The notes under the pieces: model-generated
Told to the model about the DNA's origin: nothing
Seen by the model: only the letters and a program-made list of their open reading frames with translations
Database searches by the model: none
Shown: positions 1 through 64,000 of the stretch, piece by piece
How positions within the stretch are numbered: the first letter of the stretch is position 1
How the letters are laid out: each line of letters starts with the position of its first letter
DNA from: Octopus vulgaris
Lineage: Eukaryota
Direction: 5' to 3'
DNA length: 64,000 nucleotides
Assembly (NCBI GenBank): GCA_951406725.2
Contig: OX597827.1
Coordinates: 64,790,001 to 64,854,000, forward strand
Position numbers and translations under genes: made by a program

Positions 1-40
<40 letters not shown>

Positions 41-46
41 CATACA

Positions 47-111
<65 letters not shown>

Positions 112-491
112 GTATACGTGCACTCATTCTCTCTCTCTCATACACACACACACACACACACACATATATTTGTATATACATATATACACACAGGTATATA
201 TTGATGATTACTTACATATTTCGAGTATCGATAGTCGATGATGATTATGAATCAGCACCAGTTTCTTGGGCAACGCTATAATTGTAAAACAACATCAACA
301 AAAAACCTTAACAACAACGAGAACGACAACAACACACCAACACAAGACAATGACAAATTGAATTTCATATAATTTGCGAAAGAAAAAAATGAAATAATAA
401 AGCTGCATCAACGGCAATGAGTACGTTGTTTTAATATGATACAGGAAATAATTAATGACAATAACAATTCTGGGGAAGACTAATTAGTTCA

Positions 492-936
<445 letters not shown>

Positions 937-1034
937 ACATGTATGCATGTATGTATATATATATATTAGCACGTGTATACGTACACTTGTTTACGTACAC
1001 TATGTACACCAGTGTATAAAAACGTAAAGTATAT

Positions 1035-1045
1035 ATCTATATCTA

Positions 1046-1144
<99 letters not shown>

Positions 1145-1166
1145 ATATCTATCAACCTATCTATCA

Positions 1167-1230
<64 letters not shown>

Positions 1231-1232
1231 CT
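1035..1232. repeat. (TCTA)n microsatellite
   Basis: Direct tetranucleotide repeat. Similar tracts at ~8971-9352, 23521-23705, 28741-28828, 29068-29130, 56689-56850 and 57549-57742. Confidence 0.97.
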
Positions 1233-1455
1233 ACATATATATGTATATATAAGTATATGCATACGTGTGTATGTGTACGGATATCTGTGTTTGTGTATAT
1301 GTGTAGTGCATGCTCGTATGTTTGTGTATTTGTGAGTGTGAGTGCGTGTGTGGCTTATAGACATTTGAATATATAGATTTATACCTTAAAACTTTTAATG
1401 TATCTACACATTCATATGTACATATACATATACATATATACATGCATGCAAACAT

Positions 1456-1524
<69 letters not shown>

Positions 1525-1798
1525 TTCAGCGTTTTGTACGTTCTTAGTACGAATTGTAAGGCGTTAATAGATTTCTTTTTCAATCGTTTCAATGCTGCAT
1601 ACAAAACTAAATACATTACATACCTAACCATACCTCCGAGCACATACGTATGAATGTTTCCCCCGTGAAAGACATCGCATGAGAGTTCTGCTTTTTGCCG
1701 AACGACCTGTGCTAGTGATTTGCTTATAGTAATCAAATGTGTCTGTTGTACATTAGCTTCTTCCTTCAATCAAATCGACGTGGCCTGAACAGATGTAT

Positions 1799-1888
<90 letters not shown>

Positions 1889-1914
1889 ACACCCACCCAC
1901 ACACACACACACGC

Positions 1915-1945
<31 letters not shown>

Positions 1946-2025
1946 TATATATATTATTTTATTAATTAATTAATTAATTAATTAATTATTTTTTAAATAT
2001 CAAAAGTATTAAAAGTTTAATAATA

Positions 2026-2080
<55 letters not shown>

Positions 2081-2094
2081 ATATAATATTCTTT

Positions 2095-2290
2095 TATTTG
2101 TTTCAGTGCGTTTATGCTGGAGCATCATCTTGAGGGGTTTTAGTCGAACAATTCCCCCCCTGTATTTATGCTTTGTATGCCTAATACTTTGTGTATCGGT
2201 CTCTCTTGCCGAACTGTTAAGTTACGTGGACATAAACACACCAACATCAGTCGTCAAGCAATAGCGGGAGGACAAACACAGACATAAGAA
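2095..2290 (-). mobile_element. SINE family A, 3' half
   Basis: Reverse complement of the family tail (tgtttacgtccccgtaacttagcggttcggcaaaagagaccga...ctccagcat...actgaaacaa) seen in the fuller copies at 14275 and 27580. Confidence 0.8.
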
Positions 2291-2347
2291 CACAAATTTA
2301 CACACACGTACATATGTTTATGTATACATATACATATATAGCTTAAA

Positions 2348-2414
2348 TGTTTCGCTCATAAACACACACATCGCCCGGTGTAAGATTCGAACCCGCGATA
2401 CCTCGACCGCGAAC
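2348..2414 (-). mobile_element. SINE family C head fragment (tRNA-like)
   Basis: tttcgctcataaacacacacatcgcccggt...ttcgaacccgcgat...cgaccgcga matches the head of the copies at 21228-21539 and 31275-31645. Confidence 0.7.
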
Positions 2415-2860
2415 CAGTATTTATAGTTTTGATAATTATTAATTTAAAAAGAAAAAAAATACCTATAAGAAATTATTTGTGTTGTTGAATTTTAATAAGA
2501 AGGTCTACGAAATTGCCCTGATGAATTCTTGGACTAGAGTCTCTGTAAAATTTATATTCAAAGACAAACTGTCCGTGAAGTAAATAATACAGCACCTTTC
2601 GTTATCAGTCGATCATGGCATATTTGTTTACAGTGTATAAATTAGTGTCATTCATACCGCAGCCGGGTCTGTATCGCAGCATTAAAAATTTTTGGGGAGA
2701 GGGCCAGTCGATTAGATCGATGCCAGTACGCAACTGGTACTTTATTTATCAACCCCGAAAGAATGAAAGGCACAGTCGACCTTAGCGGAATTTGAACTCA
2801 GAACGTAAAGACAGACGAAATACCTTATTTACATTATTTACATTATCTACATATGCCCAC

Positions 2861-2935
2861 GGGCATATGGCGTAGTGGTTAAGAGCGCGGGCTACTAACC
2901 CCAAGATTCCAAGCAGTGACCTGAACAGTAATGGT

Positions 2936-2970
<35 letters not shown>

Positions 2971-3128
2971 TAATAATAATAATAATAATAATATCTTAAG
3001 AATGAGAACCCAGGTTTGAAATTTCCGCAAGACGTCTAAAGAAGGCTGGAGCGTATATCAGCCGAAACGTTGTGTTAACAACAAACAAAATGAGGACAAA
3101 TATCCGTCGAATGTAAATAATGTAAATA
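2861..3128 (+). mobile_element. tRNA-headed SINE with hammerhead-bearing tail (family E), copy 1
   Basis: A-box TGGCGTAGTGG, anticodon-like stem ggg-CTACTAA-ccc, B-box deleted, internal (TAA)n, HHR-like motif at 3031-3076, tail ending aatgtaaataatgtaaata. Collinear with the copy at 40805-41170 (-). Possible TSD gaaatacct at 2817-2825 and 3153-3161. Confidence 0.8.
3031..3076 (+). ncRNA. Degenerate minimal type I hammerhead ribozyme motif
   Basis: gacgt-CTAAAGA-a-GGCTG(gagcgtatat)CAGCC-GAAA-CGT-T-gtgtt. Stem II is intact; the core is mutated relative to CUGANGA, which is intact in the sister copy at 40856-40900. Confidence 0.6.
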
Positions 3129-4298
3129 TAGAAGTGTAAATACAGATCAAATGAAATACCTATTTCTTTACTACCCACAAGGGGCTAAACACAGAGAGGA
3201 CAAACAAGAACAGACAGACGGACTTAGTCGATAATATCGACCCCAGTGCGTAACTGGTACTTAATTTATCGACCCCGAAAGGATGAAAGGCAAAGTCGAC
3301 CTCGGTGGAATTTGAACTCAGAACGTAACGGCAGACGAAGACCGCTAAGCATTTCGCCCGACCTACTAACGTTTCTTATTTCTATATTGCCCACAAGGGG
3401 CTAAACATAGAGGGGACAAACAAGGATAGACAAAGGGATTAAGTCAATTACATCGATCCCAGTGCATAACTGGTACTTCATTTATCGACCCCGAAAGGAT
3501 GAAAGGCAAAGTCGACCTCGGTGGAATTTGAACTCAGAACGTAACGGCAGACGAAATACCGCTAAGCATTTCGCCCGACGTGCTAACGTTTCTGCCAGCT
3601 CGTCGCGTTATATATTTTATATATTACCCACAAAGAAAACTCTATGTTCATCAATAAGTTTGCACAATGCAAAAACATTATCTGCGTACATATGTACTTG
3701 TTGCTGTATCTGTTCTTTGCTGGAATAAATACACAAGCTCAGTACGAACATGCTACAAGCAATTAAACCATTCGATTGGGTGATGTGCAGTTCATCTCGA
3801 CTTCCTGAATCTACCACCGTTGTAGATGTATATTATGTATGCTATATTATTATTACCAATATTCCCATTGCTTCATTATTTCTTACACTGAGCGTGATAT
3901 CACTTCAATATCACACCATGCCGAGATACGTGTTGACGAATAATAAAGATTTTTCCCGACCATCATCTTGCCATAAAACTAATTGTTGCTTTCGTTTATA
4001 TATTTTACAACCAAAAATGGTTATCTGGCAATATAGAAGTTACTGCGTCCATTGAGGATATTATTTACAGCATATTTATTTACAAGATATTATTTCGATT
4101 AATACTATACATACATACATACATACGTACGTACATACATACATACATACATACATACATACATACATACATACATAACTACATACATACATACAGACAC
4201 ACACACACACACACATATATATATGTATGTATAGTATGAATCAAGTCTGTGCTGGTTCTTTACTCATAATCTAATTATTGATTGTGTACAATTTCTCC

Positions 4299-4338
<40 letters not shown>

Positions 4339-4347
4339 CATGTTTGC

Positions 4348-4394
<47 letters not shown>

Positions 4395-4424
4395 CATATA
4401 TATGTACGTATATATATATGTACG

Positions 4425-4473
<49 letters not shown>

Positions 4474-4720
4474 CGCATATAGATATATGCACACACAGAC
4501 ACTCGTACACACACATATATATGTACACGTATATGTATATATATATATATATGTATGTGCGTGTGTAAGCATGGAAACCATCGTACGAAATTATGGCTTC
4601 CGATATAATTATTAAATGTTCGAAATAAATTTGGTCTTGTTTCGTTTATTCTTTATTATTGTTCAACCAAGCTTCAATACACACACATACATATACACAG
4701 ACACAGACGCGCATCCCTTC

Positions 4721-4770
<50 letters not shown>

Positions 4771-5354
4771 ATATATATATCTATATGCACACATATATTC
4801 ATGTATGTGTGTGAGTGTGCGCGTATGTATGTATGTATGTATGTATGTATGTATGTATGTAGGTATGTATGTATTGAGTCTTCAGAAAACCTTTGTCAAA
4901 ATATAAGTCTCTCTCTCTCTCACTTCTCGTTCAATTATGGTAAAGTTACTTTCCTTTATCGTCTCAACCTCACGACTTGTATAGGATTGCATTTTTAATG
5001 TCTGTAGATTTTGTTGTTCTGGTTGTTGCTGTTATGGGTAAAATATCTTCGACTATTGTTGGTTCTTTCTCGATGTCGTCTTTGTAGTTTCGATAATACA
5101 GCTGTCGTGAGAAATTATGGCCTTTTATTAGAAATACCTGAGCCATATCGTCGTGTATGGCTGACAAAAGCAATGAATGGGCTCTATATAGTGTGATAGA
5201 AATTTGAATGAAATTCCAACAAGAATACATAAGTAACTACAAGTTTAAAACATTGAATCTCTATAGTTTCCATTATTGAGGATACGCAAGGAAATATCTT
5301 CTAATACTACTTCAAAAATTATTGTTCTATGCATCTTGGTTTAATGTATGTATG

Positions 5355-5453
<99 letters not shown>

Positions 5454-5497
5454 GTATTATATATATGTATATATATATATATGTATGTATGTATATA

Positions 5498-5560
<63 letters not shown>

Positions 5561-5711
5561 GTATGTATACATGTATGTACGTATGTAAATATGTATGTAT
5601 GTATTAATGTATGCATATGTATGTATGTGTGTATGTAAATATATATATACCTATATATACACGCACACATACATACACGTACTTATACGTGATAAATAAA
5701 ATTAATATTGA

Positions 5712-5831
<120 letters not shown>

Positions 5832-5844
5832 TAAGTTGTTGGCA

Positions 5845-6500
5845 ATGAATAGAATGCAGCGCTCTAAAGCAGACGTAATACGACTTTAATTCCCAAGAAA
5901 AGAGTGTGGTTGTGGACTCTTATAACTTGAACTGACATTAAAGATTGTCGCAATTGGTATAAACACCCGTCTAAAAAAATTCTGATGACTACATATATTA
6001 AAACTTGTATTAAAAGAACGAAAACAAGAAACAGCATGCACAGTAACAAAAACAGGCAAGGAAATATCTAAGTGAATTTCAGATACAGCATGTCCTAGTA
6101 ATGGAAAAAGCTAAACGTATGATGCTTGGATATTCTCACAGATAAATGGCAAGAAAAACCTCTCAATGGCAAATATCCAAAGAGTAATAACAATGCTGAT
6201 GTTGACAAAACACTTAACTTTAATTGCTGGCATGTTCTGGCTAAAACTCAGAGACAGTATGGTTTATCATAGCAGCCGAGAAGCAATGTCTACTCACAAG
6301 AAGCTACCAGGCCAATATCTTAAAGAACAGTAGTGGCCCAACATAAGTTATGGAGTGTGAGGTAAGTAATATGATACCGGTGATAATTGAAGCATTAGGT
6401 TTCTAAGGGCTTTGAGAAATAAATTAACAATATTAGAACTGATGGTAGACTCAAGGGGTTCCAGAAGACAGCACTGTTGGGTACAATTCTAAGGAGACAA
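5845..6500 (+). mobile_element. R4/Dong-like RLE non-LTR retrotransposon, decayed 3' fragment
   Basis: Frameshifted translation gives WQEKPLNGKYP, then SET..FIIAA..QCL.TRSYQ, then IPVII.ALG and QKTALLGTILRR, the typical C-terminal motifs of this clade. Confidence 0.7.
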
Positions 6501-6659
6501 TTGCCTTTTTGAGTCACAGGGAAAAAACCACTTGAAAGATTTGGTGATTTGATATTGCCTGCTTTGAACTAAAACATAACCGGTAATTAAGAAGTAGCCG
6601 AGAATTTTTCAAAATAACGATAATGATAGTAACAAAGTAGCGCCAATACTCATAAGATA

Positions 6660-8372
6660 TATAAAACATTACATGAATAAATGGCAGACATTGCTGCAGC
6701 TCCAGACAAAAGAGGGGCTCATAAAAACCAAAGCCATCCCCATTAGAAGGGGGATATTCCTGGGAGACACACACTCTCCACTCCTTTTCTGCTTGGCACT
6801 GATACCACAGGATGTGGATACAGAACTGGATGTGGATGTGTATGTTACGGCAAAACTATAGCCACCTCTTACATATGGATGGTCTAAAACTGTATGCCAC
6901 AAAGGATAAACAGATGGAAATACTACTACAGACAGTACATGTGATTTGCCAAAAAAATAAACATGAAATTTGGTTTAGAAAAATGTGCCAAAGCAAACTT
7001 GAATAGGAAGAGTAGCAACATCACACTGGATAAAGCAAATGGAATAAAACAATTAAACTAAAGCCAGCCATACAAATACTTAGGAATCAACGATCTAGAT
7101 ACGATACAACACACACAAATGAAAGAAAAGATAAGAAAAGAATACTATAGACGAGTTACATTAATACTGAAAACAACTCAATGCGAAAACAAGACAATAG
7201 GTATCAACACTTTTTTAAAATAAGAGAATTAAACTAAAGCCAGCCATACAAATACTTAGGAATCGATGAACTAGATACGATACAACAGACACAAATGAAA
7301 GAAATGATATGAAAAGAATACTATAGTTGAGTTACATTAATAGTGAAAACAGCTCAATGCGAAAACAAGATAATAGGTATCAACACTCTAGCCGTCCTAG
7401 TTATAAGTTACAACAAAACTAAGTGGACTCTAAATGAACTAATCAAAATAGGCAGGAAAACAAGAAGAGTAATGACAAGATTTAGGATGCACCACACAAA
7501 ACCTGACATAGAAAGATTATATAGACAACGTATAGAAGGTGGTAGAAAACTTTTACAAACTCTAAGACTATTACAAAATAACCGTTATAAGACTATAGAA
7601 ATATCTACATTAGAAGCAAGGAAAACTAATACAAATAGCCACAAAACACCAACAAAAGAAAAAAACTTTTCAGTTTTTAAGGTAGCTGACAAATACGAAA
7701 AAGAAGTCAAAGTACCTAACAACTATGAAGAAGAAAAAAAACAACAAAACCTGTAAAACAACCGATATCAAAACTAAAACTGGAATAGCAACGGATCATG
7801 ATAAAGCGATGGCAAGAAAAGCCCCTTCATGGCAAATACGGGATTAGACTAAACAAAAAAGACATAAACAAAGCAAAATCCCAACAATGGCTGAGAAGCT
7901 CAGACTCAAAGCAAACGCTGAAGGATTTTTAATTGTAGCACAAGACCAAAGCTTCCCCAACAGAAATTACCAAAAAAACAAAACAAAAAAAAACAACAAA
8001 AAAAAAAAGAAAAGAAAACATCTAATGAAAAGAAATACAACTAACTGCAGAATATGTGGAAATGGAGAAGAAACAATAAATCATATTTCTCTGGCTGCCC
8101 AGTCCTGACTGAGAAGGAAAATATTCACAGACACGACAGAATTGAGACCTATATAGGCTGCAAGCCATGCCAACACTATGGAATAACAACAGAAAAAAGA
8201 TTGTATAGGCACACGCCAGAAAAGGTCACAGAAAATGAGAAAGCAGCCATACTCTGGGATATGCCAATACACACAAATACAGAAATTAAGACCAATATGT
8301 CGGATATAGTAATCAGAGATCACCAAGAAAAAAGTGCTTTCTAATCAATGTATCAATACCAACAGATGGCAA
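6660..8372 (+). mobile_element. R4/Dong-like non-LTR retrotransposon pseudogene (RT + CCHC + restriction-like endonuclease)
   Basis: RRGIFLGDTHSPLLFCLAL (RT QGD-type motif), HLLHMDGLKLY (YMDD-like), YKYLG, CRICGNGEETINH..GCPVL (CCHC knuckle), IHRHD, ILWDMPIHT..SDIV. Many stops and frameshifts. Confidence 0.9.
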
Positions 8373-8969
8373 TGTACATCTTAGAGTGCGTCTTCTCTGG
8401 ATTTAATTTTATACATACACATAGATACGACTGGCTTCTATAAAGTTGTCGTTATGAAATTCACTTACAGGTCATTAGTCGGAAAAGGGTTCTAAGAGAA
8501 GATACTAGCCAAAATGCCTTGCAGTGGAATCGAGGGCGGAACATCGACACTGCGAAGCGGACTTCATCAGCATAATTCTACGCTCGCTCCTACTACATGA
8601 CTATCGTAAAGATATTAAAAGAAAGAAACAAACCAAAAAAAAAAGGGGTAAAAGGAAATGTGGAAGAAATACAAAACAACTGAAACAAAAGACTAAAATT
8701 GTATTTTAATTTTCTTTTTTATTTCTTCCTCACTAGAATTTTCTATGTGTCTTGCAGAAATTGCGTAGCTAGAAGCTATATTTCAATATCTGCATTTCAG
8801 TCAATTATTTCCTAACTAACACGAAATTCTACATATCTCTTTCACATGCAACTACACAGCGATTCCAATTCCTGTCCTCTCCTGCCTCATTTCCTACCTA
8901 CTCATCTAATTGCCCACCTGCTTGTCTGTCTGCCTGTTTGCTAGTTGGCCTGCTTATCTGTCTGTCTGC

Positions 8970-9031
<62 letters not shown>

Positions 9032-9032
9032 G

Positions 9033-9107
<75 letters not shown>

Positions 9108-9139
9108 GTCTGTCTGTCTGTCTGTCTGTGTCTGTCTGT

Positions 9140-9185
<46 letters not shown>

Positions 9186-9223
9186 GTCTGCCTGTCTGTC
9201 TGTCTGTCTGTATGTCTGTCTGT

Positions 9224-9354
<131 letters not shown>

Positions 9355-9511
9355 CTTCTCACGCTTATATAGATCCCTATACATATATGTCTGCCTGTGT
9401 GTCCGTATGTGTGTACATATGTGTGTTTGTATGTATGCATATATATGTGTGTGTGAGGGAGAGAGAGGCAGACAGAACATTATAAACATACTTTCACCAG
9501 CCATTCCATCC

Positions 9512-9548
<37 letters not shown>

Positions 9549-9551
9549 TAT

Positions 9552-9585
<34 letters not shown>

Positions 9586-9685
9586 GTATATATATATGTA
9601 CACACATATATATATATAACATATATATAGATATATGAATAAATATATGTACATATTTATATATACATATATATGTATATATGTG

Positions 9686-9743
<58 letters not shown>

Positions 9744-10050
9744 TACATATCTATGCATATCTATCTATCATCTGTATCGTAGATAGATATCTGTGTGTAT
9801 ATGTGTTGCGGAAAATCAATACAATTATTATTTTTTTCTCTGTATGAATGCAAGAGGTGTAAAGGAGAAAAATTGGAAAAGCAAAGAAAATAAAAAATAA
9901 AATAAAATAAAAACTAAAACAAAAAAAAACAAAACAAAACAAAGCAAATACGAAACGATAACTGCAACGAATCCAGAACACTAATATGTTAAAACTAATT
10001 CAAGAAACCAAAGTATGAACAGCAATACGCAGCAGGAGCAATCACATCAC

Positions 10051-10110
<60 letters not shown>

Positions 10111-10320
10111 TACCACTATCATCACCAGCGGAGCAGCAGCAGCAGCAGCAGCAGCAACGGTAGTAGACTTTGTACCTGTTTTTTTTTGGGGGGGGGTCTA
10201 TGAGACCATGAACATGATAGAGAATGAGAGGAAATGGCCGAAAATTACATGTTGCGAATGCGTTGAAGGGAATTAGTGAGAATGATAAAGTAGGTAGAAG
10301 CAAGAAAAAAGAAAGATAGA

Positions 10321-10358
<38 letters not shown>

Positions 10359-11599
10359 CGAGGGGGAGAGAAAGAAAGAGAGAGATTGACAAAGCGAAAT
10401 TTGGTAGAGGGTGGTATGGAAAGCGGAGAAAATAAATGCAAGAAAATCCACAAAAACCAGGAGGAGTTTGAACGGGGAGAAGGCAAAAATGATAAAAAAT
10501 ATAATCCTATATCGTGAGGAAGGAATGTTTGTTGAGTAAGTCAGTGGCTGCAATAAAAGTCTTGTAAATATCTCTATTCACATAACCACTTCTGCATGCT
10601 GAAAGACATGCTAGAAACCGTAATTAGGATGCAGGTACAAGCTTGAAGAAATACAGGCAACGGAAACACAGGGACACATGTGTTCGTAGAGTTATACATG
10701 GACACGGAGAGTAAATGCTGGGCTACCAGCTGTTTCTCGCGTGCATCGTAAAAAGTTGAACACAATATGTATACGATAACTTGCATATTGATATGTTTGA
10801 CTGCGTGGATGTGGATTTGCGGTAAATAAGCATTAGTAAGAACAACATAGAAAGTAAAAATGTTTAATCAAAATGTTAAACGCTTGAGAACTTAAATTTA
10901 TGTGTGAGTTAGGCTTCGAGCTCAGAAGATGTGAAAAGAAAGCAACAGCAAGGTGAAAGATTAGACATCCGCGGGGAATGCCTTTCTAGGAAGTAGTTAA
11001 AAATGAAGTGGGGGGGAGGTATATGATGAGGCATATATTAAGGTTTACTTTGTCTAGAAATGGAATTGGGTGTGCTGGTGTCTACGTGCTTAGAAAGGGT
11101 ATAGAGAGTTCTTAAACACTATATAGTTATATACCTTACTTTATCGTTAAAGCCAATCCTTCACTTCACCCCACTCCATCTACCTCTCTTTCTATTTATT
11201 TGATTTACTTTCTATTTACCACGTTCTTTTTACCACATGGGGATAGGCCATGCTGAATTTTCTATCGTATGGAAGCTGCTCTGCACCACATGTTGAGATT
11301 GCTTATTATTACACACTCACACACGCACACGTACGCACACTTAGTTCGGGGTTAACAAGGCGACCATTGGTTTCATGCCGAGAAAAATTAGCAATTATCA
11401 AGCCTGCCTCCTGTGAAAAAGGGGCTCGTCTCTATTTGGGATGAAATCAAGATGCATATGAACATCAACATCCATGTGGCAAGCAACATAAATACTGTAC
11501 CTCCCCCTGTGTGAAACAAACGGTAGCCTTTTTAACCCACAGATAAATAACATCCGCCAATGCAGTGTTCAGCACTCTTAATTACGGTTCGATATTAGA

Positions 11600-11650
<51 letters not shown>

Positions 11651-11696
11651 TACACATCTGTGTGTGCATGTATGCATATATATATCCATGTATATA

Positions 11697-11744
<48 letters not shown>

Positions 11745-11768
11745 CTATATATGTATATGGTCATATTT

Positions 11769-11811
<43 letters not shown>

Positions 11812-12004
11812 TTAGGTATTTCACTGCATGTTTAGAGATCTTTGCCAAAGGCAGGTATTTTTTAAGTATATTTAAACAAGATTCAAACCGAAATTGGCCC
11901 GAAACTACCAGGCATACACATGTACTAAACATGCTTACAAAATTTTACATACTAATACTTTTGAGTAGTAATGAACAAAGAGGCAATATAAATGATATAT
12001 ATAC

Positions 12005-12055
<51 letters not shown>

Positions 12056-12084
12056 CTTATAGTAACAACAACAACAACAACCAC

Positions 12085-12147
<63 letters not shown>

Positions 12148-12315
12148 AAACAGAAGAAGAGGAACAACAACAATAACAATAATACTATTGATAATAATAA
12201 AGATTACTATTATTATTATTATTATTATTATCATCATCATCATCATCATCATCATCATTATCATTATTAATATTATTATTATTATTATCATTATCATCAT
12301 TAGTATTATTATTAC

Positions 12316-12391
<76 letters not shown>

Positions 12392-13023
12392 AATATTATT
12401 ATTATTATCATCACTGTTGATGATTTTGCTCTAATAATGTAATTTATTCTAACCAAACGCCAAATGGGTTATTTTACTTACTGACATATATTAGACTTTT
12501 AAATTAAGGAGAAATAGAAATGTTTAGAAAAAAATTGCCCGAGGTCTTTCAGGCACCTATACGCACACAGTTACACATAGACACACACAACACATACAAT
12601 CAAGCACCTACACTCCCTCACGCACACTCACGCCCACATGCACTCACACATGTAGGCACACGATTACGTGTATACATACGTGAAGTGGTAGGCACGGATG
12701 ACACACAAATGTATATATTGGTATGTAAATGAAATTAGATAACTATACACACAGGCATGTCATTAAGAGCAACACATTAATATTCATGATTCTACTTATA
12801 TGCATATATATTAATATTGGTGGGCGTGTATTTGTATATATACATATGTATGCATGTACCTATACATGCACGTATTTATCTATCTATGTCTCTCTCTCTA
12901 TATATATATGTATAGACAGAAATACACACACACACGCACACACGCACACACGCATACACACACACACACACACATATATATATACATATATATATAATTA
13001 TACATATATATATGTATGCATAC

Positions 13024-13068
<45 letters not shown>

Positions 13069-13184
13069 TATATATATATACAAACAAATATATGTACCTA
13101 CAAATATATATATATATATGAGTGTGTGTATATATAATATATATAATATATATATATATATATATACATAGATATAAATAGGTC

Positions 13185-13215
<31 letters not shown>

Positions 13216-13247
13216 TATATATACAGATAATACATACATACACACAA

Positions 13248-13303
<56 letters not shown>

Positions 13304-13769
13304 AGAAGTATGCATGTATATATATGTGCAGAAAGATTATATTTTCTTGCCCATATATGGCAATATACCTTATACAGACAGACACTGACACCCCTCCCTC
13401 CTGTATATATGCATTCTTACTCTCTTTCGGTGTCTCTCAGTAAATATGTGGTGTGCTTTTTCAGAGAATAGACCCATCTCTTGCTCCACCTGTCATTTAA
13501 GGATACTAAAAATGGCTGTGGTAGGATTTGCATACCGACCTTCTAAAACCGAAACAATTCCATGGGCTGGAAGGCTGACGCCTGAGTGGTGCACCAGCGT
13601 ATGGTGACTGCAACGACCACAGTGAAAGTACATGCACCCTCCTCCTCATCCACCTGTACCTCCTCCTCCGTCTCCTCCTTCTCTTCCCCCTCCTCCTCCT
13701 CCTCTTCATCCTCCCCTGCATACACATATATATATATATAGACATATATATATATATATAGACACACAT

Positions 13770-13916
13770 ATATATATGAGTGTGTGTGTGTGATGGGATT
13801 CTTTCAGTTTTTGTCTACCAGATCCACTCACAAGGCTTTGGTCAGCCCGAGTGGGACTGAACTCGGAACCATGTAGTTGGGAAGTAAGTTTCTTACCACA
13901 CAGCCACGCTTACGCC
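13770..13916 (-). mobile_element. SINE family A, 5' part
   Basis: Reverse complement of ggcgtggctgtgtggtaag...ggttccgagttcagtcccac...ccaaagccttgtgagtggat. Confidence 0.8.
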
Positions 13917-13959
13917 TCTGTTAATTATCCGTTAAAATAATTTTTGGAGCTGCAATATC

Positions 13960-14200
13960 CCATCTTCTCATCTAAATATATAAGTATTTTAGAAAATAGC
14001 AAAATACCAACGAGATTATTATTATTGGGAGGAAACAATTTAGTCAAAGCAGGCACCCTCAGCTTATAATACAGTTTTAATTTGGCTTTGGAACCTGGCC
14101 CATGCATTCCGCACTCTCTTCTAAAGAGGTCTTCGAACACTTCTTTAATCTTGGCGAACAGATCGGTTTGTTTTTGGGCGAAGGGCAGTGTAAAGGGTCT
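13960..14200 (-). mobile_element. Tc1/mariner (maT-like) transposase C-terminal remnant
   Basis: Frameshifted translation gives TDLFAKIKEVFEDL, then VRNAWARFQSQIKTV.AEGACFD*, resembling the Tc1/mariner C-terminus (..AC.RF..R..AV..AEGG.FE). Confidence 0.6.
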
Positions 14201-14274
14201 TTTCCCTGCTGATCATGGCTTCATATACTCCGTCGCATTTGACCTGTCTTATGTAACATCTTACACCTATTTTA

Positions 14275-14670
14275 CAGGCGTGGCTGTGTGGTAGGAAGCT
14301 TGCTTCCGAACCACATCGTTCCGGGTTCAGTTCCACTATAGGGTACCTTGGGCAAGTGCGTTCTATTGCAGCCAAGGGCCGAGAAAAGCCCTGTCAGTGG
14401 ATTTGGTAGAGGGAAACTAAAAGAATCCCGTCGTATATTTGTATATATTTATGCGAGTGTGTCTTTGTGTCTATGTTTGTCCGCCTACCATCGCTTGACA
14501 ACCGATGTTGGTGTGTTTACGTCCCCGTAACTTAGCGGTTCAGCAAAAGAGACCAACAGAATAAGTAGAAAACTCACAAAGGATAAAATCCTGGAGTCAA
14601 TTTCTTTGACTAAAAAAACCTTTACGGCTGCAGTCAAACGACTGAAACAAGCCAAGAAATAAAAGAATAA
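14275..14670 (+). mobile_element. SINE family A, near full length
   Basis: A-box TGGCTGTGTGG, B-box GGTTCAGTTCC, ccttgggcaagtg central motif, internal TA/TG tract, tail ending actgaaacaag..aaaagaataaaa. Confidence 0.9.
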
Positions 14671-14869
14671 AATAATATATATATATAATTTCATTTTATA
14701 CAAGTAATATAGCGTTCACAGATTATTGAAGAGTAGTCACGCTGTCGGCATTTTGATACTCGGCGTTGACCGTCATGATACAGGTAAGTCTTCTCTCCTA
14801 TTCGTATGTTTTCCTGCATCTAGAACTTCAGTTTTTATGCTTTCCAGTGCCATTTACAGTTTTCTAATA

Positions 14870-15260
14870 CTCTTTTACTCGTTTACTTGTTTCAGTCATT
14901 TGACTGCGCCCATGCTGGAGCACCGCCTTTAGTCGAGCAATTCGACCCCAGGTCTTATTCTTTGTAAGCCCAGTACTTATACTATCGGTCTCTTTTGCCG
15001 AACCACTAAGTTACGGGGACGTAAACACACCAGCATCAGTTGTCAAGCGATGTTGGAGGGACAAACACAGATACACACACACACATATACATATATACGA
15101 CGGGCTTCTTTCAGTTTCCGTCTACCAAATCCACTCATAAGACATTGGTCGGCCCGAGGTCATGGTAGAAGGCACTCCCCCAAGGTGCCACGCAGTGGGA
15201 CTGAACCCAGAACCACGTGGTTGTTAAGCAAGCTATTTACCACACAGCCACTCCTGCGTC
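14870..15260 (-). mobile_element. SINE family A, full length, inverted relative to the 14275 copy
   Basis: Complete reverse complement of the family consensus from cttttactcgtttacttgtttcagtc to cacagccactcctgcg. Confidence 0.92.
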
Positions 15261-15717
15261 TATACGTAAAAATTTCCTGTAAAATGAAGACAAATGTATC
15301 ACCAAAATGTCGCCTTAAATCGCTTAAGTTACAATTATGGAAATTTGTCGAATCCATTGAAACTGAGAAACCGGATTCGTTTACTTCTACATATAATGAA
15401 TTAATTAATTAAGATTGTCATATACTTATTTATTATTGTTTTTGATAGTTTTCTATAATGTACATTGTGAATAATAACGTCATGGGTTAGAGGTTACCCG
15501 TGGCCTATCAATCGCTGTTTCATTACATTTGCGATGGCAAATGCAACAAGGGAACATCTTTGTCATTAGGGCAGATTAAATATCACAAGACGTATTTGTG
15601 TGTCGGCTTTCTCGCACGCGTATACATACATTCATACATTCATACATGCATACATACATAAATATATACATTTACACATACACACATATATATACATAGA
15701 TGTATGCATATATATTC

Positions 15718-16030
15718 CTTCCCTCCCCTTCTGTTTTTCCTCTTATTCCTCTTACCCCTCTTCCTCCTCCCCTCTCTCCTCTTCCTTCTCTTCTGCCTCT
15801 TTCCCCTCGTCCTCCTCTTCCTTTAAATTCCTCTTTCCCCCTTTTCTCCTCTCTTCCTCCTCTCTACTTCTTCCTCCTCTCTTCTTCTTCCTCCTCACCT
15901 CTTCTTCCTCCTCTCCTCTTCTTCCTCCCTTTATCTTCTTCTTTCTCTACTCCTCTTCTCATCTCCTCTTCTTTCCCCTCCTTTTAATCCGCCCCACCTC
16001 TCCTTACCTTCTGCTTCTCTCCGCCTTTCT
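15718..16030. repeat. Polypyrimidine low-complexity tract
   Basis: Almost exclusively C/T on the + strand. Confidence 0.85.
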
Positions 16031-16034
16031 CCTA

Positions 16035-16400
16035 CTTTACAATTCCACCCTGGTAACCAACTACTTGACAGAGATCGGAAAAAAATCCCATTTCAGCACC
16101 CTCTCTAAAGTCCAGACCTTACTGCTGTGACTTTGGGCTGTTCCCTAAGCTGAAGGAGAACCTAAAAGGCAATTATTTTGAAAACATTGAGAATATGAAG
16201 AAGGCTGTGACAATGATCCTGGACATGTTTACTATGGACAACTTCTATGGGAACTTCACGAAGTAGTTGGAGCACTGCCACAAATGCACTGAGGCTCTAT
16301 TTTGATCCTACTTTGGAAAAGATAAGAGTTTTATTCTTCTTTGAAATTTATAAATATCTCGCCTGAAAAAATGTCCCAAAACTTCTGGAACGCTTCTCGT
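16035..16400 (+). mobile_element. mariner transposase 3' remnant with probable terminal repeat
   Basis: QHPL*SPDL, then CDFGLFPKLKENLKGNYFENIE, matching the HPPYSPDLAPCDF.LFPKLK motif. Ends ..cttctggaacgcttctcg-TA. Confidence 0.85.
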
Positions 16401-16617
16401 AAATAAATGCTGCAAAATAGAAACATTTCTCAACTCGAAACCAGTAATGCGTGAACCATAGTTCAGAATTTCGACTAAATGCAACGAAATAAAACTGATG
16501 AAATCTAAATAAAACTTAGTTTTATTTCGACTAAATAAAAAAAAAAACTAAGAATGATTGCTTAAGTACCAATTTAATTTAAATGTAAAATAAAATCACA
16601 AGAAAATCCAGCAATAT

Positions 16618-16779
16618 GGCGCAGGAATGGCTGCGTGGTTAGTGGCGTGCTTATCAGCCGCATGGTTCCAGGTTCAGGCCCACTGCGTGGCACCTTGGGC
16701 AAGTGTCTTCTACTATAGCCTCAGGCCGACCAAAGCCTTGTGAGTAGATTTGGTAGACGGAAACTGAAAGAAGCCCCTC

Positions 16780-16780
<1 letters not shown>
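16618..16780 (+). mobile_element. SINE family A, 5' half
   Basis: ggcgcaggaatggctgcgtgg...ggttcaggcccactgcgtggcaccttgggcaagtgtc...gaaactgaaagaagccc. Confidence 0.88.
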
Positions 16781-16837
<57 letters not shown>

Positions 16838-16947
16838 TGATAAAAATGGTAAGACAACAAAAAAAAAAAAACGAAAGAGAACTCGATATTATGTAAATAG
16901 AGGAATTTATCTGTAAATATAATATGTGACAGTTATTTGGTAGCCAT

Positions 16948-17008
16948 GATAAAACTCCGAGTTTCGGATGCCGGGGCGGAAACACGCAGCAGCATCTCTT
17001 CACGTATC
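16948..17008 (-). ncRNA. Degenerate type I hammerhead motif in a short element (16836-17013) between (TA)n tracts
   Basis: Minus strand: gatac-gTGAAGA-GATGCTG...CGGCATC-c-GAAA-CTC-g-GAGT-T-ttatc. Stems II and III pair, stem I gata/tatc pairs, and core C3 is replaced by G. Confidence 0.6.
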
Positions 17009-17010
17009 GG

Positions 17011-17057
<47 letters not shown>

Positions 17058-17104
17058 AGCGGTTCGGAAAAAGACACCGATAGAAGAAATATTAGGCTTA
17101 CAGA

Positions 17105-17395
17105 AGGCGCGTGGCTTAGTGGTTAGGGGTATTCGGCTCATGATCGTAAGTTCATGATAACGATTCCCGGCGGCGCGTTGTGTCATTGAGCAAGACACTT
17201 TATTTCACGTTGCTCCAGTCCACTCAGCTGGCAAAAATGAGTAGTACCTGTATTTCAAGGGGCCAGCCATGTCACACTCTGTGTCACGCTGAATCTCCCC
17301 GAGAACTCCCTTAAGGGTACACGTGTTTGTGGAGTGCAAGCTGTTCCGTTGATTGTATCAGCTGGGACCCTCGTCGTCGCAACCGACGGAGTGTT
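17105..17395 (+). mobile_element. tRNA-derived SINE family D
   Basis: A-box TGGCTTAGTGG, degenerate B-box, then a central domain ttgtgtcattgagcaagacactt...ttgctccagtccactcagctg. Confidence 0.75.
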
Positions 17396-17837
17396 CCTTT
17401 AATGCTTACAGAATGGTAGAAACATATTAGACATCCAAAACCTCACGAAGACTGTTAACGTCACTTAAACAGTTATGATTTGTCTTTTACTATTAATTTT
17501 TATTTGGCGTTACAAAATAAATGTTTGAATTTAACAGTTTTTATGTGTTTTCGAATTTGTGTCTGCAACACTGCCTTCGTTTCAGTTTCAACACATGGTT
17601 TTACATAATTTCACCTGATTGGTAAGTACGCCTACGAAATATGCATATTAACTTTTTCCTAAATATACAAAATCCAACACGGGTCATTAAAAACTTGTGC
17701 GTTTTGTTGGCCGGGCCTAGCGTAACTCTGCTCTAGACTATAGGCGCAACGTGGTTTATTTGTTTTCAAAGTCGTTATTGCGCTTCTCGGTAAATTAATG
17801 TGTAAACCGATAAAGTGTATTGATATTGTGGGTTTCA

Positions 17838-18595
17838 AAGGTGGTGAGCCGGCAGAAACGTTAGCACGCCGGGCGAAATGCTTAGCGGTATTTCGTCTGC
17901 CGTTATGTTCTGAGTTCAAATTCCGCCGAGGTCGACTTTGCCTTTCATCCTTTCAGGTCGATTAAATATGTACCAGTTACCCTCTGAGGTCAACATAATC
18001 GACTTAATCTGTTTGTCTGTCCTTGTTTGTCCTCTCTGTGTTTAGCCCCTTGTGGGCAGCAAAGAAATAGGTATTTCGTCAGCCGTTACGTTCTGAGCTC
18101 AAATTTCACTGAGGTTGACTCTGCCTTTCATCCTTTCGAGGGCGATTAAATAAATACCAGTTACGCACTGAGATCAATATAATCGACTTAATCCGTTTGT
18201 CTGTCCTTGTTTGTCCTCTCTGTGTGTAGCTCCTTGTGGGTAGTAAAGAAATAGAAACAGTTATTTCATCTGCCGTTACGTTCTGAGTTCAAATTCTGCC
18301 GAGGTCGACTTTGCTTCTCATCCTTTCGAGGTCGATTAAATAAGTACCAGTTACGCACTGGCGTCGATATAATCGACTTAATCCGTTTGTCTGTCCTTGT
18401 TAGTCCTCTCTGTGTTTAGCCCCTTGTGGGTAGTAAAGAAATAGGTATTTCGTCTGTCTTTGTGTTCTGAGCTCAAATTCCGACCAGGGCGAGTTTGGCT
18501 TTCATCCTTTCGAGTTCGATAAATTAAGTACCAGTTGCGTACTGGGGTTGATCTAATTCCCTAAAAATTCGGGCCTTGTGCCTAGAGTAGAAAAT
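17838..18595 (+). mobile_element. SINE family B tetramer (one head, four bodies)
   Basis: Head ggtgagccggcagaaacgttagcacgccgggcg, then ~180-bp units each restarting near (g)tatttcgtc. Three carry tail A (..agccccttgtgggtagtaaagaaata) and the last carries tail B (..ggccttgtgcctagagtagaaa). The central gtcgactttgcctttcatcctttcg.ggtcgat motif resembles a deeply conserved (MetaSINE-type) SINE domain, from memory. Confidence 0.92.
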
Positions 18596-18599
18596 AATC

Positions 18600-19160
18600 G
18601 TTATCACACCGGGCGAAATTCTTAGCAGTATTTTGTCTGCCGCTTCGTTCTGATTTAAAACTCCCCCGTCGTCAATTTTGCCTTTCATCGTTTCAGGTTC
18701 GATAAATTAAGTACATGTGAAACACCGGGGTCGATGTCATCCACTAGTCCCCTCCCCACAAATTACAGGCCTTGTGTCTTTTGTAAAAAGAATCGTTAAC
18801 ACGTCGCGTAAAATACTCAGTGGAATGCTTTCCGACTTTACGTCGAGGTTGACTTTGCCTTTCATTATTTCGGGGTCACGTTACCCACCTCATCAAAGTT
18901 GCTGACTTTGTGCCAAAATTTGAAACCAGTATATTGAGTTTCGGCAAGGCGGCGAGCTGGCAGATTCGATACTGCGCTGGAAAATGCTTAGCATAATTTC
19001 TTCTGAAATTACGTTCTGAGTTCAAATGCCTCTAGGGGTCGACTTTGCTTTTAATACTTTCGGGGTCGATAAAATAAGTACCAATTGAGCACTGGGAATC
19101 CATGTAATCGGTTTATTCCCTCACTGAAATTGCTGGCTTTGCGCCAAAATTTGAAGTTCA
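18600..19160 (+). mobile_element. Older, diverged family B SINE copies (about three)
   Basis: Degenerate gactttgcctttcat...gataaa.taagtac bodies. Head ggcggcgagctggcaga at ~18949. Confidence 0.75.
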
Positions 19161-19884
19161 TACTTTGAATTTCAGTGATGTACTACCAAATTGCCGATTC
19201 TGATGAGAGACTCAGAATGAACAAACCAAAACAAAAATGACAAAACATCATTGAATGTTATTTAAAGTACTTTAAACTTGATTATATTCCATTCCCCTTG
19301 TGCATTACATTGTCCATTGGGCTTATCTATTAATATTTACTAATTCTCTTATATGAACAAATTGAAAAAAAAAAGATATATAACTTCAACATCATTCTGT
19401 CATTAGATTACGCACGATAAAATATTTCTAAATCTAAGCAAGAATGAAAAGATTCTATTTATAGGAAATTTAAAATTGAAAACTGGTTGGAAAATATTTC
19501 CACTGCTTTAAAGATAGATGAAGTATTTGGGAGATATTGTTGATGAGGGCTTCAATTGTCAATCATCTGTCATTCTAGCTTTGCAATACGAATGGTTATT
19601 TGACAAAGCTGAGGTATTAAGTGACTGAATCTCTCTTCTCCACAGTTTATTGTTTTATTTCATTCAGTCATTCGTTCATTCACCCCACCGCACATATATA
19701 TGTACACACATACATACAGACATACATGCGTATATATATATACACACATATGTATCTATATGTGCATATATGTATTTATGTATATATATATATATAAAAA
19801 TATATATATGTATATATATGTATATATATATATATATAAATGAATGTATACTTACATATAAGAGACCAAAGTGTACATACGCCG

Positions 19885-19928
<44 letters not shown>

Positions 19929-20009
19929 GTTTATATACACACATATATGTATATATATGTATGTACGTATGTATATGTGTATGTATATATATATGTATAT
20001 ATATATCTA

Positions 20010-20097
<88 letters not shown>

Positions 20098-21059
20098 ATG
20101 TTATCTCTGTTAAAGATATGAACACACAACATAGCTGCTCTCTTCAAAATCTTCCTTAGCAATGGTATCTTTTTCTACATCGTACGGCTTATAGGAATCT
20201 AATCTCTCAAATAAAATCTCAAAATTTTCTGATCTTTTAAAATGTCAAACTTTTCAGCTAATACACAATCGTATCAACAGGATTCGTTTTGCCTCCAAAA
20301 TTTCAAAATACTCTCTCTCCCCCTCTCTCCCTCTGTCATTCCCTCTGTCTGTTCGTTTTTGTATCCTAGCTCCTCTCTCTCTATGTCACTCCCTCTCTGC
20401 CTCTTTCTCTCTCTCTCTTTCTCATTCTCTTTCCCCGTCTCTCTCTCGCCATCTTTCTCATTTCTTTCTCTCTCTCCGTCTCTCCCTTCTTATTACATTA
20501 CTGCATAATATCGGAATATCTGATATTGACCCCTTCCGTTACCTTACAAGATACTCCATCATTCGGACATTGACCTCCCCTGTCATCTTAGGGAAATATT
20601 TCAGAAATTCGGGCATTAACCTCTCATGCCTGTCTTCTGATCATTATTGGGAGATTTTTGAACTAGCCAAAATTATCGCCTTATATGAATCTGTACGATC
20701 AAAGTTGAAGACACTTCAGTGATAGAAGTAAAGATTATCAACGATTAATTTCGTCCAATAACGAAATTTATTTTTCGCCTAAATTCAAGCAAACAGGAGT
20801 TAATAAAGCGAAACGTGTTAAAAATAACACACTCATCTGGCAATAATATACCAAGATAGCTTAGTATTTTAATTTCCATCCACCCACATAGTTCCACCAA
20901 TCACTATGTATGTATGTATGTATGCATGTATGTATGTATGTATGCATGTATGTATGTGTATGTATGTGTGTGCATGTATGTATGTGTATGTATGTGTGTG
21001 TATGTATGTATGTATGTATGTCATTATTCAGTTTTATTTGAAGATTTCTTACCAATAGC

Positions 21060-22330
21060 GAAAGAACCGGTTTCTAACACAGCGCGCTTTTACGTGTTCA
21101 ATTTTTCCACAACGAAAACATTCCACTTTCTTAAATGAGCAGCTTTCTCTCAGGTGTAGACCTTCACATGCAAAATATGGGTTTGTTTCCTGATTTTTGT
21201 CCTGCTTGTACAGTATTATAGCGTACGATAGAACGTCCCCCTTTTCAAGCCTAGCAAGGCACATGGGCCCGGTTTCCCGCTTTCTGTGGCGTATGTGTTC
21301 CCTCCAGCTGGACGGGACGCGAGTCCACCGCAGCGTCACTCAAGAAACAGGAAGAGAGAGTGAGAGAAAGTTGTGACTAAAGAATACAACAGGGGTTGCC
21401 ACCACCTCCTGCCGGAGGCTCGTGGAGCTTTTAAGTGTTTTCGCTCAATAAACACGCACACAACGCCCGGTCTGGGAATCGAAACAACGATCCTCCGACC
21501 GCGAGTCCGCTGCCCTAACCACTGGGCCATTGCGCCTCTATTTTAGTATACGCTTGATATCTATTCCGCTTGTTTCGTATGTTTTACTGGGGATCAATCT
21601 TTCTGTTCAATTTTCTGTGTCGTGTCTTAGATTTACTATTCTTTCACATTCACACTCTTCTGACACTTGTTTTAAGGAAACAGCTTGGTTTCGTTCCAGC
21701 TTAGCGAGAATTCGTGTTCTTGCTTCTCCGTCTTTTTCTGCAGTTAGGCCCTGAGTAAATATCAGGCACTTGAACATGTCTGGCGTTAATTCGACCTTTT
21801 TGGATTTTTCACATTCTCTGTTAACTCTACCAGCATTTGTGATGTAGTCCTCTTCGTTGTTCTTTTCTAGGTTCAAACACTTCAAGCGTGTATTGAACAA
21901 GGAGCTTTTCTCGCTAAAAATTTTACGCAATATGTTTATCGTATTTCTGAAGTTTATATCAGAATGTTTTCTTCGGGAGTACATAATTGTTGTAACGCTC
22001 ATGTTCTCCTGCAGCCAGTTTTCTTATGATTAGATGCGTTTTCATATCGTTGCGCACTCTTTATTGAAGATCTGTTTGTATCTTCTGTAGTACGCATCTA
22101 AGGTACCTCCTTCGTCTGGTTCATACTTAAATTCCGTTAATGAGTTTGCAACATAATCTGCTTTTCAGCATTTTTGGACGACTTACTATTCATGAATTTG
22201 TTGCTGTAATAGGGACTGTTGTTGTTGTTCTTGCAGTCGTTTTGCTGTAGTAGTAATTGTTGTTGTTGATCTTGAAGTTGTTGTTGCTGTTGTTGTTCTT
22301 GAAATTCCATTCTATTATTTATAGCTTCAT
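21060..22330 (-). mobile_element. Gypsy-type LTR retrotransposon gag remnant
   Basis: INFRNTINILRKIFSEKSSLFNTRLKCLNL..RVNRECEK..TPDMFKCLIFTQGL..RTRILAKLE plus tandem CCHC knuckles (ACEGLHLRESC, CFRCGKIEHVKARC), and a Q-rich N-terminus. Interrupted by a SINE. Confidence 0.85.
21228..21539 (-). mobile_element. SINE family C (tRNA-Arg-like head), tail type 1, nested in the Gypsy gag
   Basis: Head gaggcgcaaTGGCCCAGTGGttagggcagcggactcgcggtc..GTTTCGATTCC. Degenerate TSD tattatagcgtacg / tattttagtatacg. Confidence 0.88.
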
Positions 22331-22768
22331 GTGCTTTGAAGTCCATTTTTTCCATAACAGAATGATTTCATTCTCACGAAAGTTCATAAATTCATCATAC
22401 ATACAAACATATATACGCACACACGCATGCACACACATCTCAGAAAATCTGCAGCATTCATCACTGAGGAGTTTAAATAATGTCGAAACACCGTATAGAG
22501 TAATCCAACGACATTCTGAACAAAGTTTTATGCTTTTCTTTATAAAGCACAAATCACTTTCAAAAGTTTCACTGAGACGAAACAATATGGCAAGTGCTTA
22601 TCCGCATTTGTGTGCACAACATAAATATTATCATACGTCGCTAAGGAAGTTTCAAGTACGTGTATATGTGTGAGTGTGTATTTATTTATAATGTGTGCAT
22701 GTGATTGTGAGTGTGCATAGTTGTATAAAGACTCCAAATTAATATATCGTAATACTTAAACACAGTGA

Positions 22769-22919
<151 letters not shown>

Positions 22920-22920
22920 A

Positions 22921-22971
<51 letters not shown>

Positions 22972-23520
22972 ATGTGCATATGATTGTGTGCATGCTGTAC
23001 ATACACATACACACCTGTGCAAACGTGCAGCTTTCACACACATAAACACACATAGGCACACACATACGAACGGTAATTTGTGAGACTATTGTTTTACTCT
23101 TTGTTTCAGTATTTATCTTTCTCTTTGTTTTTTTGTATTGGTGTTTATGCTAGTACGACTGCAGAGGTGAAGAATTTCGTAATAAGGTAAAGCTAATATG
23201 AATTTAACACTTTATTACTTGAATATTTCAGGTTAAAAGGTTTCTCCTTATTTCTAATCAATCTAGTTGTCCCGTATTGACGTTTCTGTCAAAACCGTCC
23301 GTCGTTTATTGCCTCACAAAAACCAATGAAGAAGCGCTAAACTTTTGGACACACGGGTGCAATGAAACAGACTCATACGTGTACAGACATCTCACACGTA
23401 CTCACACACACATAGAAGCATAAACACAGACAGAGACACACACAAACACGTATACATACCTATATATGTATAAATATTTATCCCTTTACACACACTCACA
23501 CAGATATATAGGTAAGCGTG

Positions 23521-23581
<61 letters not shown>

Positions 23582-23586
23582 GTCTG

Positions 23587-23641
<55 letters not shown>

Positions 23642-23642
23642 G

Positions 23643-23707
<65 letters not shown>

Positions 23708-24184
23708 ATATCAGTCAACCCACTCAGACAGACAGACAGCCACACACACACACGAAACAAATATAAATATATACATATAGACATATTGCCATATATGGGT
23801 ACTTATACATATATGTATATATGGATACATATGCACACGCGTATATATCGATATACATACATCTGTACATACCTACACGAATACATAAACACACAGACAC
23901 ATACATACATAAGCACACAGACACACATATATATACATACATACTCGGAGGGTGGATGAGAGATGGATGGAGATACGAATTCTCTTCTCACTGCGCATGT
24001 GCATATTGAACCATTATCGAGTCCAACGTAATTCACACTTCCATAAGCAACACACCTTTACACAGTATCATTAAGCTGCACACACACACAGAAACACACA
24101 TACGCACTCACACACACACTCACACGCTCGTATGTATATAGACATATACATATACACATACGTACACACACAGTTTCTAAGTAT

Positions 24185-24230
<46 letters not shown>

Positions 24231-24408
24231 GTACATTTTATTGTCAGTGTCAACAATATTGTCTGATTATGATATATATGTATATATATGTATATATATT
24301 TGTATATGCATATGTATATGTATTTATATATATATAAATACATATATAAATATATCTATGTGTATATACATATCTATTTATCTATATGTTTATGTATATA
24401 TGTGTCTG

Positions 24409-24446
<38 letters not shown>

Positions 24447-24904
24447 GCATACATATTTACTATATATATACATACATACAGATATATATATATATATATA
24501 TATATATAGCTTAGAGAAAAAACTCTATTAAACAATTAAATAGTGAAAGACGTTAGTCACACCATATAGAAAACATATACTATAAAAACTTTATTCTAAT
24601 AATCAATAAAGTACAAAAACAATAAATAGTAAATAGTAGTATATATATATATATACGTACATATTTTCATGCGCCTACATTCCAAATGCTTAACTTTTCG
24701 CCTTTCTGACCACAATATCTTGTACGACACAACGCACAGTTAGACGTTCTAATCTACTTTCTGATTAACGGTTTGAAGTCGCAGCACAAATCTTAGCTCT
24801 TTCTCTCTCTTTCTTTCTAAGTACGCGTATCTCTTTGACTTTCCCACGGCATATACACATACATACATGCATATATATATATATACGCATATATGTATGT
24901 CTAT

Positions 24905-25335
24905 ACTCTTTTACTCTCTCTTTTACTCTTTTACATGTTTCAGTCATTTGACTATGGCCATGCTGGAGCACCGCCTTTATAGTCGAGCAAATCGACCCCA
25001 GGACTTATTTTTTGTAAGCCTGGTACTTATTATATCGGTTTCTTTTGCCGAACCGCTAAGTTACGGGGACGTGAACACACTAGCATCGGTTTTCAAGCGA
25101 TGCTGGGGGAACAAACAGGCACACAAACATATACACGCAAACCTACATACGTACATATATATATACACATATATCTACATATACGATGGGCTTCTTTCAG
25201 TTTCCGTCTACCAAATCCACTTAAGAGGTTTTGATCGGCGCGAGGCTATAGCAGAAGATTCTTGCCCAAGTGGCCACGCAGTGGCACTGAACCCGGGATC
25301 AAGTGGTTTGTAAACATGCTACTTACCACACAGGC
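24905..25335 (-). mobile_element. SINE family A
   Basis: Reverse complement of the family tail and head with an internal microsatellite. Confidence 0.9.
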
Positions 25336-25408
25336 AATATATATGTATATATTTACATACACATACGCACACACTCACGCACATTAATACGCATACACAC
25401 GTATTTTG

Positions 25409-25464
<56 letters not shown>

Positions 25465-25764
25465 ACGGATGTATCTCTTTAGTTATTTTCCCATTTCCTT
25501 GTTAGAGTTCGCCGATCTTCCAGGAAACCCCTCAGCTTTCTACTGCATAGCTTTTGCCACGATGATATCATTTCATTGTGTTACTTCTCTGTCTATACTT
25601 GTCTATCCGTCTGTTTGTTCTTGTCTCTGTATGTCTTTCTGTGTGTCCTTCTCTCTGTGTACACACACACACAATCAGTAACATACACACACACTAACAT
25701 ATATGATATGTATGTAGACGTATGTATGTATACGTGAATATATATGTATTAATACATTAATTAC

Positions 25765-25801
<37 letters not shown>

Positions 25802-25861
25802 TATATATATATAAATATATGCACATATATATATATATACATATGTATATATATATACACA

Positions 25862-25905
<44 letters not shown>

Positions 25906-26698
25906 TACATATGTACATATATACGCATGTATATATATATAGACATATGCATATATATATATATATTTACACACACTCAGACATATATATATATATCAAT
26001 ATGTATGTATATATATATATACATACATATCTATATATATTTTGTGTGTGTGTCTGTATACCAGAATTCCTACCCCTCTCCCCAAATACCCGCTTCATAT
26101 CATCGTAACATGTTACTTTATTCACCAGTCTGAAGTACTTTCATAGAAATTAAAGTAAAATTTTCTTTATTTTTTCTTCTTCTGTTTTCTCATAGGGGTT
26201 GGCGGTTTACTAGAAATTGGTTGGGGAGTGTCATCTATTTTAGATTGTCGTCCTGTTTCAATAAATTTCTTAGCAACAACACCTCTTCAAACATCTGCAT
26301 TGTTATTAAGTATTCTATGGCATCAATCCAGACTGTCTGTTTTACTAAAACGTCATCATATCACTAGTTGCCATCCGTGTTTTTGCTTTTTGTCTTTGTG
26401 CGGTTTGTATTTTAGTCTGAAAGCGCAAAGTTTTTCTTTTTCCCCCTTCATTTTGTTGTTAATTATGTGCTGCAGGTTTTGATTTATGGCGTGTTGTCGT
26501 CGTCGTTGTAAACGCCATCGTCGTCTTGGTGGTCATGGGTCGTGCTTGTGGCGACAACGCCGACGACCAAGACGATGGTGGTGGTGTTGGTGTTGGTAGT
26601 GGTTATGATGATGATGATGATGAGGATATTGATGATGTGATTGCTTATCATCATTATTCATCACCAACACGATCACCACCTCCACTGTCATCATCATT

Positions 26699-26751
<53 letters not shown>

Positions 26752-27579
26752 TATCTTGAATATGACGATAATGACGACGATGATGTGGCTGAAGTAAATC
26801 GATGATAACGATGATGATGATCATCATCATCACCATTGCTACTGCTACTGCTATTTTATTAGTGAGAGCGATGGATGATATTATCTCTTGTGTCAATCAG
26901 AATGGCTTATAACATTCAATCAATGTTTCTAATATTAGAAAGTTATTTAATTTAGTTTAGCTTACTTTTTACCTTTAAGCCCAAAGTTCAAATACAATCA
27001 AACGTTCAATATTGCCTGTCGATATAAAGAGAGGGTCAATAAAATAAAGTATCAGTTATCTTTCCTTCTGAATGATACGTTGTTCTGAGCTCATTGTAGA
27101 ATTGGTCATTCGACTTCGCTGTTTCCTCAACATTTAGCACACTGTATGTACATCATGTCACCGTATGAGTTTTCTCCCCTATTGTAACAGGACAGTGGCG
27201 GGCAAAACAGTTGTAGAGAAAATGCAAAGTGCTAAAGCTTAATCTTGTTGTTATTACATGCGCTCACCACTCTTGATAACCGGGGTTCGTTAGTTTCCGT
27301 CACTGATTTGTTCTGCTAAAATCCTTCAAGATGTTGGTGAGCCAGCCATGAAACAAGTAAGAGATGTTTGGATAAAAATTTAAGTAATTCTAGTTTATCT
27401 GTATAATGCGTTTGTTTATGACGAAAGAATGCTAATTTTCATTTGTTTCTGAATCAATGTATTTTCAGAAAAGGCGGTGTCGATAAATTAAGTACCAGTT
27501 GCGTACTGAGGTCGATTTAATCGACTGGCTCCTTGCCGCAAAAGTTCAGGCCTTGTTCCTAAAGTAAAAAAAAATATAA

Positions 27580-27744
27580 GGCGCAGGAGTGGCTGTGTAG
27601 TAAGTAGCTTGCTAACCAACCACATGGTTCCGGGTTCAGTCCCACTGCGTGGTATCTTGGGCAAGTGTCTTCTGCTATAGCCCCGGGCCGACCAATGCCT
27701 TTTGAGTGGATTTGCTAGACGGAAACTGAAAGAAGCCTGTCGTA

Positions 27745-27784
<40 letters not shown>

Positions 27785-27814
27785 TGTGTTTGTGTGTGTG
27801 TTGTTGTCCCCTTA

Positions 27815-27862
<48 letters not shown>

Positions 27863-28000
27863 TTGTGTGTGTGTGTGTTTGTCCCCTTAGCATTGCCGGA
27901 CAACCGATGCTGGTGTGTTTACGTCCCTGATGCTGGTGTGTTTACGGTGCTCCAGCATGGCCGCAGTCAAATGACTGAAACAAGTAAAAGAGTAAAAGAG
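27580..28000 (+). mobile_element. SINE family A with internal deletion, flanked by family B fragments (27478-27575, 28018-28182)
   Basis: ggcgcaggagtggctgtgtag...ggttcagtcccactgcgtgg...ctccagcatggccgcagtcaaatgactgaaacaagtaaaagagtaaaagag. Confidence 0.9.
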
Positions 28001-28739
28001 TATATTCCCAGAGTTAGGCAGCAAGCTGACAGAAACTTTAGTACACCAGGCGAAATGTTTTGCGGTATCTACGTCTTTCGAGGTCGATAAATTAAGTACT
28101 AGTTGCGTACTGGGGTCGATCTTAATGACTGGCCCCTCCCCCAAAATTTCGGGCCTTGTGCCTAGAGTGGAAAAGAATATATTCACAGAGTATACTTACG
28201 TATCATTCTTTGAAATATTTTGGGACATGGGCTTGCCTCATCGGGTATCTGCGCACATTATAACTATTCTGCTTTTGTCCTTGCTCTGTTTTACATGAGA
28301 TGGGCTTAATCTTAACCAAAATCAACAAAAAAACAGTACGTTAGATGGTTTGTTGTTAGAGTTATTCATGAGTAGCTATAATATATTTCAGCAAAAGGAG
28401 ACCAAATACCAAAAATTAAATTTTCGTTAAATGTTTGTTCTAATATTTGCTATTTCGAAAGACTTTAAATGATTCTAATATTTTCAAGTTCTTAGAATGT
28501 GCCCTGTTCCTAGGAGAACATTTTTGTTTGTTGTTTCTATACTTTGAGTTTCTTGGTATTTAAGATCTTATTTAGCATAATCTCTGCTATTTCGAAGCCC
28601 TTGTATTTAACGTTCTAAGCGTTTTCACAGGCGTTGCAATCGGCGGATATTGACATATCAAACGTGCTGCGTCAATGTGAAGTTTCGCCACAATATCTGG
28701 CGTATTGTTGTGAATAACTTGATAAATTTGAATATCAAA

Positions 28740-28829
<90 letters not shown>

Positions 28830-29065
28830 TTCATTTCTCTCTTCTTTTGTTCCTTTTCCTTTTCTTTTTTTCTTTTTATTCGTTTTATTTTTTTATTTTA
28901 TTTATTTATTTTTTTGTTGTTCTTTTCTTCCCTTTTACGATACCTCTTGATCGAGAACCTACCTTTTTTTTCTTTTGTTTTTTGTTTTTTTCATCCCCCA
29001 AAAGAAAAGCTCTACCTTGTAACTTGTCCCATCTGTGTGCAGCCCTGTGTGGCCAATAAAGAAAC

Positions 29066-29133
<68 letters not shown>

Positions 29134-30183
29134 ATGTCTGTCTGTCTGTCCGTCTGCCCCATGGTCTCTCAGTTCGACTGTCTGTCAGTCAGTCTATCAA
29201 TGTAGCTATCTATCAACGCCTGTCTCTAGATGTATATCTACAATTATCTATCTATATATGAATTCGTGTGAGTTCTTATCCATGTAAGCGAGTCTGTGTT
29301 ACCAAAAAGAGACGGAGAGGTGGAGAAAGAAAGCCTCCTTATGAACACATGCGGTTTATCGTTGTCGACTCAATGGTTTAAAGACGCTGTAAATTACATT
29401 GTTTAAGAACGATTGTATTGAGAAAATATAGACATGTTAATATTCAGTAATGATTATTATCATGCTGTATACTTATAACTTTACAGGTTATTGTCATTTG
29501 TCTTTCAAACCCTTCCTTTCCTGTATAATGCGGTTTTGTGTGTTTGTATAGGAAAGTAATGTGGACGTGTCTCTTTGTGCTTTCATGATTGCGTGTGCTT
29601 GTTTTGATCATGTCTGCATGTGTGTGTATGTATTACGTATTTGCTTGTGTGTTCTATGCTATAAACGACTTTGCTGCTTTACAATAAGTTATCAGGAAAG
29701 AAATGCTGAGAAATATATCAAAGATATTACGAAATTTTACTATTTCGTCTGGGCATTTGAATTTATAATCAACATCAAAGGAATCAACAGTTCCTGGAGA
29801 TTTCTCGACTGGAGAGTTTTGTATTATTATTATTATAAATGTGTTACAAATATATACCATCTTCCGCAGTACAGTCATGGGATTCGTACTTATTACGTAA
29901 AACTCTATTTGCGTCGGTAGTGTGTTCAATTCAACATTGTTATTCATAACCAATGTTGTATCTAGTTACTGAAAGCATATAAATTGTGTGGCAAAAGGTT
30001 AATGTTATAAAGATATTTAATTCTCTCGCTGTAAAATCCGGAAACTTAAGAAATTTTCAGATTCAAATTTTAATTTTATTCGTTGGAAATCTTCGCGTTG
30101 CATAATATCATTGGGAGAAAGCTCGTAATTCACTTGGCTAGACTGCACGTCATGGTTTCGTTTAGCCTATACAACATTTGCTT

Positions 30184-30790
30184 ATTTCTTATTTCTTTAC
30201 TGCCCACAAGGGGCTAAACACCGAGGGGACAAACAAGGACAGACAAAAAGGGATTAAGTCGATAATATCGACCCCAGTGCGTAACTGGTACTTACTTAAT
30301 CGACCCCGAAAAGATGAAAGGCAAAGTCGATCTCGGCGGAATTTGAACTCAGAACGTAAAGACACACGAAATACCTATTTCTTTACTACCCACAAGGGGC
30401 TAAATACAGAGAGGACAAAGAAGGTCAGACAAACGGATTAAGTCGATTATATCAACCCCAGTGCGTAACTGGTACTTATTTAATCGACCCCGAAAGGATG
30501 AACGGCAAAGTCGACCTCGGCGGAATTTGAGCTCAGAACGTAACGGCAGACGAAATACCTATTTCTTTTCTACCCACAAGGGGCTAAACACAGAGGGGAA
30601 TAACAAAGACAGACGAACGGATTAAGTCGATTATATCGACTCCAGTGCGTAACTGGTACTTAATTTATCGACCCCGAAAGGATGAAAGGCAACGTTGATT
30701 TCGGTGGAATTTGAACTTAGAACGTAGCGGCAGACGAAATACCGCTAAGTATTTGCCCGGCGTGCTAACGTTTCTGCCAGCTCACCGCCA
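30184..30790 (-). mobile_element. SINE family B trimer
   Basis: Three tail-A units and a single head at ~30790. Flanked by catttgctt at 30175-30183 and 30797-30805 (TSD). Confidence 0.92.
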
Positions 30791-30889
30791 ATGCATCATT
30801 TGCTTGTTGGCAATATGATGGCGTACATTTCGTTCGTGATGACATGATTCAAATCGAGTCTGCAATACCACTTCAATAAATAATAATTT

Positions 30890-31250
30890 AAATCATCGTT
30901 ACAGAAGTAGGTGCAAAATGGCTAGTAGACAAATCTGCCTGTTTTCTCATTAAATGTCTCTTAATTTATGGGGAAATTAAGAACCAGCGTTCTTAAAGCG
31001 ATGGCAGAAGCAGCTGAGAAGCGTTCCAACTAGTTCTAGTTACTGAGGAACGGAAGTGTACCTCAGAAGTCATAATTAACACTACAGCCCAGTTCCGTCT
31101 TTGATTGAATTGATTACAGCACCCAAGATACCGGGGTCCTGCTATATCTTACTAATCGAGTGGGGATGCAACTCAGACAATAGTACAAAATGCGGCAGCC
31201 GAGGGATATCCAGGAGTAATGATCCGGAAGCGACCCCTGGCATCCTTAGA
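30890..31250 (+). mobile_element. HERO-like RLE non-LTR retrotransposon 3' end
   Basis: IIVTEVGAKWLVDKSA, then LKAMAEAAEKRSN, resembling the PVEVG.RG...EAAEKAS.WLWLKR C-terminus. Followed by a GC-richer putative 3' UTR. Confidence 0.55.
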
Positions 31251-31274
31251 AAGTAAGGAGTTGTTGTTGGTGGT

Positions 31275-31645
31275 TGCTGTTGCTGTCTTCGTCCCAGAGC
31301 TCGCAAGATGGGAGAAGTCCGAAACGTGGTCCTTTGCTATTCGTAAAACCCGCAGAAGAGAAAGCAGGTCAACCCCCGACACCGAGAGCATCGACGGAGG
31401 GATGAATGCGCATCCAGGCTCAGCGGTTGCGTAGGAAGTCAGGGACAAGAAACAAGAAGAAAGAGTGAGAGAAAGTTGGAGCGAAGGAGTACAACAGGGG
31501 TCGCCACGCTCTCCCCTGCCGAAGCCTCGTGGAGCTTTAGGTGTTTTCGCTCAATAAACAGACACAGCGCCTGGTCTGAGAATCGAAACCCGCGATCCTT
31601 CGACCGCGAGTCCGCTGCCCTAACCATTAGGCCATTGCGCCTCCA
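31275..31645 (-). mobile_element. SINE family C, tail type 2
   Basis: Same head as 21228-21539 but an unrelated 3' half. Exact TSD gttgttgttggtggt at 31260-31274 and 31647-31661. Confidence 0.9.
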
Positions 31646-32544
31646 CGTTGTTGTTGGTGGTGGGAGGAGCGAAAAACTTGTATGAGGAGACCTTTTTCTA
31701 TGAAGATGTTCTGACTACAACATTATTGTTTTCGTAATTCTTACCGCCTTATGATAAGTTTAGAAAGTTTTGTATTATCGAGAAATTTCCAATTTTTATA
31801 AAAAAAAAAAGAAACAAATTCTTTTACTTTGTTACTAGGAAGTTAAATGCAAAAAAAAAATCGATATTTCTGTGTTTTTTTAAAAGAAATGTCTGTTTTC
31901 TGTAGACGTGTTACTAATTTATCGTCTTTTCTTAATGCAGCCGAAAGAATGATATTTAAAACGCTAAACAATATTTCTCTTTAGAATGTTTTCAATAGAA
32001 AATTGTGCTACTCTTTATGAAAGTTGTATGTAATTAATAAAATCAAATGAGGTTAATATTGCAAGGTTAAATTAATATTGAAAGGTTGAAGTGATTGATG
32101 CTACAAGGAATACTTAATTCTTTTGTCCAAAGATTGGACAGTTCTTCAGAAATTTCAAATTCTAGTTTCATTTCGATGGAATCTTAATGTTGCTTTATTG
32201 TCCAAACTTAAGCGCTGTCTATGTCTGCACCGAAGATGTCTTTGCTTCATTTTAACTATTATACATAAGTTTACAGTAATATGATGGAGGACATTTCATT
32301 TGTAAGATTCTGATTCAGAATCGATATAAAATTATTCATTGAAATGCAGGTTTATGTTATGAGTATAAATCCCAAAATTGTATTGCCTAATGAGTGGCGA
32401 TTTTCACACGCGTCTCCGGAAAACATAGATAATTCTTTTAAAATCTATAGATTAAAATTTGACGATCAATGGATTTAGTTCACTGCATTTATGACGACAG
32501 GAGGAAAACAAGAAGTGTTTGTAAATCATAGTATAACAAATATT

Positions 32545-33785
32545 CTTTTCTACTCTAGGTACAAGGCCCGAAATTTTGGGGGAGGGGGCAAGTCGATTAG
32601 ATCTACCCCAGTACGCAGCTGGTATATAATTTGTAGAGTTTGAAAGGATGAAAAGCAAAGTCGACCTCGGCTGAATTTGAACTCAGAACGTAAAGAGAGA
32701 CGATATACTGCTAAGCATTTCGCCCGGCGTACTAATTCCATAACAAATATTCTTTTCTGCTCCAGGCACAAGGGCCGAAATTTTGGCGGGAGGGAGACAG
32801 TGGATTAGAGCGACTACAGTACGCAACTGGTATTTATTTTATCGACCCCGAAAGGATGAAAGGCAAAGTCGACCTCGGTTGAATTTCAACTCAGAACGTA
32901 ACAGCAGACGAAACACCGCTAAGTATTTCGCCGGTGTACTAACGTTTCTACCAGCTCGTCGAGTTGCTAATTACATAACAAATATTTATTTCTCTATTGC
33001 CCACAGGGGCTAAACATAGAGGGGACAAACAAGGACAGACAAAGGGATTATGTCTATTACACAGAACCCAGTACGTAACTGGTACTTAATTTATCAACAC
33101 TGAAATGATGAAAGGCAAAGTCGACCTCGACAGAATTTGAACTCAGAACGTAACGGTAGGCGAAATACTGCTATGCATTTCGCCTGGCGTCCTAACGTTA
33201 CTTATTTCTTTATTGTCCACAAGGGGTTAAACATAAAGAGGACAAACAAGGATAAACAAGGGGTTAAGTCGATCACATCGACCCCAATGTGTATCTGGTA
33301 CTAAAGGATGAAAGGCAAAGTCAACCTCGGCAGAATTTGAACTCAGAACGTAGTGGCGGATGAAATACCTATTTCTTAACTACCCACAAGGGGCTCAACA
33401 CAGAGAGGACAAACAAGGATAGACAAACGGATTAAGTCGATTATATCGACTCCAGGGCGTAACTGGTACTTATTTAATCGAATCCGAAAGGATGAAAGGC
33501 AAAGTCAACCTCGGCGTAATTTGATCTCAGAACGTAGCAGCAGACGAAATACCTATTTCTTTACTACCCACAGGGGGCTAAACACAGAGAGGACAAAAAG
33601 GACAGACAAAGGGATTAAGTCGATTATATCGACCCCAGTTCGTAACTGGTACTTATTTAATCGACCCCGAAATGATGAAAGGCAAAGTCGACCTCGGTTG
33701 AATTTGAACTCAGAACGTAACGGCAGACGAAATACCGTTAGGCACTTCGCCCGGCGTGCTAACGTTCCTACCAGCTCGCCGCCTT
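32545..33785 (-). mobile_element. SINE family B array (six bodies in three blocks)
   Basis: Two tail-B monomers and a tail-A tetramer, separated and flanked by the repeated sequence ataacaaatatt. Confidence 0.92.
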
Positions 33786-34697
33786 GACAATTGCATAACA
33801 AATATTGGAAAAGTCTTTGTTTGAAGAAGTTCAGCGTGTCGGTGTAAGACTCACTCATTTATAAATGCATGAACACATACACATACACAGACTCATACAC
33901 AAACATTGTAAATATATACACACATTTACGTATATATATATATATATATATATGACTCTCCCCAGACGCAACAGAATATGCTTCAACACACGAACTCATA
34001 TAAAGAAAATCAAATCCCAAAACGAAATTAAATTACAATCTTTTACCGGAAAAGTACGGAAATTATCATTGTAGCAAGAGAGTTATATTGACGTGAACGT
34101 ATTGAAGATATGCTGATGATTTATAGAATTAGTTGTTCAAGATGCGAAACAATTGTTGGACAAGAAGGAGCCATTACAAAATCATTCACTATTTCAATTA
34201 TTGCACGAATTGAAAGTTAATAACATTCGTTTCTTCGAAGTTAACATTCACGCCCACAACTCGGGAAATATTACGATATAAATTGAACTTTCAAAGACGT
34301 TGATTTTCCTAACAGCAAGTAATAAGTGTCGTATTTAGTATCGAATGTCTGTCGTAAAATCGCTACTCTGAAGGTAACAGTTCAGTTAATAAGAACCGAG
34401 CTAGAATTAATCCATCTACAAATTTCCTGAATCAATGAAGTACCGCTACGGGATGGATGTAGAAAATAGGTAGTAAAATTCAGGCAGTGCTGTTCAATAA
34501 TGAATATAGAAATTTAAAGCCTCGTATAAGAAATAAAGTCTACTAACGCATCATTCCAAAATTCCAAAGCTAAAGATTCTAATGATGGTAAGCAAGTAGA
34601 GCCTGCGAAGTTACAATCAGCTTTTTCTTTGTAAATTATATAATCAGAGCCTTGCGTAGTACTTGTAATTTTTTTGTTTATTTGACATAAAAACAAT

Positions 34698-34789
<92 letters not shown>

Positions 34790-34928
34790 AGTAGAGAATA
34801 CATTGAAATTCATAAGAGGAATCCATCATAGGACTCCTTGCACGCTAGAGAGACCAGTTAAATTCCAAACCACTATTAGGGATAAAATTTCGAAGGGAAT
34901 GAAAAATATAAACATTTACCATCTGACT

Positions 34929-34998
34929 CCTGGACCAATGGTTTCAGACTTTGTTTAGTAAATAAAATAATTTGCTAGGCGAAGCCTTCTTCAGCAGG
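34929..34998 (-). ncRNA. Type I hammerhead ribozyme with canonical core
   Basis: 5'-CCUG CUGAAGA AGGCUUCGCCUAGCAAAU-UAUUUU-AUUUACUAAACAAAGUCU GAAA CCAUUGGU C CAGG-3'. Stem I CCUG/CAGG, long imperfect stem II, stem III ACC/GGU, GUC cleavage triplet. Confidence 0.8.
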
Positions 34999-35150
34999 TA
35001 CACCTTAGATAAATATATATACGCGAGGTAATCCAGTATATGCCCCGTGCTTATACATTCTAATTTTTCAAATCTATTGACTACATTTTTACACGCTAGG
35101 CCACTGGTAATGAACATTTCTAATATTTCTGATTACCCTTTGAGATATAT

Positions 35151-35245
<95 letters not shown>

Positions 35246-35460
35246 AATAGTAAATCTCTGAGCGAGAAGTTTACAGTAGAAGCACGGAATCATGATATAT
35301 ATTTGCCACCTAAATTTTGGAGTCCCATAGGGGACGGTGTGTGATAATCACCAATTTCTTTATTGTGATAATAAATATCTTTTACAAAGAAGGACAATAA
35401 AGGACGTTATAAACATATGAATGTGGTGAGTGAGCTTATAATTAAAATTTCGATTAATCA

Positions 35461-35504
<44 letters not shown>

Positions 35505-35507
<3 letters not shown>

Positions 35508-36222
35508 AAAAATTTCACAAGTTTATTTTCGCAATACTATGGCCGGAAAAACAGCAACTACAGCTTGCTTTTACCATGGGTGGAATTAAGTAGGGACAGT
35601 CACTCCCAACTTCCTCCCGACATCTTTCCATCTTTTCTCATATACTTTGCGACAGGCGTCTCCTCTCCAGCCCTATCTTGCTCTTCACATGGTACCAGAA
35701 GTAGAATAGCAAACCAGGGCCGGAGATGAAGGATCCTGTCACGATTTCTTGCATTCTTGTTCTCCGTGCACACTCTTTCATCACTGCGACTGCACACAGA
35801 AAACATGCCTCACCTTCCTTCGATAGTACGGTTGGCAGTACAATCTTTATAACAGACTCAACTGATAGCTGTACTCTTCCCAGGTGCGACAACACGTGTT
35901 CTACGTAAATCATCAAGCCCGAAAGCTCCGGGCACTGTTCAAGTGCGTGCAGGACAGTTTCCTTGTCCTGTCCGCACCTTGGGTATGCCGGTGGCACTGA
36001 TATTCCGTGCCTGGACAATTTATCGCGGACAGGTAATGCATCCCTGTAACACTGCCAGGTAAGGGATCGTTGGTAATTATCCAAATACCCCGACCTGAAG
36101 GTTTATGAAACAGGTTGGCTAGCTGGTTCTCGCAGGACGTCATCGCTCTTATAGACTACCATCTCCTTATAAAATACGGAGGTGGTATTTCCGCTGCCGG
36201 GCTTGCCCGCCCCTGTGGATTA
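35505..36222 (-). mobile_element. Tx1/L1-clade LINE 3' end (zf-RVT region + 3' UTR)
   Basis: ORF 35638-36084 reads RSLTWQCYRDALPVRDKLSRHG..PRCGQDKETVLHALEQC. AATAAA on the minus strand at ~35522-35527, ending in (TA)n. Confidence 0.85.
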
Positions 36223-36224
36223 TC

Positions 36225-36676
<452 letters not shown>

Positions 36677-36912
36677 GTGTGTGTGTGTGCTTATGTAATT
36701 GAAATGTGGGCGTTAGACAGCACATGAAGTTCACACTAGAACTAATTGCGCAATAAGCTGTACGTGTACCTGTGCAATACATCTTCTCAGGCTTCATCTA
36801 TTAATATCGATTTTAATCCGAAATCGAATGCTGAGAACTTACCTCTTTAGCAAGGAAGTAATACGATATTTTGCTAAATAAATCGCAAAGCGGCTAAGTG
36901 AACGTCAGCCGC

Positions 36913-37024
36913 GTCGTCATCATCATCATCATCATCATCATCGTCGTCGTCATCATCATCATCATCGTCATCATCATCATCATCATCAGCGTCATCATCA
37001 TCATCGTCATCATCATCATCATCG

Positions 37025-37068
<44 letters not shown>

Positions 37069-37126
37069 GTCGTCGTCATCATCATCATCGTCATCATCAT
37101 CATCGTCATCATCATCATCGTCGTCG

Positions 37127-37182
<56 letters not shown>

Positions 37183-37183
37183 G

Positions 37184-37222
<39 letters not shown>

Positions 37223-37262
37223 GCATCATCATCATCATCGTCATCATCATCATCATCATCAT
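36913..37262. repeat. (CAT/CGT)n microsatellite
   Basis: Trinucleotide tract. It is the source of the poly-D, poly-M and poly-I ORFs. Confidence 0.97.
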
Positions 37263-37563
37263 TATCTGCATCTACGGTATCAGCAGCATCAGAAACAACA
37301 AAAACAATAACAACAACAGCAACAACAACGACAGTCGCTTGAAACTGCAACAGAATTCAGAATCAAACATCATAGTGGCAATTGAAGTATTTGTAGTGGT
37401 ACATAGTGTAGTAGTAGTAGTAGTAGTAGTAGTTGTTGTTGTAGTAGTAGGAGCAGTTAGAGTAACGGTAGCATTATCACTCTTACTACTACTATGTAAT
37501 TTTGTTCCTCCTCCTCCCTTGATGCTGCTGCTACTACTGGTATTACCGCTGCTGCTGCTGCTT

Positions 37564-37608
<45 letters not shown>

Positions 37609-37843
37609 ATAATAATAATAATAATACTAATACTAATAATAATATTAATACTAATAATAATAATAATAATAATAATAATAGTAATATTAAGAACAATCCT
37701 TCCGTACTAGACACACAAGGCCTGAAATTTGTGGGGAGGAGATTGTTGATTACCTCAGTACTCAGTTGGTACCTATTTCATCGACCCCGAAAGGATGAAA
37801 TGCAAAATGCACCTTCGCAGAATTTGAACTCAGAACTTAAAGA

Positions 37844-38009
<166 letters not shown>

Positions 38010-38020
38010 TAATAATAATA

Positions 38021-38157
38021 ATATCCAGATGCAGTACCAGACAGTGGCTCTCATGACTGCTGATCTTAACTGATTGGAAGTGTTATCATGTACGTTGTTT
38101 TGTCTTGGTATAAAAGATGGCCTACGGCAAATATTCTGCTCAATACCACGGGTTTGC
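38021..38157 (+). mobile_element. 5' portion of an unclassified (TAA)n-associated repeat (family F)
   Basis: gttatcatgtacgttgttttgtcttggtataaaagat..gcaaatattctgctcaataccac is the reverse complement of ~44565-44641. Starts immediately after (TAA)n. Confidence 0.75.
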
Positions 38158-38597
38158 AGAACGTAGCGGCAGACGATATACCGATTTCTTTACTGCCCAC
38201 AAGGGGCTACACACCGAGGGAACAAGCAATACAAACAAACGGATTAAGTCGATTATATCGACCCCAGTGCGTAACCGGTACTTATTTAATCGACCCCGAA
38301 TGAATGAAAGGCAAAGTCGAACTTGGCGGAACTCGAACTCAGAACGTGAACACAGACGAAATACTTATTTCTTTACTACCCACAAGGGGCTAAACACAGA
38401 GAGGAGAAAGAAGGACAGACAAACGGATAAAGTCTATTACATGGACCTCAGTGCGTAACTGGTGTTTATTTAATCGACCCCGAAAGGATGACAGGCAAAG
38501 TCGACGTCGGCGGAATTTGAACTGAGAACGTAGCGGCAGACAAAATGCCACTAAGCATTTCGCCCGGCGTTCTAACGTTCTTGCCAGTTCTCCGCCA
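38158..38597 (-). mobile_element. SINE family B tandem copies
   Basis: Two tail-A units plus a partial third. Head at ~38597. Confidence 0.9.
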
Positions 38598-40295
38598 TAG
38601 GCTGAAACAAGTACTGCAAATCATTTTGTCTTTCGCTGTAATGGGCCCACCATTCCAGCATACAAACAGAATATTCTTATGATAGCTTTGATTTAGGAAC
38701 GAGACGAGTAATTTCCTTGGAAGAAGCTTTATCGATACAATAGTATTCCAATACTTGGATGTTGCTTTATTTTATTAGTACTGGATGTAGGAATGTCGTC
38801 AGCACAGTTCCATTTGAACTCAAAGCATAAAAGGCTAAAATAAAGGAATAAATAATTAAATAAATAATTATTGCCAAACATTGCATCCACCGTTTTAATG
38901 ATTTTGTCAGGTGCCGTCTTAAGACATCTAAAATTAGCTTCTGATTCAAATACACGACCATCACTTTTGAGAAGAGTGAAATTTTGTATAAGTCGATATC
39001 TTAAGTCGATACCATCGACGCAATTCTGGACTGTACTAATTTTATCGAGCCCAGGAAGATTAGAAGTAAAGCTGACATTCCTGTTATTTGAATACCTGAA
39101 ATTGTATTTTCCGACGATTCAACCAGCTTGCCGTATTCCAAAGAGCATTATTCATCCTTTATAGTATAGGTAAGGGCCTGAAATTTTGGCGGGGGAGGGG
39201 GTTAGTTGATTATATCAAGCCTAGTACTGGACCGATACCCATTTCATCGACCCTGAAACGATGAAAGGCGAAGTTGTCCTCATCAGGAGTTTGAATTTAG
39301 AAACATATAGTCAGAAGGAATTCTGCTGACCTTTTTATCTGATGGACAAGCGATTCTGCCAGATTAGAGAAAACTAATAATAAAAGGTAATCAGGGTAAA
39401 TCTAACTAAGATAATCTTTTATTCATATATTTCGGTCATGGCACTACGACTATGCTGCAAGATCGCAATGGAAGATTTAGTTGATCTTAGTACATAATTT
39501 TATAGCCTGGTTGTTGTTCTATCGTTTCCTTTGGCGAACTGTTACGGAGACGTAAACAAACCAACACCGTTATGCATATATATATGATGAACTTGCACAC
39601 ATTTTGTGCCTATAAAAATTCCTTCAAAAGGCCTTGTTCTGCCTGCGATTATGCTAGAAGACTCCTGCTCAAGTTGGAGCACAGTGGGACTGAACTGAAA
39701 ACTACATTGTTGCAAGGCGCGCTTCATAACTACACAGCGATGCTTGAACCCATATCAGACAGATTTTCACCAACAGAGGTTTAACAGTCAAGCCACTACT
39801 TTATAGATAAAAAAACAAAAAGTAACAGAAACTAAGAGAAAAAAACCCTGAAGCACCTCCCCCCCCCCAAAAAAAAATGGATGTAAAAACAAGGAACATA
39901 TATGAGACACAGAAGAGATATTAAAACTCAGAAAGTACTGTAGAAATATAAAATTTGGAAAAAAATCCTAAATGAAACAAAAAGAGTGTAATATATAACG
40001 CTGTAAGGATATAAAATGCTAGAATATTCTATTAAGATAAGAACTAAAAACGAATAGGTTATACATATTAATATACTAGCCATCCCAACCATTAACTATA
40101 GTTTCAATATAATACATTTGAAGTTATGTGAAATGAAGTGACTAGATATGAAAGCCAGGAGAAGAAGAAAAAAACTGGGGAAAAACAAAAGTGAAAGTAA
40201 GAAACAAAATGACTATTCATTGCTTCCTGAAGCCTACATCACTTAAGGTGATATTGACCGTATTACGAAGCTCCCATATAGTAATGAATGAGGAG

Positions 40296-40361
<66 letters not shown>

Positions 40362-40414
40362 GTATATATATATGTATAATACACTTCATTATAAAAGCAG
40401 CAAAATATTCACAG

Positions 40415-40456
40415 AACTGTTACTCAGGGTTTCAGGTTCACGTTCGTCGGACAGTT
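40415..40456 (-). ncRNA. Minimal type I hammerhead-like motif (variant core)
   Basis: AACUGU-CCGACGA-ACG(UGAA)CCU-GAAA-CCCUGAGU-A-ACAGUU. 6-bp stem I, U4 replaced by C, one mismatch each in stems II and III. Lies in a ~90-bp island between (TA)n and (CA)n. Confidence 0.6.
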
Positions 40457-40467
40457 TTGATGAATAC

Positions 40468-40532
<65 letters not shown>

Positions 40533-40534
40533 TT

Positions 40535-40666
40535 GGGCGCAGGAGTGGCTGTCTGGCAAGAAGTTTGCTTCCGAAAAATATGGTTCCGTGTTCTGTCCCA
40601 CTGTGTGGCACCTTGGGAAACTGCCTTGTGAGTGGATTTGGTAGACGGAACCTGAAAGAAGAACGT

Positions 40667-40670
<4 letters not shown>
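40535..40670 (+). mobile_element. SINE family A, 5' half
   Basis: ggcgcaggagtggctgtctgg...ccactgtgtggcaccttggg..gtgagtggatttggtagacggaa. Confidence 0.85.
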
Positions 40671-40714
<44 letters not shown>

Positions 40715-40804
40715 GTATGTGTGTGTGTGTGTGTATTGCATGTATTAGATTATATGTATACGTATATCTTTCGATATCTACCCGTCTATGTAGGTAGAGA
40801 AATA

Positions 40805-41170
<366 letters not shown>

Positions 41171-41172
41171 AA

Positions 41173-41620
41173 TACGTAGTTTGATCAATAAGTATCCAGA
41201 CTGTTGACATAGCAACGTAGCTAAAGCATGCAGAGTGAAGCCGCTTGTCATAGATTGACCTTCGACTCTGCTATGCATGCGCACAGAATTTTAACATTCT
41301 AACCCAATACTGCTGTTTACAGCAATGCTTGGAAGGAACGTGCGTAACGTGTGATCGTCGCATTGACCATGACAATGAAAGTTGAGCAGAGAATCTGCAT
41401 CAAATTTTTCCAAAAGCTTGGCGATAGCTGTTCAGAGTCCTTACGCAAAGATTTCAAAAATGTTCATCGTTCTCGACGCAATCAAGGGCTTGTGTAACTG
41501 AAACCCGAGTATCTTCTTGGTCAGCTGAAAGCAGTTTGGACACATGTCTCATACCCAAATGTTCAGTGATAATGGACTGAACTGAACCGTAACTAATCTG
41601 CACATCTTCTGATTTTACTT
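41173..41620 (+). mobile_element. mariner element 5' end
   Basis: Begins TA-cgtagtttgatcaataagtatccagact (TIR-like). Translation [20 protein letters not shown] matches the mariner N-terminal EQR.CIKFC.KLG motif. Confidence 0.75.
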
Positions 41621-41746
41621 AACATGAAATTATTTTTTCGATCGATCGATTATTAGAATACAATATCGTCGGCTTATACGCAACTCACATTGGTTTCAAA
41701 ATTTGGCATAAGGCCAGCAATTTTGGGTGTGGTCTAAGTCGTTCAC

Positions 41747-42967
41747 ATCGAGGTCTGTGTTCAACTGGTACTCATTTTATCGACCCTTGAAGGGTGAAAG
41801 GCAAAGTTGACATCTGCGGAATTGGAACTAAGAATCTAAAGACGAACAAAATGCCGGCGTCCTAATGATTCTGTCAGCCCACAGCCAAAATATGCAACTG
41901 ATATTGGTTGCAAATTTTGGTACAAGGCCAAGAATTTGGTGGGAGGCTGCTAGTCGATTACATCGGCCTCAGTATTCAACTGGTACTTCATTCATGGGCC
42001 TCCGAAAGGATGAAAAGCAAGGTAGACCTCGGCGGAATTTGAACCCAAACAGACGAAATGCCGCTAAGCATTTTGCCCGGCGTGATAACATTTTTGCCAG
42101 CTCATCGCCTCATACGCTGCAACAAAGTAACTTTTTGATCTGAAAAATTCACCGTGGCCTATACACCAAATCGGCTTTATGAACTGTGAGCGTGTATCAA
42201 ATTCACGTCACAAGGATTTGATTGACCTGGGGCTATCGTAGAAGACACTTTCCCAAAGTGCTGTGCAGTGGGATTGAAATCTAAAATGCGAGGTTGCAAA
42301 ATAAGCATTTTAACAACATAGCCGCCTAAGGTTGATTAATGTGTGACGATTAATATGAGTCAATATGAAAGCTAGTTATAAATACAAGCTAGGAGGTAAC
42401 TGTACTGAAGGGAAATTAGAAAAAACATAGGGGACAGGCATGGATTTATGATTATTAACATTGCTTCATGGTTCCCGATACAGTCCCATCGGGCGGCATA
42501 TTATTCTGGTATACCTTCGGGATGATCGATATCAATACGAATGGTATTTGGAACACAGTAACCGTTCGAGTCGAAAAAATTACCAATATATCCTGTCTTT
42601 ATTTCGTTCCCGAAATTGCTCATAAAGTATAGTTCTGTAATATTTTATAACTAAAGTTATATATTCTAATTTGCTTTCGGCTCCCAATACAAAAGTTTAT
42701 ACATACATACATACATACATACATACATACATACATAAATGCATACATAAATGCATGCATGCATACATACATACATACATACATACATACAAACAAACAT
42801 ACATACATACATAAATGCATACATACATACATACATACATAATTTATGTATGTGTTTATATATAGATGTATGTATATAAATATATATGTACATGACAGAA
42901 AGTTGAGCAGAGAATCTGTATCAAATTTTTCCAAATGTATTCATATATACACACACACATATACATA

Positions 42968-43019
<52 letters not shown>

Positions 43020-43083
43020 GTATATATATATATATATATACATATATCTCTCTATATTTATCTATATCTATCTATCTATCTAT

Positions 43084-43144
<61 letters not shown>

Positions 43145-43445
43145 ATTGGTAAGCTCATGTAAAGTGGTTTTAACAATTTAGTTGAACGCAGTTTTTCGGA
43201 GTGAATTGATTTGGTAAAAATCTCGTTAGAACAAATCGAGAGAACATATATATCTACTCGAGTCTCCGCCCTAATATCGATTGGACTTTCCAACTATCCT
43301 CGTCGCTTATGTAAACGTAAATGCAACATCATGTTATATTTCGGGCAGCATTTTGTTTTTACTCGAATTCATATTGTTTCGTTATTTATAACAGAAGTAT
43401 CATTTTGAACGATATTGTTAAATGAACGACGTGCAAATTGCGCGC
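41747..43445 (+). repeat. Left arm of a large inverted duplication
   Basis: Reverse complement of ~44783-46342 across SINE, unique and microsatellite sequence. Mirrored ORF pairs 41865/45946, 42620/45177 and 43211/44819. Confidence 0.95.
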
Positions 43446-43639
43446 GTTAATACTTTCATGCATACAAGCAAATGCACGCATGTGCGCGCACACGCACACA
43501 CATACACACATTATATTATATGGGTATGTGTCATTCTATGCCCAGCGGAAAATACTTAAATTTCTGTAACGATAATAAAAAAAAATGAGTGAAAAACGAA
43601 GAAAATGACACTAACAAGAGATTAGGATTAAAGGAAGAA

Positions 43640-43766
<127 letters not shown>

Positions 43767-44068
43767 AACAGCAGTGGCTGTGTGGTAAATAGCTTCCTTC
43801 ACAACCACACGCTTCCGTGTTCAGTCACGCTGCATGATACTTCGAGTAAGCGTTTTTTACTGCAGCCTTCGGTAAACCTCTCATAAGGATTTGGTAGATG
43901 AAAAGAAACACACACACAGACACACACAGGGCCAACTATATCCCTTTTGCTTCGGACCAGCCGTCACGATAACATCGATTTCTTCGTAAAGGCCTTATTT
44001 TTCAAATACGCTAGCTGAATTCAATTCGTCTCTGGTCGAAAGACGCATGTTGTTGTCCTGTTATTACT

Positions 44069-44146
<78 letters not shown>

Positions 44147-44641
44147 GAGTGAGAGAGCAGTGCATGCCATCAAAGTGACACTGGGGTAAAATATACGAAG
44201 CCCAATATACCCATCATGACTACCCGTCTGATAAGGGTACACCAGGCACATGCATCACAACCATATGTGCGCGACATGGTGATCTCATATTAAGATAAAC
44301 AGCACATGACCTTGCAGGTGGGGCCCAGTTAGAATTTTCTTCAGGTTGAGTAGCCCATCCCGCTCAAAAGGTCCCTGAATAAGGGTTGTTTAAGGATGTT
44401 GAAAGAACCACCCATGTTTCCAGAGGTGAATTATTCAAACCCCAAAGAATCCCTCTCAACACATGGCTATGATGCTCCCCCAATACTTCTGCTCGTGATC
44501 AGAGATGCACATATCGTCAGCCACTAAGGGACATGCTCAACTGGTTAAGGTCAAACAACTGACAAGCAAATCTGTGGTATTGAGCAGAATATTTGCTGTA
44601 GCTAATCTTTTATACCAAGACAAAACAATGTACATGATAAC
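44147..44641 (-). mobile_element. Unclassified ~500-bp non-coding repeat (family F) inserted in (TAA)n
   Basis: GC-balanced island flanked on both sides by (TTA)n. Partial second copy at 38021-38157. Strand is assigned only relative to that copy. Confidence 0.75.
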
Positions 44642-44666
44642 TTATTATTATTATTATTATTATTAC

Positions 44667-44697
<31 letters not shown>

Positions 44698-44782
44698 GTT
44701 TTTTGTAATTATATTCGTATTATCTTGTGACTGCGCATGCGCGAAAGTGTAACTGCGCCTGCACGAACGTGTGCGTGCGCAT

Positions 44783-45085
44783 GCGCGAATGTGCACGTCG
44801 TTCATTTAACAATATTGTTCAAAATGATACTTCTGTTATAAATAACGAAACGATATGAATTCGAGTAAAAACAAAATGCTGTTCCAAATATAACATGATG
44901 TTGCATTTACGTTTACATAAGCGACGAGGATAGTTGGAAAGTCCAATCGATATTAGGGCGGAGACTCGAGTAGATATATATGTTCTCTCGATTTGTTCTA
45001 ACGAGATTTTTACCAAATCAATTTACTCCGAAAAATTGCGTTCAACTAAATTGTTAAAACCACTTTACATGAGCTTACCAATAAC

Positions 45086-45141
<56 letters not shown>

Positions 45142-46342
45142 TATGTATATGTGTGTGTGTGTATATATGAATACATTTGGAAAAATTTGATACAGATTCT
45201 CTGCTCAACTTTCTGTCATGTACATATATATTTATATACATACATCTATATATACACACATACATAAATTATGTATGTATGTATGTATGTATATATGTAT
45301 GTATGTATGCATTTATGTATGTATGTATGTATGTATGTATGCATGCATGCATTGATGTATGCATTTATGTATGTATGTATGTATGTATGTATAAACTTTT
45401 GTATTGGGAGCCGAAAGCAAATTAGAATATATAACTTTAGTTATAAAATATTACAGAACTATACTTTATGAGCAATTTCGAGAACGAAATAAAGACAGGA
45501 TGTAATGGTAATTTTTTCGACTCGAACGGTTACTTTGTACCAAATTCCATTCGAATGATATCGATCATCCCGAAGGTATACCAGAATAATATGCCGCCCG
45601 ATGGGACTGTATCGGAAACCACGAAGCAATGTTAATAATCATAAATCCATACCTGTCCCCTATGTTTTTCTCATTTCCCTTCAGTACAGTTACCTCCTAG
45701 ATTGTATTTATTACTAGCTTTCATATTGACTCATATTAATCGTCACACATTAATCAACCTTAGGCGGCTATGTTGTTAAAAAGCTTATTTTGCAACCTCG
45801 CATTTTAGATTTCAATCCCGCTGCACGGCACTTTGGGAAAGTGTCTTCTACGATAGTCTCAGGTCAATCAAATCCGTGTGACGAGAACTTGGTACACGCT
45901 CACTGTTCATAAAGCCGATTTGGTGTATAGGCCACGGTGAATTTTTCAGATCAAAAAGTTACTTTGTTGCAGCGTATGAGGCGATGAGCTGGCAAAAACG
46001 TTATCACGCCGGGCAAAATGTTTAGCGGCATTTCGTCTGTTTGGGTTCAAATTCCGCCGAGGTCTACCTTGCCTTTCATCCTTTCGGAGGCCCATGAATG
46101 AAGTACCAGTTGAATACTGAGGCCGATGTAATCGACTAGCAGCCTCCCACCAAATTCTTGGCCTTGTGCCAAAATTTGCAACCAATATTAGTTGCATATT
46201 TTGGCTGTGGGCTGACAGAATCATTAGGTCGCCGGCATTTTGTTCGTCTTTAGATTCTTAGTTCAAATTCCGCAGATGTCAACTTTGCCTTTCACCCTTT
46301 TAGGGTCGATAAAATGAGTACTAGTTGAACACAGACCTCGAT
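44783..46342 (-). repeat. Right arm of a large inverted duplication
   Basis: Ends ..gttgaacacagacctcgat, the reverse complement of atcgaggtctgtgttcaac at 41747. Scattered substitutions and different microsatellite lengths between arms. Confidence 0.95.
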
Positions 46343-46362
46343 ATATATATATATATATATAT

Positions 46363-46400
46363 TCTTTCTGTTGAAGAGCTTCAGCCCGAAACGTAAAAGA
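46363..46400 (+). ncRNA. Minimal type I hammerhead-like motif at the start of a short element (46362-46492)
   Basis: UCUUU-CUGUUGA-A-GAGC(UUCA)GCCC-GAAA-CGU-A-AAAGA. 5-bp stem I, A6 replaced by U, palindromic ACGU stem III. Follows (TA)n. Confidence 0.6.
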
Positions 46401-46499
46401 ATACAATTTTTCTTGAGCCTCAAACTAATACAATTGATTGTTGTTGTTCATACACCTGTTATCGTCTTTGTGTTTCTATAAATTTCAACTATATATGTG

Positions 46500-46730
46500 T
46501 GTGTGTATGCTGCTCGCGCGCGTATGTGTATGTTTGTGTGTCTGCTTTTGTCCCCCTACCAATGTTGGCCTGTCTACGTCCCCCGTAACTTAGCGGTTCG
46601 GCAAAAGATACCAATAGAATAAGTACTACGCTTACAAATAATAAGTTCAGGGGTCGATTTTTCGACTAAAAGGCGGTGCTCCAGCACAGCCGTAGGCAAA
46701 TGACTGAAACATATAAGGAATAAAAGAATA
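46500..46730 (+). mobile_element. SINE family A, 3' half
   Basis: cgtccccgtaacttagcggttcggcaaaagatacc...aaggcggtgctccagca. Confidence 0.85.
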
Positions 46731-46760
46731 TACAAATTCTAAAACTAATAAAAAATACAT

Positions 46761-46846
46761 TACAGTACTGTTTCTACTTCACGGCTTTTCACGTATCGCG
46801 GGTTTTTTTGGAACGTAATTCCCGTGACTGTCCAGGGATTATTGTA
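46761..46846 (-). mobile_element. pogo/Tigger-like MITE fragment
   Basis: Minus strand TA-caataatccctggacagtcacgggaattacgttcc.., resembling CAGT-starting pogo/Tigger TIRs. Both ends are TA. Confidence 0.45.
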
Positions 46847-47398
46847 CTACGCTTACAAATGAGGCCGAGGTGCGATTTTTTGACTAGAAACCCTCTAAGG
46901 AGGTGCCCCAGTATGGCCGCAGTCAAATGACTGAGAGAAGCAAGCGGTATAGCAAAGCCGTCTCCCAATTAAAACATTGCTCTAAGGCTCCGAGCTGGCA
47001 GAATCCTTTTGCGCACCGGACAAATTGTTAAGCATCATTTCATCCGACTTTTCGTTCTGCGTCCAAATTTCAAAGAGGACGACTTTGCCTTCCGTCCCCT
47101 TGAGGAACGATAAAATTAGTAGCGGTTGAGGACTGGGGTGGATATAAACGACGTACTCCCTGCCACTGTCTTTGTGTCAAAATATGAAATCGATTAAAAC
47201 CTTGCTCAGGAAGAAGTCGGACACTACTTAAAATTGAAGATTTGAAAAGGAACAACGCAACACACGAGCATGAAATAAATAAATAAATTAATCAAATTAA
47301 ATCCAATCAAATAAATAAAGTAATTAAATAAATAAAATGACACCTGAACCAAAACAGAAATTCAATATAGGAATTTTTGTAAGTTGACAAACCATAAG

Positions 47399-47477
47399 CA
47401 AATATGGCGGCGGCAAACGAAATATGTTAAATCTTGCGTATTCAAATTTGCATAGGAATAATGAGAAACGAAAGCCA
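47399..47477 (+). repeat. ~80-bp inverted repeat, left copy
   Basis: caaatatggcggcggcaaacgaaatatgttaaatcttgcgtattcaaatttgcataggaataatgagaaacgaaagcca. Its reverse complement lies at 49447-49525 with one visible mismatch. Confidence 0.93.
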
Positions 47478-47559
47478 CATATATATATATATATGTAGGT
47501 CCCGGGTTGATTCGGGGTTAACCACAGTAAATAAGGTACTCAATACATAGCAGAGTAAA

Positions 47560-47820
<261 letters not shown>

Positions 47821-48137
47821 AAATTTACACATTTACATCTCTTATTTCTTTCCATACATTTTAAACAAACCAGGCACATATTCTCTACAACTACATCATA
47901 ATAGTACAATACTGTAATGTAATCAAGACTAAGTTACGTAACATAATTTACTCGGAATGAAGTCTATACAATCAACAGTGAATTAACGATAGCATGTGTC
48001 ATCCGGTACATGTTCTTGATTATCTCACTCCCACTGTAATTAATAAAAGACAAAACTGCGCGCACAAGATCACCACACTGCAATTGAAGACTCAATGAAA
48101 TACTTTATAAAGTTACTGAAAGAAATGTCAACAGCAG

Positions 48138-48258
48138 TGGAGGCGCAATGACACAGTGGTCAGGTCAGGACAGCGGACTCGCGGTCGTAAGAAAGCGGTT
48201 TCGATTCCCAGACCGGGCATTGTGAGTGTTTATTGAGCAAAATCACCTAAGCTCCGTG
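48138..48258 (+). mobile_element. SINE family C head
   Basis: tggaggcgcaatgacacagtgg...ggactcgcggtcg..ggtttcgattcccagaccgggcattgtgagtgtttattgagc. Confidence 0.85.
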
Positions 48259-48324
48259 GGTGTGCACGCGCATTTATTTTTCTGTATAGAAAATAGGTAT
48301 ATAAATATCCCATTTTTTTCAAGA

Positions 48325-48835
48325 AGCATCGAGAGTATTCGAGCGATTACAAGCGGTGCTGTTTTCCGCAAGTGCTCCACCCTTATTGCAGCGCCTATTT
48401 GTTTCATGTACTTCTCCAGAATTTTGCTCACTGTTCCCAGGGCTCAGACAATTATTGGTACTACAGCTACCTTTTTGTCTTACGTCCGGCTTCCTATTCT
48501 CACTCTCATGGTCACATTGAATCATAAAATCCCATAGGATCTTTCCATTTCTGTTTTCGACAATGCCTTCCGGTTTGTGGTCGTACCAATTTTTGGCTCT
48601 GTCAAGTCCAAACATGCTGCAAAGTGTCCAATGGACAAGCCTGGTTATATTGTCGTGGTGTCTCTTATATTCCTTCTGAGCTAGTGGCGTACATTGGCTG
48701 ATACTATGCCATACGGTTTCACCGTTTTGTTCATAGATTCTGCACTTATCACTTTCTGATGTGTTGTCTATTCTGTATTTTATGTAGTTTGCTTTTAGTG
48801 CTTGCTCTTGGGCAGCACAGATTAAAGCCTCCGTC
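48325..48835 (-). mobile_element. R4/Dong-like LINE 3' fragment (CCHC + RLE)
   Basis: TEALICAAQEQAL..DKCRI..ETVWH.ISQCTPLAQKEYKRHHD..KILWDF.IQCD..NRKPD. Its 5' end abuts (TAA)n. Confidence 0.9.
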
Positions 48836-48920
48836 ACCGGTTTTATTATTATTATTATTGTAATACTGATACACTACCAGCGACATGACAGTCGCTGGTA
48901 CTGTATCAGGGCATTTATTA

Positions 48921-48997
<77 letters not shown>

Positions 48998-49045
48998 GTT
49001 GCTGTTATAGTTTTTGTTGCTTTTGTCATCATGATCATCATCATT

Positions 49046-49083
<38 letters not shown>

Positions 49084-49141
49084 TCTCACCATCAGCATCG
49101 TTCTTCTTCTTCTTCTTCTTCTTCTTCTTCTTCTTCTTCTT

Positions 49142-49215
<74 letters not shown>

Positions 49216-49446
49216 CATCATTCATATTGTTTTTCTACTTCTGCTGTTCAGTTCTCACAGTGGTTCCCATATGGTGGGAACCACATGCTCTAGTGAATAA
49301 GCAGTAGAAGGCTTTTTTGATTAGATATTAGAACAGTTTCAAATGGCTGACGCCATTAATGTCCTCGGGAGAGATGTGAATTTTATATCCAAGCATTCAA
49401 ATCAGCCTTCATGCGTATGGAATATATATATATATATATATATATA

Positions 49447-49525
49447 TGGCTTTCGTTTCTCATTATTCCTATGCAAATATGAATACGCAAGATTTAACAT
49501 ATTTCGTTTGCCGCCGCCATATTTG
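49447..49525 (-). repeat. ~80-bp inverted repeat, right copy
   Basis: Reverse complement of 47399-47477. Confidence 0.93.
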
Positions 49526-49705
49526 TTTACGTGTGTGCACATATAAGAAGGCAGGCGTTCGTGCGCGTTCATAATGGTACGTTTTTGGGGATGTACTTAT
49601 CTGTACATATATATACACACATACACACACGCAAACACACACACATGCATATACATATATATCTGTGTGTGTACCTATATATTTATATATAAATCTGTGT
49701 ATACA

Positions 49706-49800
<95 letters not shown>

Positions 49801-50047
49801 TTATACATTTATATATATATATTATATGTCTGTACCTATATATTTATGTACATATCTATATATTCGTATGTGTATACATACTATATGTATGTGTTTATGC
49901 ATACTTATGTATGTTTATATACATATACATGTATACACATATGTGTGTATATATATATATATGTATTATATATACTTACATACACACACACACATATATA
50001 TATAGGGATATATATGTGCTTATATACATATATGTGTGTGTATGTAA

Positions 50048-50410
50048 AGGCGCAGGCGTGGCTTTGTGGTAAGAAGTTTGCTTCCCAACCACATTGTTCT
50101 GAGTTAAGTTCCGGACAAGTGTTTTCTACTATAGCATCGGACCGACCAAAACCTTGTGTGTGGATTTGTTAGAAGGAAATTGAAAGAAGCCTGCTGTATA
50201 TATTTACGTGTTTGTGTCAGTGTTTGGCCGTCCACCATCGCTTGTCAACCGACCTTGATCTGTTTACCTCCCCGTAACATAGCCGTTCGGCAAAAGAGAC
50301 CGATAGGATAAGTACTAGGCTTACAAAGAATAAATGCAGAGGTTGATTTCTTCGACTAGAAGCCCGTGCTGCAGCGTGCCACAGCTAAAATGACTGAAAC
50401 ACGTGAAAGA
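50048..50410 (+). mobile_element. SINE family A
   Basis: Diverged near full-length copy. Confidence 0.85.
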
Positions 50411-50419
50411 ATATGTATG

Positions 50420-50473
<54 letters not shown>

Positions 50474-50490
50474 TATATATGCCAGAAGGC

Positions 50491-50535
<45 letters not shown>

Positions 50536-50772
50536 TGATTTAATTACGTACTATCAGGGCAGAATGCATATAAAACACGACCTGTTGCGATCAGAATGCT
50601 CAACAACGGAGCAATGGTGAGTTTACATATATTACATCCGATAAATGGAAACTTTTACGTTGCATTTCGGGAGAGGAAAAGTTTTTTCGAATAAAATTAA
50701 TAGACAACTACTAAGGAAATAAAAGAAATTGTCAGTAGATAGCGTAAAACTCATAGAAAAATTTCGAAAATA

Positions 50773-50818
<46 letters not shown>

Positions 50819-51440
50819 ACTCTTATACAAACATATATATATAATTTACATGATACAAAGATCAATATTCTTGTTTACGAAGGAGAAAGAAGGAAAAAGA
50901 AACACACATTTAAGCATTACTATTTCTCTCTTCAATAAATAATACATGCCGCTAACAAAAGTAAATATGGCGTAAACAATGTCATTTATCAGAGAGGAAG
51001 GGGTGGTGACCAATGCGAGAAGGTAGGTGAGCGGGAGAAAGAGAGAGAAAGAGAGTGAGAAAGAGAGTGAGGGGGGGAGAGGACAAAAATGTGTAGAAGG
51101 AGAGAGGGACAGTGAAGGAGGAAGGGATTGGACAAGTGAAGATGAGGGGTTGGAAGCAGGGTGGGTGAGAGATCAGGTAATATTGAAATGCGGTAAGAAA
51201 GCATGGGACTGTAATTGGCAGATAAAATTTTAAATACACACACATTCACACGCACGCACACGCATATACACACACACACACGCATACACACATGCACACG
51301 CGCATATATATATTTATATATATACACATACATAAATATATATAAGCAAATAAATACACACATAAGTATAATTAAAGATACGTATGTCTTTATATATATA
51401 TGTACATATATATTATATATACACACATATATATATATAC

Positions 51441-51489
<49 letters not shown>

Positions 51490-51528
51490 AATGTATATGT
51501 ATATATGCATGTACATACATACACACAC

Positions 51529-51597
<69 letters not shown>

Positions 51598-51605
51598 ATA
51601 TCAAA

Positions 51606-51657
51606 TAAATTGAATATTTGGTAAATTGAATATTTGGTAAATTGAATATTTGGTAAA
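51606..51657. repeat. 16-bp tandem repeat x3
   Basis: (taaattgaatatttgg)3. Confidence 0.9.
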
Positions 51658-52149
51658 CCTAAAGAGAGAAAAAAAAAAAAATGTTAGTTGCTGCCCAGTA
51701 ACAGAAAACGTGTTTAACGAAGCCAGACTATGCAATTTGCGTTTGGACCACTGGTTTAACTACATCAAGAACAGCAAGAATTGTATTTAAGAAGAAGAAA
51801 CAGCAGCAGAAACAGCGGCAACAGGTAACAGCGGACCAATGATTAACAAATCTAAACGATCGCTTATTCGAGGAAATTAAGGGAAAGTTTCCCTCAAATC
51901 AGTTGGAAGGAAAGGAAAGAAAAGGAAAGAGCGGCAAACCAGAGCGGAAAACAAGTCGGACTCTCCGATGTATTCTTCAATGTCTTCCTCTAAAATACCC
52001 TGTAAATAAGGCGTTGTAGTTTTGTCCCAGATTAGGCACCCAGCAAGCAGCATCAGCAGTAGTCGTAGCAGCAGTCGAAGTTGTAGTAGTAGTAGTAGTG
52101 TCGCAAGTAAGAGTAATAATGATAATAATAGTGGTTGTGGTCGTAATAT

Positions 52150-52380
52150 ATTTCTTTACTACCCACAAGGGGCTAAACACAGAGGGGACAAACAAGGACA
52201 GACAAACGGATTAAGTCGACTACATCGACCCAGTGCGCAACTAATACTTAATCCATCGACCCCGAAAGGATGAAAGGCAAAGTTGACCTCGGCGGAACTC
52301 GAACCCAGAACGCAACGGCAGACGAAACACGGCCACACACCTCGCCCGGCGCGCCAACGTTTCTGCCAGCTCACCGCCTT
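52150..52380 (-). mobile_element. SINE family B monomer (tail A)
   Basis: Full head-to-tail copy. Confidence 0.9.
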
Positions 52381-53107
52381 GGTTGTAATAGAAGTGGTAG
52401 TGTGAGTGGTAGTAGAAAGAGGAGGCACAAATAAAAAAGGACCCGTTACATTAGAACTCCAGTAACTGACTTGTCAATTAAAGGGATCATGTCATCGACC
52501 AACGACTTCACCACAATCTGTTCCTAAATTAGAAATCATAGTTATCCTCCTTCTCCTCCTCCTCTCCCCCTCCTCATCCTCCTCCTCATCCTCATCATCA
52601 TTACCATCACTATCGTCATCATGTAGAACCTCAGAAAAAATGCCTTGTTTGTTTTGTTACTGCCCTTTACGTTTTGAGCTTCCTTAATATTTTTCTGAAA
52701 ACATGGCATCGAAATTTTTTTTGCAAAAATCCAGTAAGACCGAAAATTAATAGAGCTACCTTGGCTGTTCACACAATAGCGGGTTTCGTACCTATCGTTC
52801 GCGGTTGGATCACTGCAATGTTGAATTTGCAGTCACACCTATAGGTGGTTAGAGTGAACGGTCGACTAATGTTGAATCCCGAGTCTCATCCAGAGACCTC
52901 AAGTGTCAACAAGTTAGAAGTTTAAGGTGGTGTTATGACTAGTGTGCCATATATTTGGTTTTGCACAGAGTATTATTCTAAAGCCTATCAAAACACAAGA
53001 AATTGAAAAGGTTGTTCTAAATATAACTTAGAATAACTTAGAAAGGTTTTTGGCCAGTATTGGCCCAGGCCATGTCTAACTTAATAGCACCACCTATAAT
53101 TTGATGA

Positions 53108-53713
53108 TATAGATGTTTTCGATCTAGTTTGGATTTAAATTTGAATTCTTCGCAATCAAATTTGAATTTTTTGCAATCAAATTTGAATTGTTCAATTGGT
53201 GCTCAAGCCTTGGATAAAAAAAGAGAGTTAAACTACATCAGCCGTAAGGGAATAGATGTCTATGTTATCTAATTCGTCCAGTAGAGCCCGCCAATTGATA
53301 TCTGAAAATTTTGATGAAATAACTCATGAACACTGCGATAGCTTCTACCAAAACATGCTCCGTTACTGTCGACCGGTCTGAACAAGGGGAGATAATAAAC
53401 GAATGATTCTTTTTCTATTATCTCCCCTTGTTCATGCTGGTCGACGTAACGTAGTATCTTTTGGTAGAAGCAATCGCAGTGTTCATGAGATATTTCATCG
53501 AACTTTTCAGATATCAATTGGTGGGCTCTACTGAACGAGTTAGATAAGATAGACATATATTCCCTTACGGCTGATGTAGTTTAACTCTCTTCTTTTTTTC
53601 AAGGCTTCAGCACCAATTGAAAAATTCAAATTTGATTGCAAAGAATTCAAATTTGATTGCAAAGAATTCAAATTTGATGGCAAAGTATCCAAATTAGATC
53701 GAAAACATCTATA
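53108..53713. mobile_element. ~600-bp foldback / palindromic MITE-like element
   Basis: Starts tatagatgttttcgatc and ends gatcgaaaacatctata. The arms pair imperfectly all the way to a centre near 53404. ~20-bp subterminal tandem repeats (aatttgaattctttgcaatc-like) in each arm. Confidence 0.9.
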
Positions 53714-53799
53714 AGATAATTGTGTGATCTTAAGATGACAGTAAAAAATGTTTGCTAGTATGGATATATAAAGTACTTTGGAAAATATTTACAGATAAA

Positions 53800-54135
53800 A
53801 ATGCTTTGGGGAATACACAGACAATATTTTTTGTAGGGTATGAGCAGCTTCCATGAGCACTATTTTTTGAATTCCTACCATATTTGACCTCTTGGTATAT
53901 TAGACATGTAGCGATCAGCCCTTTTGCTATCATTCCTAGGGTACCTATGACAACAGGTATTGTTTTAATCTTGATGTGCAATATTTTACCGATTTCTATT
54001 TTAGGGTCTTCATTATTTGCTCAGTGTCTGGTAGGTATTGACAGATACGTTTATGTCGATTGGCACAGTGAGGCCAATGAGGAGGCATGATTTTTGTCTC
54101 AAATCCTTCAACATAATGTCTGGCCAATTTGCATC
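53800..54135 (-). mobile_element. R4/Dong-like LINE C-terminal remnant
   Basis: NWPDIM..KIEIGK..IKTIPVVIGTLGMI..QKIVLMEAAHTL. Confidence 0.75.
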
Positions 54136-54394
54136 TATCTTTCTGCCAGTTTGAGCAACTAATCTCCAAAGGAGAGAAATGTGGTCATTTCAAGCACTAG
54201 AGGTGGTTTGTGCTCTCAGCGTTTTTTTAAGATTTTTTATCATGGATCAGGTCCAGATCTTTGCAAATTACTCATTGAATATATTATCCCGCGTATAATT
54301 CCTGTTCAGATTATTATTATCTTGACTCAAGAGTGGATTCACTCCTGTTAGTGGGTAAGTATGTGTAAAAGGAAAAATATCCACAATTTAAATA

Positions 54395-54482
54395 AACCAT
54401 CAAGTGCTCAAAATCCTTCTCATGATCTTTTCAGGACCTACGAGGCAAACATTCTGTAGAAGTCCCACAGGTCATTCCAAAT
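54395..54482 (-). mobile_element. RLE-LINE extreme C-terminal fragment
   Basis: LLQNVCLVGPEKIMRRILST* resembles the LQK.CLLGTA.I.RR.L terminus. Confidence 0.45.
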
Positions 54483-55054
54483 TCTTCTTCTTCTTCTTCT
54501 TCTTCTTCTTCTTCTTCTTCTTCTTCTTCTTCTTCTTCTTCTTCCTCCTTCTTCTTCTTCTTCTTCTTCTTCTTCTTCTTCTTTTCCTTCTGTTTCTTTT
54601 TCATTTTCTTCTCCTCCTTCTTCTCCTCCCCTCTCCCTCCTCCCCTCCTTCTCCTCCTCCTCCTCCTCCCCCTTCTTCTTCTTCTTCTTCTTCTTCTTCT
54701 TCTCCTTCTCCTCCTTCTTCTCCTCCCCTCTCCCTCCTCCCCTCCTCCCCTCCTTCTCCTTCTCCTCCTCCTCCTTCTTCATCTTCTTCCTTCTTCCTTC
54801 TTCTCCTCCTTCTCCTCCTCCTCTCCCTATCCCTCCCCATCCTCCTCCTCCTCCTTTTCTTCTTCTTCTTCTTCTTCTTCTTCTTCTTCCTTCTTCCTTC
54901 TTCTCCTCCTTCTCCTCCTCCTCTCCCTATCCCTCCTCCCTATCCCTCCTCCTCCTCCTCCTTTTCTTCTTCTTCTTCTTCTTCTTCTTCTTCTTCTTCT
55001 TCTCCTTCTTCTTCTCCTCACTCTCCCCCTTCTCCTTCTTTTTCTTCTTCTTTC

Positions 55055-55126
<72 letters not shown>
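54482..55126. repeat. (CTT)n/(CCT)n low complexity followed by (TAT)n
   Basis: Direct inspection. Confidence 0.95.
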
Positions 55127-56079
<953 letters not shown>

Positions 56080-56083
56080 TTTC

Positions 56084-56151
<68 letters not shown>

Positions 56152-56161
56152 TATTATTACA

Positions 56162-56247
<86 letters not shown>

Positions 56248-56251
56248 CATC

Positions 56252-56345
56252 ATACCAAAAACACATACAATAACAGGAATAGTTCTCGCTTTAAGATGCC
56301 ACATCTTTTGTATTTTTATTTCCAGGTCTGTATATTTACTTATTA
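56252..56345 (-). mobile_element. R4/Dong-like RLE fragment
   Basis: SKYTDLEIKIQKMWHLKARTIPVIV, abutting (TAA)n. Confidence 0.7.
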
Positions 56346-56641
56346 TAATGGCTGTTGCTATTATTCTCAAAACGACGAATTAGCTGGGTCGTTGGTGCAC
56401 CGAAGAAAATGCTAAGGCAAATATTCTTCCGGTTCTTTCAGCTTTAAGTCTTAATATCACCTACACCAGCGTTGTTTGTCATCTATTAGGGAAGAAAAAT
56501 AAATTACAGTCAAGCACTGTGGTCGATGCTATTAACTCGCTACTTCCCGCCAAATATACTTTATACTTATCATTAATAGGAGACTATTTAAAAGATATTG
56601 AGAACACATATGTCCTTCTTCAAATTCGCTTAAATAATATG

Positions 56642-56672
<31 letters not shown>

Positions 56673-56688
56673 CAAACACATATATCTG

Positions 56689-56751
<63 letters not shown>

Positions 56752-56754
56752 GCC

Positions 56755-56851
<97 letters not shown>

Positions 56852-56883
56852 GTCTATCTATTTATCTACCTACCTATCTGTCT

Positions 56884-57107
56884 AGCTGGCAGAATTGTTA
56901 GCACGCCGGGCGAAATGCTTAGCGGTATTTCGTCTGACGTTACGTTCTGAGTTCAAATTTCGCCGAGGTCGACTTCGTCTTTCATCCTTTCAGGGTCGAT
57001 AAATTAAGTACCAGTTACGCACTGGGGTCGATGTAATCGTCTTAATCCCTTTGTCTGTCCTTGTTTGTCCCCTCTGTGTTTAGCCCCTTGTGGGTTGTAA
57101 AGAAATA
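56884..57107 (+). mobile_element. SINE family B monomer (tail A)
   Basis: agctggcagaattgttagcacgccgggcg...agccccttgtgggttgtaaagaaata. Confidence 0.92.
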
Positions 57108-57292
57108 TATCTCTCTAGCTGTGTGTGTGTGTAAATGTATGTCTGCTTATACATATGTATGTACGATACTTGTCATAGTAAAAGTATTTCACTTGTTAAA
57201 CGTTTGCGTATGCTACGTGTATGTCTGTTTATGTTTCTACCTTTTTATGTATATATATGTATATAAGCGTATAATATCTCTCTTTATATAAA

Positions 57293-57345
<53 letters not shown>

Positions 57346-57548
57346 TCGTGTATGTTCAAACGCACGCGCGTGTATGTTATCATTGCATACACAGAACCAA
57401 ATTTTGATACTAATAGGCCCTACTGGAATACACTAAAAGGAAAGTAATGTACTTTTAGCATTAGCTAAAATGGTGCAAGCAAAGTAACATTTTCACTCTG
57501 AAATATAGCGATTGACCTGAATACCTGAATTGGTTTTTGTAAATGTTG

Positions 57549-57648
<100 letters not shown>

Positions 57649-57657
57649 GTATGTCTG

Positions 57658-57744
<87 letters not shown>

Positions 57745-57878
57745 GTCTATATCTATTTGACTGTATGTTGTCTGTCTGCTAGTGTATATTTATATACCTA
57801 TTTTCTGTACAGAAAAATACATGCGCGCGCACACTCACATCTACACACACATATATACGTACACACAGGCACACAGAC

Positions 57879-57954
<76 letters not shown>

Positions 57955-58099
57955 GTGTGCGTGCCTTTTGAAGTTGTTCACTGACAAACTTAAATGAGCA
58001 AGTACATGTTTGTTTTTGCGTGTGTGTACAAACATATAAACAGTGTTTAGTGTTTAGCATGAATAATTTTTAGGCTGGTTCATAGGAAGCACACTCACA

Positions 58100-58440
58100 G
58101 AGGTCGCTGTATCAGAATCAAACGCCATATATAAAGAATGGAAAACCCCCTCCATTTCGAAATGTTACAATGGAAAGAGAGAAGGTCCGTTTAAGCATCG
58201 CCTCTTTGTTCCAGAAATATGACGTACAGAATACCGATTTTGTGAGATAAAAATTCTCTTTATGACATTGATGGAGATTAGTCGAAAAGTGGAAACCTTA
58301 TTCCGATAGCAGTAAAAGATGTGGGCAGTGTTTATTGAATGAAATTCACATTATGAACTCATTCAGACCTGCTCTATACTCGAACGTGAAATCGGAGGCA
58401 TTCGACGCCAGGATTATCTGCGATGAAAAGACAATCTGAG
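58100..58440 (+). mobile_element. Penelope-like element C-terminal (GIY-YIG region) remnant
   Basis: Frameshifted YNGK.EG.FKHR, then WRLVEKWKPYSDSSKRCGQCLLNEIHI..NVKSE, resembling the W.I..K..PY....K.C.LC..E...I..LN.RSE terminus of Penelope-like endonucleases. Confidence 0.6.
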
Positions 58441-58730
58441 ATGATTGCCCCTTTGTGCACCATCTTTCTACGTATTCCAATTGGCATTTGCTGCTTGCCG
58501 CTGTCTAACTTTTGTGTCATGCCACTGGCCTTCATTTGATGCTGTTCCTGTGTTTTTCTCGTCTTTTTCTTCCATTTTCTTACTTTCTTTCTTCCTTTTC
58601 CTCTCTATCTGTATCTCGTTTTATATGTACCACACAGACAACGTTGTTAGAGGAGATGACGATATCTATATATCTATATATATCTATATATATATATATA
58701 TCTGTGCGTGTGTGTATGTTTGTGTGTGTA

Positions 58731-58768
<38 letters not shown>

Positions 58769-58770
58769 CA

Positions 58771-58812
<42 letters not shown>

Positions 58813-58861
58813 GTACAACAGGTTGCACGGTGCGCCGTAGATCTAAATCAAAGGTAGGACA

Positions 58862-58918
<57 letters not shown>

Positions 58919-58920
58919 TA

Positions 58921-59940
58921 CTAGCAGTAAATACTGGCGTTGCCCGTGATCGAGACTATCCATATCGTGTTTGGTGTGGAAAATAGACCGTCAACCGAGC
59001 ATACTTCTAAACAGTGTCATCTTTATTTCAACCAATCGAGTATATGATGTTTTGTCTTTTTATCTGAAAAGTCAAATGATATTGGGCATGGAGCGATGAA
59101 CAATAGCAACACGAATGTTAAAAGAACTGGATGTATTTACCGTTCTTCTTGTAGTTGAGATTGTAACAACTCCTAGTACACAATGTTACGTGTTTTCTCG
59201 TTTTGGCCGAAGGCAAATCGATCCATCTTGCTTCCCACTCTTGTACAGCCAACATACAGTTGCCCGTCCGAAAAACATGACTCTTCCAAAAGAAGGCCAG
59301 CCACAGATAGGGTTTGGCCTTGAGACCTTTTGATCGACATCGCAAAGCTGACACAGATTGGAAATTGGACTCTCCGAAATGAAATGGGAATGTCCGCTCC
59401 AGATGAAATGAAGGGAATTCTTAGAATAAATACGTCGTCCCCTTGTCTATATGCCCATTAAAATCGTCGCTTTGATGACATAGGATAAATTTCTTTTTAC
59501 AACCAGTCGCGCGCCATTACAGAGTTGCTGTGGTTCCAGATTCCGAAGCAGCATTATCAGAGTTCCTTCCTTGAGTCCCAATGCATGTGTAGACCGTGAA
59601 TATACATATAGTCGATTTGTTCTAACTCTGACAGGGAGTGCCCTAAAAACATGCATTATTTTGCAACTTGTGGGCGAGAGTCTAATGCATATTCATATAA
59701 AATTTGAGCAGAATGGGGTATATGGTCCCGGAGATAAGTCCAGAAATGCCCTTTATGAAACAGTTTTTCCCGTCCTGTGATCAAACGAAATTTGAAAAAT
59801 CGATCTACCAGGCACATTCCTTGGACCAAAATGTATATGTGTGTGAAGTTTGGTGAAAATCTCCAAACGGTGTTGACGTGATGCGTAAGCCCACACACAG
59901 AGACAAAATCCTCTGTTTTATATATATATATATATACTGA
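58921..59940 (-). mobile_element. Internally deleted Helitron with both termini and PIF1-helicase remnant
   Basis: Minus strand starts a|TCagtatata..aaaacagagg and ends ..cgggcaacgccagtatttactgCTAG|t (A/T insertion site, no TSD). Translation LKEGTLIMLLRNLEPQQLCNGARLVV, QFPICVSFAMSI.RSQGQTL and FSDGQLYVGCTRV. Confidence 0.9.
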
Positions 59941-59957
59941 TATATATGCACACACAC

Positions 59958-60004
<47 letters not shown>

Positions 60005-60057
60005 TATACTTTATTCATATATAAGTATGTGAGGCCTTGCTGTGTTAATGTATGTAT

Positions 60058-60203
60058 GTAACTTAGCGGTTCGGCAAAAGGCACCGATAGAATAAGTACT
60101 TGGCTTACAAGGAATAAGTCATGGGGTCGATTTGCTCGACTAAATGTGGTGCTCCACCATGGCCGCAATCAAATGACTGAAACAAGTAAAAGAGTAACAG
60201 AGT
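60058..60203 (+). mobile_element. SINE family A tail
   Basis: acttagcggttcggcaaaaggcaccgatagaataagtac...actgaaacaagtaaaagag. Confidence 0.88.
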
Positions 60204-60664
60204 ATGTATGTATGTATGTATGTATGTATCTATCTATTTATCTATCTATCTATCTAAATAAAGAGCATTTAAAGACATTTTCTTGTATGCCGTATGTATA
60301 TGCAATTCTTTTCGTTAAACGATAAGCTAACATCTATTTGTAGCCGAAATGGAGCTTCTATAACAATTCTATAACAATTCTACATTTTACATTCCTCTAA
60401 CAGGAATTTCATTCCTCTTCCATTTGGTGTGAATGCTATTGGTATTTAGATTTTCTGGATTTTTGAAGAAACTTAAAATATTATCGCTTTCAATTATGCT
60501 TTAAATCCTTTGTTTTGATATCCATATACATACGTAGGTGCATACAAACATACATACATACACACACACGCACACACTCATATATCAAATTGATGTCTTA
60601 TAAAACTGTATGTATGCATGTATAAATATATATGCGTATCCATAAATGCATACATGTCTGTATG

Positions 60665-60698
<34 letters not shown>

Positions 60699-60844
60699 TA
60701 TAAATATACGTATACAGATGCACTCACACATTCTCACACATACATATCTACATATAATTCTTCCAGAATATTAAATATGGTATGAAATTCATATGCATGA
60801 ATTTTCTCTCCCAACTTGTATGTATGTATGTATGTATGTATGTA

Positions 60845-60875
<31 letters not shown>

Positions 60876-61539
60876 TGTATGTATGTATGTATGTATGTAT
60901 GTATGTACGTATGTATGTAAGTATGTGTGTATATATAAATATATATATGTATATACAACTGTATGTGTAGGTATATTTCTCACATTTTCATGCACACTCA
61001 GACACACACTTACCTCCATATATCCGCCTCCTCCTCTTTCAGCTTTTTTTTCTTATCTTCCTTCTTCTTTCTTACTGAATTGCAAACAACTCCATTGTCA
61101 TTCGTACTCTCACATGTACAAACGCAAATTTAACAAAAGGCAAGTGCTTTGCCGCTCTTTTCATGTAGCACACTACAGAGAACATTCAGACTTGGCCAAG
61201 AGTGCGCCTCCTGTGAGAATTTATTCTATTATTTCCAAAAATTGATCAAACAAATATTATCTCTCTTTGTACGTGATACCGTTATTATTCGAAATGGCGA
61301 CTTTGATCTTACGCTACATCTGAAACACAGCGTCAATATTTTTCTTCTGTTTTTCTAAATTTAAAATTGAAACATTCAAACACCAATTTCTCCTTTTCGT
61401 CATTACTCTTATTTAAAATAATTTGTTTTCTGACCCCGTTTTAGAGTCAGCATTGTCGTTTCGAATTCAGGTATTAACGCACACTCCAGTCGGTATTTAA
61501 ATAGATTTCTTTAACACGGTTGTACATCTGTTAATCTTT

Positions 61540-62240
61540 TCTACTGGAAGCACAAAGCCTCAGATGTGTTGGGTGGGGACTAGTCGATTATATCGACACC
61601 AGTGTTTCACTGGTACTTAATTTATCAACCCGAAAAGGATGATAAGTAAAGCCGACCTCGGGGGAATTTGAACTCAGAACGTAACGACGGGCGAAATACC
61701 ACTAAAGGTTTCCCCCAACACGTTAACGAATCTGCCAGTTCGCCGCCTTATATATATTTCTTTATTGTCCACAAGGGGCTAAACGTAGAGGGGAGAAACA
61801 AGGTCAAACGAAGGGATTAAATCGATTATATTGACTCCAGAATAACGAGCTGGCAGAATCGTTAGCACGCCGGGCAAAATGCTTTGCGGTATTTCGTCCG
61901 CCGCTGCGTTCTGAGTTCAAATTCCACCGAGGTCGACTTTGCCTTTCATTCTTTCGGGGTCGATAAATTAAGTACCAGTTACGCACTGGGATCGTTGTAA
62001 TCGACTTAATTCGTTTGTCTGTCCTTGTTTGTCTCCTCTATGTTTAGCCCCTTGTGGGTAATAAGAAAACATATATTGACTTCAGTGTTTCACTGGTACT
62101 TAATTTATCGACCCGGAAAGGATGAAAGGTAAAGTCAACCCCGGGGGAATTTGAACTCAGACCGTAGCGACTGGCGAAATACGACTAAGCATTTCCCCCA
62201 GCGCGTTGACGAATCTGCCAGATCGCCGCCTTATATATAT
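61540..62240. mobile_element. Family B SINE cluster in mixed orientation with local duplication
   Basis: Minus copy 61540-61750, minus tail 61757-61840, plus copy 61845-62070, minus copy 62083-62232. Confidence 0.88.
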
Positions 62241-64000
62241 AAATCTATTAGTGTTGGTGCCGGTGTCATTCTCAACTGCTGGAATATTTATAGGTTTATA
62301 TTCGTGTAGCATTGAATTTCGGTTTCCTTGCTTCGATTTGAGCGGATGACAAATGAACAACATTATTACACTGACATCTTTGTATATGACAATAAAATAT
62401 TTGTTTCGGTTGATGTATTATTGTCAGTTACCATGATTGATGAGACTCCGTTCTCAATCAACCTTGTTAGGCATATCGTAAGCCATAAATACAAGACTCT
62501 ATCTTGTACAGTATGCATTTAGTAAGCTGTACATTTCTATCATTTGCCTTGCAACGTTTTTTTAATATGTTATTCACAAAACCGTGCACAAATATGCACA
62601 AGTATACACACACACATCCACAATTACACACATACTCAAATGTACACAAATACACACACATATCCAAATATATAAACATACACACACGCATACATATACG
62701 CACTCTTAAGTATGTGTACGCAAATACATATACATATATATATATATATATATATACATATAATTTGTTTTTGTTTACACAGAGCTTTTATACGTATTAG
62801 AGATATATAACAAAAATACTAATAAGAAATTAAAATTAACAGAAATCCTTCGATAAGATATTTTTATTTTAAGAAATATTATTAAATGCCTTTTTGGCAT
62901 TCATTATCTCATTTATTTTAAGCTTAATTAGTTTACATCCTCTTGTTCTTGGAAAACTCTATATGGCTACAGATTTCCTATTCCTGTTAAATATCTATCA
63001 GATTATTTGTGAATTTAGAACAAAACGTTCTCGTTATATTTTACTTTGGGGTTCCTTCTAATTAGCTGCCTACAGTTTTTTTGCAGCCCAGTTTCTAGTC
63101 GTGATATAGAGACATAGATAGTGTTTAATTGCTGAAGGCAATTTTCAGTGCCCTGAAGTGATATAAAGGTAGCGTATGCAATGATTAGTTAATTCAATCT
63201 AAATTGTGTTATGGTAATAGATTTCCTATATTCCAGTCTACGTTTATTTAGGATCCCCTACAGCTTTTAGTTGATCAAAGCGAAGAGAGGAATAAAACGA
63301 TAGATTAATATGTAGACAGACAGACATAGAAAGAGAGGGAGAGAGAGATAGAGAGAGTGTGAAAGGAAGACATTGAATGAAGAAAGGGTAGTCATTGGGG
63401 AAGAAAAATACCCTGGGGCAGACTTTAGATGAAACAGTGTGTGTGTCAGATGGAGTGAGTAACCAGAGGGCAAAAACTTGTAAAGTATTGAAAGATGAGT
63501 GAATAAGATTTTGTTCTAAACGCTTCACAATTTGTATTCAGCGAGGTGAAAAAATATAGTATCTTATCAGCAACATCAATAGTCAATCAGTAAAGTATGT
63601 CATCGATAGCCCAGTTTTAGTAATGTTAATATATGCGAGAGGGGAATAGTTTTGATTTAATTTTACACAGGAAATTTTTTTTTCCTGTGTATATTATATT
63701 ATCAATTCTTCCCTGAAACTGCGTGCAAAATAAAAGAAAAAAAGAATAAAAAACAGTGGTGACACAATTAAAAGTGGGACACTTAAATGAATTCGAAAGA
63801 TAACCTATATATGCTGACGCAGAAGACCCGCTGGCGACATAAACTAGAGCGCTTGTATGCACCAAAGTCCATATGAGAGGTTCTTTGATGGTAACCAACA
63901 CAACATCCACTTTTAAGTGGCTATAAATATTAACTTTTGACATTAATATTGCTTCAATTGCTGTATTTATGTATGTATGTATGTATGTATGTATGTATGT

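Follow-up and report, generated by a model that had tools for sequence, protein, structure and literature searches.

According to the accessible portions of the published accounts, PLE insertions are characterised by 5' truncation, an inverted head-to-head copy, a tail of 30-40 nt at one end and microsatellite targets (PMC8557442, PMC3846280). For animal type I hammerheads a dimeric mode of cutting is known (PMC4209133). A recent study of Xenopus reports that one of nine predicted retrozyme dimers cut in vitro, and that 24 of 57 retrozyme families matched known repeats, nearly all of them PLEs (10.64898/2026.07.22.740005). Peripheral Watson-Crick pairing between stems I and II has been predicted for about 40% of hammerheads, in all three types, and in one type II hammerhead a stem I-stem II pseudoknot is needed for speed (Perreault et al. 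2011, PMC3088659). No octopus or cephalopod hammerhead or retrozyme family of the type described below was found in full-text searches of the literature (subscription papers, repeat libraries and supplements may hold one), and the main text of an octopus repeat annotation mentions neither ribozymes nor hammerheads (PMC13282606).

Here we consider a hammerhead motif in a 64-kb stretch of the Octopus vulgaris genome (the window). Very probably the motif is the hammerhead of a truncated copy of a 470-nt non-LTR retrozyme, likely pasted into its site by a PLE enzyme. The locus itself is ordinary, being one decayed copy among an estimated total of roughly two thousand.

Structure and conservation of the hammerhead

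The type I hammerhead occupies positions 34929-34998 of the minus strand, where an inner stem I, a CUGAAGA/GAAA core, a two-part stem II, a stem III and a GUC triplet can be read directly. The inner stem I (CCUG at 34998-34995 with CAGG at 34932-34929) leads into CUGAAGA at 34994-34988, followed by stem II (34946-34987), GAA at 34945-34943 and the near-palindromic stem III ACCAUUGGU at 34942-34934, which pairs over 3 bp with a 3-nt loop in a monomer and as a longer duplex in a dimer. Position 34933 corresponds to C17, and by the established hammerhead numbering the cut is predicted 3' of it, between 34933 and 34932. An earlier reading of the sequence alone had named the same core, triplet and CCUG/CAGG stem on this strand, which is borne out, and had placed cleavage after the C complementary to 34933, with which the predicted cut agrees. 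Its description of stem II as one helix of about 18 positions has to be replaced: a 6-bp proximal helix (AGGCUU at 34987-34982 with AAGUCU at 34951-34946) is followed by an internal loop (CGCC at 34981-34978 against AACA) and a distal hairpin at 34977-34956, which has eight positions (seven paired in the window copy, with a mismatch at 34959) and a 6-nt loop. Outside the inner stem I there is a bulge with GGUG at 35001-35004, the predicted pseudoknot partner of CGCC at 34981-34978, and beyond it an outer stem I (34921-35010), in which 35010-35005 pair with 34926-34921 except for a mismatch at 34925.

The window copy carries the whole core, C3 U4 G5 A6 N7 G8 A9, G12 A13 A14 A15 and U16 H17, surrounded by three helices with stem I open, and these helices covary across subfamilies. 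The pair 10.1-11.1 is A-U, the usual (non-obligatory) G10.1-C11.1 being absent; across subfamilies it is G-U, G-C or A-U. The epithet "canonical" given to the motif earlier is appropriate for the core, but not for this pair or for the two-part stem II.

A type I descriptor applied to both strands of the window gave a single match, at 34929-34998, while 200 dinucleotide shuffles yielded on average 0.16 loose matches and no strict ones. Rfam gave no hammerhead match with 34790-35145 at E<=10 (two chance snoRNA matches appeared), and for the whole window the 150 matches listed of 318 proved to be microsatellite look-alikes below the cut-off. The Infernal/RNAMotif search proposed in the sequence-only reading was positive for the descriptor and negative for Rfam; probably, the long stem II defeats the Rfam hammerhead models. 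One might regard the motif as a chance resemblance in view of the missing Rfam match and of the folding stability of the 70-mer, which is not above that of shuffles (z 0.49). The lack of strict matches in 200 shuffles and the compensatory changes between subfamilies reduce the probability of such a coincidence almost to nothing, and at the family level it is refuted by covariation. The hammerhead at 34929-34998 is real, and its assignment to type I is supported by the sole descriptor match together with the family covariation.

This covariation was analysed, as had been suggested, in 30 hand-picked copies, the kinship of which inflates the pairing measures. Two-sided changes were revealed in five of the six stem I pairs and in four of the six proximal stem II pairs, and 89.5% of the cells are paired (shuffles, 80.9%; slid partners, 21-48%). 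The number of pairs changed on both sides, 11, does not exceed what shuffles give, since 140 of 500 reach it. The Fisher and binomial values assume independence of pairs that are dependent and are descriptive only. RNAalifold recovers stem I and the proximal stem II unaided, and does not recover the distal hairpin or stem III. Between subfamilies stem I is represented by CCUG/CAGG, UUCCUG/CAGGAA, CGGUCA/UGACCG, CGGUUA/UAACCG and UAGCCA/UGGCUG, the cleavage triplet is GUC or GUA, and the outer stem I consists of different paired letters in the sister families, which thus show a fold retained while its letters changed. Because both strands of stems I and II have changed with pairing preserved, it is likely, judging from these alignments, that the hammerhead fold was kept by selection in source copies or lineages. 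The distal stem II hairpin is nearly invariant between subfamilies while the other stems drift, and our guess is that it serves as a protein-binding handle.

The stem I bulge starts with GGY in all seven subfamily consensuses, and the internal loop of stem II is CGCC in six of the seven; the CUCC of the remaining one, a two-copy cluster, could be a C/U change due to CpG decay. The predicted GGYG/CGCC complementarity comprises 3-4 bp and is placed where hammerhead stems I and II meet. Its cells are paired in 80.8% and a two-sided change is seen in just one cell, so that the pseudoknot is predicted from conservation and complementarity, without convincing compensatory change.

For stem III of the window copy the hairpin has +0.4 kcal/mol and the duplex -8.9 kcal/mol. 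The sister families possess perfect 8-nt palindromes, ACCAUGGU and ACCUAGGU, with monomer pairing of only 2 bp, and their central pair switches between A-U and U-A (16 versus 14 sequences), which with a palindrome of 8 nt is usable only in a dimer. The double hammerhead is better than two monomers by 7-15 kcal/mol in five of five subfamily consensuses and in the window copy (short linker); for the full-length dimer of family A the advantage is about 4 kcal/mol. Even the consensus monomer fold is less stable than its own ensemble, by about 3.7 kcal/mol (computed without the pseudoknot). These models favour the double hammerhead over the monomer and support the earlier idea that the near-palindrome could also form in a dimer.

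Repeat family, insertion footprint and the window copy

The island bearing the motif is a copy of a repeat, with at least 109 matches obtained from the 40 candidates scored of 3051 first-look ones. We searched a genome of 2.8 Gb in 227 contigs, rich in microsatellites and other repeats. The exact core with stems I and III was detected in 70 copies against none in the control, and the copy count proposed earlier thereby confirmed a repeat family (family A); sister-type motifs gave 261 matches and the exact motif of one of the two 3' ends described below (end A) 591, each against none in the control. From the sister-motif and end-A counts we roughly estimate about 2,000 insertions (range 1,600-2,700) for the whole clan of related families, and 260-500 hammerhead-bearing copies of family A. 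The unit is thus dispersed over hundreds of sites. Among the fetched loci (L numbers), two 101-nt stubs (L081, L082) and three duplicates (L017, L026, L080) were dropped from the family A counts, and L156 (family B) and L244, L254, L256, L263 and L271 (overlaps or repeats) from the end-A set.

In the 86 loci that could be resolved, the tandem unit is about 470 nt long and has no long reading frame. Family A diverges from its consensus by 5.8% on average and by 2.1% at minimum (129 segments longer than 150 nt), and the mean indicates that the family is old. Family B, to which a relative encountered by chance in L107 led, is 74% identical to family A and has equal unit length and matching ends. 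Of the 137 hammerhead regions, 14 stand alone and the others form seven clusters with at least two members each. Copies that extend upstream of the unit start enter their own unit tail in family A, family B and further subfamilies, therefore the clan represents a closed non-coding unit. Arrays with two hammerheads occur, for example in L010, L019, L024 and L056. The unit has 33% GC, is 63% paired and in circular form is predicted to fold stably (z -4.6 against 40 shuffles).

Some other properties of the clan and its surroundings were recorded. In the 5' part of the unit the subfamilies share a conserved GC-rich motif, located 65-110 nt before the core (e.g., L010:1455-1520). When families A and B were aligned with the 200-nt upstream regions of 15 U2 genes, the similarity did not exceed that of shuffles, and an snRNA-type promoter was rejected; the U2 snRNA genes themselves (L273-L287) have a common ATCAGT-containing element about 45-62 nt upstream, likely the proximal sequence element. 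A signature of A-to-I editing was also rejected (A>G 0.020 and T>C 0.017 per base, no bias). L249-L251 and L032/L080 are near-identical including their flanks and represent segmental or assembly duplicates, not new insertions. The stretch of about 30 nt just downstream of the ribozyme (window 34890-34915) shows several-fold higher contig depth than the rest in two genome-sized runs, which suggests that still more distant families carry it.

Analysis of 140 segments from 85 family A loci revealed that 113 stop at one of two 3' ends, A or B, situated about 100 nt apart and bordering on (TA)n, and that the 5' ends are scattered. A microsatellite adjoins 88 of the 113 typed 3' ends versus 9 of the 42 outer 5' ends. 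All 27 head-to-head pairs with both ends typed combine A with B (21 further pairs have an untyped end), and in 25 loci for which the end-A motif was the sole criterion of choice the same holds for eight of eight such pairs, with seven untyped. In L166, from a sister family, both arms have like ends and identical flanks, and because of these flanks it looks like a later inverted duplication. Segments longer than one unit make up 33 of the 140 and reach 907 nt (1162 nt in L262), the arrays seen being at most about 2.5 units long. In total, the copies display the 5' truncation, inverted head-to-head copy, one-end tail and microsatellite target of PLE-type insertions.

The window copy follows this pattern. 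Its main arm (34785-35076, minus strand) is a 5'-truncated segment comprising positions 80-373 of the 470-nt family A consensus, carries the hammerhead, ends at 3' end A and is 93.5% identical to the consensus. The inverted arm (35073-35146, plus strand) comprises unit positions 387-460, ends at 3' end B and has 94.6% identity. The arms are joined head-to-head with a 4-nt overlap at 35073-35076, the whole insertion covering 34785-35146. Each 3' end enters a TA-type microsatellite, (TA)n/(TG)n at 34698-34789 at end A and (AT)n/(AG)n at 35145-35244 at end B, both being the likely target. The island between microsatellites (about 34790-35150) noted from sequence alone thus turns out to be exactly the element.

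Four changes distinguish the ribozyme region of the window copy from the family A consensus. At 34985 an A-U pair became G-U, a common variant (26 of 103); 34959 is the mismatch of the distal hairpin, 34953 a change in the internal loop and 34925 the mismatch of the outer stem I. With fixed pairs the hammerhead fold has -8.1 kcal/mol, and with only the core pairs forced -13.8 kcal/mol, versus -19.8 kcal/mol for the consensus in both cases. The penalty of the window copy is 6.7 versus a median of 4.5, ranking 39th of the 46 foldable family copies (70 parsed). The divergence of 6.5% is ordinary decay, given the family mean of 5.8%.

It may be asked whether this copy is nevertheless an active ribozyme with a local role, such as cutting of a host transcript. 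Its core, inner stem I, stem III and both predicted pseudoknot strands are intact, while in loci picked regardless of the core one of four full hammerheads has an intact core. Against this, the four changes weaken the fold, the minimum-energy fold of the 70-mer is a non-hammerhead misfold, the divergence is not below the family average, no host coding gene was recognised among the long reading frames of the window, and no contig matching the locus end to end was seen. We consider a local role very improbable. The window copy is old, 5'-truncated and likely dead. Because it has only one hammerhead, with no second intact one nearby, bears four destabilising changes and lacks a partner unit, its cutting should be inefficient and it would be unable to free a unit on its own; slow cutting is possible, since the core and both predicted pseudoknot strands are intact. 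The term "potentially active", applied to the motif earlier, suits the family design and only weakly the window copy, with its changes, predicted misfold and lack of a neighbouring hammerhead.

Copying of the unit and its possible partners

We suppose that the process begins with transcription of a source locus bearing at least two units, that two hammerheads in the transcript pair via the stem III palindrome, with the GGYG/CGCC pseudoknot holding stems I and II together, and cut to release a one-unit RNA, which would probably be ligated into a circle. A borrowed PLE enzyme would then nick (TA)n and start copying the RNA at two fixed points, one for each DNA end; it would pass over the ligated cut site and in some cases go round the template repeatedly.

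Instead, uncut linear tandem transcripts might be copied with no circle involved, the hammerhead being kept for another step or cutting rarely. There is no accumulation of 5' ends at the predicted cut site, only 4 of the 140 segments starting within 6 nt of it, which is about the expectation for an even spread; the site is crossed by 101 of the 140, a number inflated by the choice of most family A loci for a whole hammerhead. The weak monomer fold and contigs spanning the cut site also agree with a linear template. The derived letters speak against this: repeated pieces within a locus have 22% of them in common when tandem (26 pairs) and 25% when inverted (51 pairs), compared to 8.5% between loci, and the letters shared within a locus include locus-private ones, as if one unit had been reread. 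One template unit read more than once is the best fit to these data, although a homogeneous tandem source or gene conversion could also produce such sharing. In addition, covariation shows selection on the fold, and circles have been demonstrated for coral, mussel and axolotl retrozymes in the accessible text of PMC7229834. On balance we regard copying of uncut linear transcripts as rather unlikely, and prefer the reread, probably circular, template.

Family-like words are present in runs of five organisms, and in the contigs of runs guessed to be RNA there are shallowly covered pieces resembling the family, some of which extend across the cut site, without strand or end information. One contig joins the unit end to the unit start, which a tandem copy explains likewise.

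The unit might also be the pseudo-LTR of an autonomous PLE, the copies then being its truncated ends. The PLE-type ends agree with this, as does the occurrence of type I hammerheads in the pLTRs of PLEs (PMC4209133, as far as its accessible part goes), and at one locus, that of a sister copy (L199), an endonuclease remnant lies 400 nt upstream. However, upstream extensions enter the unit's own tail in families A and B and further subfamilies, no consistent PLE protein match accompanies the unit, and the neighbour in L199, which was rejected as a partner, belongs to a nested insertion, the hammerhead unit standing behind only 1 of 30 copies of that PLE. We find a pseudo-LTR origin improbable. 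The earlier alternative of "PLE pLTR or retrozyme remnant" is supported and can be made more specific: the island is a truncated member of a 470-nt non-coding retrozyme clan with Penelope-type ends.

The search for an autonomous partner of the retrozyme gave no PLE with matching ends among the two PLE families and one further hammerhead family compared, and no reading frame with RT and GIY-YIG was found between or beside units in the loci fetched. A young PLE family that neighbours L020 and L107 also has (TA)n at its end, in some copies with a tail of about 34 nt (its Pfam RT match is below the cut-off), and was rejected as a partner since its 3' end is not homologous to the unit. An old hammerhead family (L115-L128, L168) has the stem III letters of family A in a different unit that ends 50-100 nt after the ribozyme; it too was rejected, for its unit and ends and for a pattern count of 100 against 95 in the control. 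Same-strand hammerhead pairs in L048 (2.2 kb apart) and L167 (0.76 kb) have no reading frame between them.

Other mobile elements were noted in the window and in the fetched loci. At 16781-17015 (minus strand), within TA repeats, there is the 5'-truncated 3' end (88% identity) of another PLE family, with a decayed type I hammerhead of unrelated sequence and a changed core start. This family (L213-L242), which we take from its motifs to be Nematis-like, encodes RT followed by a GIY-YIG endonuclease and has a 3' UTR of about 800 nt with its own hammerhead, which likewise has a long interrupted stem II. The young PLE family mentioned above (L091-L114, e.g., L111:2394-4796), abundant and presumably Neptune-like by its motifs, has top copies with 90-98% protein identity, frames up to 801 aa and a hammerhead-like motif with altered core, CUGAACGC then GAAACCGGUC, in its 3' UTR. 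A SINE-like repeat of about 184 bp, very common in the fetched loci, forms short tandem arrays at window positions 3161-3593, 17887-18548, 30190-30743, 33303-33736 and 38170-38531. Fragments of retrotransposon frames, which we assume from their motifs to be LINE-like C-terminal parts, lie at 35641-36102, 48322-48873 and 55496-55903 (minus strand) and at 58272-58457 (plus strand), the last being a weak GIY-YIG remnant (E 4e-4).

Comparison with known systems

At the level of sequence, the clan qualifies as an animal non-LTR retrozyme, a known class: the family consists of non-coding tandem units with one type I hammerhead each (the window copy being a truncated monomer), and the unit is self-paired and far below 50% GC. 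With the retrozymes described in the available text of PMC7229834 and 10.64898/2026.07.22.740005 it has in common this low-GC tandem organisation, a self-paired circle fold (here predicted), a dimer-type stem III, many solo copies and life beside PLEs. The clan differs in a unit of 470 nt, slightly above the 170-400 nt given in PMC7229834, in short arrays, in regular two-armed insertions with two fixed 3' ends, and in a long stem II of two parts, the distal hairpin of which is invariant, together with a predicted pseudoknot. Its circles and cutting are predictions, and unlike 24 of the 57 Xenopus families it has yielded no homologous autonomous pLTR (10.64898/2026.07.22.740005).

The endonuclease-bearing PLEs, as presented in the accessible parts of PMC4209133, PMC8557442 and PMC3846280, resemble the clan in 5' truncation, partial tandems, an inverted head-to-head copy, a tail at one end, microsatellite targets and a type I hammerhead with palindromic helix III. 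The clan has no RT or endonuclease frame, its tail is about 100 nt instead of 30-40, and its hammerhead is full-sized with an extended stem I, whereas those of PLE pLTRs are minimal. The newt and axolotl satellite 2 and Schistosoma Sm-alpha (accessible text of PMC6155905 and PMC7229834) are similar in having a repeat-borne type I hammerhead, a weak helix III rescued by the double hammerhead and an internally looped helix I, but their stem II is short and loop-closed (helix II of 4 bp in canonical motifs).

The likeness to the pseudoknotted hammerheads, in the part of PMC3088659 available, consists in peripheral Watson-Crick pairing between stems I and II, which in the clan is predicted; there it would join a stem I bulge to a stem II internal loop with a further hairpin beyond, and comprises only 3-4 bp without compensatory support. 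Tentatively, and with a rather low chance of being right in full, we suggest that the clan combines such a bulge-to-internal-loop pseudoknot with the invariant hairpin as a handle for the PLE enzyme or a host factor, and with one circle copied from two points at once. If this is true, two fixed start points, one per DNA end, would explain both the "tail at one end" of PLEs and the inverted arms, and the pseudoknot-locked hammerhead would represent a design not described for animal repeats.

The clan is of moderate use. Its hammerheads, with their compensated stems, form a set of natural variants that suits tests of dimer cutting and of the predicted pseudoknot. Its regular insertion ends provide sequence-level support for PLE enzymes moving animal retrozymes, and make the model of two start points testable.
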